A DNA stretch of 64,000 nt from Klebsormidium nitens (Eukaryota > Plantae > Klebsormidiophyceae): assembly GCA_000708835.1 (NCBI GenBank), contig DF237267.1, positions 39,284-103,283 of the forward strand, written 5' to 3'. Under the pieces are notes generated by a model. The model made no database searches and was not told where the DNA came from. It saw only the letters and a list, made by a program, of their open reading frames with translations. Each line of letters begins with the position of its first letter. The first letter of the stretch is position 1. Positions 1 through 64,000 of the stretch are shown here, one piece after another. Both the position numbers and the translations under genes were made by a program.

Positions 1-3000
1 ACCATGGGGGGCTTCTCTGGTCCTACTTCGTGGTGGTTGTACCCCCTGAATAAGAACAGCTGTACAACGTCGCCCAATTTCCAAGCGGCGCCGGACGCTG
101 TGAGGGCTACTGTTAGCAACCCGACCCGAGCATACAGCCAATCTGCAACAAACAAACGACGAGTGAGGACAGAAGATGTTACGACGGACAAGTCAACCCT
201 GAATAGTCGCACCACAGGTGGTTGACTTTCGAATGGTCGACAAGCAAATACGTATACGAGCTGCTGTGGTGTTGACACAACAAAGATCATGCAGTGCGGT
301 AAACTGCATTATGGATCAAGAACCCAGAAGACATCATTGAAGAAAGTCTGACCGGCAGTCCAACAGGTTACAGAATGACGGTGCATTCGAAGAGCACCTT
401 GCGAAAAAAAGGGACAAAGATATCAAGAATCAGCCTCAAAGCTGAAACACGCCCCATCAACTCTCGCGGAGATGCCTCAAAGCTTCTACAAAACTAAAAT
501 TAGAGAACCTTGAAAACTTGGAACACCTGAGAAGAAAAACTTGTTGAATAGATTGTTCCCCGCCTCGTCAGCCTAATCACATGCTCTCACCAGAAAGAAA
601 CAAAGAGGTCTTCCACGCATTCCGAGTCTCCAGACATCATGTCAAGCAGGGGGAAAGCATGACCGTTGAGGGTAAACCACATACCTGGTGAAGAGAGGAC
701 CGCAGCTGATGCGGTCAGAAGCACCGCCGCAACAACCAAGCCCACTCGCAACGCCTCTATCTGTCGAAGGGCTTCCTGGCACGTCTTGCAGTGCTTCGTG
801 TGGCCTTCATACCGGTTGAGCACTTTCTGCAAGGATGTCACACGCGGGCAACTTAGGACTGCCGGCGGATCGACGCACGTGGACATGACGCGAAGGAATA
901 TAGGCGCTCGATGCTGACAAATTGACGGCCGACGACCAATCGTGAACCCTCTCAGCGAGTTTCCTGGGCATTCCAAACTTGGACATAGCGAGAAAGGTTC
1001 TGAACTCCCCAGCCAAGCGTCAGAACGAATGCCACGTGGCACTCGATTTCCACTTTGAAAAGCAGACCGTTTGTGTGCTGGCATTTGGGTAGCCTGTGTT
1101 AGGTACCAATCGCCAACTCTAGTCTGAGGCCATCGCTTTTCCCAAGAAAGTGTCTTCACGACAGTTAGTCACTTGTTAAGGCGAGGCCAATAAACCCCAC
1201 AACATTCTCCTATCAAAGAGCATATTGAAGAGCTTATAGTCCCAGCTGGAACAGTGTCAGTGGTTCAATCGAACACACATTCAAGCCCAACCATCTCGTC
1301 ATCGAAATACCTTGAAATTTTTCACTCGAAACACAGATCCTAGCTCATTTCGGTTTTCTAAAATGTCAAGAGTCTGCCCACTCGGACTTTGGCCTAAGGC
1401 CACGGCTGACGAAGAAGCGAAAGCGGAGGGAAAAGAAAGACGCGTATCGAGGGAAGCGCAAGAGAACCGCGTTGCAGCTCCTTCCGAGCTGCATTTGATT
1501 CGAGATCTTCTGTGAACAAGAGTCGATCCGCTTATGACTGAATCACTCAGACCAATTGACAGTAATACCCAACGACTTGCTCGAAAGATGTTGTAGACAG
1601 CGTCCTAAAGCTTCTAACGTTGGCTGACGCACCTCTTTCGGGAGCACTGCTAGCGGGATCTTCGGATCGACCCCCGCCGCATATTGAACGCCCCCGTGCC
1701 CAAACTTTGAGAGCCACTGCCGAAAACCGATGACGAAGCGGTCCGAAGCGGTCGGCATGAAGTAGACTTTGTTGAATTCTTTGGCACTCGCCCCGGTGTT
1801 CGCATACTGGACTTGCTGCAAATTGAAAATGCCAGTACGTTAATGCAAGAGAAGCACTTGGAAGCAGATGTTGCACGTTATTATAAGATTTCTAGTCGCA
1901 CCAGACTTTACGTACTGGATCTGCTGCAAAGGAGAGGACGTGCTACTTTGAAAAGCGGGCATTTGTTGGGAGACCGTGACGGCCCGAGTCGCCCCGTTAT
2001 TACTTCTGCTCTATCGGAAACGCCGAACGAGGAAACAGCTCTGGTAAAAGCGCGGCCTCACTTGATCGAGCAGCTTTCCTTGGTTGAAGGAGAAGCTCCC
2101 TTGTGTTGAGCGATGGCAACATTGAGCATCAGCCGTGATGATCGCCCCAGCGCAAAAACCAAACAGCAAGGATGCCGGAATAGTGGCTGAGGCGTGTTTT
2201 GTCCAGAAACATTATGAAACTGATAAGGAGAAGCATTATGAAACTGAAAGGGAGAAGCGCAATCATGCGTTCTGGCCAGACAGCCCGGCGCTTACCTGCC
2301 AGTGTAGGAAGGAAGCATCGCCATCTAAGATGTCCTGAGACTGGAGATGTGCCAACCAGCGAGGGCGCAGGTACTTGAAGTACCACGGCAACTTGACCCC
2401 GAATGCGTCAATCTGCAACAAAAGGAATATCATGTTTGGGCGACATCGACACAAAAAGCCTCCCGTTTTGCACTTACAACAAAGCCCCGAAAAATGTGGA
2501 CGAATATGTGGAAGTCAGTGAAAAGCACGAGCGGTTGGGAGAGGTGAAGTTGGAAGACAGAACGGCTTCCTTCTCTTCGCTGAAAGCAAGCTTTTAGTGA
2601 AATCACTACTTTGTCCTCAAGACCCGGCTCTGAGGGGTTCGTCTCTGTCTTCTCATTTGGATCGAGGTTCGAGGGGTTACAACGGCAGTTTTTTCAAAGC
2701 ACCCCTTGGAATACGCTCCATTCAAAGCGGCACCTTCCGAAACAGATACGCATCAGTAAAACCGTAATTTCAACCGGCGTCCAACCCGGTTTCATCCATA
2801 TTAGGGAGAAGTCACAGCGAGGAGACGGTGGGCCTCGGCATTTATCTCCCACCCCTCGTCTTCAGAATCGAGTAGGGTCGTCTCACCAACACAAGCCGGC
2901 TTTTCCCGGGCACTGTGGGCGTCATGTAGAGGCAGGTGAAGCTCTCCCGACTTTTGCCGTCCTTTTCAAGGACCCGGTGGTAGTGGAAGCGGCCGGGCGC

Positions 3001-6000
3001 TTTAAATTCCACCTGCACAGATAACCAGAAAACTTTAATAGTAATCACGAAGAGGAATCTTCTAGTTAACCAACACTAAAATCCTAAAGCACTAAATGAC
3101 TCGCGAACCCACCCTAACCACCATACTAATCCCACCGCCCTCGTCGGTTCCTTATTACTCTTAGACCTTGTTACTATTAAACTTTACTTCTATCCTGCAC
3201 AGCACCAGACAGCCGTACTCAAAACAAAAAGTCCTCCCACAACGATCTGCTAGGGTAGATCCTCCGCGTTTTTCAGTCGCACTTGGACGGAACCACCCAG
3301 GACCATGAATCAATAAGCTCCGAGTGATAAGCTCCAATTAACCCTAAAACTCCTGACCCAAAACGATACCTGCTACCCAGCCCAACCTAAGCCAGAATTA
3401 ACCCTACCCTTCTTGTTACCTCGGCTAATTTATTTTCAGTCTCAAGTTTGATCCCGGGACCAGAAGCTGGGACTGAGATCAGGTCGGAACTGCGGATCTC
3501 GTAGGAGCTTATATAGTTGACTTCTACTTTTTACCACATCCAGTTTAGCCGATTTCAAAGGCGTCAGCATCAGAAAGCACTCCTGTCAATCTCATGCTGA
3601 CAGACATCCAATTTGACTACCGAGCCTGCCCCTCAAAACCGGCAGGGTTGCTTTGGCAATCAGGGTGGGCACTCAAAAATGCGGAATGTCAACCGGGCTC
3701 AAACTTTGATCGCGCTTTTCCTTGGGCTATAATCTTTAAATTCTAGAATTAAGCAGCTCTTGATCAACGTAAGATAGAGAGAAGAAAAGTTCCTTTACCG
3801 TCGATTGCATGGAGTCGCTGAAGACGTAACCCCCACTAACACCAGTAAACCCGTCGGCGCCCTTGGACTGGAGCGTCAGCGGGAGGGGCTTGCCTTGCTT
3901 TCTTCGCAAGCCGCCCACTCCGTGATGGGCGAACGGCAAATGAGACGGATCGGTGATGTTCTCTGCTAAGACGTCAAACCTGCAAAAGTAGCAAAGCGAC
4001 CTCGTCGTTCCCATGACATCAGCCACCAGGGTTTAGAAAGTTGACCAGTGACTGACTAATAGCAGATGGGACTGCTCGGCAAAGTTTTTGAGATTGCTTC
4101 AGTCCCGCAGACGGAGGGTTGGTACGACAAAGAAGATGGGAAAGGAGCACAATCCGGTCCTTCGCACCCCACAACGGGTTTCAAAACAGTGCTGCGTAAC
4201 CATTTGATAGTAACAGAAGAGATGCTCGTTCCCATTTGACCTTGGTCTCATATCATTTTTACCACTAACTTCCGACATGGAATCCCGCCGAGACAGTTAC
4301 TGCCCAAGATAGTAGAGAATCGAAGTATTCATCGCACTTAGGTTGAGTTCGGCCGAAGCTTTTCCTACGGCTCCGATCTCTTGCAAGCCACCGCTGCTTT
4401 AACAATTCTGCATCACTAAAAATCTTTGAAGACGATTGACTGCCGCAGAGACGGAAACGGTCTGTATCAGTCGCAGTCCGGAAGACCAACGCTGACGCTC
4501 CTTAGTAGAAGCGGGTCACAGAAACAAGAGCAGCTCCGCCGGCAGCCACGAAAACAAACGAGTGTAGAGAGAAAAGCGCACCCGTATTCCAGATCTCGTA
4601 CTACAGAAGACCGCGTGATTCCCTCTGCATACAGCTCGTCCAGAAGGGGTACCGGCGTCCTCTCAGCTTCCTCCGCTCCTTTCGCGTCCGGCCATACGAA
4701 GAGCAGGTCGTGTACCTCTCTGACGGAGAATGACGTCACCCGGGCGCGGTCGGAGGCGGCGGCACGAGACTCGGGGCCCTCTGTGGACGCCTGTATGAAC
4801 CAACTGTCAATACAAGGGGAACCTAATGCGAGAAGCAGAAAGCACTTCAAGCCGACCCAAGTTGGCAGACGATTGTGAGAAGAAAACATGGGGAGTGCAG
4901 GACGGTTGGTGACAGACTGGACGCGCCAGATAAAGCAGTAGTGGTTCTCAGATTACATAAGATAGCTTGGTCATGCACCCAGAGGGATACATTCGCTTTC
5001 TCCAACTACGAACTATTGTCGACACCACAAGGAGGATGGCTCTGTCGTCGGTGGCAAAAAGGTATCTTGAAGTCAAATATGATAAAACGAGACAATTGTC
5101 GGATCACAATGGGACATGCGCAGAGAAGTGCGACTTGCCTGCGGTATACAAGTACAGCCGCCATCGCCCTTGAACGACCAGCCGTGATATGAGCACTGCA
5201 AGTGTCCGTTCTCATCGATGCGGCCCTGCATCAAGGAACAGGTTGATTACTTTCATTCGAAACCAGCCTTTCTGCAATTGATGGTTCTTGTGATACTTTT
5301 CAAACGTTTCTTCTTTGCCGGGCAATCGAGTTGAGTTCACCAGTGACGGACTCAATTCTCTTTTGCAAGTCCTCTTTAGGCCCCTCAATCAGCCTACAAA
5401 AGTCCCCTTAAAGCCATTTTCAGACCAAAAATACTTCAAACAATGGATCAGCTGCATGACAACAAGTTGGATGGGCAAAAGGATGCAAGGGATTCAAACA
5501 ATGGATCAGCTGCATGACAACAAGTTGGATGGGCAAAAGGATGCAAGGGATTCGATGGCACGTCTATTCAGGCTGGATTGGGGGGAAACGACCCTTACTA
5601 GAACCCAGAAGAGGAGGCGTCAGGTGGCACACGCAAGAGGAGCACATGGAGGAACAAACTTAGCTCCTTTCAACCTGACTTTGTGCGGAACGCCGGTGCC
5701 ATTCAAAAGGTTTCTGGATAGCAAGACACATAAGTGGATCCAGCAACTTTTTAAAAGGGAGTTCTAGAAGCTCAACTTCAGAGCAGGCGTTGAAAGCGTG
5801 GCTTACCTCAGAAAGGGGAGCCAGGCGATGCGGGCACTGGTCAAGGAAGCAGGTCCACTTGTCCTGAGTACGGTCGAACCAAAGAACCATAGGAATGCCA
5901 AGGACAGTCAGCGGCGTTGGCACATTCTTGTCAAGGTCTTCAGGGAGTGCGACACAGTACCTGGAACCAAAGAGTCGACAATTGCAAAAGTCCACATGGA

Positions 6001-6526
6001 GTGCGAAATTGGTTGGGTCAAGGACCAAACAAAATAGGACTCCCATTTCCCGCTTTGGTTCACGATACTGGTCCTGTGCTCAGAAGCTTCTCATGTGACA
6101 CTTGCAGACATACCTTGATATATATCACAGAGCACGACAGAACTCCTTTTGGAAGTGCTTCGATAGAAGGATAGGTACGCACCAGTTTGCATTCCACCTG
6201 AAGTCCGACTTCTCCGTTTCAGACTCCTCATCCTCCAGCTCTGGCATCTCATAAGCTGGGGGACTGGAGACGGTTGCGTGCGTTTGCACCACCGGTCTCA
6301 GCTGTCCCCTTCGAGATGTGAGAAGGCCCCCAGTGGCCCTACTATAAGAGTTACTTGCTCCATTGGTAGGCAAGTGTTGAAAAGCTTTTAGAAGGCTTGG
6401 GAAGAGTGGATATCTTGCAACAACCAAGGGCTTGACAGGCCTTATTCCTACATGGCTCCTTCCATGGGGAATAAAGCAACCGCTTAAACCAGATGGGAGG
6501 CAAACTCTGATGGTGTCGGACAACAT
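1..6526 (-). CDS. Rieske non-heme iron oxygenase, pheophorbide a oxygenase/TIC55/PTC52 (ACD1-like) family, probably plastid-targeted; 3' end outside window
   Basis: Phase-consistent exons 6526-6183, 5960-5807, 5225-5139, 4790-4582, 3979-3841, 3012-2887, 2412-2296, 1815-1633, 826-685, 142-<1. Rieske ligands CPHR...CSYHGW; mononuclear Fe motif [15 protein letters not shown] and LDGD; C-terminal HCKTC then hydrophobic helices and FRGYNHH; Ser/Arg-rich N-terminus resembling a transit peptide. Family assignment is from recalled motifs; subfamily unresolved. The track ORF starts at TTG 6535; the first ATG is 6526. Confidence 0.9.
4791..5138 (-). other. GC-AG intron in the Rieske oxygenase gene
   Basis: CAG|GCAAGT...ATACAG|GCG joins CTCIPQ to ASTEGPE, matching the family pattern CxxIPQAxxEGPE; no in-phase GT at this junction. 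Confidence 0.8.
5435..5553. repeat. Exact 58-bp tandem duplication in intron 2 of the oxygenase gene
   Basis: Unit caaacaatggatcagctgcatgacaacaagttggatgggcaaaaggatgcaagggatt at 5437 and 5495. Confidence 0.95.
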
Positions 6527-8168
6527 GATGGCCAAGTTGTGCCTGCAAAAAGGGAAGGATGCAACACGAGTTAGTGAATGAAAGATGTCAAGGGAAGTTC
6601 GGCAGCGGGATTGTGCAACATGGCATACTTGATCGCTTCCAGCAGAACTCTGTACTTCTGATCATGCCAGGGGGCTGAGGGTGTGGGGTGCATGCAGCAG
6701 ATTGGGACGCCCGCATTGCTCAAGCAATCCGCAGCAACGAAACGCAGAGGAATCCACAGCATCTGCAAGATGGTCTCAGCCCCCGTCACTACTGCGATGA
6801 GAAGGTGATAGGTTTCAACCCAACCACGAGTTTTAGATTCCCTTCATGCCTAGCTGCAGAGGCGTGGACTGATGATGTCAAGCACTTGCAACTTGCAATT
6901 AAGCTGCTCTCAAACGTACAACTTTTCCTCACCTCAAATTCAATTTGACGTGCCGCGTCTCGACGGGGCATTAATTGCTTCTGCAGAATTGTCCAGCTCC
7001 TCAATCAGGACCTTGCTGCAACCGTGCAAGGTGCAATCAGGCCAGGAGACCTTGCAAGAAACTTAGAATGTCGCGCTCTTCGTTAATCTGTCTTGGATAA
7101 GAAGCTGCTCAAAAGCGGCCTTCCTCTAGACGTCGTCAGAATCAGAGTGTATCATGCATGCAGGGGCAGGGGTCGTTAGGGTTTGGAGCTGACAAAAACC
7201 CTAAAACTCAAGGGTCTCCTGCTTTTCACCTGAACTTTTCAAGTCAGCTTTCGTTGGAATGTCAAGAGCGCAAGGGCGCTGTGGTTGTTGGAAGCCATTT
7301 GAGCAAACGTCCTGATCAGCATACTGTGGCGCCTAGCAACCTGAAAGCGTGTTGAGATTATCTTTCAAAGATAGTGAAAGCTGTGCCCCTGGTTGGATAT
7401 TGTGGGGTGAACGTTTTCTGGAGCGGGGTGAGTGCTGCGGAACATACCTTTCACTTTGTTGAGCATTTGCTTGCCATGAACAATCTGGCGGCTCGCAATA
7501 AATTTTCTTGTCAGGCTCACTGGTTAGACCTTGGCATACCTCTCCTGAGCACACTAGTTTTCTAGCTTCTAAAGTGTGCTCGTTCAAGTTCAACCGCAGC
7601 TAAATTCTCAACGTCTGAACATGTCTGCTTCACATAAGATGGGGTACTGGCCTTCATGAATCACTGAGAGCCCCCTCAAAAATTTCTCATGATGTGGCGT
7701 CTGGCTGTCGTTAAATTGCAACATCATTGCTTCAAACCAATGCAGCATTACAGGTTCATGATACTCCCCTGATTTGGTCGTTCCACTTTGTCAGTCTCAA
7801 AGTTGCCCTTGGCCTTGAGGTCCTAAATTTGACATTTCTGGAGGTTTAGGTGCACAAAGCCGAATGCACCACCCCTGGAAAAAGTAGCAACAAAGACAAA
7901 CGCAGTGCCAAGTCTCTCAAGCTCGCCAAAAAGTAACTCAGCAAGAGAGCGAGATCAAGCCGTAAAATTTTAACGTTGAGGAAGGAAAGGAAAGCTGGCC
8001 TTACAATCAAACTTTTTATCAACGAGAGTTATCGGTCCTCAGTTGCATATATCAAGAGTATTGCAAGGCCTTAATTACATGCTCGAGAGAACAAACAGAA
8101 TACAAAAGCGTCCAAGGATTGGACTGATCAACTGAGTTCACTGTTGGTTACAGACTTTCTTGTTAAAA
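6527..8168. promoter_or_regulatory. Divergent intergenic region between the oxygenase (-) and NUDT3 (+), with an inverted telo-box pair
   Basis: Head-to-head gene orientation; TTAGGGTTT at 7176-7184 and AAACCCTAA at 7196-7204. Regulatory role is inferred from position only. Confidence 0.4.
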
Positions 8169-11100
8169 ATGGAGGACCACAAGCCAGAGGAATACGTCGA
8201 GCTGAGAGTGGATGATAAGACCACCATGAAGGTAGAGGAGCACTTTGATGTTCTAGACGAGAACGGGAACCTCACTGGCAAGACAAAGGCCAGGTGAGAG
8301 TTACCGTTTGCCAGTAAGAGACTACTTACTTTTGCGAAGCCGCCAGCGGACAGTGTTGATGCGACAATCCAAAAGATGACCCCTTGGTTTGATTTAAGGC
8401 GCTTACTTCCTAGTGCCAGACCCCACGAACAAAATGTGCTGTTTTAATTCAAAATTGTCCTATGCTCACATTTTGCCTTACAGACGCTACACCCTTCTAA
8501 TGCCTTAAGGTTGTATGGTCGCTCCTCAGCACTGAATAAAGACCGCTCCCTTGAGGACTCCGTCCCTCAGCTTTATCGATTGTCTGCAACTTTATCTCTA
8601 TTTATTTTAAAATGGGCTTCGGAAGCCATTAAACCACCTTGTTTGAAATGAAGAGGCACTCCGGCTCCCTCCGAAAGACCCTTAAACTTTCCAAGAAAAT
8701 CCTGCACCCATTACTTCGACGCTCAGAACGTATCGCAGCCCCCTCGAAACTTTCTACTTGATCAGGTTTCCTGCGCATCTGCCCGGCTCTGCTACAGAGT
8801 CCCTCAGGATGACATTTACGTAAGTAAGGGGTAGCTCCGGATGCTCTTCTCATCACATAGTATCGCGGCTTTGTCCACTTCGTCATCTCGGGCTTGTGTG
8901 GCGCGCTTCCCCGGTGTTCCTACCGGGCAAACTCCAATTCCTAACCCCGTTCTTCTTCCCCACCAGGAGCGCCGTCCACCGCGACGGCGACTTCCACCGG
9001 GCAGTCCATGTGTGGATCTTTGCAGAGAGCACGAAGGAGCTGCTTCTACAAAAGCGGTCCGACGACAAAGACTCTTGGGCGGGGCTGTGGGACATCTCGA
9101 GCGCGGGGCACATCTCCGCAGGGGACGCATCGCTCAACTCTGCCAGAAGAGAACTGGCGGAGGAGCTCGGAGTTACGCTGCCGGCCGAGGCGTTCGAGTT
9201 TCTGTTCGTCTACCTGCAGCAGTCGTGAGTGGCAGTGCTGCTTCGTAAAACTCTGATGAGTCTGGCATCCTGCTACGAATCAATGGTCCGTATTGAGTGT
9301 CGTTGATCATTTGGCTCCTTGATTCACTTTGAAGTCCCAAAATCGCCGCAGGGAGGGTCGAACTCGACGTTAGAGTCTTTGGTTTTGGATTGCCTGTGGC
9401 TTTCCCTTCGAGCATCGGGCAAGAAAATGCTCTCTTAGTCGGAGTTTGCCGTTGTTAATAGTGCCCTGCCGAACTTACCCCACACGTAGCAGGAGCTTGA
9501 GAGGGCGCCTCGCCTAGGCCTTGCTATGGTACCCGGTCTTGCTCGTTCCCGACCCGGCTTTCAGGAACAGAGGCTCTACCTTCGTCCTAAGTCTCGTTTC
9601 CTAAGATCTGCTTCTCCTGCTTCGTGGTTCACTTCTGATCTTTACAAATCCCGCCGAGCAGGGTCACCAACGAAGGCACGTTCGTGAACAACGAGTACAA
9701 CGATGTGTACCTCATCACCACCGCAGACCCCATCCCTCTCGAGGCGTTCGAACTCCAGGTGAGAGGCACACTTTCAACATTCTGTTGGGGGCGCTATTCC
9801 TGGAAAGAAGTGGTATGCGTTTTGTCGTTTCCTACGTAGACTTCAAGGAGAGGCTGTCGATCTTTGCAGGATCCGGTTGAGAAAAATTGAAGCTGAGCCG
9901 AACGGCGTCCATTTTGCGCCGGTTGTGCACAGAAAACCACGAGGTGGTGTATTTGGGTTTGTAATTGTTGGGTGCGAAGATTCGTACGAAAGGAAGGCGT
10001 TTTTCATTGTTCAGAAAGCTCTGCATCGGAGTCGTGAGAGGTCATCAATGGTGCTTTGGGGTTTTTGACACGATCGACAAGTGAGACAGAGTACGATTTC
10101 TTAAATTAGATGTCGGTCAATCGGTCCAGTCTCTCAGTCAATCTTGGGATACTGAGAGTATCTGAAGCCGATATGGCGTCGAGGCCTCGAGAATGTTCCT
10201 GTAGTGTCAAGAGAATTTGAGGATGCTTTCCTAACGAGACTCTCAAATGTAAAATCATTTGTTATTATAACTTTAGTAAAACTGTCTTCATTTTTTACGT
10301 TTCCCTAAATCTAAGCGTTGGGAAAGTAAGAAGTTTGTCAAAAGTGCTCAATTTGCCAGCGGCTCCTTTGCCCGGTACGAAATGAAGCCTCGATTGCCTT
10401 CCAACGGGAAGCAAAAGACTCGATTGGGAATGTCGCTCCGTGCAGGAGTCTGAAGTGTCTGCAGTCAAGTACATGCCTTACAGGGAGTACATCGAGGCGC
10501 TGAGAAAGGGTGACCCTGCTTACGTGGACTATGAGACGGACGGGCCTTACGGGAAGTTTTTCCAGACCCTGGCCGAGAGGTAAGTGCGCGTCTTGTGGAT
10601 GTGAAAGGCCGCTGTATCGTCGGGTATCGGCAAGTTGCTCCGTTTATGCGGTGCATCAAAAGAAGGTCACTTGAGCTACACCTTATCGGTTGTTAGATCG
10701 TGTATTAAAAGCAAAGCTCCGTGGACAAATTTCGGCAAAGAGCAAGGGCTTATGGCTCTTAGCGAAAGCCATTCTACTTCATGTTGGACCTGTCGTCATT
10801 TGTTCTTTGCTTGACACTGCAAACACCACTCGCGTCGTCTGGGCGTCATGTCTTCACTACTTAGGGCTGACTCGTTGCGTCCTGGTCGCGAACCCGCCTT
10901 TGAATTCCCAAAAAGGTAGCCTCAATCTCAAACAGGGGAGAGAAACGTACGGGAAAGAAGGTTTCTCCAAGAAGGCGACGCTCTCGTTAGATACGGTTTG
11001 CATCAGACAAGATATCGCGCTTCTTTCCTTAGGTACGATGGCGATGCCGTCAAGAGAGAAGAGAAGTTGAAGAAGCAGGTGGCTAGATACGTCCCGGTCA

Positions 11101-14100
11101 AGCTGACAGCCGAGGTGAGCTTCTCCAGGAATTCAAGAATAAGGGTTTTCAGGCTCTAGGGTTTTAGGCCAGAGGATCGTCCAACTGTGCGTTTGGCGTG
11201 CGGGAGCTTTTGAAGGTGCAAGGAGGATGCAAGTCGCACAATCTTCTAGGGAGGCAATGACGCTCTTACGGAAACCTTGTTTTGGGTGGACTCTGCTCGT
11301 TGTTGCTGTTTTGTAAGTCTAAACCGAAATGATGAACCAAGCAGGTAATGGATGGTATTACGAGGCATTCGAGATAACATATTTCCACTCTGTCGATACT
11401 TGGACATCAAGGGCTTTGCTGAACATCAAGGGCTTTTTTTGAAACATTGTTGGAGCCAGATCCTTGAGTGCTCTTACTCACAGTTCTCGGCCGAATAATC
11501 CCTCAAAGTCTCCGACTGTATCGAGTTGCGAACTCCGGCAGTTCCGGAGCTGACACCTTCGGCAGCCAGCTCTAAGCTACAAACCATGAACAGACATAAT
11601 TGGGAGGTTTGTTATGCATCTCTTGGAAAGTCATGACGAACCTCGTGTGTCAACCGCGTCACACTTTTTCCCTTCGTGTCTCAACGTCCCTCAACCGCTC
11701 TCATGCCTCACACCGTTGGGTTCCAGATGGGTCAGTTAAGCAAAGGGGACAAGACTGCTTTGGAGAAGATCGTCGAAGCGGCGCACCAAATGGACAGCAT
11801 CTTCTTGGAACAGGTCAGATTCCGAACCGACTTTTCAGGCTCTCTCATCTGTTCAGTCGCCTCGATTCCGAGATGGTTCAGAGATTTTTATGGCAGCTTC
11901 CTTAAACCGTCTCCTCTTTTGATAGGGTTTCCGTTTGGACAAGTCGAAGCGTCCGACTTCAAAGCTGCTTTATCCGGACCTTGCTGGAAACCTGCATTTC
12001 CGATTGGGGAATTTCTTTGCGGGTCGCCTTGGAATGTTGGTGAACAAAACAGGGTTGTTACCTATTTGCATCCTGTGGCTGGTCCGTTGTGTTTCTTGAG
12101 TATCAGACACTTAGTTAACTCGAAAGGTGATTGCCGTTTCTTGCAGCTTTGGGGAACCAACCCAGCTCTCAAGAAACATCTGATGGACACGGCCAGCAAG
12201 GAAGGGGCGACGTCTTTTGACAAGTTGAAGCTTGTGTACTATCTCATCAACAAAGGGCCCTGGTGAGTGTTGGCACCATCTTTGCGTTTCTTCCTGTTGC
12301 CTGGGCTTTACTGTACGTCGGTCGCTTTTCAGCTACCGTCGTATGTTATACTGGTGCCTCTGTTTGCACTCTCTTGGATTCTGAGGCTTCGCTGGTCATT
12401 CAATTTGGTCTGCTTGAACTTCTCGAAGCGCTTTGGACGGATTACCCGTACGATCAGTTTGTATGCTTTGGTAGTATTGTGATTTGAACAGGAGACGGGT
12501 TCCTGTGCACCATTAGTTCGCCTGTCGTGCCTCGTTCAATCTCCTCTCCCATTCTTTCCTTGGATGGCACACCCTTTCCCAAAGACGATGCGAATCTCAA
12601 AAAACTCAAAATCCTGGTTTCTCAAAGCCTGAAAGCTTGTTACCATTTCAGGTCCTTGTTAGACGACGGCGAGGCCTTCCTCTCGTCCGCAGACAGCGCT
12701 CTCGTTCTCGCCCCCGACGCGGTTAAGAAGGTTCCCGGGTTTGAGGGCCTCAGATACCGGGCCGCCTTTCCCGCGACCAAGCCGCCCGGTTCCAACTTTT
12801 ACCCGGCGGACATGTCGAAGCAAGTGAGTCGACTGGACGATTATAGTTTAGTGACGAGATCTGGACTACGGGTTTGGACCTCCACGAAATCTGGTCACGA
12901 ATCTGGACCTGGATGAGATCTGGGTTACGGGTTTGAGATTGGGACGGGTTTTGGGTTACTGGTTGGAAGGTGGACGAGGTCTGGCTTCCCGATCAGGAAC
13001 TGGACAGCAGTGGACCAAGTAAATGTATCGTTCGTGTTAACGTATGCAATATTGTATCAAAGACACTTTGATTGGCGAGGGCCGGAACAGGTTATCCCCG
13101 AGGGGAAATGTGATCTTCTTAGACAGCCGCTTCGTGCACTGAGCGTCGCGCTCGTGATCGGAAGGCAGTCGGTGCTTGCAATGTGGGAGCTTGTTTCTAG
13201 TCACGTCCTTGCTTTCGTTAAGGGTTCCTGTCCTTGGAAGAATCAGTCAATCTTTGTCTCCCTACGGTTAATTCCGTCAACGTTAGCCCTTGAGTAGATT
13301 CCCATAAAGGCGGTATAAGCCTTCCACGTCTCCATGTGGCGAAGGGCGAGATTTGCCAACCACTTGCTCAAGATAGCAAAATCGTATGCTTCCAGGAGTT
13401 TGAGGAGTGGAAGGAGTCGCACTGCATGGAGAAGGTAGCTGAGGCTACGGGGTTCTTCACTGTCATCAGAAGGCCGTCTGACGTCACAGGTACGTCGTTG
13501 CCAAGCGAAGTCTTCTTGAAGGCCACTCCAAGTTCTTCTGCTTGGTGCCCCGTGTCTTCGCTCGCCTTGACGAACTTCCATTTTCTTTCTTAAAGTCGTT
13601 CCGCAGAAATAGCTAGCAGGTCTTGATAGCACTCTGCCTCTCTTGAAACAAACGCACAAAAAGTTCCTGCTCGGGTTGGCTGAGAGCAGAAACTTTTTGG
13701 AGAATGTGGTTCGCCCCCTGCTTCTCTTGTGAATTGCGGTTACTATTTTGCCTAAGGCTGTAGGTCTCCTTACACCTTGTCCTTTTTCTTGCCGCTGTAG
13801 CAACGCTGGACCTCCGTCTATCACACCGAAGAATAATCGTCAAATCGACCTTCTCAGCTTCGTCTCTCATCTTGAATTGCACTACTCAACTCATCTGGCA
13901 GTCAAATCTGGCTAGGCTGACGTCACCTACCATTCGTTAGATGATGCATCGCACTCCCCCTTGCCCACGTCCTTGTCCGGCGGTCCCATTCTCTCCATCA
14001 ACATTACATGGATTTGCGGATCCCGCGTTACAAATTCAGGTTAGGCTAACGTAAGGTACCCTCTGTTAGCAGATGCAACGCACTCGCCCGCGTCGACGTC

Positions 14101-17100
14101 AGGCGACCGTGACCTGCGCGTCATTCCGTACAGTAAGCAGTACAACGCCGGTCTACAAATAGCGGTCAAGAAACTTCTAGAAGCGGCGCAGGTGGCGGAA
14201 AACCCCAGGTGAGCGTAGGTTGATGGCGTTACTCTTGCGGGCGCAAACGCTGAAGTTTGCAAAGCGCGCCTGTGTCTCGTGGCGGGCCTTTTTCCAGGTT
14301 GTTCCTCAGAAGAGGGCTCCTTTGTCGTTCGCGAGATGAGGTTAATCCGACTTTCAATTCATAGAAGAGCACGCTGCTTGTGACCAGCACTACAGGTTCG
14401 TACTGTACATGGACGAACTGGACGGCTTTTCGAGCGCGTCTCTTGACCGATTTGAGTTTTGGACTTGCGGGAAAACTAGTCAGACATCTAGAAAAGTTTT
14501 TGAGTTCTTCAGTCTGAAGGATTTATGACCTGTAAGCAGAGAAGCGCAAGTTTCGAGACGCGATCCTCGACCATTGACACGGGTACCCTCTCTGTGTGAT
14601 GTGCAGTCTTCAAAAGTACTTGAAAGCTCGGGCGGCTGCCTTCCTGTCAAACGACTACTACGAGGCTGACGTAGCGTGGATGGATCTAGTAAGTCTCCTG
14701 CTTGGATTTCCACGGAATACTCAAATTTCGCTGACCTGTGGGTAACAACTTTTTTGAGCTTGGCCGCTTGACGCTTAATGATTCTTCAATTATCTCGGGT
14801 GAAGAAGACGAAGGAACCTGACTTCTCTGATCTGCTGGTTTTTGGATACGAAGTGTCGCCTCACTTTGAAAGTAGCTGCCGCTGTTCATCCGAACACTTC
14901 AGCTCGCAAACCGTTCTAAATTTACCATCTGTTCACTCATTGGAAAAGCTGTGTGATGCAGAATTCGCCCGTCGACGTTACCATGGGCCCCTACGAAACG
15001 TATAAGGACGGGCTGTTTGGCTACAAGGTAGGCCTGCCTTCCCTTTTGGCAGCAATGCATATGCAGGTGGCAAATCTGCAAACAGCCACACTTCAGCGTG
15101 CCTTGGGCGACTGGAAATTCCTGTTTGAATCTTGCAAGCCCTTCGTACAGCTGTGAAATGTGGCTTGGGCAACTGGGAAAGTGTCTTCGGATTTTGCAAG
15201 CCCTTCGTACAGCTGGTGAGTGTTCTACACGTTCATCTATCCTACTACTATTTTTGCTGGCGGGCTTTCTTCAGGGCTTAATGTGTGAAAGTCACATTCT
15301 AGGAATACCTTTTGGTCGTCGAGCTAGAACCTTCTGCGAAGTTAGTTCAAAAAATCTGCCTTCAAAGCAAATTGGTCCAGGATCTCACAGTCTTTTTTGT
15401 CATGCAGGCAACCTTCGAGGCGTACATAGGGATCAAGGACGAGGACGCGACTGAAAAAGTGGAGCTCTTCGGTCATCACTTGCAGGTACTGCCTTTTCTT
15501 TGCAATGTTCTTCTTCATTATCATCTACCTGACGTCCTTTTGAGTGTCGCTCCATCCACTAATGTCGATTCTGGGCCTTTTCGTCGTTTGATCGCATATC
15601 TTGTTTGCATAACTTTTTCGCTGCCCAGCATAACCTGTTCGCTGCCCCATTACACTCCGGACGGGTTGACAGAATGACAGTCCGGAACGGATGCACGCCT
15701 TTCAATTCTAAATCTTGACCCAGTCAGTCGGTCCGCATGCAATTGCCTTATGCTGGTTTTCTGTGCTTTTGAGGTTGCTCACTCACCGCTGAAGCTGAAT
15801 CCACCATCATCTAGAACCACTGGGACGTATTGAACGAAAGCACCAGTATACCACTGTAAGTGCGTTTGGGGAGCCACAGCACTCGCCCTAAACCTCGTCC
15901 TTCCGTAGGTTTCTCCGCCACGTCGAGCACTTCCCTTCTGCTTTACCTTCGAGCCGGAAGCAGCCAAAACCGTCAACTCAACGGTTGACGATAAGCAGGC
16001 GTTTGATTATCCTGATGGCGCTTTCTGTGATCTAAATACCCGCGCCACCGCAGGAGCTCGAGAATCATCTACCGATGGACGACAAGCACAAGAAGAAGGG
16101 AGTCACCGCGGCGCCCATCCGGGTCATCCAGCTGGCGTTCAACTCCGGGGTGAGCTGACGTCAGCATGTATCTTTTCCCGCAATTTAGGCAATGTGCATC
16201 AAAGTTGTTGCCACCTTGGAACCATCGTTTGCACCAGCCAGCCAATTCCGCGAACAAAAGAAAGAGAGCTAGCTAACGCTTTGAGTGGCCAATCGTTGTC
16301 CAAGAAAGAATCACGAGACCTGTGCCGCCTTGTCCCCTTATAGATGTCCCACTTGGCGCCTTACCCTCTAGAGGTCTCTAAAGTGCTAGCCGGGCTGCGA
16401 TGGCGGTCACTTTGGGCTTGAACCTGTAAACAGCTGAACTCGACGTCCAGCTCAAAAGGTCAAGTTTGAGGTTTTGAGTTGTCCGATTGTACTTGCAGCT
16501 CGACTTCGGGCACGGGCCCTTCTGCACTTCCAAGTCCCCACATTCAGTTTCCGTTTCGTCAAGCGATTTATATGGCTTTCCGGGAAAACTTATTGGTCAA
16601 GCTGTGAACCCGTCGGCAAAATAAATATTTGCGCAAATACCTGATCTCTTTTCTCCAAGCCCAATTCCCTTCTGTCTCTTGAAAAGCGTGTTCAATCATT
16701 CCAGGACGTGGGCGGCGCGCAGACATTGGCGTTCAATCTGCCCAACGACGAGCGGATCAAGAAGGAGCGGGGGACGGCCATGGTCATGATGAAGAACGTG
16801 AATCAGGCCAAGTGAGTCCGCTACGTTTCAGGGTTTAACAATGTTCCTTCAGGAAGCTAAGACTCGGCGCAGTTCCCCCGAAATTTGTGAAGAATGTGTT
16901 AATCTGTGCTGAAGCCCGTGAAGAATGTTGTAGTCCACATCAGAGACTCCGGCAGTTGGAGTTCCCGCTTCCCCGTGGTTCAGTGTCACCGCAGTTTAGT
17001 TGTACAGCAACTTGCTGCGAAGCCTACCTCCGCATCTTATGAAAAGTTCTTTCTTGCATACTGACTCTTCTTCATAGACGGTCAACTTCAAAGAGCTGCA

Positions 17101-20100
17101 TACATACTCACAGAAGGAACGTTTTTGTGTGACGTAAGCACCTTTCCTGCAGGTTCGATAGCATCCTACTCCCGATCGCCAAAGTGCTCATCGACCCGTC
17201 ACAGCAGTCGTTGGTGGACTTTGACTCCTTCTTCACTCATACGCTCTGCCACGAGTGCTGCCACGGCATCGGACCGTCCAACATCACACTGCCGGATGGT
17301 ACCGCGACCACCGTCCGAAAGGTGAGCTATCGCTGCGCGCATATGGATTGCCTGGTGAGCTAGAAAGCGGAAGCCCAAAAGCGCCCTGATTATAGACGTC
17401 ATCGTCAATTGATGGCGAGGACCCCTGCTTCTCTTGTAGGTTGCAACACGACCTTGATTGAGAAGGGGCAGGGTCTTCTTACACAGAGGTTTGCTCCGTT
17501 CTCTTGCGATATGGCCTGAGAAAATGCGCTCCTTTGCAGCCGGTGCGAAAACGACTTGGTTTGAACCGCAGTCTGTATCTGTCGTACTGGCGAAACGGTA
17601 TTCAGTGCCCTATTCGAATTGAACGAAGCGTTCACCTCCGCAGGAGCTTCAAGAGCTGTACTCGCCGCTCGAGGAGGCCAAGGCTGACATTGTGGGACTT
17701 TGGGCGCTTCATTACCTGCTAGACAAGGTAAAAACGGGAATTCAGCTTGGCGAGCGAAGCATGCTTTCTGTTTAAAGTATCCCTTTCAGTTCCCCTTGCG
17801 CTTAGGCCTGCCGTACATCCGAACCAGAACGGGATTTGCGCGCCCTGATCCGATACTGGTTCGTCTATAAGCGCGACGTTCACTTGTCGTTTGAGCATGG
17901 AACGGTGATTATGAGATTTGTTGGTCGCTCCACGGGACAGCTGAAGTTCGCAGCCTCGATACAGAATCAGATGGAATTCTGCTGGCAACAAGAATCTCGA
18001 AACAATGCTCCGAAGAAGATGAACAAGATAGAGCGGAAGTGAGGGGAAAGCGAGCGAATCTTCCTCTTGGCGCGCCCTTTAGGAAGGTGCTGACGCGGCA
18101 TGGAGCAATTCCGTTCTTTGTGAATGTGGTGGCCATCTGAGTCCGTTAAATCTTCTGTGTGGCTTCATCATTCGTCCATTCGTTTACCTGCCGACGTTTA
18201 CATTTACCGTGACAACCTGCAGCGAGCCTGAAGAAAAACAGACTAAGGTTCTGCCTATGCTGGACGCGTGTTGCTCAGTGAGGTCGTTCGGTTTACTCAG
18301 CTTTTCACTCCTTTCTATGCAGGGTTTCTTACCAGCGTCTCTGGAACAGTCCATGTACGTTGCTTTCCTGGCGGGGTGCTTCCGATCCGTACGGTTCGGA
18401 CTGGCAGAGGCGCACGGGTAAGGCCTTCCATACGTCCGTCATTTGTACGTACTTCCACGGTCCGTCCTTCCGTGTAGCATCCCTGGCGTCATACTTCCGT
18501 GGTCACTTGACAGATAGTCAAGGAATCAATGTTTTGCAGAATGATGAACCAAACCGTGGTGGTACGGAAGAGAACTTGGTAGTGATTGGCGCATGCACAT
18601 GGAATAATCTGTAAGCAAAGAGGGGGTAGAATCTGTGTCTCCTTGGAAGCTACAACAGATGCAGTCACGCTTGCTCAGGGGACTGGGGATCAGGTAGACG
18701 AGTCCGATCAGAATTGGTATACTGGTTTGGGAGCAACAGCGTGACCAGACGCGGCAAACAAGCAGCTACCCTGCATGAGGCCGCAAACGTGAGCAGAGAG
18801 TGAATCTGAAGAGGACCGAATGTGTCATCTGGGGGTCGATTTGCTGACCTTTCAATCAGTGTTCAGTGCACGGCCCACAGCAGGGCAAAGCTGCAGCGGG
18901 CAACTCAACGATAATTTGGCACGCTTTTCTCACGAAGCAAAGTGACGGGAAGCACGCCTTTCCTACGACGCAATCTCACTGAAAGCACGCCTTTCTCACG
19001 AAGCAGACTGACTGAAAGCGATCCTGTCCGGTTCAGGTGGGGCCAGGCGGTCCAGTTCAACTTCTTGCTTGAGAAGGGCGGCTTTAAGAGCAATAACGAC
19101 GGCACCTTCTGGGTAGACTTCGGCAAGGTGAGGGATCAGCAAGTAAAACATGTGAAAATTCTTAATGCACATACTCTTGATCACTTCAAGTCTGCCTTCA
19201 ACCGATTCTTTCCGAGTACTCTGTTGAGCGCACTTCCTCCGTTAGCCAATTCTTCGGAGCGGTCAAACGCCCCACCACGCATGGTCTGCGATACAGCCCG
19301 CTCTGCGATACCCTTCTTCAAAGGCTGGTCGACTAAATGATTGTCGAAACGCTGTGGTCGATCAGTCTAGAAGTCTTTAGGAATGTTCCTGCGAATGAGA
19401 CCACAAGAAGCGACCAAGCAACAAGCACTTACGCCCAAGGTGCTTTCGCGTATTCCGGGTTGCTCCAAAGGGGCCTACCAGTTGCCGACATTGTCCTCTG
19501 GTCCTGCGGGCTCAAGACGATTGTCTTTTACGGCACTGATGCGCGCCTTCAAACACCATTAATTTGAGTAGGTTTGAAAAGGGTAGGAGCATCAAGAAAT
19601 TCTGTGACAGCAAGCTTGATTCTTTCCCCTCGTCAATCATCGTCTTCGCAGGTTCGACAAGCTGTGGAAGATCTGGGCCACGTCATCCTGACGTTGCAAG
19701 CGAACGGGGACAAGGAGGGGGGCCGATCCTTGCTGGCGAAGTACGGGGTATTAACACCGGAGCTTGGCGGGGCGCTAGAGCGACTGAAGGCTGTCGAGGT
19801 ATGCTCACAGACCACAAGTGCCGCATATGATCGTCATAAAGCGTTTGCTTGATCCTGCAAGTTTGATTTCGTGGGCCGAGAAATCAATCTGGACCTGCTC
19901 CACGTTGGATACCAACGAACCTTTTCCTGGGGTTGACGGGCCTTGGCCTTGGCATCAAATCGCCCAAAGAAGATGGGCTCGCACTTTCGCTAAGCGATAG
20001 AGTCCACGTTTCCAAGGCCTCACGAGGTGCGCATGCTTAAGAAGGGTCCTGCTTTGCCTCAAATTGAGATTGCAAGCTTTGCTGTCTTCCGAATGCTGGT

Positions 20101-20286
20101 GCAATTATTGTGGACTGTTGGGCTGCCAATGATCATTGCAATTTGCCAGACTCGCTACGTGCTCTGCCTACGTGGGGTTAACATTGCGAAGTCCTGCCAT
20201 GTGGCAGCTTCGGGATTGCTCTGACACAGGGTCTTTCGATTCTGCAGGTGCCCATAGACATTGCTCCGTATTTCGATTTGCCTTAA
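8169..20286 (+). CDS. NUDT3: Nudix hydrolase 3-like protein (N-terminal Nudix domain fused to peptidase M49/DPP III-like domain)
   Basis: 21 GT-AG exons: 8169-8293, 8967-9224, 9662-9758, 10446-10579, 11033-11114, 11727-11813, 12147-12262, 12652-12823, 13396-13489, 14073-14208, 14607-14688, 14962-15027, 15408-15486, 16054-16149, 16705-16811, 17153-17321, 17644-17727, 18323-18417, 19037-19127, 19652-19798, 20248-20286. Nudix box GHISAGDASLNSARRELAEELGV; GPYETYKD; NLPNDERIKKERG; HECCH zinc motif; EEAKADIVGLW. Colinear with plant NUDT3/NUDX3 as recalled. Confidence 0.95.
15103..15215. repeat. Degenerate 62-bp-period duplication in NUDT3 intron 12
   Basis: ttgcaagcccttcgtacagctg occurs twice, 62 nt apart, each preceded by ttgggc(g/a)actgg. 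Confidence 0.8.
18919..19017. repeat. Three degenerate 33-bp tandem units in NUDT3 intron 18
   Basis: gcacgcttttctcacgaagcaaagtgacgggaa / gcacgcctttcctacgacgcaatctcactgaaa / gcacgcctttctcacgaagcagactgactgaaa. Confidence 0.85.
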
Positions 20287-21303
20287 ATCTTTGTGGTCCT
20301 TGATTGAGTTGCGCCAGAATTGCTTCCGATCAAGACAACACTGAAAAGCCTCTGGAGCGTAAGCCCCGGTTGTCACTTTCGGGAGGGCTCTTCTTGAAGC
20401 GCTAGAGTATTGCCATAGGATTCTGCGACGCTCGATCAGTGTTGCACACGTCTGTTATTTGAGGGTGAGAAGGAATATATGAGTATGATACTCTCAACCA
20501 TCTGTCGTTGGCATTGAGTTACTGCCTTTCGAAAGCATCACATGTGGCACGTGGCCGCGAGCGGCAGAGTATACACTGCATGGCACATGTTGCCATTGCA
20601 GTTGGCGAGCACGCATGCATCATTGAGAGAACGGGCCGGCCATAGGTGCGCGCATATGTATATATACGCCGGCTTCGCTATCGGATGAATCTAAACATGG
20701 CGGCACGGGCGCAGCAGCCAGTACGTGCGTTGACGAACCCTGGATTTACGCACCGTCGCGTCGATGTTCAAAACTTGCATGGGGATTACTTCACGACAAC
20801 GTAGAATTAAAGGGTTCGGAACTTTTAACTCGATCAACAATAGCTAGCATTGCCCGGGCACGTAGCGGTGCAGCAAGGCCCCGAGCTGCAGTTGTTGATT
20901 TATAGCTAGCTAGCCTGAGCAGCTTGCCCATGGCCCCTGTTCGGTTGACCTTTCAATGTACGTGCAATATGGCGCAGCACTACCTTTTGCCTAGCCGCCA
21001 TGTTCATACCGTAATTCAATTCTGGTGTGTGACATGCTTTCGAATCAAAGGAGTCTGACTAGAGCGGATTCTTGTCTACAGATGCCCTAGCTAGCATTCC
21101 TAATGTCTAGGACTCTGAAATAAAGCTACCCTCTTGATTGACGCCACCTTACTTCAAAGTCTGCTCTACGATACTTTCCCTAGCGTACTTTTGACTCTTT
21201 TTGCAACCTTGCTCTGCCCGCTGGCAGCGTACGCGGCGCCTATCTTATGGAAAACGTAGATCAACACCATTGATACGGCCAGCAACACCAGGAACGCTTC
21301 TGG

Positions 21304-23110
21304 TTGGGGCCACGTGTTCAGAAATGGGTACGGGAATATCTGCGTAGGATAGAGTCACGTCAGATGCAAGCTATGGTCGTGAGCAGAAAGAAAATTCCGC
21401 CCAAGATCAACTATCGCAGAGCGGCTGATCCAACACTTCAGCGCTTTCAAGTTGTATTGGATGGGGGCCTCGACGTGGGATTAGAACATCACAGCTTAGA
21501 TGCCTGCTTTCACAACATCATCGTCGTGAACAGGGACGCAAACAAGCAAGGAAGCAGAATTTTCTCGGACATCCGAGGGCCACAATTTCTAACCAGCTCA
21601 GCCAAAATGGGACTTGATTGAAAGGCTCACCCCTGTCTCGAACTTGCACCACAGAATGAATGCGCAGTAGGCTGTGGCGATGCCAAATGAGACTCGCAGG
21701 CTTGGATACCTGTCAGAAAAGAGTTGGCAATATTATTGTTTTTTGCGTCAACCCCAAGGTTAAGGACTTTTTTTTGCAGACGACTTGTGGGCAACCCTTT
21801 CCTTACGAAACCTCTAGGCGTAGGCGCACAGCAAACGATTGCAGAGCGAGAAGAGCTCGCCGCATTGATGAACAGTGAGCCTTGTTGAGCTATCCAATCA
21901 CTTTCAAAAGCAGCTACACGAACAATCTCAAAAAGCAGCCGCATTTGATGGTAAATGTAAGAAAAGCGGTGTGCAGTCTTAGACACACTGAGCCGCTGTC
22001 ACTTTCAATTGCTGCTCTCCTTCAACTCGCTAGCCTCAGTGCCTTTTGCGGAGGCCGTTGAAAACGTCCTTGCGAACTCTTCTGAGTACGAGAGTACAGC
22101 TGGCAGTGTGCTGTCAAACGGGCAGGAATCCTTGTCTAATCTCAAGAGTCAGATATCCCTCGATCGGCTCAGAGTTGACTTCAACCGAGTGAAACTATCG
22201 CAACTACAGTAAGCTCCGACGATGCTCAATACCGGCTCCAAAGGGATGCAGCAGTCCCGAAACCGGAAAAATAAGTTTAGACGTCCATCTTAAAGCGCAC
22301 TTGCATGTGAGAGTGATCCTATACAGGCATGTCAAAGGCGTCTGTAAGAGCAAGAGATACTGGGTTACCTGAAAGTCCGCTCTCCGATTTTGACATCGAG
22401 CCAGGCGGAAAGTGCATTTACTGCGTGCACCAAAATACCCAGGGCGACCGGTCGATCGACGCTGCAGCCATGCGACAAATAAGTGCTTAGAAAGCACGAC
22501 TGTCTTCATGCCAGCTATCGGCAGAATGATTCTAACGCTTGTGCTGGAAATCACTGTTCTGCAATTCTTGAAGACTGTCTCTTTCAAGGGGGTCTTTGAA
22601 ACAAGGAATGGCTCTCTAAGGCGCAATCTGCTCTGCAGCTCAGAGAGGGCCCGACGAGAATGACAAGAAGCAGCAAGGTATGTCAGAAGCCTTCAAACTC
22701 TGTTTTCGCTTTTTGAATGAATCCAGGATATCCAACTTGTACTACTATCGGAAAGTTTCCAACAAACTCCTTCAGTCATAGAAAATGTGTAGATTTGAAA
22801 AAGAGAGCAGTGCTCACAGCTCTCCTTCTACAGGGTTCCCCTGGATCAACACAAACAGTGTCCAGTGCAGCACTGTGATGATGTTAGCGATGCCAAACAC
22901 GCTGGACGCAAGCAGATCGCTGATCCGCTTTGCATCCTTCCACTGCACAGAGGCAAGTGCAAAACGATGTGAGAAACAAGAAAGCCAATATGAATAAAGA
23001 AAGATGCAGAAGAAAGAGAAGAGATGACGGATTGGGATGGAAAGCTGAGACTGTGAGCAGAGGAAGGACGCAGAAGAAACACACAGCGTGGGAAGAAACA
23101 TTCGAGATGG
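21304..23110 (+). pseudogene. Probable decayed multi-exon gene of unknown family
   Basis: Phase-compatible splice chain: ...-21874|GTGAGC; AG|22034-22208|GTAAGC; AG|22491-22677|GTATGT with an in-frame TGA at 22597-22599; AG|22834-23109|GTAAGT with stops in all frames. No recognisable domain; the link to ORF 21304-21621 is unproven. Confidence 0.4.
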
Positions 23111-25771
23111 TAAGTGAAAAAGCCTAGAGGGCGTCATCAGCATGAACAAACTGTTTACAAACAAGAAGAAGAGCGTTCTCAATCCAAAGTCTGAACTGGA
23201 TGGCTTAGAGGTCTGTTAGGCCATTGTTGAGCCTTTCAAGGATTCAAGTGTGAACTGCAACAGAATAGAAACCTGGAAGGGCCAGCCTTCTTGAACCTCG
23301 ACCTTATTGTGCAAAGTCTCTCGCCTCAATATCCTTGGTAAACTCCATTTGCTGTGCTCAGATCTGTAGTTCGTTCTGGCCATGTCTTGAGGATGAGGAC
23401 ATGCACAGCAATGGTCACATACTAAGAGTCCCTCATGTCCGATGCTAGCACTCCCACTCAGATCTAGATCGTCGAAGGGCTTACAGAGCCTTTAGAGGCG
23501 CATCGACCTCATCAGGAGCTCCATTTCAGGATGCCATTCAAGAGCGAAGTAGTGCGCAAAAGCTTACCCTGGGGAACAAGTGAGTCAGCAGAGAAAAGGC
23601 CCAAGTCACGAGCTGGATGGAGAAGCCCCAGAACGTGAGGTACTGCAAATTACTTTGATGGTTTTAGCAAGCAAGCGAAGACGGCCGCTCTAGCTGGTTA
23701 GAGGTTAACGCCAGCTGATGTTGTCAGGAAAGTCTTCACTTCGTGCTATAGTAGCTGCAAAAGCCTGAACACAAAGAAAACTCCTTAAAGCTTCCTGCTT
23801 TTGCTGTTCCAGACATTGACAAGTGAATGATAAGAGTGAGGGATCCCTCACTCGGTAGAACCAGCCAAATCCATGTGATCCTGGAAGTTGCTTTGCGCCG
23901 TCGCTGAAATGCCACAGATAGCCGTATAGATAAACGCAGAACAGAGTAAGATGGAAGACAAAAGCAAGGGTGAACGTTCTCAGTGGAGGATCCGAGTTGC
24001 CCTTCTTTGGCGTAGCGGGATGGGCCATTGCAGATCTGAGTCAAATGCTGGTCAAGCTGCACATAATTTGCATTGCACTGCATACCTAGAATCTAGATGT
24101 TCAGGCACAATGCATGCAATTTTGCGGACCATTTCTAGTCTGAGCGTGTAACCGTTATCGCTGCCGGCGATTTTGTCCTTGCTGACCCGTCAGTCCAGGG
24201 TTCCTCACCGGCCATGGTAGACGTCATGCAATCCATTACCAGGCAGCCCGAGCCGGTACATCGGTCGGTTCCGAATTCACTTGTGCCGGCGGCTGTCCGT
24301 TGTTCCGTCGCGGGGTCTGAATCTTGCGGCCGCGCGTCTTAGCCCTGCGGACGGCCGCGGCTAAAATAGTATGCTGCCACAGGGTTTGGGCCGGGCTTTG
24401 CTCTGCTGCACGGTCGCATTGAAGGTCGAGGGGGGTGCTTGAAAGGGACCTCCCACTAGCGGCAGTTGGGAGGTGTAGCTTCGTGTTCAGCCAGAGCAGT
24501 TCAATCAGGCCTGCTCGATGGCTTCTCCTTTGTCCACCGTATGAGCTCCTTCAGCTGAAAACTAGAGGTGGCTTTGGCGGATGCACAGCGGCATGGACGC
24601 GAGGAGGAGGTGTTTGTTGAGAAAGGTGGAAGCTATATGAGCTAGGCTGCTGCTGCTAGCCTGAGGGTAGACATGCCCGGGGCTTGATCGACAAACTCTG
24701 CGCAAGCAGGGTTCGAGCACAGGACCTGGGGCAGGACTAGCCTCACGTCACCCTCACAGCTCAACTGGAGAACGCAGCGTAAGGTCTTGTGCCAATCTCC
24801 GGCCCTTTTGGATCCACAATAGTCACCTTAAATTGCAAACGCACGCCACAAGGTTGCCTCGCGCTCGCGGCGTGCGTTGACAGTAAACGCAAATGAAAGC
24901 CCGCACAAATGTGAATCACAGGTGTTGAATCTAAGGGGGAGCTATTGAACGCACATTGCACACTAATCAAGCTGTTGAGTTTGCTATATTTCTATCTTTC
25001 TTCCACTACTTTCTCAGATGCACCAGTTCGGGTCTACAGCTGTCCAGGACATTTGCAATCCGCACTAGTGCATCAGCGAATGCCTTTCTTCTGAATTGTG
25101 AGCTCTTTTGGCCACAAAGACTGATTGCAGACGAGTTATGGTGGTGGTTCATAAAAAGGTAACCACTCTTCAAGCTACTTGTTGTGCCAGTTCCCTCCCT
25201 TTGACCACTGTGCTTTTCTTCATTTCTGGTGGCGTTCATTGATCATTGATACTAGAATCCTACACTCCATTGTCATATATATGAGGACGAGGGACCAGGG
25301 CCAGCTTGTTGCCACAAACACGTATTGCCAACACAGATGTTTTGCCCCTTCAGATAGTCTTTCGGTCAGCAACTGGGAGTCAATAAGTCTTTGCTCCTTC
25401 TGAGCTGCGCTGCAGTCTAAGCCAGGTGGTGGCACGGATGGATACAAACCACAACAAAGTGCGGCTCGACTCTGGAGTTCATATAGTGTCATTGCAGCTG
25501 TGGTACTCGCCGCTGACGGCCTTCGAAGCTTGATCTCACTAAGCCACAACCTGGGAGTCTTTCATTCTTTTCATCCCACCATTTCTGCTACATAAACCAC
25601 ACTCATCAAAGCAGAAGACATCGGAAAGGGGTTTCTGAGCAACAGACATCCCAATCGAAGCAAAGCATACGGACCCATGGACTCCAAGTCACACTGCCAG
25701 GCAACTAGAAAGTGACATTTGAACCCATCGTGATGCAGGGTTGTAACTGCTTCCATGCGACAGTAACCTGA

Positions 25772-28700
25772 ATGGCAGGCTCCGCAGCCGTGCACCCTGT
25801 GGGTGACGACATGGACCCGCGCAGGGCGTTCGTCGTGAGCACTATCATTGACAGCCTGGCGGTCCCTGCCCCGCAAAGGGCGCGCTTATACACCGCTCTT
25901 GCAAACGATGACAAGGTGAGCGCTGCAGGGTGTCTGGGTTCTTTGCGGCCACCAATCGACTATTGCACTTTTAAGCACACAATCTGCTATCAGTGGATCC
26001 CTGATCCAGATTTCATACCTTTTCTCAGGAGAAAGGTGCACTGTGGTTCTATGCTGCGCTTTGTAGGATAGAGTGGAAGCGCAAATTTTGACAGGCTTTG
26101 CTTGGTCATGGAAGACACGGTATAGTCCACAGGTTTCCAGAGTCTTCCTCCTAAGCCAGAAGGATCAATTGTGTCGATATGCGCGGAGCAGACAGTGTTA
26201 GCCTCGCCACAGGTATTAAACGCACACCAAGACTGCGCATGAATACGTCTCGATCATCGACTGACTGTGCCGGCACAAATATAACTTGCCGGTAATGTCG
26301 ATTTGATCTTAATAAATGCTCCGTGCATGCAGATCGGCAGCTTCTTGGAAGAGCCGTCGGTCCAAACGGTCGCCGCAAGCGCCTGGAAGGTAGGCACTCG
26401 TTGAGATCCTATCAGATTCTGCCCCTCTTTGGTAAATCCCTTCACACGCGGTCATCACCTTCTATCTTCGCTTTTGAGTTACGTTGGAGTCACATTCCCG
26501 CACAAGAGAAAGCGATTGGCCAATCCAATGACACTGTTTCGTCTAGGGGGGTTTGGCAGTGCTCAGTGCTCATCCCATATCCTGACCGACTAATTTTCCA
26601 TTTTTCACCCGCCAATCGTCAAGCTGTCAACTCCATGCTCAAATCAGAAGCTTTACGCTTTTATCAGGTAGAAATTGCCCTGACCAGCCGAATGCTACTA
26701 CAGTAGTCCGCTCACTTAACCATCCCTCTTTCAGGAAACCAACGGCCAGCTCCGAGTCGTAACTTCCGCCTCGGTTGACTTCCCAACCGGGTGCGATTAC
26801 CAGGTGGTCTTCAGTAAGGAGAAGCCGGGGGTGGTGTCGGTAGACGACATTCCGGGCGGAATCGTTGTGGCGACCCGGTCCAGCCCGCAGCTCAGCAGCT
26901 TGCACCACCTTTTGAAGACGGTGTATGCGCCGCTCCTGAAGAGCGGAGCGTGCGACAAGCATTTGCAGGCGAGCGATGAACACTTCTAGCAGCTGGTCTT
27001 TCTTTACCACTGTCAAAGTTCGTACGTTTTCTCGAGCAGGGTCCGAACAGAGTCCAGACCCCAACTGGCAAAAGTTGAGGTGGCCTTGGAGTCCTTCTTG
27101 TGCCGCGGATTTCGACGGGTATTGCGTGTCCGCTATTTGGCCGCTGTCAGAGGCCTGTGTACTGGCCATCGTGATAATGCGCTTTACTCTGTGAGGGTTC
27201 CGTTCACTTTCCAAGAAGTGGAAGGGGAAATATTAGATAGATTGCAGGAGTAGGAACATGCTTTGTGTGCGTTGAACGCTCAGAAGCAAGCATCTCAAGT
27301 ACTGCAGGAAAATAAAGCAACTAACGATCGACTGGCTGTCAGAATCAATGTACACAAAGCAGTAAGCTAAATGTTTGACTACCTGTACAGTGGTTCCTGA
27401 AATATAAACCATCCGTTTGGCAACGAGACTGTATCCACAAGCAAGAAAGCCAGACACGCTCTCTCAATTTGTTGCAGGACTTGTTGGTGGAGCTGGAGAG
27501 CGGGATTGGCACCCTTCTGCGACGGAACGGAGTCACCGGAATCAGCTCCCGCGCTTCCACCAAGCGCACATCTGAAACCGGTCCACCAAGTCCGGACTTT
27601 ATTGCGATCCTGACCCCGTCCGACGAGTTCCAAGTCTGGCAAGAGCTGGCAGCAGACGAGCAACTAGAGCCGGGACTAAAAGCGGCAGCGGCGCGGATCA
27701 GTCAGGAGTTTGAAACGCTTCGTCGGGGTTTCTCCGTAAGTGTCGTTTGCGACTCTCTGACAACTTTTTTGACTTTGCACTTTGCACTTTGTTATCCGGT
27801 CTTTCCTGGATGATTATCAGATTCTTTGTTTAGTGTTTTGGCTGCGACTGAAGATGTGTGGACAGAGCTTAGGACTCCGGGGCTTTGTCGTGCCGCTTGC
27901 TTTGTTGGAAAAGAATTAGATTGATTGCACACGCCCGTACTGTGAAATGAAGCGCGTATGTTGCACTCCGACTGAAAGAAAGCACAAACGCGGCCGCGAC
28001 TAAGCCTGGTCTTTTAACAAGCACCTCGTTTTCTCTATCGACAGTCCCTCTCGACGCTCTCCGAAGACGCGCTCCTAGAGCTCGTCGAATCTGCGCGCCC
28101 AGTCCTCGACGCCGTCTGGCAGCTCGGTGGCTCCGCGGCCGCGACCGCGTCCCCAAACCCCGAAACCCCGCTCTACCCTCAGCGCCGCATGGCGCACCTT
28201 CTGGCGCTCCTGAGCGACGCGGTCGCGGCAGCGGTTGTCGAACGCGTGCGGCCGCTTGACACGTGGCAAGGCGCGGTTGGCGAGGTAGAGCGGGTGATGA
28301 CGTGGGCACTTCGGCTGATTGCCACGTGGGAGAGGGACACGCTGGAGCTGACGAAGTTGGCGTGGCCGTCGCGAGGGGGTAACGTTTGGGCGGGAGAGCC
28401 GTTCTATCACAAGGGACTGGCTGCGCTGCGGGTGCGGATTGACGAGATTCTCAAAATACGGGAGGTAAGGTTGCGCAATCAAGCTGTCTTTAGGTCGATT
28501 ATCCGTTCGTAAAAGGGCTTGATGACCTCGTAAGTAGCCTTACTGTGCCAGAATCCTTGTCACTAATACTGTTCAACTGTTGCCGCTGTTCAAAGCATCT
28601 AGGGTATTGCGAAGACTTCAATGACGCTGAGGTTGATCAGTTCTGCCAGCGAAACGGACGCTGTCTGCAGAACACAACGAAGAGCTAGCGTCGCCTTTGT

Positions 28701-31700
28701 ATCTTAAAGGCACCTCCACTCTGCCCGAATTGTGGATACTTCTCTGTTTTGTGATGAATGAAGTATCGATAGAACCTCGTAGACGGTATCCTCAGAAAGG
28801 CCCCGTATTTACAACCGCGCTCACTTTTTCTGCAGGTGCACGAGGAGCTCATTCTGCTCCTCTCATCCGACGAGGCCCACTTTCTCACCGCGGCCCGCTG
28901 CTTCGAGCCGTTTCGCACCGTCCAAGTGCTAGACTGCAGCGCCTACAACGAGGCCCGGTGGAAAGCCGCCGTGTCGGAACACCACGCGCGGATTGCACCA
29001 ATTGAGACGCGCATAGCGGAGAAGCTGAGGGAAACGTTTGGTGTGACGCTTGTGCCGGCGCTGACTGCCGCGGTGTCGGGGCAGGGGGCCGAGGACGGTA
29101 ACGGGTTGGCGCAACCGTCGCAGGTAAGACGAAAGACTTGTAAGGAATTATTTCAAAGCGGCTTTTGGTGTGATACATCACCTACCGGTGTCTTTGACAT
29201 CGTTATCTCTGGACTGGGCTTCTGAACTACCGTCCCCTCCATATAGCTTAGCGCTTTTGACGTGTGAATTCAATCATTTAAGAACCCTTGCGCTGGGCCG
29301 CGTTCGCTTCTCCTGTCATATGACTACTTGAGTAAAACCTTTTTAGCTGGTAAAGCTACCGGTCGAGGTAAACGAATCTCGTGCACCAAAGTGCTACGGG
29401 CTTGATTCAATCAAGTCTTCCTTCTCAAGCAGGTCTTTCAGCAGCTGAGGCGATACGGGGAGCTTCTGGCGCGACCCATCATCTCGGAAGCACTTAGCAA
29501 CGAGAAGCAAAGTATCAGCGCCCTGCTTTTTAGGTAAAGAAAAGTACTAACTAATTTGCTCTTCTCTTCTTCCTGTCCATTTCTTCCAATCTCTAGGCTG
29601 GGACCCTCAGTAGCAAAGCAAATGGTGTAGTTGCTTCTTTTGTGAAAGCAGAGTGATTCTCCGTCGTTTCTTTTAGTGATTAGATTAGTGTAGCAATTGT
29701 AGGACTCGTGGCGCCAGTCTGTCCATAGATGCGCCCGATCTGCATTCGCCTCACCATCATTATTTTCCGCATCGCTTAAAGAGGGCTTTGGCGGATGCAT
29801 CCGCAGTGACGTCAAGAGCGACATACATCCCAGAGTATCAGGTCGATTGTCGCCAAGAAATGACATTAGCCGGTGACCACGTGGTACCATCTTAGCTTCC
29901 AAGTACCAGCACTCTCACTCTTATTGTCGCTGCGATTTTTTCGTATCGCCACGCCCTCTTTAAAGCACCGAGCATGCCTCTGAGCGGAGTTTGTGGATTC
30001 CTCGTGGCCACCGTTCTTCAGCCATGCGAAACGAGCTCAAGAAGGTTAGGAGAAACAAACGCCTTTCTCCGCCTTTGGCAGATACTTGGGTTTGCTCCGG
30101 AACGAGTTCGACGACCACTCGGCCGGGCACGACTCGTCAGATGCACTCTCGTCCATCTCGTGGGCGGTGCAAATGGAAGCCAAGGTGAGAATCATTTCAA
30201 CTATTCTGAAAGGTAGTCATATGCTATTATGTCTGAAGTGGGCGCTTCAGCTCACTCCATATTCATTCCGCGCGAGAAATTGTGGCGAAAGTTGCCAAGT
30301 TTCCTGTTCTCCTAAGCACTAGAGACTGTTCTCAAGTAGTGAATGGAAGCTGTATGAGTGTGCCCATTCAGCCTGTTCTGGGCGGAAAGCGCTGTGAAAA
30401 TGTGGTGAAAGTCCCGGAGACGAAAGCGAGGGGTTTCAAATCAGGATTTCCTTGATGTGCAGGTCGACGAGCTTATGAATACGTTTGCCTTGTTTTCTGG
30501 GGTGGATGCGGGTCGGTCGGCCGGTGGATCGACTGATGCGTCTGAGAAGTTGAGGTGAGAACCCGTTTCTTGGCTCGATGAGAAAGAGCAAGGTGACTCG
30601 CCTACATTCGAGATCGTTGGGCTTCGACGTATTGGCTCCGGGTTTGATCTTTTCCAGGCGGATGCGCGCTTGACGTGCTTTATGATCTCTCACCAGAACC
30701 GGACGTTTGAAATGACATTTGAAATAGACTGTATAATCAAGCCATCGCCTTCGTATCGCGCGAGCCAAAAGACTGGCCCTGCGCAATCAGGCAGCCAAAA
30801 CGGGCCGAACCTGTAAGTTAGCTCACCTTGGCAATCTAGACGTGCTTTACGTGTTGAAAGCACTCCGGACTCATCTTACCGTTTCATCTGACGGCAGCGA
30901 CCTACGCCGTGACGTCATCGAGTACAAGAAGGCCCAATTCAAGCAGTGGGATGCGGACACGCGGGACAAGCTTCCGGACATGGCCCTGGAGGCGTCCGGC
31001 AGGCTCATGGACCTGGACGCCAAAGACGGACACGTGGAGGTGAGTTGTGCGCACGCACTATCGACATAGACTAGAAGATCTCCACGAAAGACAGAAACGT
31101 CCCCGTCAGGCTTTGCGCTTGGCTCATGAACCTGGACCCCAAAGATAGACACGTGGAGGTCAGGCTGGCGCCTCCGCTTTTCAGGAAAATGAAACGAGCA
31201 ATCTGCATGATATAGTATCTTACGAGTGTTTCCACTTACCTGTCCGGTGGTCTGCCTCGTTGCGAGGATGTTATCCTTGGTTTGTCCAGACCCATGCAGG
31301 CAGATTGGGCAAGCGAGTATTGAGTTTCCCGCCGAGATTCTTCTGCCGTGCTCGTATTGCAAGCCGATTGCGAGACAAGGTCCGAAGTAAGCGCGCTAAA
31401 ATATACATCCAGAAGTTGTCTTTCAGGGCCTTCCAAGCAGGTTTGTGACTGGTCTCATATCTTTTCAGGTACATTTCACCGACGATCTGGTGAAGCTGGT
31501 CCAGGAAGTGCGCGCATTGTCATCACTGGGGTTCCAAATCAAGGTAAGAGCGGCCTGTTATCGACGTCAGATGCCCCTTCCTGAAGTCCTTCAAGATCCA
31601 TCTGAAGTGTGCACCCGCTGCGTTTTCGAAGGAGCGCATGAATGCCGGCTAAATGTAGCTCCAGAATACTTCGGATCCTCATGAGAGACGATTGATTTGA

Positions 31701-34700
31701 CTTCACAGCTTTTGAACTGGTATTTCCAGTGTAACACCTTGCGGCAACTCAAGCCAACGATGACGAAGGATAGACGCATCCCCCTGCGTCTTAAGATACT
31801 CTTCGCGCGCACGCTGACGTCATTCTTCACGCTTCCGCGCAGGCTGACGTCAGCAAGGCGGCGGAGACGGCGCGGCGATTCAGCCGGCACGGCGTGGTGC
31901 TGCAGCAGGTGGCCAACTTCTACAACGAGATCGGGACGCAAATGGTGCCCAGCCAGAAGGGGATGATGCTGGACGACGCGCTGCGATTCGAGCAGGTGCT
32001 CAAGAACCCGCGAGATGGGCTGGGGAACCCTATCACGTGGAACAACGCACCGGCTTTGCAGGTGAGGAATGCTTGGGTACTCTTCCATTTTTATGGTGTT
32101 ATGGGTTTTGAGATTGTAAGAAGACGGAGCACTGACAGAAGGGCATGCCGGAAGACGCGCTGCGGTTCGAGCAGGTGCTCAAGAACCCGCGCGACGGGCT
32201 GGTAAATCCGATAACCGGCCATGTTTCGGAGATAAACGTCGCCTTCATCGATACATATCGTGCTCTATATCAGAAATTTGCAACCGAAGAGGCAGTACTA
32301 TACGAAAAAGCAGAGAGTCTCCGAGCTGTAAGTCCATGCAAATCATCAAGCAAGTGATCACTCCGCAGGATTACATCACCCGGCTTCAAGAAGTGGCCAT
32401 GAACCTGACCGAGAAGAACCGCAAGCTGCGTAAAAAGCACACGCAGCTGGGCGAGAAAGTTGGCGCGCTCACGGCCGTCGATCTAGTTCGCCAGCGGGAC
32501 CGGTGGAAGGAAGGCGTGCGCGATCTGCGCGCGGTTTTCGACGGGCTGGAGAAACAGGGGGTGGCCGTGACGCGCGACTGGCGCGCGCACTGGGACCACC
32601 AGGTGAGACGGCGAAGGTTCGCCCACAGGGACAGAAACCTGACCTCAGATGATGATAACCGAAGTCAGCGCAACTGAGGACCGAAAGTAGAATGAGTTGG
32701 AAATGAGTAGAGAAGCGTTTCATTTGACAAAGGTGGAAAGGACAAGATGATCGGACAGGGAACCGCCGAGTCGGACAGGCTGTTTGAATTTTCTTTGCAA
32801 TTTTGCGGAAAGAATTCACTTTGGTTTTTGTTTGATTGACGCTTCTCCTTGTTCTTATAAACGGTACCTACCAGTTTTCGCTCGTTGCTTTTGGCGCTGC
32901 AGGGGTTACCGCCAGACACGCGACCCACATTCAAGTCCCCTAGTAGCGAAATCTCACTCCACTTTTTTCATCGTGCAGCTTTACAAGGCGCTCCAATACC
33001 AGTACCGCAAGGGCTTGCAAAGCCTGAACGAGAACCTGCCGCCCACGACCGTGAAGCTGGTGTTCAAGCAGAAGAAGCTGCAGTTTGAACCGGGTTTTGA
33101 GGAGATTCGACAGGCGCACTTCCGGGAGATCCAAAAGTTCCTCAAGTAAGCCAGCGTCCAGATCACCTGTCGCTGCTATTCATAGTTTAGGCAGTCCCAA
33201 CTCTAGTTGGTTTAGGCTGGCGAGTCGAGAATCATTGTGGAATGGGAGGTATGTGCAGTTTGCGACGCTGAATATGGAAGTAAGTGTGTCCGAATGTCGC
33301 AAACCTTTCTCTCTATGATGGATCATGAAGTAAACGCTTCTTGAGCATGCGGATTCTGGGCGGCCTTAGTAGGTCATTCAAAAAGCCGGCGCTCGGTTCA
33401 CGCGTCCCTCATGACAGAGTTATACCTGCGAGATCTTCCAGTCAATATTCTCGAGTCTCAGGCTTTGCTATTAAGAGCTTCCTTCCGCTTTCCCGTATGA
33501 TAAAGACACTCTGTATCGCCACGATACAGCATCCCGCAGCAGTTTAAGGGCGTCGGCGACAGCACCATCTTTCGGCACATGATGAAGGACGAGAGCCTCG
33601 TGCTGGCGCTCGCGAACGTATACGAAAGGTGACCCTTCAACCCCAGTTTTTGTCAGAGGACCTTGTCGAAGTTTCACGAAGGCATGTCCGTAGATCTCTC
33701 ACCTTTCTTATTCTAGCTTGCCTCTTGAATATCTGCGTAGACTGATTCAGACACCATTCTGATAACACTGGATGCGAATGACGGGTCCGAGGAGCGGCTG
33801 AACAGGAGAACGACTCGGTGCTTTAGCAATAGACAAATAGTTTTGAAGGTTAGGTGCAAACAACAGAAGTTTCATTTCTTCTTATTTCAGCGCCTGGGGC
33901 GCGGCCAAATGTAGTTTGCTATTCTCCGCAGATTCTCTTCCAGAGCTGTCGCAGTGACAATCAGCTGCGGCGAGCCACTGGTCAGCCATACACGATCAAA
34001 AATACCACGGATTCTCGACATGCCAAATAGAATCAAGCTTCTGGTGCAAAGGAAACAGCCGATTCAATCCATCTTTGTTTGGGTTCAAGCCTCTGCCAGC
34101 CCGTATGCCGTTCAAATGCCTCCCTGAAAAGTGGCCAGCAGCCATACTTCGCACTTCTTCAAACGTGTCTCTTCTCCTCCTAAGAGTTTCCATTTTCGTC
34201 TGCAGGGCCGAAGTTCTGCTGCAGAAACTGGCGGAAGAGCAGAAGAAGCTGTCCGAGTGGGTGGCGCTGGGGACGGTCGACCTGGAGGAATTTGTAGATG
34301 CGCACCTGGACGATGTGCCGGACTGGGAGCTCAACTTCAGAATCCTCAAGGTGTGGTTTTCAAGATTTCAGAGGACACTTTATCTTCCAGTGGAGCTCAA
34401 AGTTCTAAAGAATGATACGTCGACTTCGAATTCTTTAGGCTTGAAAAGTCTAGAGTACAAGACTTCGATTTTCTCGACATTCTCGAAAGAATCTGAGGAT
34501 TGAAGGTTTGGAGGCTGGAAAGTCTCAAAATTTGGAAGGCTTCGCAGAGACAGGCGAAAAAACCCAGATAAAGCGGGACGCAAACCAGATAAAGCCTGGG
34601 ACGTTTAGGCTTTAGGGAACTTGGAGTTTTAACGGATCACCCCCTTTGCTGCTTCTAAATCGACTTCAAGGTTTCAAAACATAGGAATAGGGGCCTCTTC

Positions 34701-37700
34701 TTGAGAGATGTAGAGGGCAAGAAACCTCACCAACCTGCAAAAAGTTTTCAGAGATTGTACCTTGCCAGGGTGAGTCCCGGGCTAACTTCTTCTTTGTGCA
34801 CAGATGAAAGCCAAAGAGAGCGACGCGATCCCGGCTGAAATCAAGGTGGACTGCTACACGATCGTCACGATTCCAACCAAGATCGCGGTTGAGGAGCAAA
34901 TGAAGCGTCTCCACGAGGCGCTGTGCAATTCGCTTCGCCGGAAAGCCGTCGCGGACAAGGACGGACTGGAGAAATTCATCGCGGACGGACGGAAAGTGCT
35001 GGAGGGGCAGCCGCAGAGCGTGGAGGACATTGGGCGCGCGCGGCAGGAGGCTTTTAACCTGGTGGGTTAGCAAAGCTGGTTAGCATCTTTTACAAAGTCG
35101 GGGCACAGCCTGTTGTCTACAGAACTAAGAAATCATGTTTATGATTATCTCAAGGCTGCGTTCCATCTAATGGGGAGAGGGCATCACCTGTTGACAATTC
35201 CCATCAGGGGGAATTATCGCCTCACGATTGACGCCAGCCATCTGCAACGGTTCCGAGCCTTTCCAATCTACGAGATAGACAGCTCGATTTCCGGTATGCG
35301 TAGGAAAATGCAACGTACCATCAACAAGATCTGTAAGGGATATTATTACCTCCTCGTAATCTCATCATCTTCCAGGTATCGGCGGTCCCTGCCGCGCTGG
35401 AGACCCGCCGAAAGTGCGAGGAGAAGCTACGGCTGCTGCGCCAGGTGTCACCTCCTCGTGCCGCCACGGTGGACCTGTCATCACTGCTCAGCCAATGGGA
35501 CGACTTCACGGCGCGGCTAAGTCAGCACGAGGCGCATCTCGCGGAGCAGAAGGAGAAGCTGAAAACAAAAATTGAAGCGGACATTTCCGAGTTTTGTGGG
35601 CGGTTGGAAGCGTTTGCGACCCGCTGGGCGGAAATCAAGCCGAGCGGAATTCCTGCCGGGGGAGCGGAATCGGTCATCCAGAAGATAGAGGACGCGTTGC
35701 GGTTTGTGAAGGAGTTCGAGGCGGAGGCGGCCGCGTTCGCGAGCGCGTGCGGCGCGTTTGAGATGGAAACCCCGGAAGGGTTTAGGGTTTTGGAGGTTCT
35801 AAAGGGGGAAGTCTTCGCGGCCCAGGAAGCGTGGGGTCGTTACGGAACGTTCAGCGCGGAACGGAAAGAGCTGAGCGGAAAGGCGTGGACGACGGTGCGA
35901 GGGAAGCTGCATCTGGTGGAGGAGTTCTTGTTGAAGTGGGCGGAAGCGGTTAAGGGCTCGGTTAAGAATGACCCGGTTTCCGTCCTGATCCTCCAGGAGA
36001 CGGAACGGTACCGGAAGTGCTTGCCGTTCTTGCGGTTTGTCAGGGAGGACATCAAGTGGGCGGAAATTTCCGCTCTGCTGGGGATGACGGAAAATGGACG
36101 GGCGGAAGTGAAGTTCGACGACTTGACACTGGGCCACTTTCTGGCCCGCGCGGACGCGATGGTGTCAAGGGGCGACGAGCTGAAAGCACTCCATGCGCAA
36201 GCGCAGGGAGAAGTCGTCCTCCGAGACTCGTTAAACGTGCTCAAAGTTTGGGGGTTAGAGAGACGGTTTACGTTGATCAAGTACGAGTCAGGCAAACCGT
36301 GTGCCCTGATAAAGGAGTGGAAAGACGTCATGACGGAAGTGGGCGACCACCAGAGTCTGGTCCAGTCTCTAAAAGAGTCGCCCTTTTTCGCGCCGTTCAA
36401 GGACGAGACCAGCACGTGGGAGCGGCGCTTAGGCGCACTAACCGAGGGTTTGCAGCAGCTAAACGGCATCCAAAGAAAGTGGGTTTACCTGGAGCCCATT
36501 TTCGCGAGGGGAGCGCTTCCGCAGGAGCAGGCCCGGTTCCGGCGGGTCGACGAGGAGTTCCGCCAGCTTATGGGCGGGATCGCAGCGGACACCCTGGTGA
36601 CGTCATTTGCTGACGTTCCCAGATTAAGAGACAACTTGCCCAGGTTGTCGGCCCAGTTAGACATCTGCCAGAAGGCGCTCTCGGACTTCTTGGAAGAGAA
36701 GCGGTCCCACTTTCCCCGGTTTTACTTCATTGGGGATGACGACATGCTTGAGATTCTGGGTCAAGCCAAAAACCCGACGGTTATCCAGGCACATCTGAAG
36801 AAGCTCTTCGCGGGCATCCACTCGGTTGAATTTGGGGTTAACAACCAGAGTATAGTAGCGATGAAGAGCGTGGACGGGGAGGTGGTTAGCCTCGTTAACC
36901 CAGTGGTTATCAGCGACCGGGTGGAGGACTGGTTGAGCGATCTGGCGACTGGGATGAAGCTTACGCTGAAAGACATGCTGGCGAGGTGCCTGGAAACGAA
37001 GGACTACAACAAGTTTCCGATGCAGGTAACTTCTTCTGCTCATTCTTTGCTTGCCTGTTGTCCTTATAGATGTTCCAGGCTTATGCCAATATGAGTCGCT
37101 TTCTTTATGTCCGTCGGTTTTCGGTGCATTTCTTTCGTATCAGAAAGTGTCCGGTCAAACCTGCTCAAATGCTTCATTTTACTTTCTACTCGGAATGAAC
37201 GTCAGGGAGAATCAAGGCGACGCTGGAGCCTTTCTGTATAAAGCTTCTTGCAGTCGGCCTCTTTCTTCATTGCCACTATCGGCGTGTCCTGTCTGCTCTT
37301 AAATTCTTCGAGCATCGAAAGGGTATGAATCGAAGTAAGAGATCTCTGCAGAATAATAACCAAGTAAGGCAGGGACGTAAGGATTTGCTGTTCGGAAGCA
37401 GCAGCCATATTGCTGTTTTGTTTTTGCTTACGCAACGTTTTGCATACGACGTCTCACGTTTCGCGAAACTCCACCTTGCAGATTCTGTGTCTGGCGGACC
37501 AGATCGACTTCACGCAGCGCTGCGAGGCCGCGCTCCAGCGGGGCGGCTCGCAGACCGCAGCGGCACTAAAGGAACTAGTAGCGGAGCAAAAACAGCAGCT
37601 GAAGGAGTATACGAGCGTCGACATGGAGGGGCAGCACGTGCTGCAACTGAAGATCAAGGTGAACCTTTTGACGTTGGTCCCAAGAAGCTGGTTTTTGTTC

Positions 37701-40700
37701 TTCTGATTTGCTGGTACAGATTTGGAGCAAGAGAACATCGTCAACTATATCGAAGATAAGGTACCACGGACAGTAGAGATGCAGGGAAGAGAATATGGCA
37801 AGGATTGGGGCAGCCCTGATGCCGAAGCAGAGGTCTGGTTTGCAAGCGAGAATACCGTCACATTACAGTACTTTCAAAGAAGCGTATTGTTGCAAGGAGG
37901 TTGGTTTCCAACTTCTCTACCCTCCGATGCCCCATAAGCTGGAGAGGGGTCTCTGCTCTTTCTTGGAGACTCAGGTGAAGCTCAGTCCTTCTTCTTTCGG
38001 CGTAGTGTCCTTGATCCGCTGCGAATGGAGTTATCTTGAATCTCTAACCCTCAATCAGACTCTTAACCCATTCTAACCCGTTCTTTGCTCATTATCAACC
38101 CATTCTTAACCCATTCTTCACCCGTCTTTCTCCAGGCGCTCATCTTGGACCTTATCCACAACGTCGACGTGCTGGAACAACTCATCGACGCAAAAGCCGC
38201 TAGCCCCGACGATTGGGCTTGGCAGCGCCAGCTCCGCTTCTACCGGTCGCAAAATTCGGACGCCAAAGTTAACCGGTCCGAAACTCCGGGCGGGGCTGTG
38301 GTCCGAATGGCCGAGTCCGAGTTTGAGTACTCTTTTGAGTACCAGGGAAACGCTCCGAAGCTGGTGTACACACCGCTTTCGGACAAGTGTTACCTGACGC
38401 TAACCCAGGGTATGCACCTGGGTTACGGGGGTAACCCGTACGGTCCGGCGGGGACCGGGAAGACGGAGTCTGTGAAAGCGCTGGGGCAGTTTCTGGGGCG
38501 CCAGGTGAGAAAACACGGTCTTTTGCTTTCGAAATGATACGGTTCGCGGATCCGCAATTTGTTGAGAGCGCCCCCTTGTTTGACAAGCTGACACAATCGA
38601 GAGGGGTAGAAAGGAGGGATGCTGATCTCAACGTCCCTTTCGCACTTGTTGACAAGGGGTGCATCTTTACAGCGTAAACGGAACGTGGGTGCTTTATCAT
38701 TTGGTAAAGATTTGAGATCTATGGTCGAAGCAGGAAGGGGAACTACCTATGAAAGCCTGTCCTCGCCAGAAATATTACTCACGTACTGCCCAGATCAAGA
38801 TGCGCCTTTTGGACAGCTACATCTTCGCCAGCTTTCCCATCATCTGAAAAACGCCGTGCGTCAGCGCTTGCAGACGAGAAGCAGGCAGTTCCAAACTCTC
38901 TGTCGCTCGGCGCCCTACGCCAGGTGCTGGTGTCCTGTCCCATCCGGAGTTCGAGTTTTGGCGGAAATTACCGGTCACTTTGTGCAAGTTATTGTCCTGC
39001 TTCTGCTGAATCGCCAACCTCTTTTAGCCACGAGAGGTTTCAGACTTTTCTATTTCGTTTCTTTGCCAGGTGCTGGTGTTCAACTGCGACGAGCAGTTTG
39101 ACTTCCGCAGCATGGGCCGCATCTTCACGGGGCTCGTCAAGTGCGGCGCCTGGGGCTGCTTCGACGAGTTCAACCGGCTGGAGGAGGACGTGCTCTCGGC
39201 GGTTTCGCAGCAGATCCAAACAATTCAGGTGGGCTTACAACTTACGAACCGACTACTTTGCGACACTTCCACTCTGTTATGTTTTGACGCTTTGAATGCG
39301 GGGGAAGGTTGGTAATGCGTGTTTAACCGGCTGGAGGAAGACGCCCTCTCTGCCGTCTTGCAGCAAATCTACACGATTCAGGTGGGCTAAGTTTTTCATA
39401 GAGCGATTGATTTTGCGCATTCGCTTCTGGCGGTGTTGTCAAGTTGGATGCATGGGGGGCTGAAAAGTCACATTAGTGAGAGGAGTTTAAGCGGCCGGAA
39501 GAAGACGTGCTGTCTGCCGTCTCCTTCAGATCCAAACGATTCAGGTGGGCTGACCGTGTTATAATTGACCAGTTGAGTGGATGAGCCTGCTTCAAGATAG
39601 TGATTGCGCTGTCCAAAGTTCGCTCCCAATTACGACAGAAGAATTCGTGGTAAGTTGGGAATGGAATCGACTTCCGGGCAAGGATGATTGTTCCGAACAT
39701 ATCACTGAACGTTAGAATCGGAAGTTGTCGCTTCTACATGGTGACGGAGCCTAGCTTGGCTGTTCCCGCTTTCTTTTCACTTTCTTCCGTAACCTGAGTG
39801 GTTGGGATGAAGTTTCATTCAATGTGAATCCTCAACACTTGATCTGTTTCCCAGGCCGCTCTGAAGGAAGGAGCGAAGACCGTGGAGTTCCTGGGGCAGA
39901 GCATCAGCGTGGACCGGAACGCCGGAATCTTCGTGACGCTGAACCCCGCCGGAAAGGGCTACGGCGGACGGTCCAAGCTGCCCGACAACCTGAAGGCGCT
40001 GTTCCGTTCCGTCGCTATGACGGTTCCGGACAACGAGCTGATCGCGGAAGTAAGCCACTGCGTTTCCAGATTAAGCAGTGGTCTGTTGTAAAACATCGAA
40101 CACCGTTCAGATGCGTTGAGTTCGAGGTTTGCTGTCAAGCTTGAAAGAGCTTTTCCGACCACGGGCAACTTCATGTCGAGATCTGGAATTCAAGATACAA
40201 CTACGTCTCTATCTGCGCTCACAAAAGTAACCTCTTAAGATCCTCAAGCGCATTCCCCGTTCCAGAGACCGGCTTTCAGACAGTGCAAAATACTTCAGGA
40301 TGTTTAGTCAACCATCAGTTACAGTCTTGGTAGCATCCATCTTGTCAAACTCGAATGAAGTTTTCCCCTCTACAGGTGACTTTGACCTCGGAACGTGTTT
40401 CAGGACGCCAAATCGCTGGGCCGAAGCTAATGGCGCTCTTCTCTCTGGTTCGATCATCCATGCTTTGCAGTCTCAAAGTTGCATTTCCTTTACAGGAATC
40501 ATTTTGTGTCCTCTCACAGGTGAACCTCATATCGGAGGGATTCCAGGACGCCAAGACCCTCGGCCGCAAGTTGGTCGCTCTTTTCTCCCTGGGTCGGCAG
40601 CTCCTGTCGCGCCAACAGCACTACGATTGGGGCCTGCGCGCTCTTAAAACGGTCCTCGGAACAGCGGGTCAGCTGCTGCATCATGCCAAAGGGAAGGGGG

Positions 40701-43700
40701 ATGAGGTGAGGGGTTCATTCAAACGCCTTTTGCTTCGAGCTGTGAGATAATTGAAACTTCTGAGATTGTGAGAGTAGAAGCACACGCCCCACAATAGCCT
40801 CAGGTTTGAGGAGGTCTCTGTTTCCTCATCACGAATGAGAGGAGCTCTGTAAGGCGGCGAGTAGGAAAGTGCAGCTTGATTGACTGTTCTTCGAAGATAT
40901 CTTTGCAGATTCCCAGACTGAAGGCGTATAAATTACTGGCTCTGAAGAGCCAGCAATCCCGGTTCCCAACACTTTAGGCAGGCTCAATCGTGCACCCATA
41001 TCTGGAAGCCGAGCTGTTATCCAAACCCCTTCAAGCACGGATAGCATCCCCCAGCAGCCAAACTTCACAAACTCAAAAACCCTCTGCTGCTCATAAACTT
41101 ATTCTCCATGTTTTTTTCATAGATTCCCCCAGCCCAAGAGGCTAAGCTGATCGTCCGCTCCCTCCGCGTGACCACCCTCCCAAAGCTCGCCTTCGCCGAC
41201 ACCCGTCGCTTCGTCGATCTGGTTGCTGACGTCTTCCCAGGCGTCAGCGTGAGTGACGTCAGCGACGCGGAACTGGAGGCCGCCATCGCTGCCACGTGTC
41301 GCGAGATGAAGCTGGAGGCGGTGCGCGCGCAGGTCGAGAAGGTGCTGCAGCTCCACGTGGCGTGCAAACAGCGCATCGGTGTGATCGTCGTGGGGCCTTC
41401 CGGCACGGGGAAGGTAACGCTCCGCCCTTAGCTCACCCGAGCGTTACAAATGACTGTGACTGAAGCTGACGTGGTTTAATCTGTATGAAAGCTGCGGCTT
41501 GTCAAAGGCCAGATGAATCCTGCTTGAGCAACATATGCTCGTGCGAGCTTACATAAGGACAAACCGTATCATCCTAACAGCAAGTGAGGCAGCGAAAATC
41601 CATTGAAGATGTGGAGGCAAATTATGCAGCAAAGTTCCCGGAAACCTTGCAATCAGTTCTCCACAAGGTTATCCGCTTAGTGCGCGGGGCTTATGAAAAG
41701 TGCAAATTTCTCGATTCGTGCTCCGTCCATTTCGTTCATACCGTCCATCCGCTCAGTCCGCGGGGCGGATTTATCTGGATCCACAACTCACCGGCAGTGC
41801 AGCTGGTTGACACTTCCCGCCTGGCTCACATTAGCATCTTCCGGTTCCGAGGCAACTAACTCGCTCGTTTCTCTGCAAAAGTGGATGCTCACATTTGACA
41901 TTTTTGCACTCATGTCACAGACGACGCTTTGGCGCATACTAGAGGGCGCGCTCCGTCTGGTGAACGGAACGGCCGGAACTCCGCCGGTGAAGCTCCACGT
42001 GATGAACCCCAAGGCCATTCCCCGGCAGCAGCTGCTGGGGCACATGGACATGGACACGCGCGAGTGGTTCGACGGGGTGCTGACGTCAGCGGCGCGTCAG
42101 GTGGATTCTTGGTCGCGGGCTTTCTTGTCTTCTAACTTTCGAAGAGGGCCTTCTGACACTGATCATGCGCGTGCTCAGAGCGGCTGCGGCATTATGATTC
42201 GTCTTGTCTCCCTCTACAAGCTTTCTGCCTTGCCTTGCTTTTTAGTGGCTGGAGAGGGTGAGAAAGGGCTGGGGGAGGGTTTTGCAATTCGGTAGCCGTC
42301 TTTGTAACCAGCAAACGCGCATCTACTTAAACACGGTGGTACTTCGGATCCACACCATCGGCAAAATCAGGTCCCCGACTATTCTCAGTTGCTTTTGAAA
42401 GGCTCGAATAGAGTCGCCCAGTATGCACCTAGTTACACCAGCTTATTCAGACCGCGCCCAAGCCGCAATTTATTTTCAAAGCAGGATCCCACCAGACCTC
42501 CAACACTGATCCTACACGATGAGTTTCACCACCAGAACCGGATCCTTACCTTTCCGTTCATCAGTTGTGCGTACGCGGAGCAGCGCAGCTAGATTATGTG
42601 CAACGGGCAAAATGGACCGGGTTTCCTAAAGAGGTGTGATAACAATCATTACCTGCTTCAACAAAACTTTGCTCAATACCGTAACCACTTTCTGGCAACC
42701 TTAACCAATCTCGAACTATTTTCGCAGGTTGTCCGGGAACCTGCAGAGCAGCACAGCTGGATCGTGTGCGACGGCGACGTGGACCCAGAGTGGATCGAGT
42801 CCCTTAACTCGGTGTTAGACGATAACCACCTGCTAACCCTGCCCAGCGGAGAGCGCATACAGTTCGGCCCAAACGTCAACTTCATCTTCGAGTGCCAAGA
42901 TCTGAAGTTCGCTTCCCCCGCAACGGTTTCTCGGACGGGCATGATCTTCCTGTCCGGTGATAATCTGGACGCTGGGCTGATCGTACGGCCGTGGTTGGCT
43001 GGCCTGGTGAGTGCGCGCGCGCAACTACCTTTACTATTCCAGTTTGCTGCACTGAACATGCTCTTAAGTTCCATTTTTCTCAGACATCTTCCGCTTTTGC
43101 TGCATAATAGATGCTGTCATGCATCAGAGTCCTGCGGCTTTTTGTACCTGCCTGTGAAGCCTAGACTGTTTTGCTCTGCCTGTTCGGCAGAACGCTTGGA
43201 TTAGGATTCAGTCAGAGTTTCCTTGTCAAGCTGCGCTGGTCTTTCAGAACAACTTGCTTGCAGATTTCGAACCTTCATACCGATCTGTGATTCTCGTTCT
43301 AAGCGTCTGTACACTACATGTCGGGAACATCCTTGTATACACACTTCGACAGACCTGGAGCAGAAGGCTACTTTTCTATGTGGATGCGCGAGCCAGTGGC
43401 CTTCCTCAAGGTTTCGTTTCCTCCTTGCAGCCGGATGACGTCAGAGATGAGGTCACCCGCTTAGTCGACGACTACCTGCACCCCGCTCTACAGTGGGTTT
43501 TCACCCGCAGGGCCGCTGTCGAGACTACCCAAGTGGGGACTATTCACACGGCCCTTTCGCACCTAACTGCGGAGTCACTAACTGGAAGACACGAGTTTCT
43601 GCGGGGGTTAGCGCGGGGTTTAGGTGCTAACCTAGAACCGCAGTCGCGCGCCCAGTTACTTGAGCAGCTCGCAAACCTGTCGGGAGAGAGCGTGTCAAGC

Positions 43701-46700
43701 ATCGCCAGTGCGCCAGACCGAGCGCTTCTTGACACCGGGGAATCTCTTATCACAGGGGTTAGGGTTACACTAACCGAGCACATCCGGCAGGGGGCGGCCA
43801 CGCTAATCCCCTGGTTAGAGGCGGGTCAACCGGTGTTGTTAAGCGGGCCCGAAGGGGCGGGAAAAACCACTCTGCTAGACTTCTGCTTGGCACAGCTCAA
43901 GTCTACCGCCGTCTCTACCATTCATTGCAGCGCGCAAACCAACGCTAGCCACGTGGTTCAAAAGTTGGTTCAGATGTGCGGTAACCCGGTAACGACGGCC
44001 GCAGGCAGAGTCTTACGGCCCCGGGAAAGCGAGCGGTTAATTCTGGTGTTAAAGGACCTGAACCTGCCCAAGCCGGACAAGTATGACACCACGCAGCTGG
44101 TGCAGTTCTTGCAGCAGCTGATCACGGCCAAAGGATTTTACAACGAGGCGCTCGAGTTCATCGGGCTGGAGCGGATACAGGTGAGCTGCTTAATCGACTT
44201 TTTCAGCGGCGTTCAGGAAACTAGTTCACTATTCTATATCCATTGACACTCAGTACTGCGCTACTTTCAACCACACTTCCCTCGTACTAAGAGAAATCTA
44301 GTGCCCTGTACAACAGCGTTTATAGCCTTTGCACGGTAACGTGCCTTCTGCGTCAAGACGAGCCCACTTGTTTCCTGCGCTTGTCCACCAAAAAAACTTT
44401 CTAGTATATTGTGCATCGACTTTTCCGTGGATGCTTTCCTGGATGCTGCTGACCCAGATTCACTTCATCCGTCTCATGTGCTGTAAAGAGGAGTTGTATA
44501 AGCCCTGCATGGCTCTTGAGTATAATGTTCTCTGCTTATGCAGCTTGTTTGCTCGATAGACCCAGTCTCTTCCTCTGGTCACCACACCGTCTCCTTCCGC
44601 TTTACCTCAATCGTGCAATTCACGCATGTTTGACTTCCAAGCGTGTTTAGAAAAAGCTTACTGCAAGCTTACGTGATTCCCACTAGACAGCCTATCAGAT
44701 CCACAGATTACTTCTCCTGCAGATTGTCGCGACAATGAACCCGCTTTCTTCCGCCGGCCGCCACCCCCTCTCCTCCCGCTTTACCTCGATCGTCCGAGTC
44801 GCGTCCCTCGAAGCCCCCCCAAGAGCGCAGCTGGAGGCGGTCTACTCCGCCATGCTCGCTGACATCATCCGTGACGTGGCGCCCGGGCACCCGACCTGGG
44901 GCAGCGAGTCGACGGTCAGGAAACTGGCGGCAAGTATGCTGGAGGTGTATCAGAGCGTTCAGGAGGCGTTTTCGGTGGAACGGGAGAAGCACTACTTGTT
45001 CACGCCACGACGGTGAGTTCAGTACTTGGATTGCTTCTTTCTTGGAGTTACAATATCATTATGCGTGCGGATCACACGTTAAAATACCTTGACATACCGC
45101 TTGTTGTGGACAAGGTTGAAGATTGCTCCCTTGATCAGTGTTGCTTAAAAATGCTTGATGACGTGCAAGCATGAAGGATGTCGACTGTGATCATGAGAAA
45201 ATCACCGGATTCTGAAGAAGTTGCAATAACGCTTCCTTATCGGAAACCCTCTTCAGGCAACTTGTACTCACACACTCTGATTAAGTCGCAATTATTCTTG
45301 AGCTACAATTGCCGGTTCCGTAAGGTGACGCAGCCTGACGTCATCACCCTCTCCCGCAGCGTGACGGAGTGGGTGCAGAGCCTGCGCCGGTACGACCTCC
45401 GTTCCGAGGACGTCCCGTCCGTTCTGCTCCACGAGGCCACCAGAATCTTCAGCGATCGACTCGTGGGACCGGAACCGCGGGCGGATTTCGAGCGGATCTT
45501 GGCGGGAACCTTCAAGGCCACGTGGCGGGGGGGTGCCGAGAAGGCTGAAAGCGTGTACTCGGTATGGGGGGGTGCGGGAGACGCGCGGCAGTCTGCTCGC
45601 GTCGGCTCGGCGGTGAGTTTCAGAGTGCATACAACTTGGGGCCTATGAACGTACACTTCCATCGGTCTCTTTGGCTGCTTGGTCTTTGTTGGAGATTAAT
45701 CTTCTTTGACTCGGATTGTTCTGCGGGCAGGGAAACGAGAAAGCACCGAAATTACGTGGCATTGTACAATCACGTCTTGCGAGATGCGCTTAAATGGAGA
45801 TTGATCCTCTCCACACTTCTGGGTTTTCATAGAGGCGACAGAATAGTTGGAGAGTTCGCTAGGTTGTAAGGTTCAAAGAAGCTACATCGCGTCAGTACCA
45901 GGTATAGTGAACCACAGCTCTGTCATCTTTGAAAATCCAATCACCGTTGTTTCTCCAGGAATATCGGATTGGAGCACATGCTGCTAGGCTCCCGGGCAAG
46001 TAACCAAGAGGTCAAAGCTTCAAGAAGAAGTTTGTTTTGATCATCCCTTTGATCTCCATTAGCGATAAGGCTCGATCTGCGGCTCCCTCGCCTGCGTAGA
46101 TCCTTTCAAACGCTCAAGGTTCTGTAACCCTGAACCTTCACAACTTTCTTACAGCTCTCTCGCATGCCAGCCGGCGACTATCACAAGCTGGTTCAAGACA
46201 AGCTGGCCGCCTTCGAGAGAGAATTCCAGACTCTCAACATTTTCCTCTTCCCCGAGACGCTAGAGCGGATTGCGGCCATGGAGCGCATTCTCACCCGTCC
46301 GGGGGGCAGCCTGCTTCTTCTGGGCAGGAGCGGCGTCGGCCGTCGAAGCTGCACCAGGCTGGTGAGAGCTTCATAGGCTTCGACAATTAAATAACACATT
46401 TGGACCGATTAGATGCTGAATTGTCTGCTGCACAAGGCATGGGAAAAGGGAGTCTACTTCTTGTTAGCGACGCTTCCCTTTTTCCCTCTGATTCGTCCAG
46501 TGACAGCCTTCTTGGAAAGGGTTTGGCTTACGGAGCTATGGTTGGCGGTCACTCAACATATTTCTAGGCTGTTGCGTCTACGAAAGACTGGCAGCTATTT
46601 TTCGCAGACCAATGAGATCTTGGTCCTTCAATCCCCGCAACAAAACAAAAGAAGTCAATGCTACTTTCGATGATCTTCTTGCGTCTTGATATATCGCTTT

Positions 46701-49700
46701 TTGTCATTTGGCAGGTAGATTACATGCATCGCATGGAACTTGTCTGCCCTCCTCTCGCGCTCATACGATCTCAAAGTGTAAAGCCGAGCTTAAGCCCAAA
46801 ACTTTTATTGGAAGCCCGACCAACAGTGCTTTACTACTGCCAGGTGGCATACATGCACCACATGGACCTCGTCTCCCCCTCCCTCTCGCGCTCATACGAC
46901 CTCAAAGCTTTCAAAGCCGAGCTCAAGACGCTTCTAGCCGCCGCCGGAGTCGAGGGCAAGAAGACGTGCCTGCTTTTGGAAGACCAACACCTGGCGCAGC
47001 CCGCTTTTTTGGAGGTGGTCAATAGCGTATTGAGCGGGGGAGAGGTGCCGGGGCTATATACCAACGAAGAGCTGCAGGTGGGTGCTGGGTTCGCCAAGTC
47101 GTCCCTGTATGCGGCCACTGGCATAGCTTATAATACTTGCAGAATTGAGCTTCCTTTGTATATCACTTCTGGATCATCATTAAATCTGTTGAATCAACTT
47201 GACAGCTGCACCTTGAATCTAGAAGCTCACTTCCTCCAAATATACATTCTTCAAACAGGTGGATTCGGATCTGGAAGGGAGGCGGACCAGCGAATGTTGC
47301 TCCAGAACAAATACATCCCCAAGATGACGTTCTCTTTAACCCGAAGATTCCCAAAAATAACCTCACCTCATACTACCTCAGGAGCTCAGAATACCTCATA
47401 AAGACGTCATAATTCAGAAGTTTGACACCTCGAGTGACTTCAATATGTCGCAAAAATGTCATTAAGATTTCAAAAGGCTTTTGTTCTTCTTCCTTTGCAG
47501 TCTCTCCTACTGCCGCTGCAAGAGCTGATGGCCAGCGACGGCTTCCAGCACAAGAGCGCGTTCTCCTTCTTCGTCGCGCGCGTGCGCCAAAACCTCCACG
47601 TGGTGCTCTCCATGGACCCCTCCAACCCTGACTTCGACGCGCGCTGCGCGAGCAACCCCGCGCTCTTTGCCAGCTGCGCGGTCATGTGGCTGGACACGTG
47701 GACGCACGAGCGTATGCGGGTAAGCAGGCATAGCTTATCTTGTTTCTCAAGGATTGGAACGTTGTGCGCGAGAAACCCCGCGCTCTTTGCCAGCTGCGCG
47801 CTCATGTGGCACAACACGTGGACAAGGAGCGTATGCAGGTAAGGGAACTGCCGCTTATAAGATTTTGAGAAGAAAGAAACCTTCGTCGCGAGAAACCCCT
47901 CACCTTTGCCAGCTGCGCTATTATGGTGCTTGACACTTGGACACGCGAGACAGTGCAGGTTGGCGCGTAACCCGTATCTAGTTAGGTACGTTTCCGAAGA
48001 TCCAACGTGCTCCGAAAATGCGCGAGCCGGTGCACAAGAATGCAAGCTGTTCGGAGATGTCGGTCGGTTCAGAGAACCTGAGAGAAGCCGTCCCAGTGAG
48101 CTGGGTTTTCGCACAAACACTTTACAATAATCTATGCAAGAAGCATGTACGGTCTTTTCACCTGTTACTGGATTAGGAGCTTGCAAGGACGCAGACAAAT
48201 CGCTTCCCGTCTCCTGCAATGAGACTGTCCAAGTTGGCCAAGGAGATCAGCTCTGACTCGCGTACTTCTTCATTTGCAGGACGTTTCGAAGGCGATCCTG
48301 TCCGCAGAGCTGTCCGCAGCCACGCAAGAAGCGGACGGCATCGACGGTCAGATCGTGTCGCTCATGGCGGCCATTCACACCAGCCTGGACAGCGAAGGCG
48401 CGGCCGCGACACCACGGCAGTACGCCGGGTTTTTGGAGGCTTATCAGAAGCTCTTCGGGGCGAAAAGGGCTGAGGTCCTGGAGCAAAAGGGGCATCTGCA
48501 GGTGAGTCTTTCGTTTGCGCCTCTTGTTACGCTCCTCAAGATGTGGAAAGACTTTGAGATCAATTTTGTACCGTTTTTTCAATCGCAGGTGACGACGCCT
48601 CTAATTGACAGGATACAGTTCTTGGCAATCAATTTTCAAATTCTGACGGGTAAACTCGTATCGGAGATTGGTTAGAAAAGCTGAAACAGCAAGCACAGGG
48701 AAGAGAATCCATGCAGACGCCTCAGATGGCTCCTCAATTTCTCCCGGTTCTCTTATTATGCTCAACCTGCCTTTGAAGAAACCCAGCTTTCAAAATCTAT
48801 AACCCTTTGTGCAGGCTGGGCTTGACAAGCTGGCAGAAGCGGCGGGCAAAGTTGGCGAGCTCTCCCAACAGGCTGCGGAACAACAGGTTCTGCTAACCCA
48901 GAAACAGACCGAGGCGGAGGCCGCGCTAATCCAGATCACGGACAGCATGGCACGTGCCGGGGACAGCAAGGCCGAGATCGAACGGCTGAGAGTGAAGCTC
49001 GCGGGCGAGGAGCAGATATTGAACGGCCGAAAAGCGGGGATCCAATCGGAGCTGAGCGAGATCCAGCCGTTGATCGACGCCGCGAAAAAGGCGGTCGGCC
49101 AGATTAAGAACGACAACCTGAACGAGATACGCTCGCTCAAAATGCCGCCGGACGCCATACGCGATGTGCTGGAGGGCGTGCTGCTGCTGATGGGCAACTA
49201 TGATACGAGCTGGACGAATATGAAGAAGTTCCTGGGGAGCAAGTCGGTGAAGGACGAGATCGTGAACTACGACGCGAGGAAAGTGACGCCCGACATGCGC
49301 GCCGCGGTGCAGAAATTACTACAAGCTAAGGGGGCGTCGTTCGAGCATGAGCGGGTGAGGCTGCTTTTTAACCTTTTCTTTAGTGCTTCATATGGTGACG
49401 TATTCTTGCGCCTCAACGCGAGCTGATAGAGAGCAGCGATTTGCTAGTCTATCGAATCCAAATCCGCTTTAAAACAGGTCGAAAAGGAAAGTTGTTATGT
49501 CTCCGTCGCACATCAACTGTGAAATCGCCTCCGCTGGGAAATGAAGTTGCTGACGTGGCTATGAGCCACAAGAATGCTGTGGTTGCAGTTTACCCTTTAT
49601 GGAAAAGAAAAGGGAAAGTGTAAGATTGTTTTCCTCCGGCGGCGCATTTCAGGATGTATTGCGAGGGTGCTGTGCATGTCATTTGGCGAGCGTCGCTGAC

Positions 49701-52700
49701 CGGACTCTGGCTGCTTACTATTAACCTTGCTTCGAAGTTGTACCGAGCTCCAAAACTTGAAATATGAAGTTGAAAACGCTGGGACCTTTGAGTTACAGAT
49801 CCCGCACGCGGAGGGAGCCGAAATCTTACAGCGCGGCCGCACGCATGGCCGCTTGGTGATAGCGAATTTACGCTGCTTGGATTATGCTAATCTATTCCAG
49901 ACACTTCGAAGACGACCTTGCAGGCATTCCTCCGAAGAAGTATTAAGTCTGAGACAAAAGCCTCTAAACCCCGTGCAGATCTACCGCGTGAGCGTCGCGG
50001 CCGCGCCGATGGCCGCGTGGGTCAAAGCCAACGTCCAGTTCTCGGTCGTGCTCGAGAAAGTGAAACCTTTGGAGGATGATTTGGCGAGTCTTCAGGCGTC
50101 TTTGGACGCGTCAACCGCGCGAGTGAAGCAGTGCGAAGACGATCTGGCGTCGCTAGACGGGACGGTTGCGCGGCTGAAAGAGGAGTTCGCGCGGCGTACC
50201 GGCGAAGCGGAGGCGCTCAAGATTGGTCTGCAGCAGGTAAGAGAAGAAAGCGAAGATTCTTCAACATGCTGCTTTCTCATCGGCGACTGTTCTGAGTGGG
50301 CGAAATGGAGAGTTTCGAGAAGGGTTGAAATTTGGTGATATCGAGGAGCGGTGGAAAAGGGAGTCTTGAAGCAAGTATACCTGCAGATTGCAGGCTCGAG
50401 AGTTACCTAAGATTCATTCCGTAGGCGACTGTGTATTTGCCTTTTTTTAATGTTCTTGCTCAAGGACTGGCTCTGCTTGCCGGGTTGAAATTCGGCAAGC
50501 CACTTCGTCGCATCAGCCCGAGAGCCGCTTCTTCTCTATATCCCCATCCGCTTTTTGATCAGTTAAAAGAGGCTACGGAATCAGATGAAACGCCTTTGCT
50601 TGGCAGGCGAAAGACAAGCTGGCCGCAGCGGAGAGCCTGACTGAGAAACTAGGTGGCGAGAAAGTTCGCTGGGAGGCGCAGATTGGCGGCCTGGCAGGGC
50701 GGCTCCAGGAGCTTCCGCTCGAGGCGCTGCTCGCGGCCGCGTTCATGACGTACCTGCCGGGTCAGCCGGAGGACTTCAGGCGGCGGATGCTCGCCACGTG
50801 GCAGGTACGGCGCAGAGTTTGAGCTTCCGGACACAATCGCCTACTATTCAAGGCCTGTTCTTTCCTTTATCAAAGTGCAACGTGAGGTCACTTCTCTTCA
50901 GAGGGATGAGGGGAAGATTGCTGTCCGCGACTTTCTCTACGGGATGGTTTATGGCTTCGGTTGGATAGCGTAAAGGTACAACCTTTTCGGCCCATCATCC
51001 TTCGAACAGTACCCTCTCAATGTTCTGCTTCCTTGTTCTCCCGCTTGTAAGTATGCATCATGAGTTGAAATCTAGATGGCTTGCAACCTTATCCCCGACA
51101 CAATAATTTAGCTTCCGCTCCGGATCTTGTGCAGGATCTCGCAGGCGCGGCCAATTCACCGTCGGACGGTCCCGCTCTAGTTCCCGACTCCAAGGCTTTC
51201 GACTTCAAGCGGTACATGAGCACTGAAAGCGAGATGCTGACGTGGAAGGCAGAGGGCCTTCCGTCGGACGACCTTTCCGTCGAAAACGCGGTCGTTCTGC
51301 TGCACACCCAACAGGTTCCGCTGGTGATCGATCCGTCCGCCCAGGCGGCGGAATGGCTGCGGAAGCACCTGCGGGAGAAGGTGGCGTCGATGGAAGTGGT
51401 AAGCAATGAAGTAACCTGAGGATGAAGATGATTGGGTTTGATGAAAAGAGGAAGCAGAAAGCTAAGGGCATAGATTCTTGCTGGGAAACCCCATACTTCG
51501 AAGTTTCAAGGCAGCGAGTACGCGGAGAAGAGCGGAGCCGACAGCATCCATTCGGCTGAGAGTCAACTGAAGAGATTTGGTACCCGCTAGACTCGAAAGA
51601 TATTAAGCTTTTTTGAAATGTGGTCGTGCCTGTAACAGGCGGCATTTCTAGTTGTCAAAAACGCTCTGAAGATGTTCAACGCGTCTACTTCAGTGTTGAG
51701 CTCTCACTGGCCGATGCTCGTTGTCCCGCAAAAATATTCGCTTGCCGTCGCTCGAAACTCTTTGAAAAAAAAAAGAAATTGATGAACCTCCTTTCGGAGC
51801 CACAACTCCAAGCCTTCTCCTATCGCAGGTAGCGCAGCAAGACCCGCGGTTTACAACAACGCTGGAACTCGCCGTTCGCTTTGGAAAGACGCTTTTGGTA
51901 ACCGAGGTTGACGCGATCGAGCCGATGCTGTACCCGCTTCTACGGCGGGACGTCAGCCATAGTAACTCCCGGCTGACCGTGCAAATAGGGGACAAGAACG
52001 TGGACTACAACAAGGACTTCAGGTGAAGTGAAGCTTTCGGGTTTTCTGATTGGTATTTCGTCAGGAGCTTGAAGGCTAGCTTTAGGAGTCTGCTCACAAG
52101 AAGATGCCGCTGAGACATGAGGATTGCAGTCCCTGCTTACATGCTTCTGATTGCCTGGAAAGTTGGATGTGCTAGGCCTGATTTGCTGGAAATGATGTTT
52201 CTGGAGAGGATAGGTTCGAAGCTTCGGCGTCTGCTACTCAAAAGTCATTTACTCCACTTTAAATGCAAAGAGTTTCCTTTACTTGAGGTCGCCCAACCAC
52301 TATTCAGAAACTGTCTTTGATTCGGAGTCGACCAATGCGCAGTCAGATCCGCGATCGCAGCCGTACCCACGCTTTCTCTTCTTCTCTCTCAACCAACCCC
52401 TGCTTGCCACGTGTCCAGGCTCTTCCTGGTGACGCGCGACCCTGGCCTGAGCATTCCGCCGGACGCGGTGTCGCTCATTCTGCGCACCAACTTTACGGTC
52501 ACGCGATCGGGACTGGAGGGACAGTTGCTGGGGTTGACAATTCAGAGCGAACAACCAGAACTGGAGAATAAGCGGAGCACACTACTCAAAGTAAGTCCGA
52601 ATAACTCCTTACATTTCTTCGGGATGTAGGGTTATAGGGGTTTTCACGTTCAGTGCACGGTTGTCAGGTTCAGTGCACAGGTTCATATTAACGGTCAGTC

Positions 52701-55700
52701 GCTCGGGGTCGGAGAGACAAATACTGGGTCTAGCCAACTAGAGCGAGCAGCCGGAGCAGGAGAATAAGCGGAGCACGCTTCTCAAGGTAAGCTCCACGCA
52801 GTCCCTAGGGTTTTAGATCCAGGTTTTGTGATTTTGGAGACTCCAGCGCACCGACTTTGCGGTCACGCGTTCCGGACTGGAACGACAGCTGCTAGGGCTG
52901 ACCATCCAAAGCAAACAGCCAAAAGTGGAGACTAAGGGGAGCACGCTACTCAAGGTAAGCTCCACGCAGGTTTTAGAACCGTAGGGTTCTTGGTTTTAGG
53001 GTTTTGGGGTTTTGAGATTTCTGGGCGCCGACAATATGGTTACGCGCGCGGGGTCGGACGGGCAGGTACTGGGGCTGACCGTCCCAAGCGAACAGCCGGA
53101 ACAGGAGAAAAGGCGGAGTCCAGGGAAGCCGAGTTATACCTGAGGATCACCACGATTCTGCTAGGGCTCTCATCCAGGTCTTGACCGCACCATCTTTTCA
53201 TCTTCGTCGCAGACTGGCGAGGAGATGCGGGTCCAGTTGGCGTCTCTAGAGAAGCAGCTGCTGGAAGAGCTCGCGACTTCCCAGGGGAACATCCTGGACA
53301 ACCGGGCGCTAGTCGCGTCGCTCAACGAAACCAAGGCCAAGAGCACAACCGTCGCGGCGTCCCTGCTCGAGTCACAGGCACTTCAGGTGAGGGCCTCAAA
53401 CCCCCCCGTCAGGTCTCTTTTGAAAGCGTCTGTGACTTCGAAATGCCCAGGAAGCGAAAGAAAAGGACGCGCGTCTTCGTCACAAGCGTTATGTCCTGTA
53501 TCCATTGTCTGCTCGCGTGCATAGAAGATATGGAAGTTGGAGCCTGAAGAGCATGAAGCTTACAAACCTCAAGGTGGCTAAACAAGAAACAAAACCAAAA
53601 GCAGACTTCGGACAGCTTTCACTGCGAGAAAGCTCCTCGAACCCGTTCTCTGGTTCGTCCATTGTTCTCGTTGCCTCAGTTCTCAAACCATATGTCTCAC
53701 TTCGTTGGCCCTTCTCCCCACATTTTCCTGACGCTTTCCATGTTCCGTTCTTCTATAGCGGTCCCTCGACGCCCGGCGAGAAACCTACCGGCCACTCGCA
53801 GTCAGCGGTAGCCGACTCTATTTCCTCCTCAAGTCCCTTCCCGGTCTGAACCGGATGTACCATTTCAGTCTTTCCGCTTTCCTCCGGCTCTTCAAGAGCG
53901 TGCTAAGCCGGAAAAGCGCGGAGCCCGGAACGGAAGAGACGGACGGAACGGATCTGGTCGTGGATGGGCGGATCGCGGAATTGATGGACGGGCTGATCCA
54001 GACGGTGTTTGGACACGTGACGCGGTCCCTGTTTAAGGCGGATCGACTGACATTCGGCCTGCACTTAGCTCAGGTGAGCTTTAATCCTTGAATTTGCGTC
54101 GAACTTGATAGTTGGAGCGCTTAGACGCACTCTGATGTCCTCACTATCCAATCCTCGGACTGAAGCAGAATTTTCGTTTTGCCGGAACGTGCAAAATGCA
54201 TTGCTGTGGACGGAGCAGCGCGCAATTTGTACTCTTAACGTCATAGCATCTGCCCAGTTTCATAAAAACTTTGAAAAGAAAAAGCTTAGACGTACACGGG
54301 ACTGCATTATTACTTTCTTTTGTTCTGCCCAGCGCGAGAGCGACACAGTGGCATCTTTACAACTCGCTTCAAAAGCAGCCCGCACGAAAAGCTTCTATCT
54401 GGAGGCGCCTCGCTCCAAAATCTGATTGCAAAACCCAACTGGGCTGTGTCCGCGGTACAGGCCCTCCGACCGTGCGCCGCTGCGGAGTTGCAGCTGTTCA
54501 CCGGGCAGTCAGTGCTTCCCCCGGGCGTGCTCGGAGCGGAGCCGCTGTCTTGGGTTTCCGACAGCTGCCGAGCTTCTTTCAACGCCTTCCAGGTAAACAG
54601 GAAACGCCCGATCAGGGCATGTTAGTCAAGAGAGAGGCAGATTCAAGCCCTCAAACAAAGCACTGAATCTTCTGCGCGTATGTTCTCTATGTATTTGCCG
54701 GAAGCTCTTTCAGTGCGCGGCGAGGACTGCTTGCGCGCTCGAAAAGCGAAGCTCTTACTCTGAACCCATCGCTCGTATGCCTTTCATTTCTTGGTGCTTT
54801 GGTTGCTGTAAGACGAGTCTGCATCAAATTCTTAGAAGTGCAGTGTAGCCGAACGTGCATCCACCCCTCCTTTTGCAATTGGCCCTCCACATTCTTAAGC
54901 AAAGTCTAATCCTGATTTATGAAATAGGCCTTGACAGATATCTCCGTGCATATCCAGGCCACCCTGCCTCCCATCGCCCAAAACCTGGACTTCCAGAACA
55001 AGTCGAAGTGGTCCGCTTGGATGAGCAACGCTTCGGCCGAGACCGACTTCCCGCCACACGCGCTACCAATCACCACGCCCTTCCAGCGCCTTCTGCTGAT
55101 ACAGGTGCAGATCTTTGGTTTTGGTTGACCGACAAGAGTCTCGCGGTTTACTGCTGCCAGTCAAAGCATGCCCTCTGTGCTTTTGGGCCGAAAATTGTGC
55201 TTTTTAAACACTAGGGCAGGCGGTTCTTTCATGAATAACCCTTTGCACTTTCGGTCCCAGTCGTTTTTGCACTTCAACTGCAACGGAAAGATTGGCACTG
55301 GAAGGCGCTGCCTTGCTGCCCAGACGCAGTTCTCTTCATAACCCTACCTGTATTGACGACTGCCACAGGCGCTCCGCCCGGACCGGTTAGAGAGCGGCAT
55401 GGAGCTGTACGTGCGGTCCGTGCTGGGGCTGGCCAGCACGTCGCCAGAACCGTTCAGCCTGGGCAAGCTGCACCAGGAAACGACTGCGAAAGGTATGCAC
55501 ATTTTGAAATCAGGGTCTAGGGTTAGGTTCTAGGACTGGGTTACAAGACTAATTCATCAGCTTGCCTCTCGCACCCGAAATCCTGGGCATTTGCATCGGG
55601 AGAGACGTACCCGGTGAATATCTGCGGCGCGGGATTTGATTAAGAATACCCACCGAATCAGATGCAATTGACGTTAATCGTAAATGCATTCAATCAATGT

Positions 55701-58700
55701 AAAGCGGTAGGTCTAGCAACTGCGTAGATTAAAGGCGAGACTTTGTTAGGAGTACTTTCGACGGGTTGTGGTTAAGCAGCGGCCTAACAACCGACTAACC
55801 TCCTCGTAAAGCCCCTCCTGCGGAATCCTCGTGCTTCTTGCTTCATGCTTCTTCCATCCCCTTCTCTGTCGCTTCCACCACTGTCTGATCTGCGGAACAT
55901 TCTCTTCTTCATTCTATCTCTTGGCCTCTTTTCTTCATCCCCCCTTCTTCCTTGCCCTCAAAGCATCCAATTCTTCTCATTCTGAGTACTCGCGTTTCCC
56001 TCTCTTTTCCCAGAACCCGTCATTTTCATCACCAGCCCCGGCGCCGACCCCAGTCAGGAACTGGAGGAGTTCGCCGCGCGCGCGGTCGGCCCCGCGCGTT
56101 TCCGCCAGCTGGCCATGGGCCAGGGCCAGTCAGAAATTGCGCTCGCCATGCTCAAAGAAGCCGCGCGCGCGGGAGATTGGGTGTGCTTTAAGAATCTCCA
56201 TCTAGTTGTGACGTGGCTGCCCGCACTGGAGAAAGAGATTCACGGGTTGGACGCGCATCCGGACTTCCGGCTTTGGCTGACCAGGTGGGGTAACTCAATT
56301 TTTAACGCTGTGCTTGTTTGGAGGCTCGGCTCGAAAAGCGGGTTTCAAGGGCAAGGATTTGGAGCATCTAATCCCTTCTGGTCGTGTCAGTGCAACCCTC
56401 TCTTCGTGTTTTCGCGAAGAGATCAGCGTGGTAGCTCTTTATAGCTCTCCTCCTGCAAGTGACAAAATTTCCGTACCCTGAACCAGCCGCCCGCTTGAGC
56501 GCTTTTGGGGCCCTGAAGGGTAGGTATTCATAAATTGATCATCTATTTTGACCAGATTTAGACCCTGTTGGACCACAAGAATTTGCAGGTCGTTCCGTTT
56601 TTCCCGGGCAGCTAACCGTACGACCGCTGCCCTCAAGAGTTTGCTCACGGCATCCCTCAAGATAGAGTACAAGGCTTCTTTTAAGACAAGAAGAGAAAGA
56701 AATCTACATTCTTCCATCAAGCTAACCTGACCGGACCCTCAGCTAACTCGTTTCCATTCCGGGCGGCAAGGCATGGCCGCTTCAATTACAAGCCTCCCGA
56801 CGGCGTCCCTCAATGTTACATACAAGCAAAGTGGCATTGATAAATGCATCAAACCAATCCCTTCAACAAACGATTTCTCAATCGCATCCCAGACTCTATT
56901 CTTCCCTCTAGGCCTTTCGAATGTGTCGGTCAAGGTGACGGACGAGAACGTCTTACTGTCAAACCCTCAAGGTAAAGACCTTCCGATTCCGGGTTGTCCA
57001 AAACCGGTGCTGACCTGATCGCTTTCCCCGATCAGCGAGCCGCACGACCGCTTCCCCCCGAGTCTGCTGATGGCGTCACTCAAGGTGACGTACGAGGCGC
57101 CCCCCGGGCTCAAGAAGAATCTCCTGCGGACGTACGAAGCTTGGACGTCCGATTTCGTTGCGGACGGCGGAAGCACCGTCCGAGCGCAGCTGCTGTTCTT
57201 GCTGGCATGGTTCCATGCGATTGTGCAGGAGCGGCGGACGTTTGTGCCCCAGGTGAGGGTTGGCAAGCTTTAAGTTCGGGTTGAGGGTGAGGTGTCAATT
57301 GCGTGTGGATCGGTTTCTGGCAATGGTTTCAGCTTGAGGTTCACGAAGGGATTGTGGGTTGAGAACAAGAAAACGTTATTTAGTCGCGGTTGTTCGGGTC
57401 AGGGCAATTCAAAGGGCGGAGGCTGCAGCTAGTCTCAGGAAAGTTAGCACCTATGGTTGTATCCAATACCAGGGGCTAGGCTCTTTCTAGTACTGCGAAT
57501 AAAGTCCTTCTAGTCTAGCTAAGGCGCTTAGCTGGACCTCTGGTTGGTCGCCCTTGTATCCATTATCTCCTTTCTCTGAACCCCTCAAGCAAAGTGTACC
57601 GCTATATAGCAACGAGATGAGCAGCTTGAATCTTGCTGAAGGGAATCGTGAAATAACAACTCATCTTAAGGACGCCAACCTAGCTTTCCCAACGCGCAGG
57701 GCTGGAGCAAATTCTACGAGTTCAGCTTTGCCGACCTCCGCTCGGGGGCGGACATCGTCAGCATCGCAGTGAACCAAGCCCCCCCGAAAGGTCCAATCCC
57801 GTGGGAGTTCCTCCGAGGCTTACTCGAAAACGCAATCTATGGGGGACGCATCGACAACCGGTTCGACGTCCAAGTGTTGCGCGCGTATTTACACCAGTTC
57901 TTCCACGAGGGGATGCTGGCTGGGCCGGGCCAGCGGTTCGTACCGGGCACGAAAGGGGTGCTGGTGCCGGGGTCTTTGAAGCACGGGGAGTTTGTCGAAG
58001 TGCTCGGGGGACTGCCGGATGGTGACGCCCCGGCGCTTTTTGGGCTGCCGGCGAACATCGAGCGGAACGTGCAACAAACGAACAGGTGAGAAGGGAGGTT
58101 CTCCAAGCTCGTCACTTGCTGACGGGGTTGTGAAGGCAAGGCAGTAGGACCTTTCTTTTAGACGCAATGAAGGAAATGACTGCTAGTCGAGTTCGCTGTG
58201 CTTTGCACATCGTTTCGATGGCGTTTTATTCCAGTCTTCCGAGGCTTTGAGGATCGAACAAGCCATGCAAAAACTCTTCTTGTTAGCTTCAATCCACTAC
58301 CAAATCTGACAGGAAAGACTTGCAGCTCGGAAGCTGATTCGTGTCGCCTGCCTTACCCGCCACAGAATAATCCTTGAGAACAAGGTTTCAAAACCCAGCA
58401 AAATGACCGCTTAGATCACGCACAACAAACGTAAACCAGGACTTTCCTTTTTGTTGCAGCGCCAATGTTGTGGCCCAGTTGAAGATGCTGTCCTTCGCGT
58501 CGCCCGAAACGGCGACCGGGGAGTTCGACCGGGGCAGGTGGTCCGAGCAGCTCAGGCCCGTCATCGAGCTGTGGGACCGACTGCTGGGAGAGCTCGGGGG
58601 TCTGGACCGGGTGTGCAGGTGAGCTCGTACTGCCAAGAAGTTGGTCTTAAAGTCTGATGACTTATGTACTTTTGGGAGCGCTCCGCACGAGAATGAAAAC

Positions 58701-61173
58701 ATGCTTCCTCTCCTGGTGTGATATGTGAAGATTTGAGAGCCGATAGAACAACGCCGATAAGCCGTTATCGGCTTTGCTTTGGCTGCCAATCATGTGCGCT
58801 GTGCCCTAAAGAGGATTGACAAGTCACCAGTTTGTTTGGTTGGATTTCGTTTTGTCTGCCGGTAAATCGCCCCGTTCTCGAGCGGCTCTGAGTATCCGTT
58901 CTAGCGGCAGCTTCTTCTTCCTCGCCTCTTTTGTTCTGATACTAACAGAGACCCACTCACAACGTTACAAAACCGTATCTGTTACGCTGCTTCTTGCTTA
59001 TACAATACCAGCAAACAGGTGATAAGACCAACGTCTAAATTCGACCTTCTTCACCTTCAGAGTCGAGCAAGAGCCCGAGGACGCCACCCCGACCGAGTCC
59101 GCCATCTTCCGGGAAAGCCAGCTGGCAGCTTCACTTGTCAGAGCGATCTCGAACATCCTCGGGGGAATCCACCGGGCGCTCTCGGGGCAGGGCTTGCTCT
59201 CTCCCGACGCTCTAACGTCCTGCAAGGCGCTGCTCGGTAGTACTGTCCCGAGCTCTTGGGACCGCCTTTGGGAGGTGAGACAAAGGTTTCTATAGACACC
59301 TGCAATGAAGATCCTGGAGGTTATAACATCTCTGCTTGCGTCGGCGGCGTGTAAGCTGGCAAGCCTTGTCCTCAGAAAAGAGCCATTGACGGTGCCGGGG
59401 AAATTATCCGCGGATTCATACTGATCTTGTCTTATAGAGGTCGCTTGTCAGCTTCCCTACGAAACCGTTTTTTGACTGCGGCTAAGAGGTGAGAAGCTAT
59501 AGCGGAACTGATGAGCTCAAAGAAACCACCTGATTCTGGATCTTTTGCACGTATACCCCCTGAAAATTCGGTCTTCCACCTTATCCTTCTTTCTACAATA
59601 TTGTTCCATCTACGGGTGTAGCCAAAACAATGCGCGTTTTCAAGGAAACCAGCAGTCTGTTCTGTTCCGTCTCATTGATCAAATTGCTCGCTTGTCTTTA
59701 CAGGGCCCTGAGGAGCCCTCCGCGTACCTCCAAGCGCTTTTCTCGCGCGTGGCCGCGCAGCCGGCGCTCCGGGCTGCCGCAAAATCCGGAAGTCTTCCCT
59801 CCAGAGGGAGCTCTCTAGATCTTAGCCATCTGTTCAGTCCCGAGACCTTTCTGAATGCGCTCCGACAGCAGACCGCTAGGCGGCGGAACATGGCCATGGA
59901 CGAGATGAAGCTGGCCACCGCGTGGAATTCGGAGCTTTTGGGCGACGCGGCCGCAGACGCGCTGCAGGTGCGTGTCGCCCTTTTGGGTCCATTCCATTGC
60001 TTGCCTTCTTGCTGTTCGAGGAAGCACAAGAGGGGCTGACTCTAATTTTCTGGATAAAAGGAAGGTGCGACTTGGATAGAATGGCCTTCGAGAAGTCTTG
60101 GATACCTTCTGAGGAAGTATTGCCGCAGAATCGATCTCTGTGCTGACGCATGGTGATCATTGAAGTCTGCAAACTCTCCTCTTTGGGTCTCTTTCCGGAA
60201 TCCGGACCCCTTCAGAACCCGGTTTCTCAGTCAGAAAATGTCTGTCTTTCCGATTTGGAAATCGGAGCACTTTCTTGACCGCGTCCTCTGTTTCCTAAAG
60301 CGCATTGCTTACACGGTCCTTCTTCCGGTCACACGATTCGAATGACAAGGCCACGTCCAGTAGAATCAGCAAAGCAAGCCATTCCGCCAGCATATCCGAT
60401 ATCGAAGCTTCTTGTCTCTGTGCAGGTGACGTCACTGCTGATCCAAGGAGCCTCCTTCGACGGAAAGAAACTGGCTGACGTCGCCCATGACGCACCATTT
60501 GCCCAGACGATGCCTACGGTCTACATGGCATGGATCGCGAAGGTGGGCGGCGCTGAATTACAAGCCCTGGATTTCATAACTCGATTCTGTCTCAAAGGCT
60601 GCTCGTGGGTTTATTGTTCAGGATCCTGCTCCGCTCTGCTATGTTGTTGGAAGGACTGCATGAAGCCCGCCGCTGCATGGGTGAATGGCTTCGTTTTTTC
60701 GGTACTAGGCCCTACATCAATAAAGAGAAGATACTTGGTTCTGAAGGGCATGGGAAGCACCTATCCCTTGTCGTCGGTTCTGGGTTTTAGGAAATTTGCT
60801 ACTCAGACCACGTAGATTTTATTCCCTCAACTCCTTATTTTTCGTTGCGCCCAATGTCATACTATAATCCCGAGCCTGACACTATGAGCAGCAAATAGAT
60901 TTTGCACTTGGAAGCTTTCCCAAATCATGCACATATCCAGGTTATGGACCAACGAGTGCTCGTCGAAATCAGCTCACAAGTCGCACTTGCACTGACACGT
61001 CCGTATTCGCCGCGCAGGGATCGCCGTACCCGTACAAGGAACACCTGGCAATTCCGCTGTACAACGACCTGGGCCGGACGCGCTTCTTGTCCGAGCTACA
61101 GCTGCCCCTCGCCAAGGCGTCCGAAAGGGACCGCTGGATATTGACTGGGCTCGCAGCATTTGTACAAGGTTGA
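25772..61173 (+). CDS. DYNC2H1: Cytoplasmic dynein-2 heavy chain (IFT dynein, DHC1b orthologue)
   Basis: 52 phase-consistent exons, 12,999 nt: 25772-25915, 26333-26389, 26735-26968, 27478-27735, 28045-28464, 28836-29123, 29433-29533, 30082-30184, 30463-30554, 30898-31039, 31469-31543, 31843-32061, 32369-32602, 32979-33145, 33530-33628, 34206-34350, 34804-35061, 35376-37025, 37482-37658, 38136-38504, 39070-39228, 39855-40049, 40520-40705, 41123-41413, 41921-42100, 42728-43006, 43431-44180, 44723-45012, 45360-45612, 46155-46361, 46844-47077, 47501-47719, 48280-48501, 48815-49354, 49979-50236, 50607-50804, 51135-51398, 51829-52022, 52419-52590, 53213-53386, 53759-54073, 54461-54592, 54958-55104, 55369-55492, 56014-56284, 57036-57252, 57700-58085, 58460-58618, 59061-59274, 59704-59967, 60426-60542, 61018-61173. 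P-loops AAA1 [11 protein letters not shown]2 GPSGTGKT, AAA3 GPEGAGKT, and the dynein-2-type AAA4 GRSGVGRR; CFDEFNRL; stalk [10 protein letters not shown]-like [19 protein letters not shown]. Confidence 0.95.
26969..27477 (+). other. GC-AG intron 3 of the dynein gene
   Basis: TTG CAG|GCGAGC...TTGCAG|GAC gives the in-frame junction CDKHLQ|DLLVELESG. Confidence 0.75.
31121..31163 (+). repeat. Intronic copy of dynein exon 10 3' end plus donor
   Basis: 34/38 nt identical to 31002-31039, followed by GTCAG. Confidence 0.9.
32145..32217 (+). repeat. Intronic copy of an internal part of dynein exon 12
   Basis: Translates [23 protein letters not shown] versus exon [23 protein letters not shown]. Confidence 0.9.
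39322..39550 (+). repeat. Two intronic copies of dynein exon 21 3' end plus donor
   Basis: 39322-39381 and 39486-39544 copy 39169-39228; each ends attcag|GTGGGCT. Confidence 0.9.
40369..40452 (+). repeat. Intronic copy of dynein exon 23 acceptor plus 5' end
   Basis: ctctacag|gtgactttgacctcggaacg...ttcaggacgccaaatcgctggg...ctcttctctctgg parallels ctcacag|gtgaacctcatatcggagggattccaggacgccaagaccctcgg...cttttctccctgg, with indels. Confidence 0.8.
44538..44633 (+). repeat. Intronic copy of dynein exon 28 acceptor plus 5' end
   Basis: gcag|[24 protein letters not shown] aligns without gaps to gcag|[24 protein letters not shown], then reaches TGA at 44631. Confidence 0.8.
46709..46794 (+). repeat. 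Intronic copy of dynein exon 31 acceptor plus 5' end
   Basis: gcag|gtagattacatgcatcgcatggaacttgtc... parallels ccag|gtggcatacatgcaccacatggacctcgtc...; frameshifted by deletions. Confidence 0.9.
47765..47964 (+). repeat. Two intronic copies of dynein exon 32 3' end plus donor
   Basis: 47765-47838|GTAAGG and 47887-47958|GTTGGC copy ...aaccccgcgctctttgccagctgcgcg...gagcgtatgcgg|GTAAGC. Confidence 0.9.
52690..53125 (+). repeat. Three intronic copies of dynein exon 39 3' part
   Basis: About 52691-52786|GTAAGC (internal TAG), 52847-52954|GTAAGC (open frame), and about 53030-53125 (most degenerate), all copying 52483-52590. Confidence 0.9.
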
Positions 61174-61747
61174 AATAAGGTATACGCGGATTCGATTATA
61201 CAGTGTTATGTTCGTGATGAGATAGTTCGATCAGAGTAAGAAAAGGTAAATTACTGCCTGAAGTATTCAAAGACTGGCGGGGTGCGTGTAAGCCGCAGAT
61301 CGAGCCAGCTTGTATCTTGATAAAAGATGATCGTACTAACTCTAGAGCTTGGATGACGTGTTGCGGAACACGCTGAACAAAGTGGGGCAGTGATAAATGT
61401 AACTTGGAAAGACCTCGCTCAAACTCATATTGAGCTATGTCAGCATTTTTATCCCAATCCAGTTCATGAAAGAAAGCCGTGCCCCTGAGATTATGCAGCT
61501 AAGGAGGTCCTGCTTTGTATACCCGGGGACCTTACGATGCCTAGTCACTCAACGTTATTCGCGAGAGATCAGCCATGTACAGCAAACCACAGCAATAACT
61601 TACTGACGCGCGCTACAATCTCCTGGCGCCGTAACGTTCATGGGCCCCGCGTGGCACGTTTAACACTACAAGCTACGACTCGACCAAACGTGATTGATAG
61701 TCTTGGACATTAGCCTAGCATCTAATTCTATGCGGGCAATTCGGATG

Positions 61748-63030
61748 CTAGGCGCAGCCACACTGTGAGAGGACACGCTGGTCACTTCTGGGCAGCGCGC
61801 CGAGTGACCCGTTAATTGCCCCGGGCATGACGCAGTAGTTGCTCAACCGGTTGTTCCCGCCCCGGGCCTGCGCGTGCATGTGATCCATCTCGGCATCGAT
61901 CCGCTTGGAGAACCCGAGGCCGAATCCCCGGGTTTTCAGAGCGTTCCAGGTACTCCTCGTGGACATCTCCCGGTTGCCGACTTCTGCAGGACGTGGACAG
62001 ACCGCCCGCCAGTTAGAGGACAACAGACTGTGACCATCTTATTCGAAAAGCTGCAACTCAATGGATGAAGTCGGACATCAAGTATGGGTCTTCGTGAGCT
62101 AGTCTCGATGCTGAGTACCTTGTAACCTCTTGCTTCTTGCTTTTGAGCGTCCCACCATGAAAGTTGCCCCGTCTTTTGGCCGTGTATGTTTTGTTCCAGC
62201 AGAGTATTATGAGCGGTCCGGCGCGACTGTTTCTTCTCAGCACTGTTTTGGTGGCGTGGCTGGGGGTTACACCAGATGCACGACCTTTACAGCGAGACGA
62301 ACATTTTCCCAATCTCCTTTGAAAGAAGGAAGGTCATCGTTCAATGCTGAGATGCGTTCAATCATTCCTAAGCCCGGCCAAGTACTCAGAAACTGAGTAC
62401 CTCAAACTGAGTCTTTCCTAACAGCCTTCAAGCTTTACAAGTAATGATTCTCAACAAGTTTGTCGACCTATACAATGCATATTGTAGTGGCAAAGACAAC
62501 AACTGTACATGTTCACAGGAAAATGCAGACACGTTCTCAACTCCTTGCTTGACACGGCCTAGACTCCTCAAAGGTCTGCCGACGAAAATACTCCAGAAAG
62601 CCTCTTTGAAGCATTGAGCAGCTCGTGCTTTACGCGATGCAGGTTGTCCCTCTGGAAAGTTTGTAGCTGTCTGGTTCGGACACGTAAGCTCACCAGCTCG
62701 CAACAGCCGCAAACCAACGCTGTTCGTCTCCCTGATCAGCTTCATGTCTCGCGCTGACACTTCCACGCACCGCTGCACGCCGCACAGCGTTGTCGGACCT
62801 TCTTGCCTCCTCGACGTGCCACGTGGCGGCTCCTCCCGAGCCCTGGTCAAGTACTCGCACGTCCGTATGTTGTGGCCTTCCAAACCGCAGTTGCTACAGT
62901 GCCGTCCTACAGAAGATCTGCTGTCCGGAATCGGGCGGCGAACGGAACTAGACTGGGAGGACTTTGGACGCGCGCCGCCGCCGCAGGTCCGTCTGTTGTG
63001 GCCCTCTTGGCCGCATATGCCGCAGGCCAT
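61748..63030 (-). CDS. Small protein with two CCHC zinc knuckles and a C-terminal HNH/HNN endonuclease-like motif
   Basis: ATG at 63030 is preceded by an in-frame TAG. CGICGQEGHNRRTC and CSNCGLEGHNIRTC fit CX2CX4HX4C. Donor G|GTGAGC after 62694 is phase-compatible with acceptor CTGCAG|AA at 61983, giving 573 nt/190 aa containing DHMHAQARGGNNRLSNYCVMPGAINGSLG. A symmetric middle exon 62284-62156 is possible. Knuckles are certain; splicing and the HNH call are inference. Confidence 0.7.
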
Positions 63031-64000
63031 TGCTAGCTAGCTGAATCTACAAAAGAAGGGGGGAATAGACTCGGCTGTGTTGAGGAACCAGGGATGCTGA
63101 GCAGTTGAGCCTTGGGACGGGCTCCAGCTCGGGAAATGCAGTCAAAAGCGGCGCACAAGTGAAAAAGGTGCAGACGTCTGCAGAATGGCAGGAAGAACTG
63201 GGCTATTCTGAAGAAGCCTTCAGTTCGCGCTTTTGGAACTTGCTGTAAGGGTATCAGCTGGTTCTTCGGAAGCTCGCAAGGCTGTCCATATTGTGAGGTT
63301 CAGGCTAGGACCTACGCTCTTCATGATCAAGAACAGTGGATTGGCAGTGGCTTTAACACTATGTCATGGGTACAGTGTGAGTAATATACCACGACAAGTA
63401 TGGATAGTGGTCTTTGAGAAGTCAACGAAGTAGAAGTCTTTGGAGCAACCATCCGACAAAGACCTGTGGTAATGCCCAAGTCTGCATGACTCAAGCGGCT
63501 CATGTCTCAGTCACGTACTGCACGTGCACCGGGCTTTCTTCCATGTCAACCGTGCAGTCAGCCGGGTCTGGCCGGAGCCGTTACTTAAGTAGGATTTGAC
63601 CAACGGCTGCAGCCATGAGTACATGGCGCTTACCCTTTCAGAAAACAAGCAATAGAATCGTACTGTTTCATCAGCAGTAAAATAGGTAACCCTTGAGCAA
63701 CCGCGTAGTGGTTCCTTGGATTGTTTCCGATGCTTCCGTCAATCATAACCTGGCTCTTCCATCTGGCATCAGCATTCAAGCAGCATTTGAGCATTTCCAT
63801 GCCTCAGTAACGCTGGCGCTCTAACCGACCTTGAAACCTTGGGTGCGTACAGACCCCGGCGAGTCTGCTCAATCAGGAGAGGACGCCTTTGACCTCTGAG
63901 ACTTCAAGAGGATGCATTATGCGCCCCTCCCTCGCAGGGCAGCTAGTGATTGGCCACGTGACGCAGCTTTTTGTGCCGTCAGTACCATCATTCCGTAAGG

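Follow-up and report, generated by a model that had tools for sequence, protein, structure and literature searches.

What kind of protein is made when two zinc knuckles and a short nuclease-like string lie on separate reading frames of the same DNA strand? A locus of the charophyte alga Klebsormidium nitens raises this question. It lies in a stretch of 64,000 nucleotides (assembly GCA_000708835.1, contig DF237267.1, positions 39,284 to 103,283), which we call the window. On the minus strand of the window, between 63030 and 61748, the original prediction, made from the DNA letters, placed an uncharacterised gene in which CCHC knuckles are fused to an HNH-type nuclease. Our reading, of moderate confidence, is that the product (KFL_003180100) binds nucleic acid, carries zinc knuckles and ends in a C-terminal domain for which a divergent His-Me (HNH) finger devoid of zinc is the likeliest identity.

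Gene model and splicing

Exon 1 (62694 to 63030, minus strand) opens with an ATG at 63030, three codons downstream of an in-frame stop, and carries residues 1 to 112 and the first base of codon 113. It is followed by a phase-1 GT-AG intron of 710 nt (61984 to 62693, minus strand), with the donor CTG/GTGAGC at 62694/62693 and a pyrimidine-rich acceptor, CCTGCAG/AA, at 61984/61983. Exon 2 (61748 to 61983, minus strand) holds residues 113 to 190 and the stop codon (61750-61748). When the two exons are joined, the product of 190 residues agrees in every letter with a protein already in the public records (KFL_003180100, GAQ86889.1, called P0001 below), which a word search with the exon 1 reading frame returned; taken separately, exon 1 matches residues 1 to 112 exactly and exon 2 matches residues 114 to 190 exactly. 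The intron and the 190-residue product were thus predicted with the right coordinates. Database searches took the exons one at a time or, for the whole protein, the public record P0001. A second in-frame acceptor lies 3 nt downstream of the first (CAG/AAG), and its use would make the product one residue shorter.

In the public records the protein is named only "hypothetical protein" or "CCHC-type domain-containing protein" (UniProt), and its C-terminal tail has no annotation, so the description as uncharacterised is accurate. The neighbour on the plus strand is a dynein heavy chain gene, with the AAA_9, D6 P-loop, AAA lid and Dynein_C domains running up to about 60.0-60.8 kb, and the two genes converge, as had been proposed.

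Is exon 2 coding, and does it belong to exon 1? The GC3 value is 0.71 in exon 1 and drops to 0.47 right past the donor; at the acceptor it climbs to 0.82, in the very frame that a phase-1 splice demands. The intron, with a GC content of 0.48, is flat at 0.46-0.49 in all frames and has no codon periodicity. The GC3 of exon 2 (0.82) is in the top 0.4% among all 234-nt windows of the stretch and equals that of the dynein exons (0.67-0.83), and only one frame, on the minus strand, is fully open across exon 2. Further information comes from the sole relative of the gene, P0002, a protein of 187 residues called without splicing on a 2,982-bp contig of a run-level assembly and carrying no accession. 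It reads L-R-A-G-E at the end of exon 1, which is compatible with a conserved G/GTGAG donor. The canonical splice sites, the GC3 profile, the sole open frame and this reading of P0002 together argue that exon 2 is coding and is joined to exon 1.

One could instead suppose that the public annotation is wrong: exon 1 would end within the intron, giving a read-through product of ~200 residues like P0002, and the reading frame of exon 2 would be separate. That the only relative is an unspliced call would fit this supposition, as would the absence of P0001 from the run-level (Logan) assembly records. We consider it very improbable, however, given the low GC3 past the donor, its recovery exactly at the acceptor in the phase-1 frame, the canonical splice sites, and the fact that the exon 2 reading frame has no alternative upstream exon or start on the minus strand. 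The zinc-knuckle gene is a real two-exon gene of K. nitens, public yet unstudied.

Zinc knuckles, conserved block and relatives

The two CX2CX4HX4C knuckles are located where the original prediction had put them, both by reading of the minus strand and by a regular-expression scan. Knuckle 1 (62983 to 63024, minus strand) covers residues 3 to 16 as C3-x2-C6-x4-H11-x4-C16, and knuckle 2 (62857 to 62898, minus strand) covers residues 45 to 58 as C45-x2-C48-x4-H53-x4-C58. These two exact copies are the only ones in the six-frame translation of the window, where 0.065 would be expected (all expected motif counts given here come from 200 Markov-1 random windows). In the Pfam profile scan, zf-CCHC_2 matches knuckle 1 over residues 3-16 (E 4.8e-4 for the protein, 20.3 bits against a cut-off of 27) and zf-CCHC_4 matches knuckle 2 over residues 43-60 (15.7 bits, cut-off 27), so neither knuckle reaches the zf-CCHC gathering score. 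Profile scores below threshold are common for a motif of 18 residues such as zf-CCHC. A phmmer search of the PDB pairs knuckle 1 with the Xrn-type knuckle and knuckle 2 with the knuckles of the HIV-1 nucleocapsid. The DNA of the two knuckles is 75% identical over 44 nt, and by this likeness of sequence they are an internal duplication.

The relative P0002 has three knuckles. What it has in common with P0001 is the start M-A-C-G, the knuckles, and a block at residues 83-112 (62695 to 62784, minus strand; C-G-x2-R-C-V-x-V-S-A-R-D-M ... L-R-A), which is the best conserved part of the alignment besides the knuckles and has no family match. Past this block P0002 continues into sequence equivalent to the K. 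nitens intron, and it is uninformative on exon 2. The linker between the knuckles and the C-terminal domain is basic and rich in Ser and Arg.

How far does the gene extend beyond these two proteins? An exhaustive phmmer search with exon 2 against 1.84 billion representatives returns, apart from the query, just one ankyrin-repeat protein, a spurious match; a word search with the reading frame of exon 2 yields no candidates, and a profile built from P0001 and P0002 finds only generic multi-knuckle plant proteins. Related loci are not found in viral contigs or prokaryotic genomes; in metagenomes there are 44 loci with knuckles of the type C-x2-C-G-Q-E-G-H-N-R-R-T-C only, and the C-terminal tail is absent from them. 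Within the 64-kb window the gene has no paralogue; no repeats flank it, the knuckle duplication being the only one and internal, and no Rfam RNA family is found around it. As judged from these searches, the gene is a single-copy nuclear orphan: two members are known, and it is confined to the Klebsormidium lineage. Generic knuckle proteins of plants and of marine origin are the only other database matches. In the literature we found no paper describing a fusion of CCHC knuckles and HNH.

The HNH-like tail

The string that suggested a nuclease, D-H-x6-GG-x-N-x3-N-x8-N-x-S-x-G on a separate minus-strand reading frame, is indeed located at 61885-61799. The HNH-like core around it (61799 to 61900, minus strand) corresponds to residues 141-174 of the spliced protein, with D146-H147, G154-G155, N161, N170 and G174 at the characteristic positions and with the zinc cysteines absent. 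In the six-frame translation of the window, DH-x6-GG-x-N-x3-N-x8-N (from 61885) occurs once; the random windows give a chance expectation of 0.05 for DH-x13-N-x8-N and of less than 0.005 when GG is required as well.

A position-for-position agreement with the HNH consensus had been claimed. Compared with 14 canonical phage HNH domains, the spacing agrees exactly, column for column (DH+6 is GG, GG+5 is N161, N161+9 is N170, and N170+4 is G174), which places the catalytic residues D146-H147, N161 (+14) and N170 (+23) at canonical distances; the agreement fails at the lysine of CN-x-x-KG, which is a leucine in the alga. The second CxxC of the HNH family falls on P166-G-A-I169, just before N170, which bears out the predicted replacement of the zinc-binding pair by PGAI. 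The first CxxC has no counterpart in the algal protein, the 50 residues upstream of D146 being free of any CxxC. The tail has therefore lost each of the four cysteines of the structural zinc site (4/4) but retains the catalytic D/E-H and both Asn residues; the proline of DHxxP and the lysine of CNxxKG are gone as well.

Do profile libraries recognise this tail? Pfam HNH (PF01844) scores 13.6 bits (E 0.078) over residues 142-161 when the 91-aa reading frame is searched; with the whole protein as query the score is 8.4 bits, and the curated gathering score of 21.4 bits is reached in neither case. In PHROGs, a library in which about 87% of the families have no function, all four matches (4/4) are HNH endonuclease or endonuclease VII, with E 0.037-0.086, and one of them spans 47 residues. 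A tblastn search of 50,697 phage records gives matches at E 0.8-9 that lie mostly inside genes named "HNH endonuclease", whose products Pfam shows to be RRXRR+HNH proteins; there the phage E-H-I-H-P-K-[SA]-[KR]-G-G-x-N-R-[IV]-S-N-L aligns with the algal D-H-M-H-A-Q-A-R-G-G-N-N-R-L-S-N-Y. A profile match to HNH or His-Me families, expected from the original prediction, is thus present in Pfam HNH, in four PHROGs and in phage HNH genes, in every case below threshold. NCBIfam and PADLOC give no match.

The phmmer search of the PDB finds no HNH chain. Its top match (domain E 0.37) is to a GGDEF cyclase, in the C-terminal helix, and we judge it to be a local coincidence of A-x-R-G-G-x-N-R; this match to the last helix of the cyclase demonstrates that such a string occurs in unrelated folds. 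We likewise set aside an ankyrin repeat. One ankyrin protein of 1110 residues is matched, by the sum of six repeats, through a coincidence of L-H-x-A-x-R-G-G-N-x5-N-Y; exon 2 contains a single such string and has no match to Pfam Ank at E 10.

An independent HNH profile was constructed from the 14 phage HNH domains, which were seeded from one phage protein and of which none is matched by the algal query. It scores exon 2 at 13.6 bits over the 23 residues 141-163. Among the 1,032 stop-free stretches of the window exon 2 ranks at the top, with the runner-up at 9.2 bits, and of 50,000 shuffles that keep the composition of exon 2, 3 attain 13.6 bits (p about 6e-5). The hhalign probability of exon 2 against the profile is 16.6%, and on the flanks of the 23-residue core the profile columns align no better than to shuffles (p 0.2-0.6). 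The K. nitens genome has about 100 Mb. Extrapolation from the window suggests that chance alone would give several 13-bit matches when 100 Mb are read in six frames, and the p value of about 6e-5 is not significant genome-wide. The knuckles were probably noticed before the motif, so that the effective trials would be few.

We turn our attention to structure models. The ESM Atlas model of the algal protein has a mean pLDDT of 0.70 and a pTM of 0.56. For residues 114-190 the ten nearest ESM Atlas models align over 64-72 residues with TM 0.58-0.67, where TM above 0.5 says little for short stretches; seven of these ten carry a Pfam family, and all seven are HNH, HNH_4, HNH_5, RRXRR+HNH or endonuclease VII. 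The ESM feature search gives families of the His-Me clan only, at scores of 0.87-0.90, and scores below 0.9 count as a lead only. AlphaFold2 run without an alignment gives a pLDDT of 36 for the whole protein and of 48 for exon 2 alone, and these models are unusable. The structural match to an HNH or His-Me fold that had been anticipated is indicated by all the named ESM Atlas neighbours, and the AlphaFold2 models are too poor to add to it.

These data admit a plainer explanation, in which the protein is a CCHC RNA-binding protein only, and its last 77 residues form a tail specific to the lineage, differently folded or in part disordered, in which an HNH-like string arose by chance. The confinement of the signal to 23 residues, with flanks that behave like shuffles, is what this explanation would give, and the same can be said of a p value that loses its significance at genome scale, the low hhalign probability, the absence of every structural zinc ligand, the spurious matches of the same string to ankyrin repeats and to the GGDEF C-terminus, and the failure of AlphaFold2 to yield a fold. 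What it does not account for is that three independent profile libraries and the phage tblastn search pick His-Me families alone, that the ESM Atlas model aligns with HNH models over nearly the whole of exon 2, and that the last Asn and Gly, which lie beyond the scored core, keep their canonical distance. A nuclease would, moreover, suit knuckles that bind nucleic acid. On balance we regard a chance string in an unrelated tail as unlikely, while giving it real weight.

Weighing the p value of 6e-5, the agreement of all libraries on one superfamily and the whole-domain match of the language-model structures, we take an HNH-derived fold to be the best single reading of the tail, and a rather probable one. 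Membership of the tail in the HNH family is probable and not established, and the protein is a predicted nuclease.

Would such a finger still cut? Activity is less likely than the fold, given that the zinc site is lost and that the catalytic residues were the reason the domain was noticed; from the sequence we consider activity possible and somewhat doubtful. The tail may instead be truly HNH-derived and catalytically dead, a pseudo-nuclease kept as a module for binding nucleic acid or protein. The loss of four zinc cysteines, of the DHxxP proline and of the CNxxKG lysine would be natural in a dead enzyme, and selection on the catalytic residues is seen in no relative, since no homologues of exon 2 were found. 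D146, H147, N161 and N170, on the other hand, are all kept at exact spacing, an argument weakened by the fact that these residues gave the recognition in the first place. Active HNH domains without zinc exist. Many His-Me fingers, too, have no zinc knuckle (Jablonska et al. 2017, PMC5714182). With these points on both sides, a dead HNH module is in our estimate rather unlikely.

Proposed function, origin and known systems

Combining the knuckles, the linker and the putative finger, a working scheme of the protein can be proposed. The knuckles, with one zinc each, would grip single-stranded RNA or DNA, and the basic, Ser/Arg-rich linker and the block 83-112 would lead into the small C-terminal domain (about residues 114-190). 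In that domain H147 would serve as the general base, D146 and N170 would hold one divalent metal, and N161 would brace the beta-hairpin. The putative His-Me finger would then nick or cut the nucleic acid brought to it by the knuckles. Packing of block 83-112 against the finger may take the place of the lost zinc site; more speculatively, a substitute site could be formed by C83 and C88, both shared by P0001 and P0002, and the C-terminal pair C187-x-C189. Of the compact nucleic-acid-binding nuclease originally envisaged, the gene model and the knuckles stand; its nuclease half is held back by an HNH signal of 23 residues, by profiles that all stay below threshold and by the unusable AlphaFold2 models.

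Where could such a gene come from? Domestication from a virus or a mobile element had been suggested, and this part of the original prediction finds no support: there are no viral, prokaryotic or metagenome relatives and no flanking repeats, the codons are host-like, and the intron is spliceosomal. If the gene were a remnant of a mobile element or virus, domesticated or in decay, this would explain the CCHC knuckles, which are typical of retroelement Gag proteins, and the fact that phage proteins match the core best in sequence. We consider such an origin quite unlikely all the same. Exon 2 has no relative among the 1.84 billion representatives, the profile search with exon 1 gives only P0002 and generic plant knuckle proteins, and viral, prokaryotic and metagenome contigs contain nothing related. 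The window has neither a paralogue nor repeats at the flanks of the gene, and no reverse transcriptase near it; the gene shows the codon bias of its host and is interrupted by an intron. For a recent viral or transposon origin there is no evidence.

The most far-reaching proposal would be a minimal stand-alone nuclease, built within Klebsormidium or domesticated from a retroelement, in which Gag-type knuckles feed a zinc-less HNH finger, maybe with a new Cys site (C83, C88 and C187-x-C189), and which would act as a host factor on replication intermediates of retroelements or viruses. We rate this as a long shot.

What the locus would mean depends on the tail. Should the tail prove to be an active HNH finger, the protein would be among the smallest eukaryotic nuclear nucleases, and a basal streptophyte would present an unreported pairing, that of retroelement-type knuckles and a His-Me finger that has no zinc; the protein, at 190 residues, would also be a cheap test case for the recruitment of phage-type nuclease modules by eukaryotes. 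If the tail is not HNH, the outcome is a note for the annotation of an orphan CCHC protein, and an illustration that, at the scale of a genome, 23 residues of HNH core are too few to assign a family. Both modules are ordinary; the novelty, modest and mainly of interest for annotation, is that they occur together, that the zinc site is gone and that the lineage is narrow.

We close by comparing the protein with three kinds of known systems. The first is that of the CCHC proteins (retroviral nucleocapsid, CNBP/HEXBP-type, plant and Xrn proteins), with which it has in common two exact C-x2-C-x4-H-x4-C units. The algal knuckles are of the plant-type form G-H-N-x-R-T-C. Unlike the algal protein, the known knuckle proteins have neither block 83-112 nor an HNH-like tail.

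The second is that of the small phage and bacterial HNH endonucleases (PF01844, PF14279 and the HNH module of the RRXRR+HNH proteins), which follow the same spacing, D/E-H-x6-GG-x5-N-x8-N-x3-G. The local likeness is closest to phage RRXRR+HNH proteins, where E-H-I-H-x4-G-G-x-N-R-x-S-N stands against D-H-M-H-x4-G-G-x-N-R-x-S-N in the alga, with 42% identity over 24 residues. The phage and bacterial enzymes carry two CxxC zinc pairs, the proline after DH and a Lys after the last Asn, whereas the algal tail has none of these. The algal protein differs also in having no RRXRR or other prokaryotic partner, in matching below threshold, and in being the product of a eukaryotic nuclear gene with an intron.

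The third is the Cas9-type HNH_4 (PF13395), in which a cysteine zinc site is absent, just as it is in the algal tail. The HNH residues of SpCas9 are H840, N854 and N863, and this spacing of His, Asn (+14) and Asn (+23) is that of H147, N161 and N170 in the algal protein. Pfam HNH_4 itself gives no match to the algal protein even at E 10, and the ESM Atlas models closest to the tail include HNH_4 clusters. While the Cas9-type HNH_4 domain is an insertion in a RuvC nuclease, the algal protein is a small one that stands alone.

Paired knuckles and their wording elsewhere

We begin with the two CCHC knuckles of the K. nitens knuckle gene (window 62856-62899 and 62982-63025), which are 75% identical in DNA over 44 nt. 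This identity marks the pair as the product of an internal duplication. In the alignment with P0002, the unspliced 187-aa relative of the gene, a third knuckle of that relative falls at the position of a gap in K. nitens.

Two-knuckle proteins are also encoded on 44 metagenome contigs (L003-L046), mostly marine (Tara, JGI), for example at L008:1898-2224, L010:503-748 and L012:6001-6240. All 44 share the knuckle wording C-x-x-C-G-Q-E-G-H-N-R-R-T-C, and the sequence that follows the knuckles is unrelated. One protein of this kind, P0012, has 233 aa and no Pfam domains on record. Two proteins from run-level assemblies (P0004, P0006) are of a plant type, with an N-terminal K-x-I-H-x-D-P-x-L-x-A-Q-R-V-A-A-I-K-K-A-K-G followed by 4-8 CCHC knuckles.

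Intron and downstream neighbour

The intron ends in a tandem CAG/AAG acceptor of the NAGNAG type (window 61981-61987, minus strand); use of the second AG would keep the frame and remove one residue (E113). Within the intron, GC3 in the exon 1 frame increases briefly to 0.70 at window 62221-62340 on the minus strand. No open reading frame accompanies this rise, which is probably noise.

Tail to tail with the knuckle gene, and ending at most about 1 kb from its stop codon, lies the 3' part of a many-intron dynein heavy chain gene (window 53225-60815, plus strand); its consecutive ORF pieces match AAA_9, the D6 P-loop region, AAA lid 11 and Dynein_C in Pfam.

Phage proteins with RRXRR and HNH

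The Microcoleus and Ralstonia phage records encode proteins of 425-471 aa (L001:880-2157 and L002:356-1771) with RRXRR then HNH (Pfam E 1e-68 and 1e-12), which are named "hypothetical protein" in GenBank and "HNH endonuclease" in RefSeq. Their RRXRR-then-HNH layout is that of IscB-like proteins.
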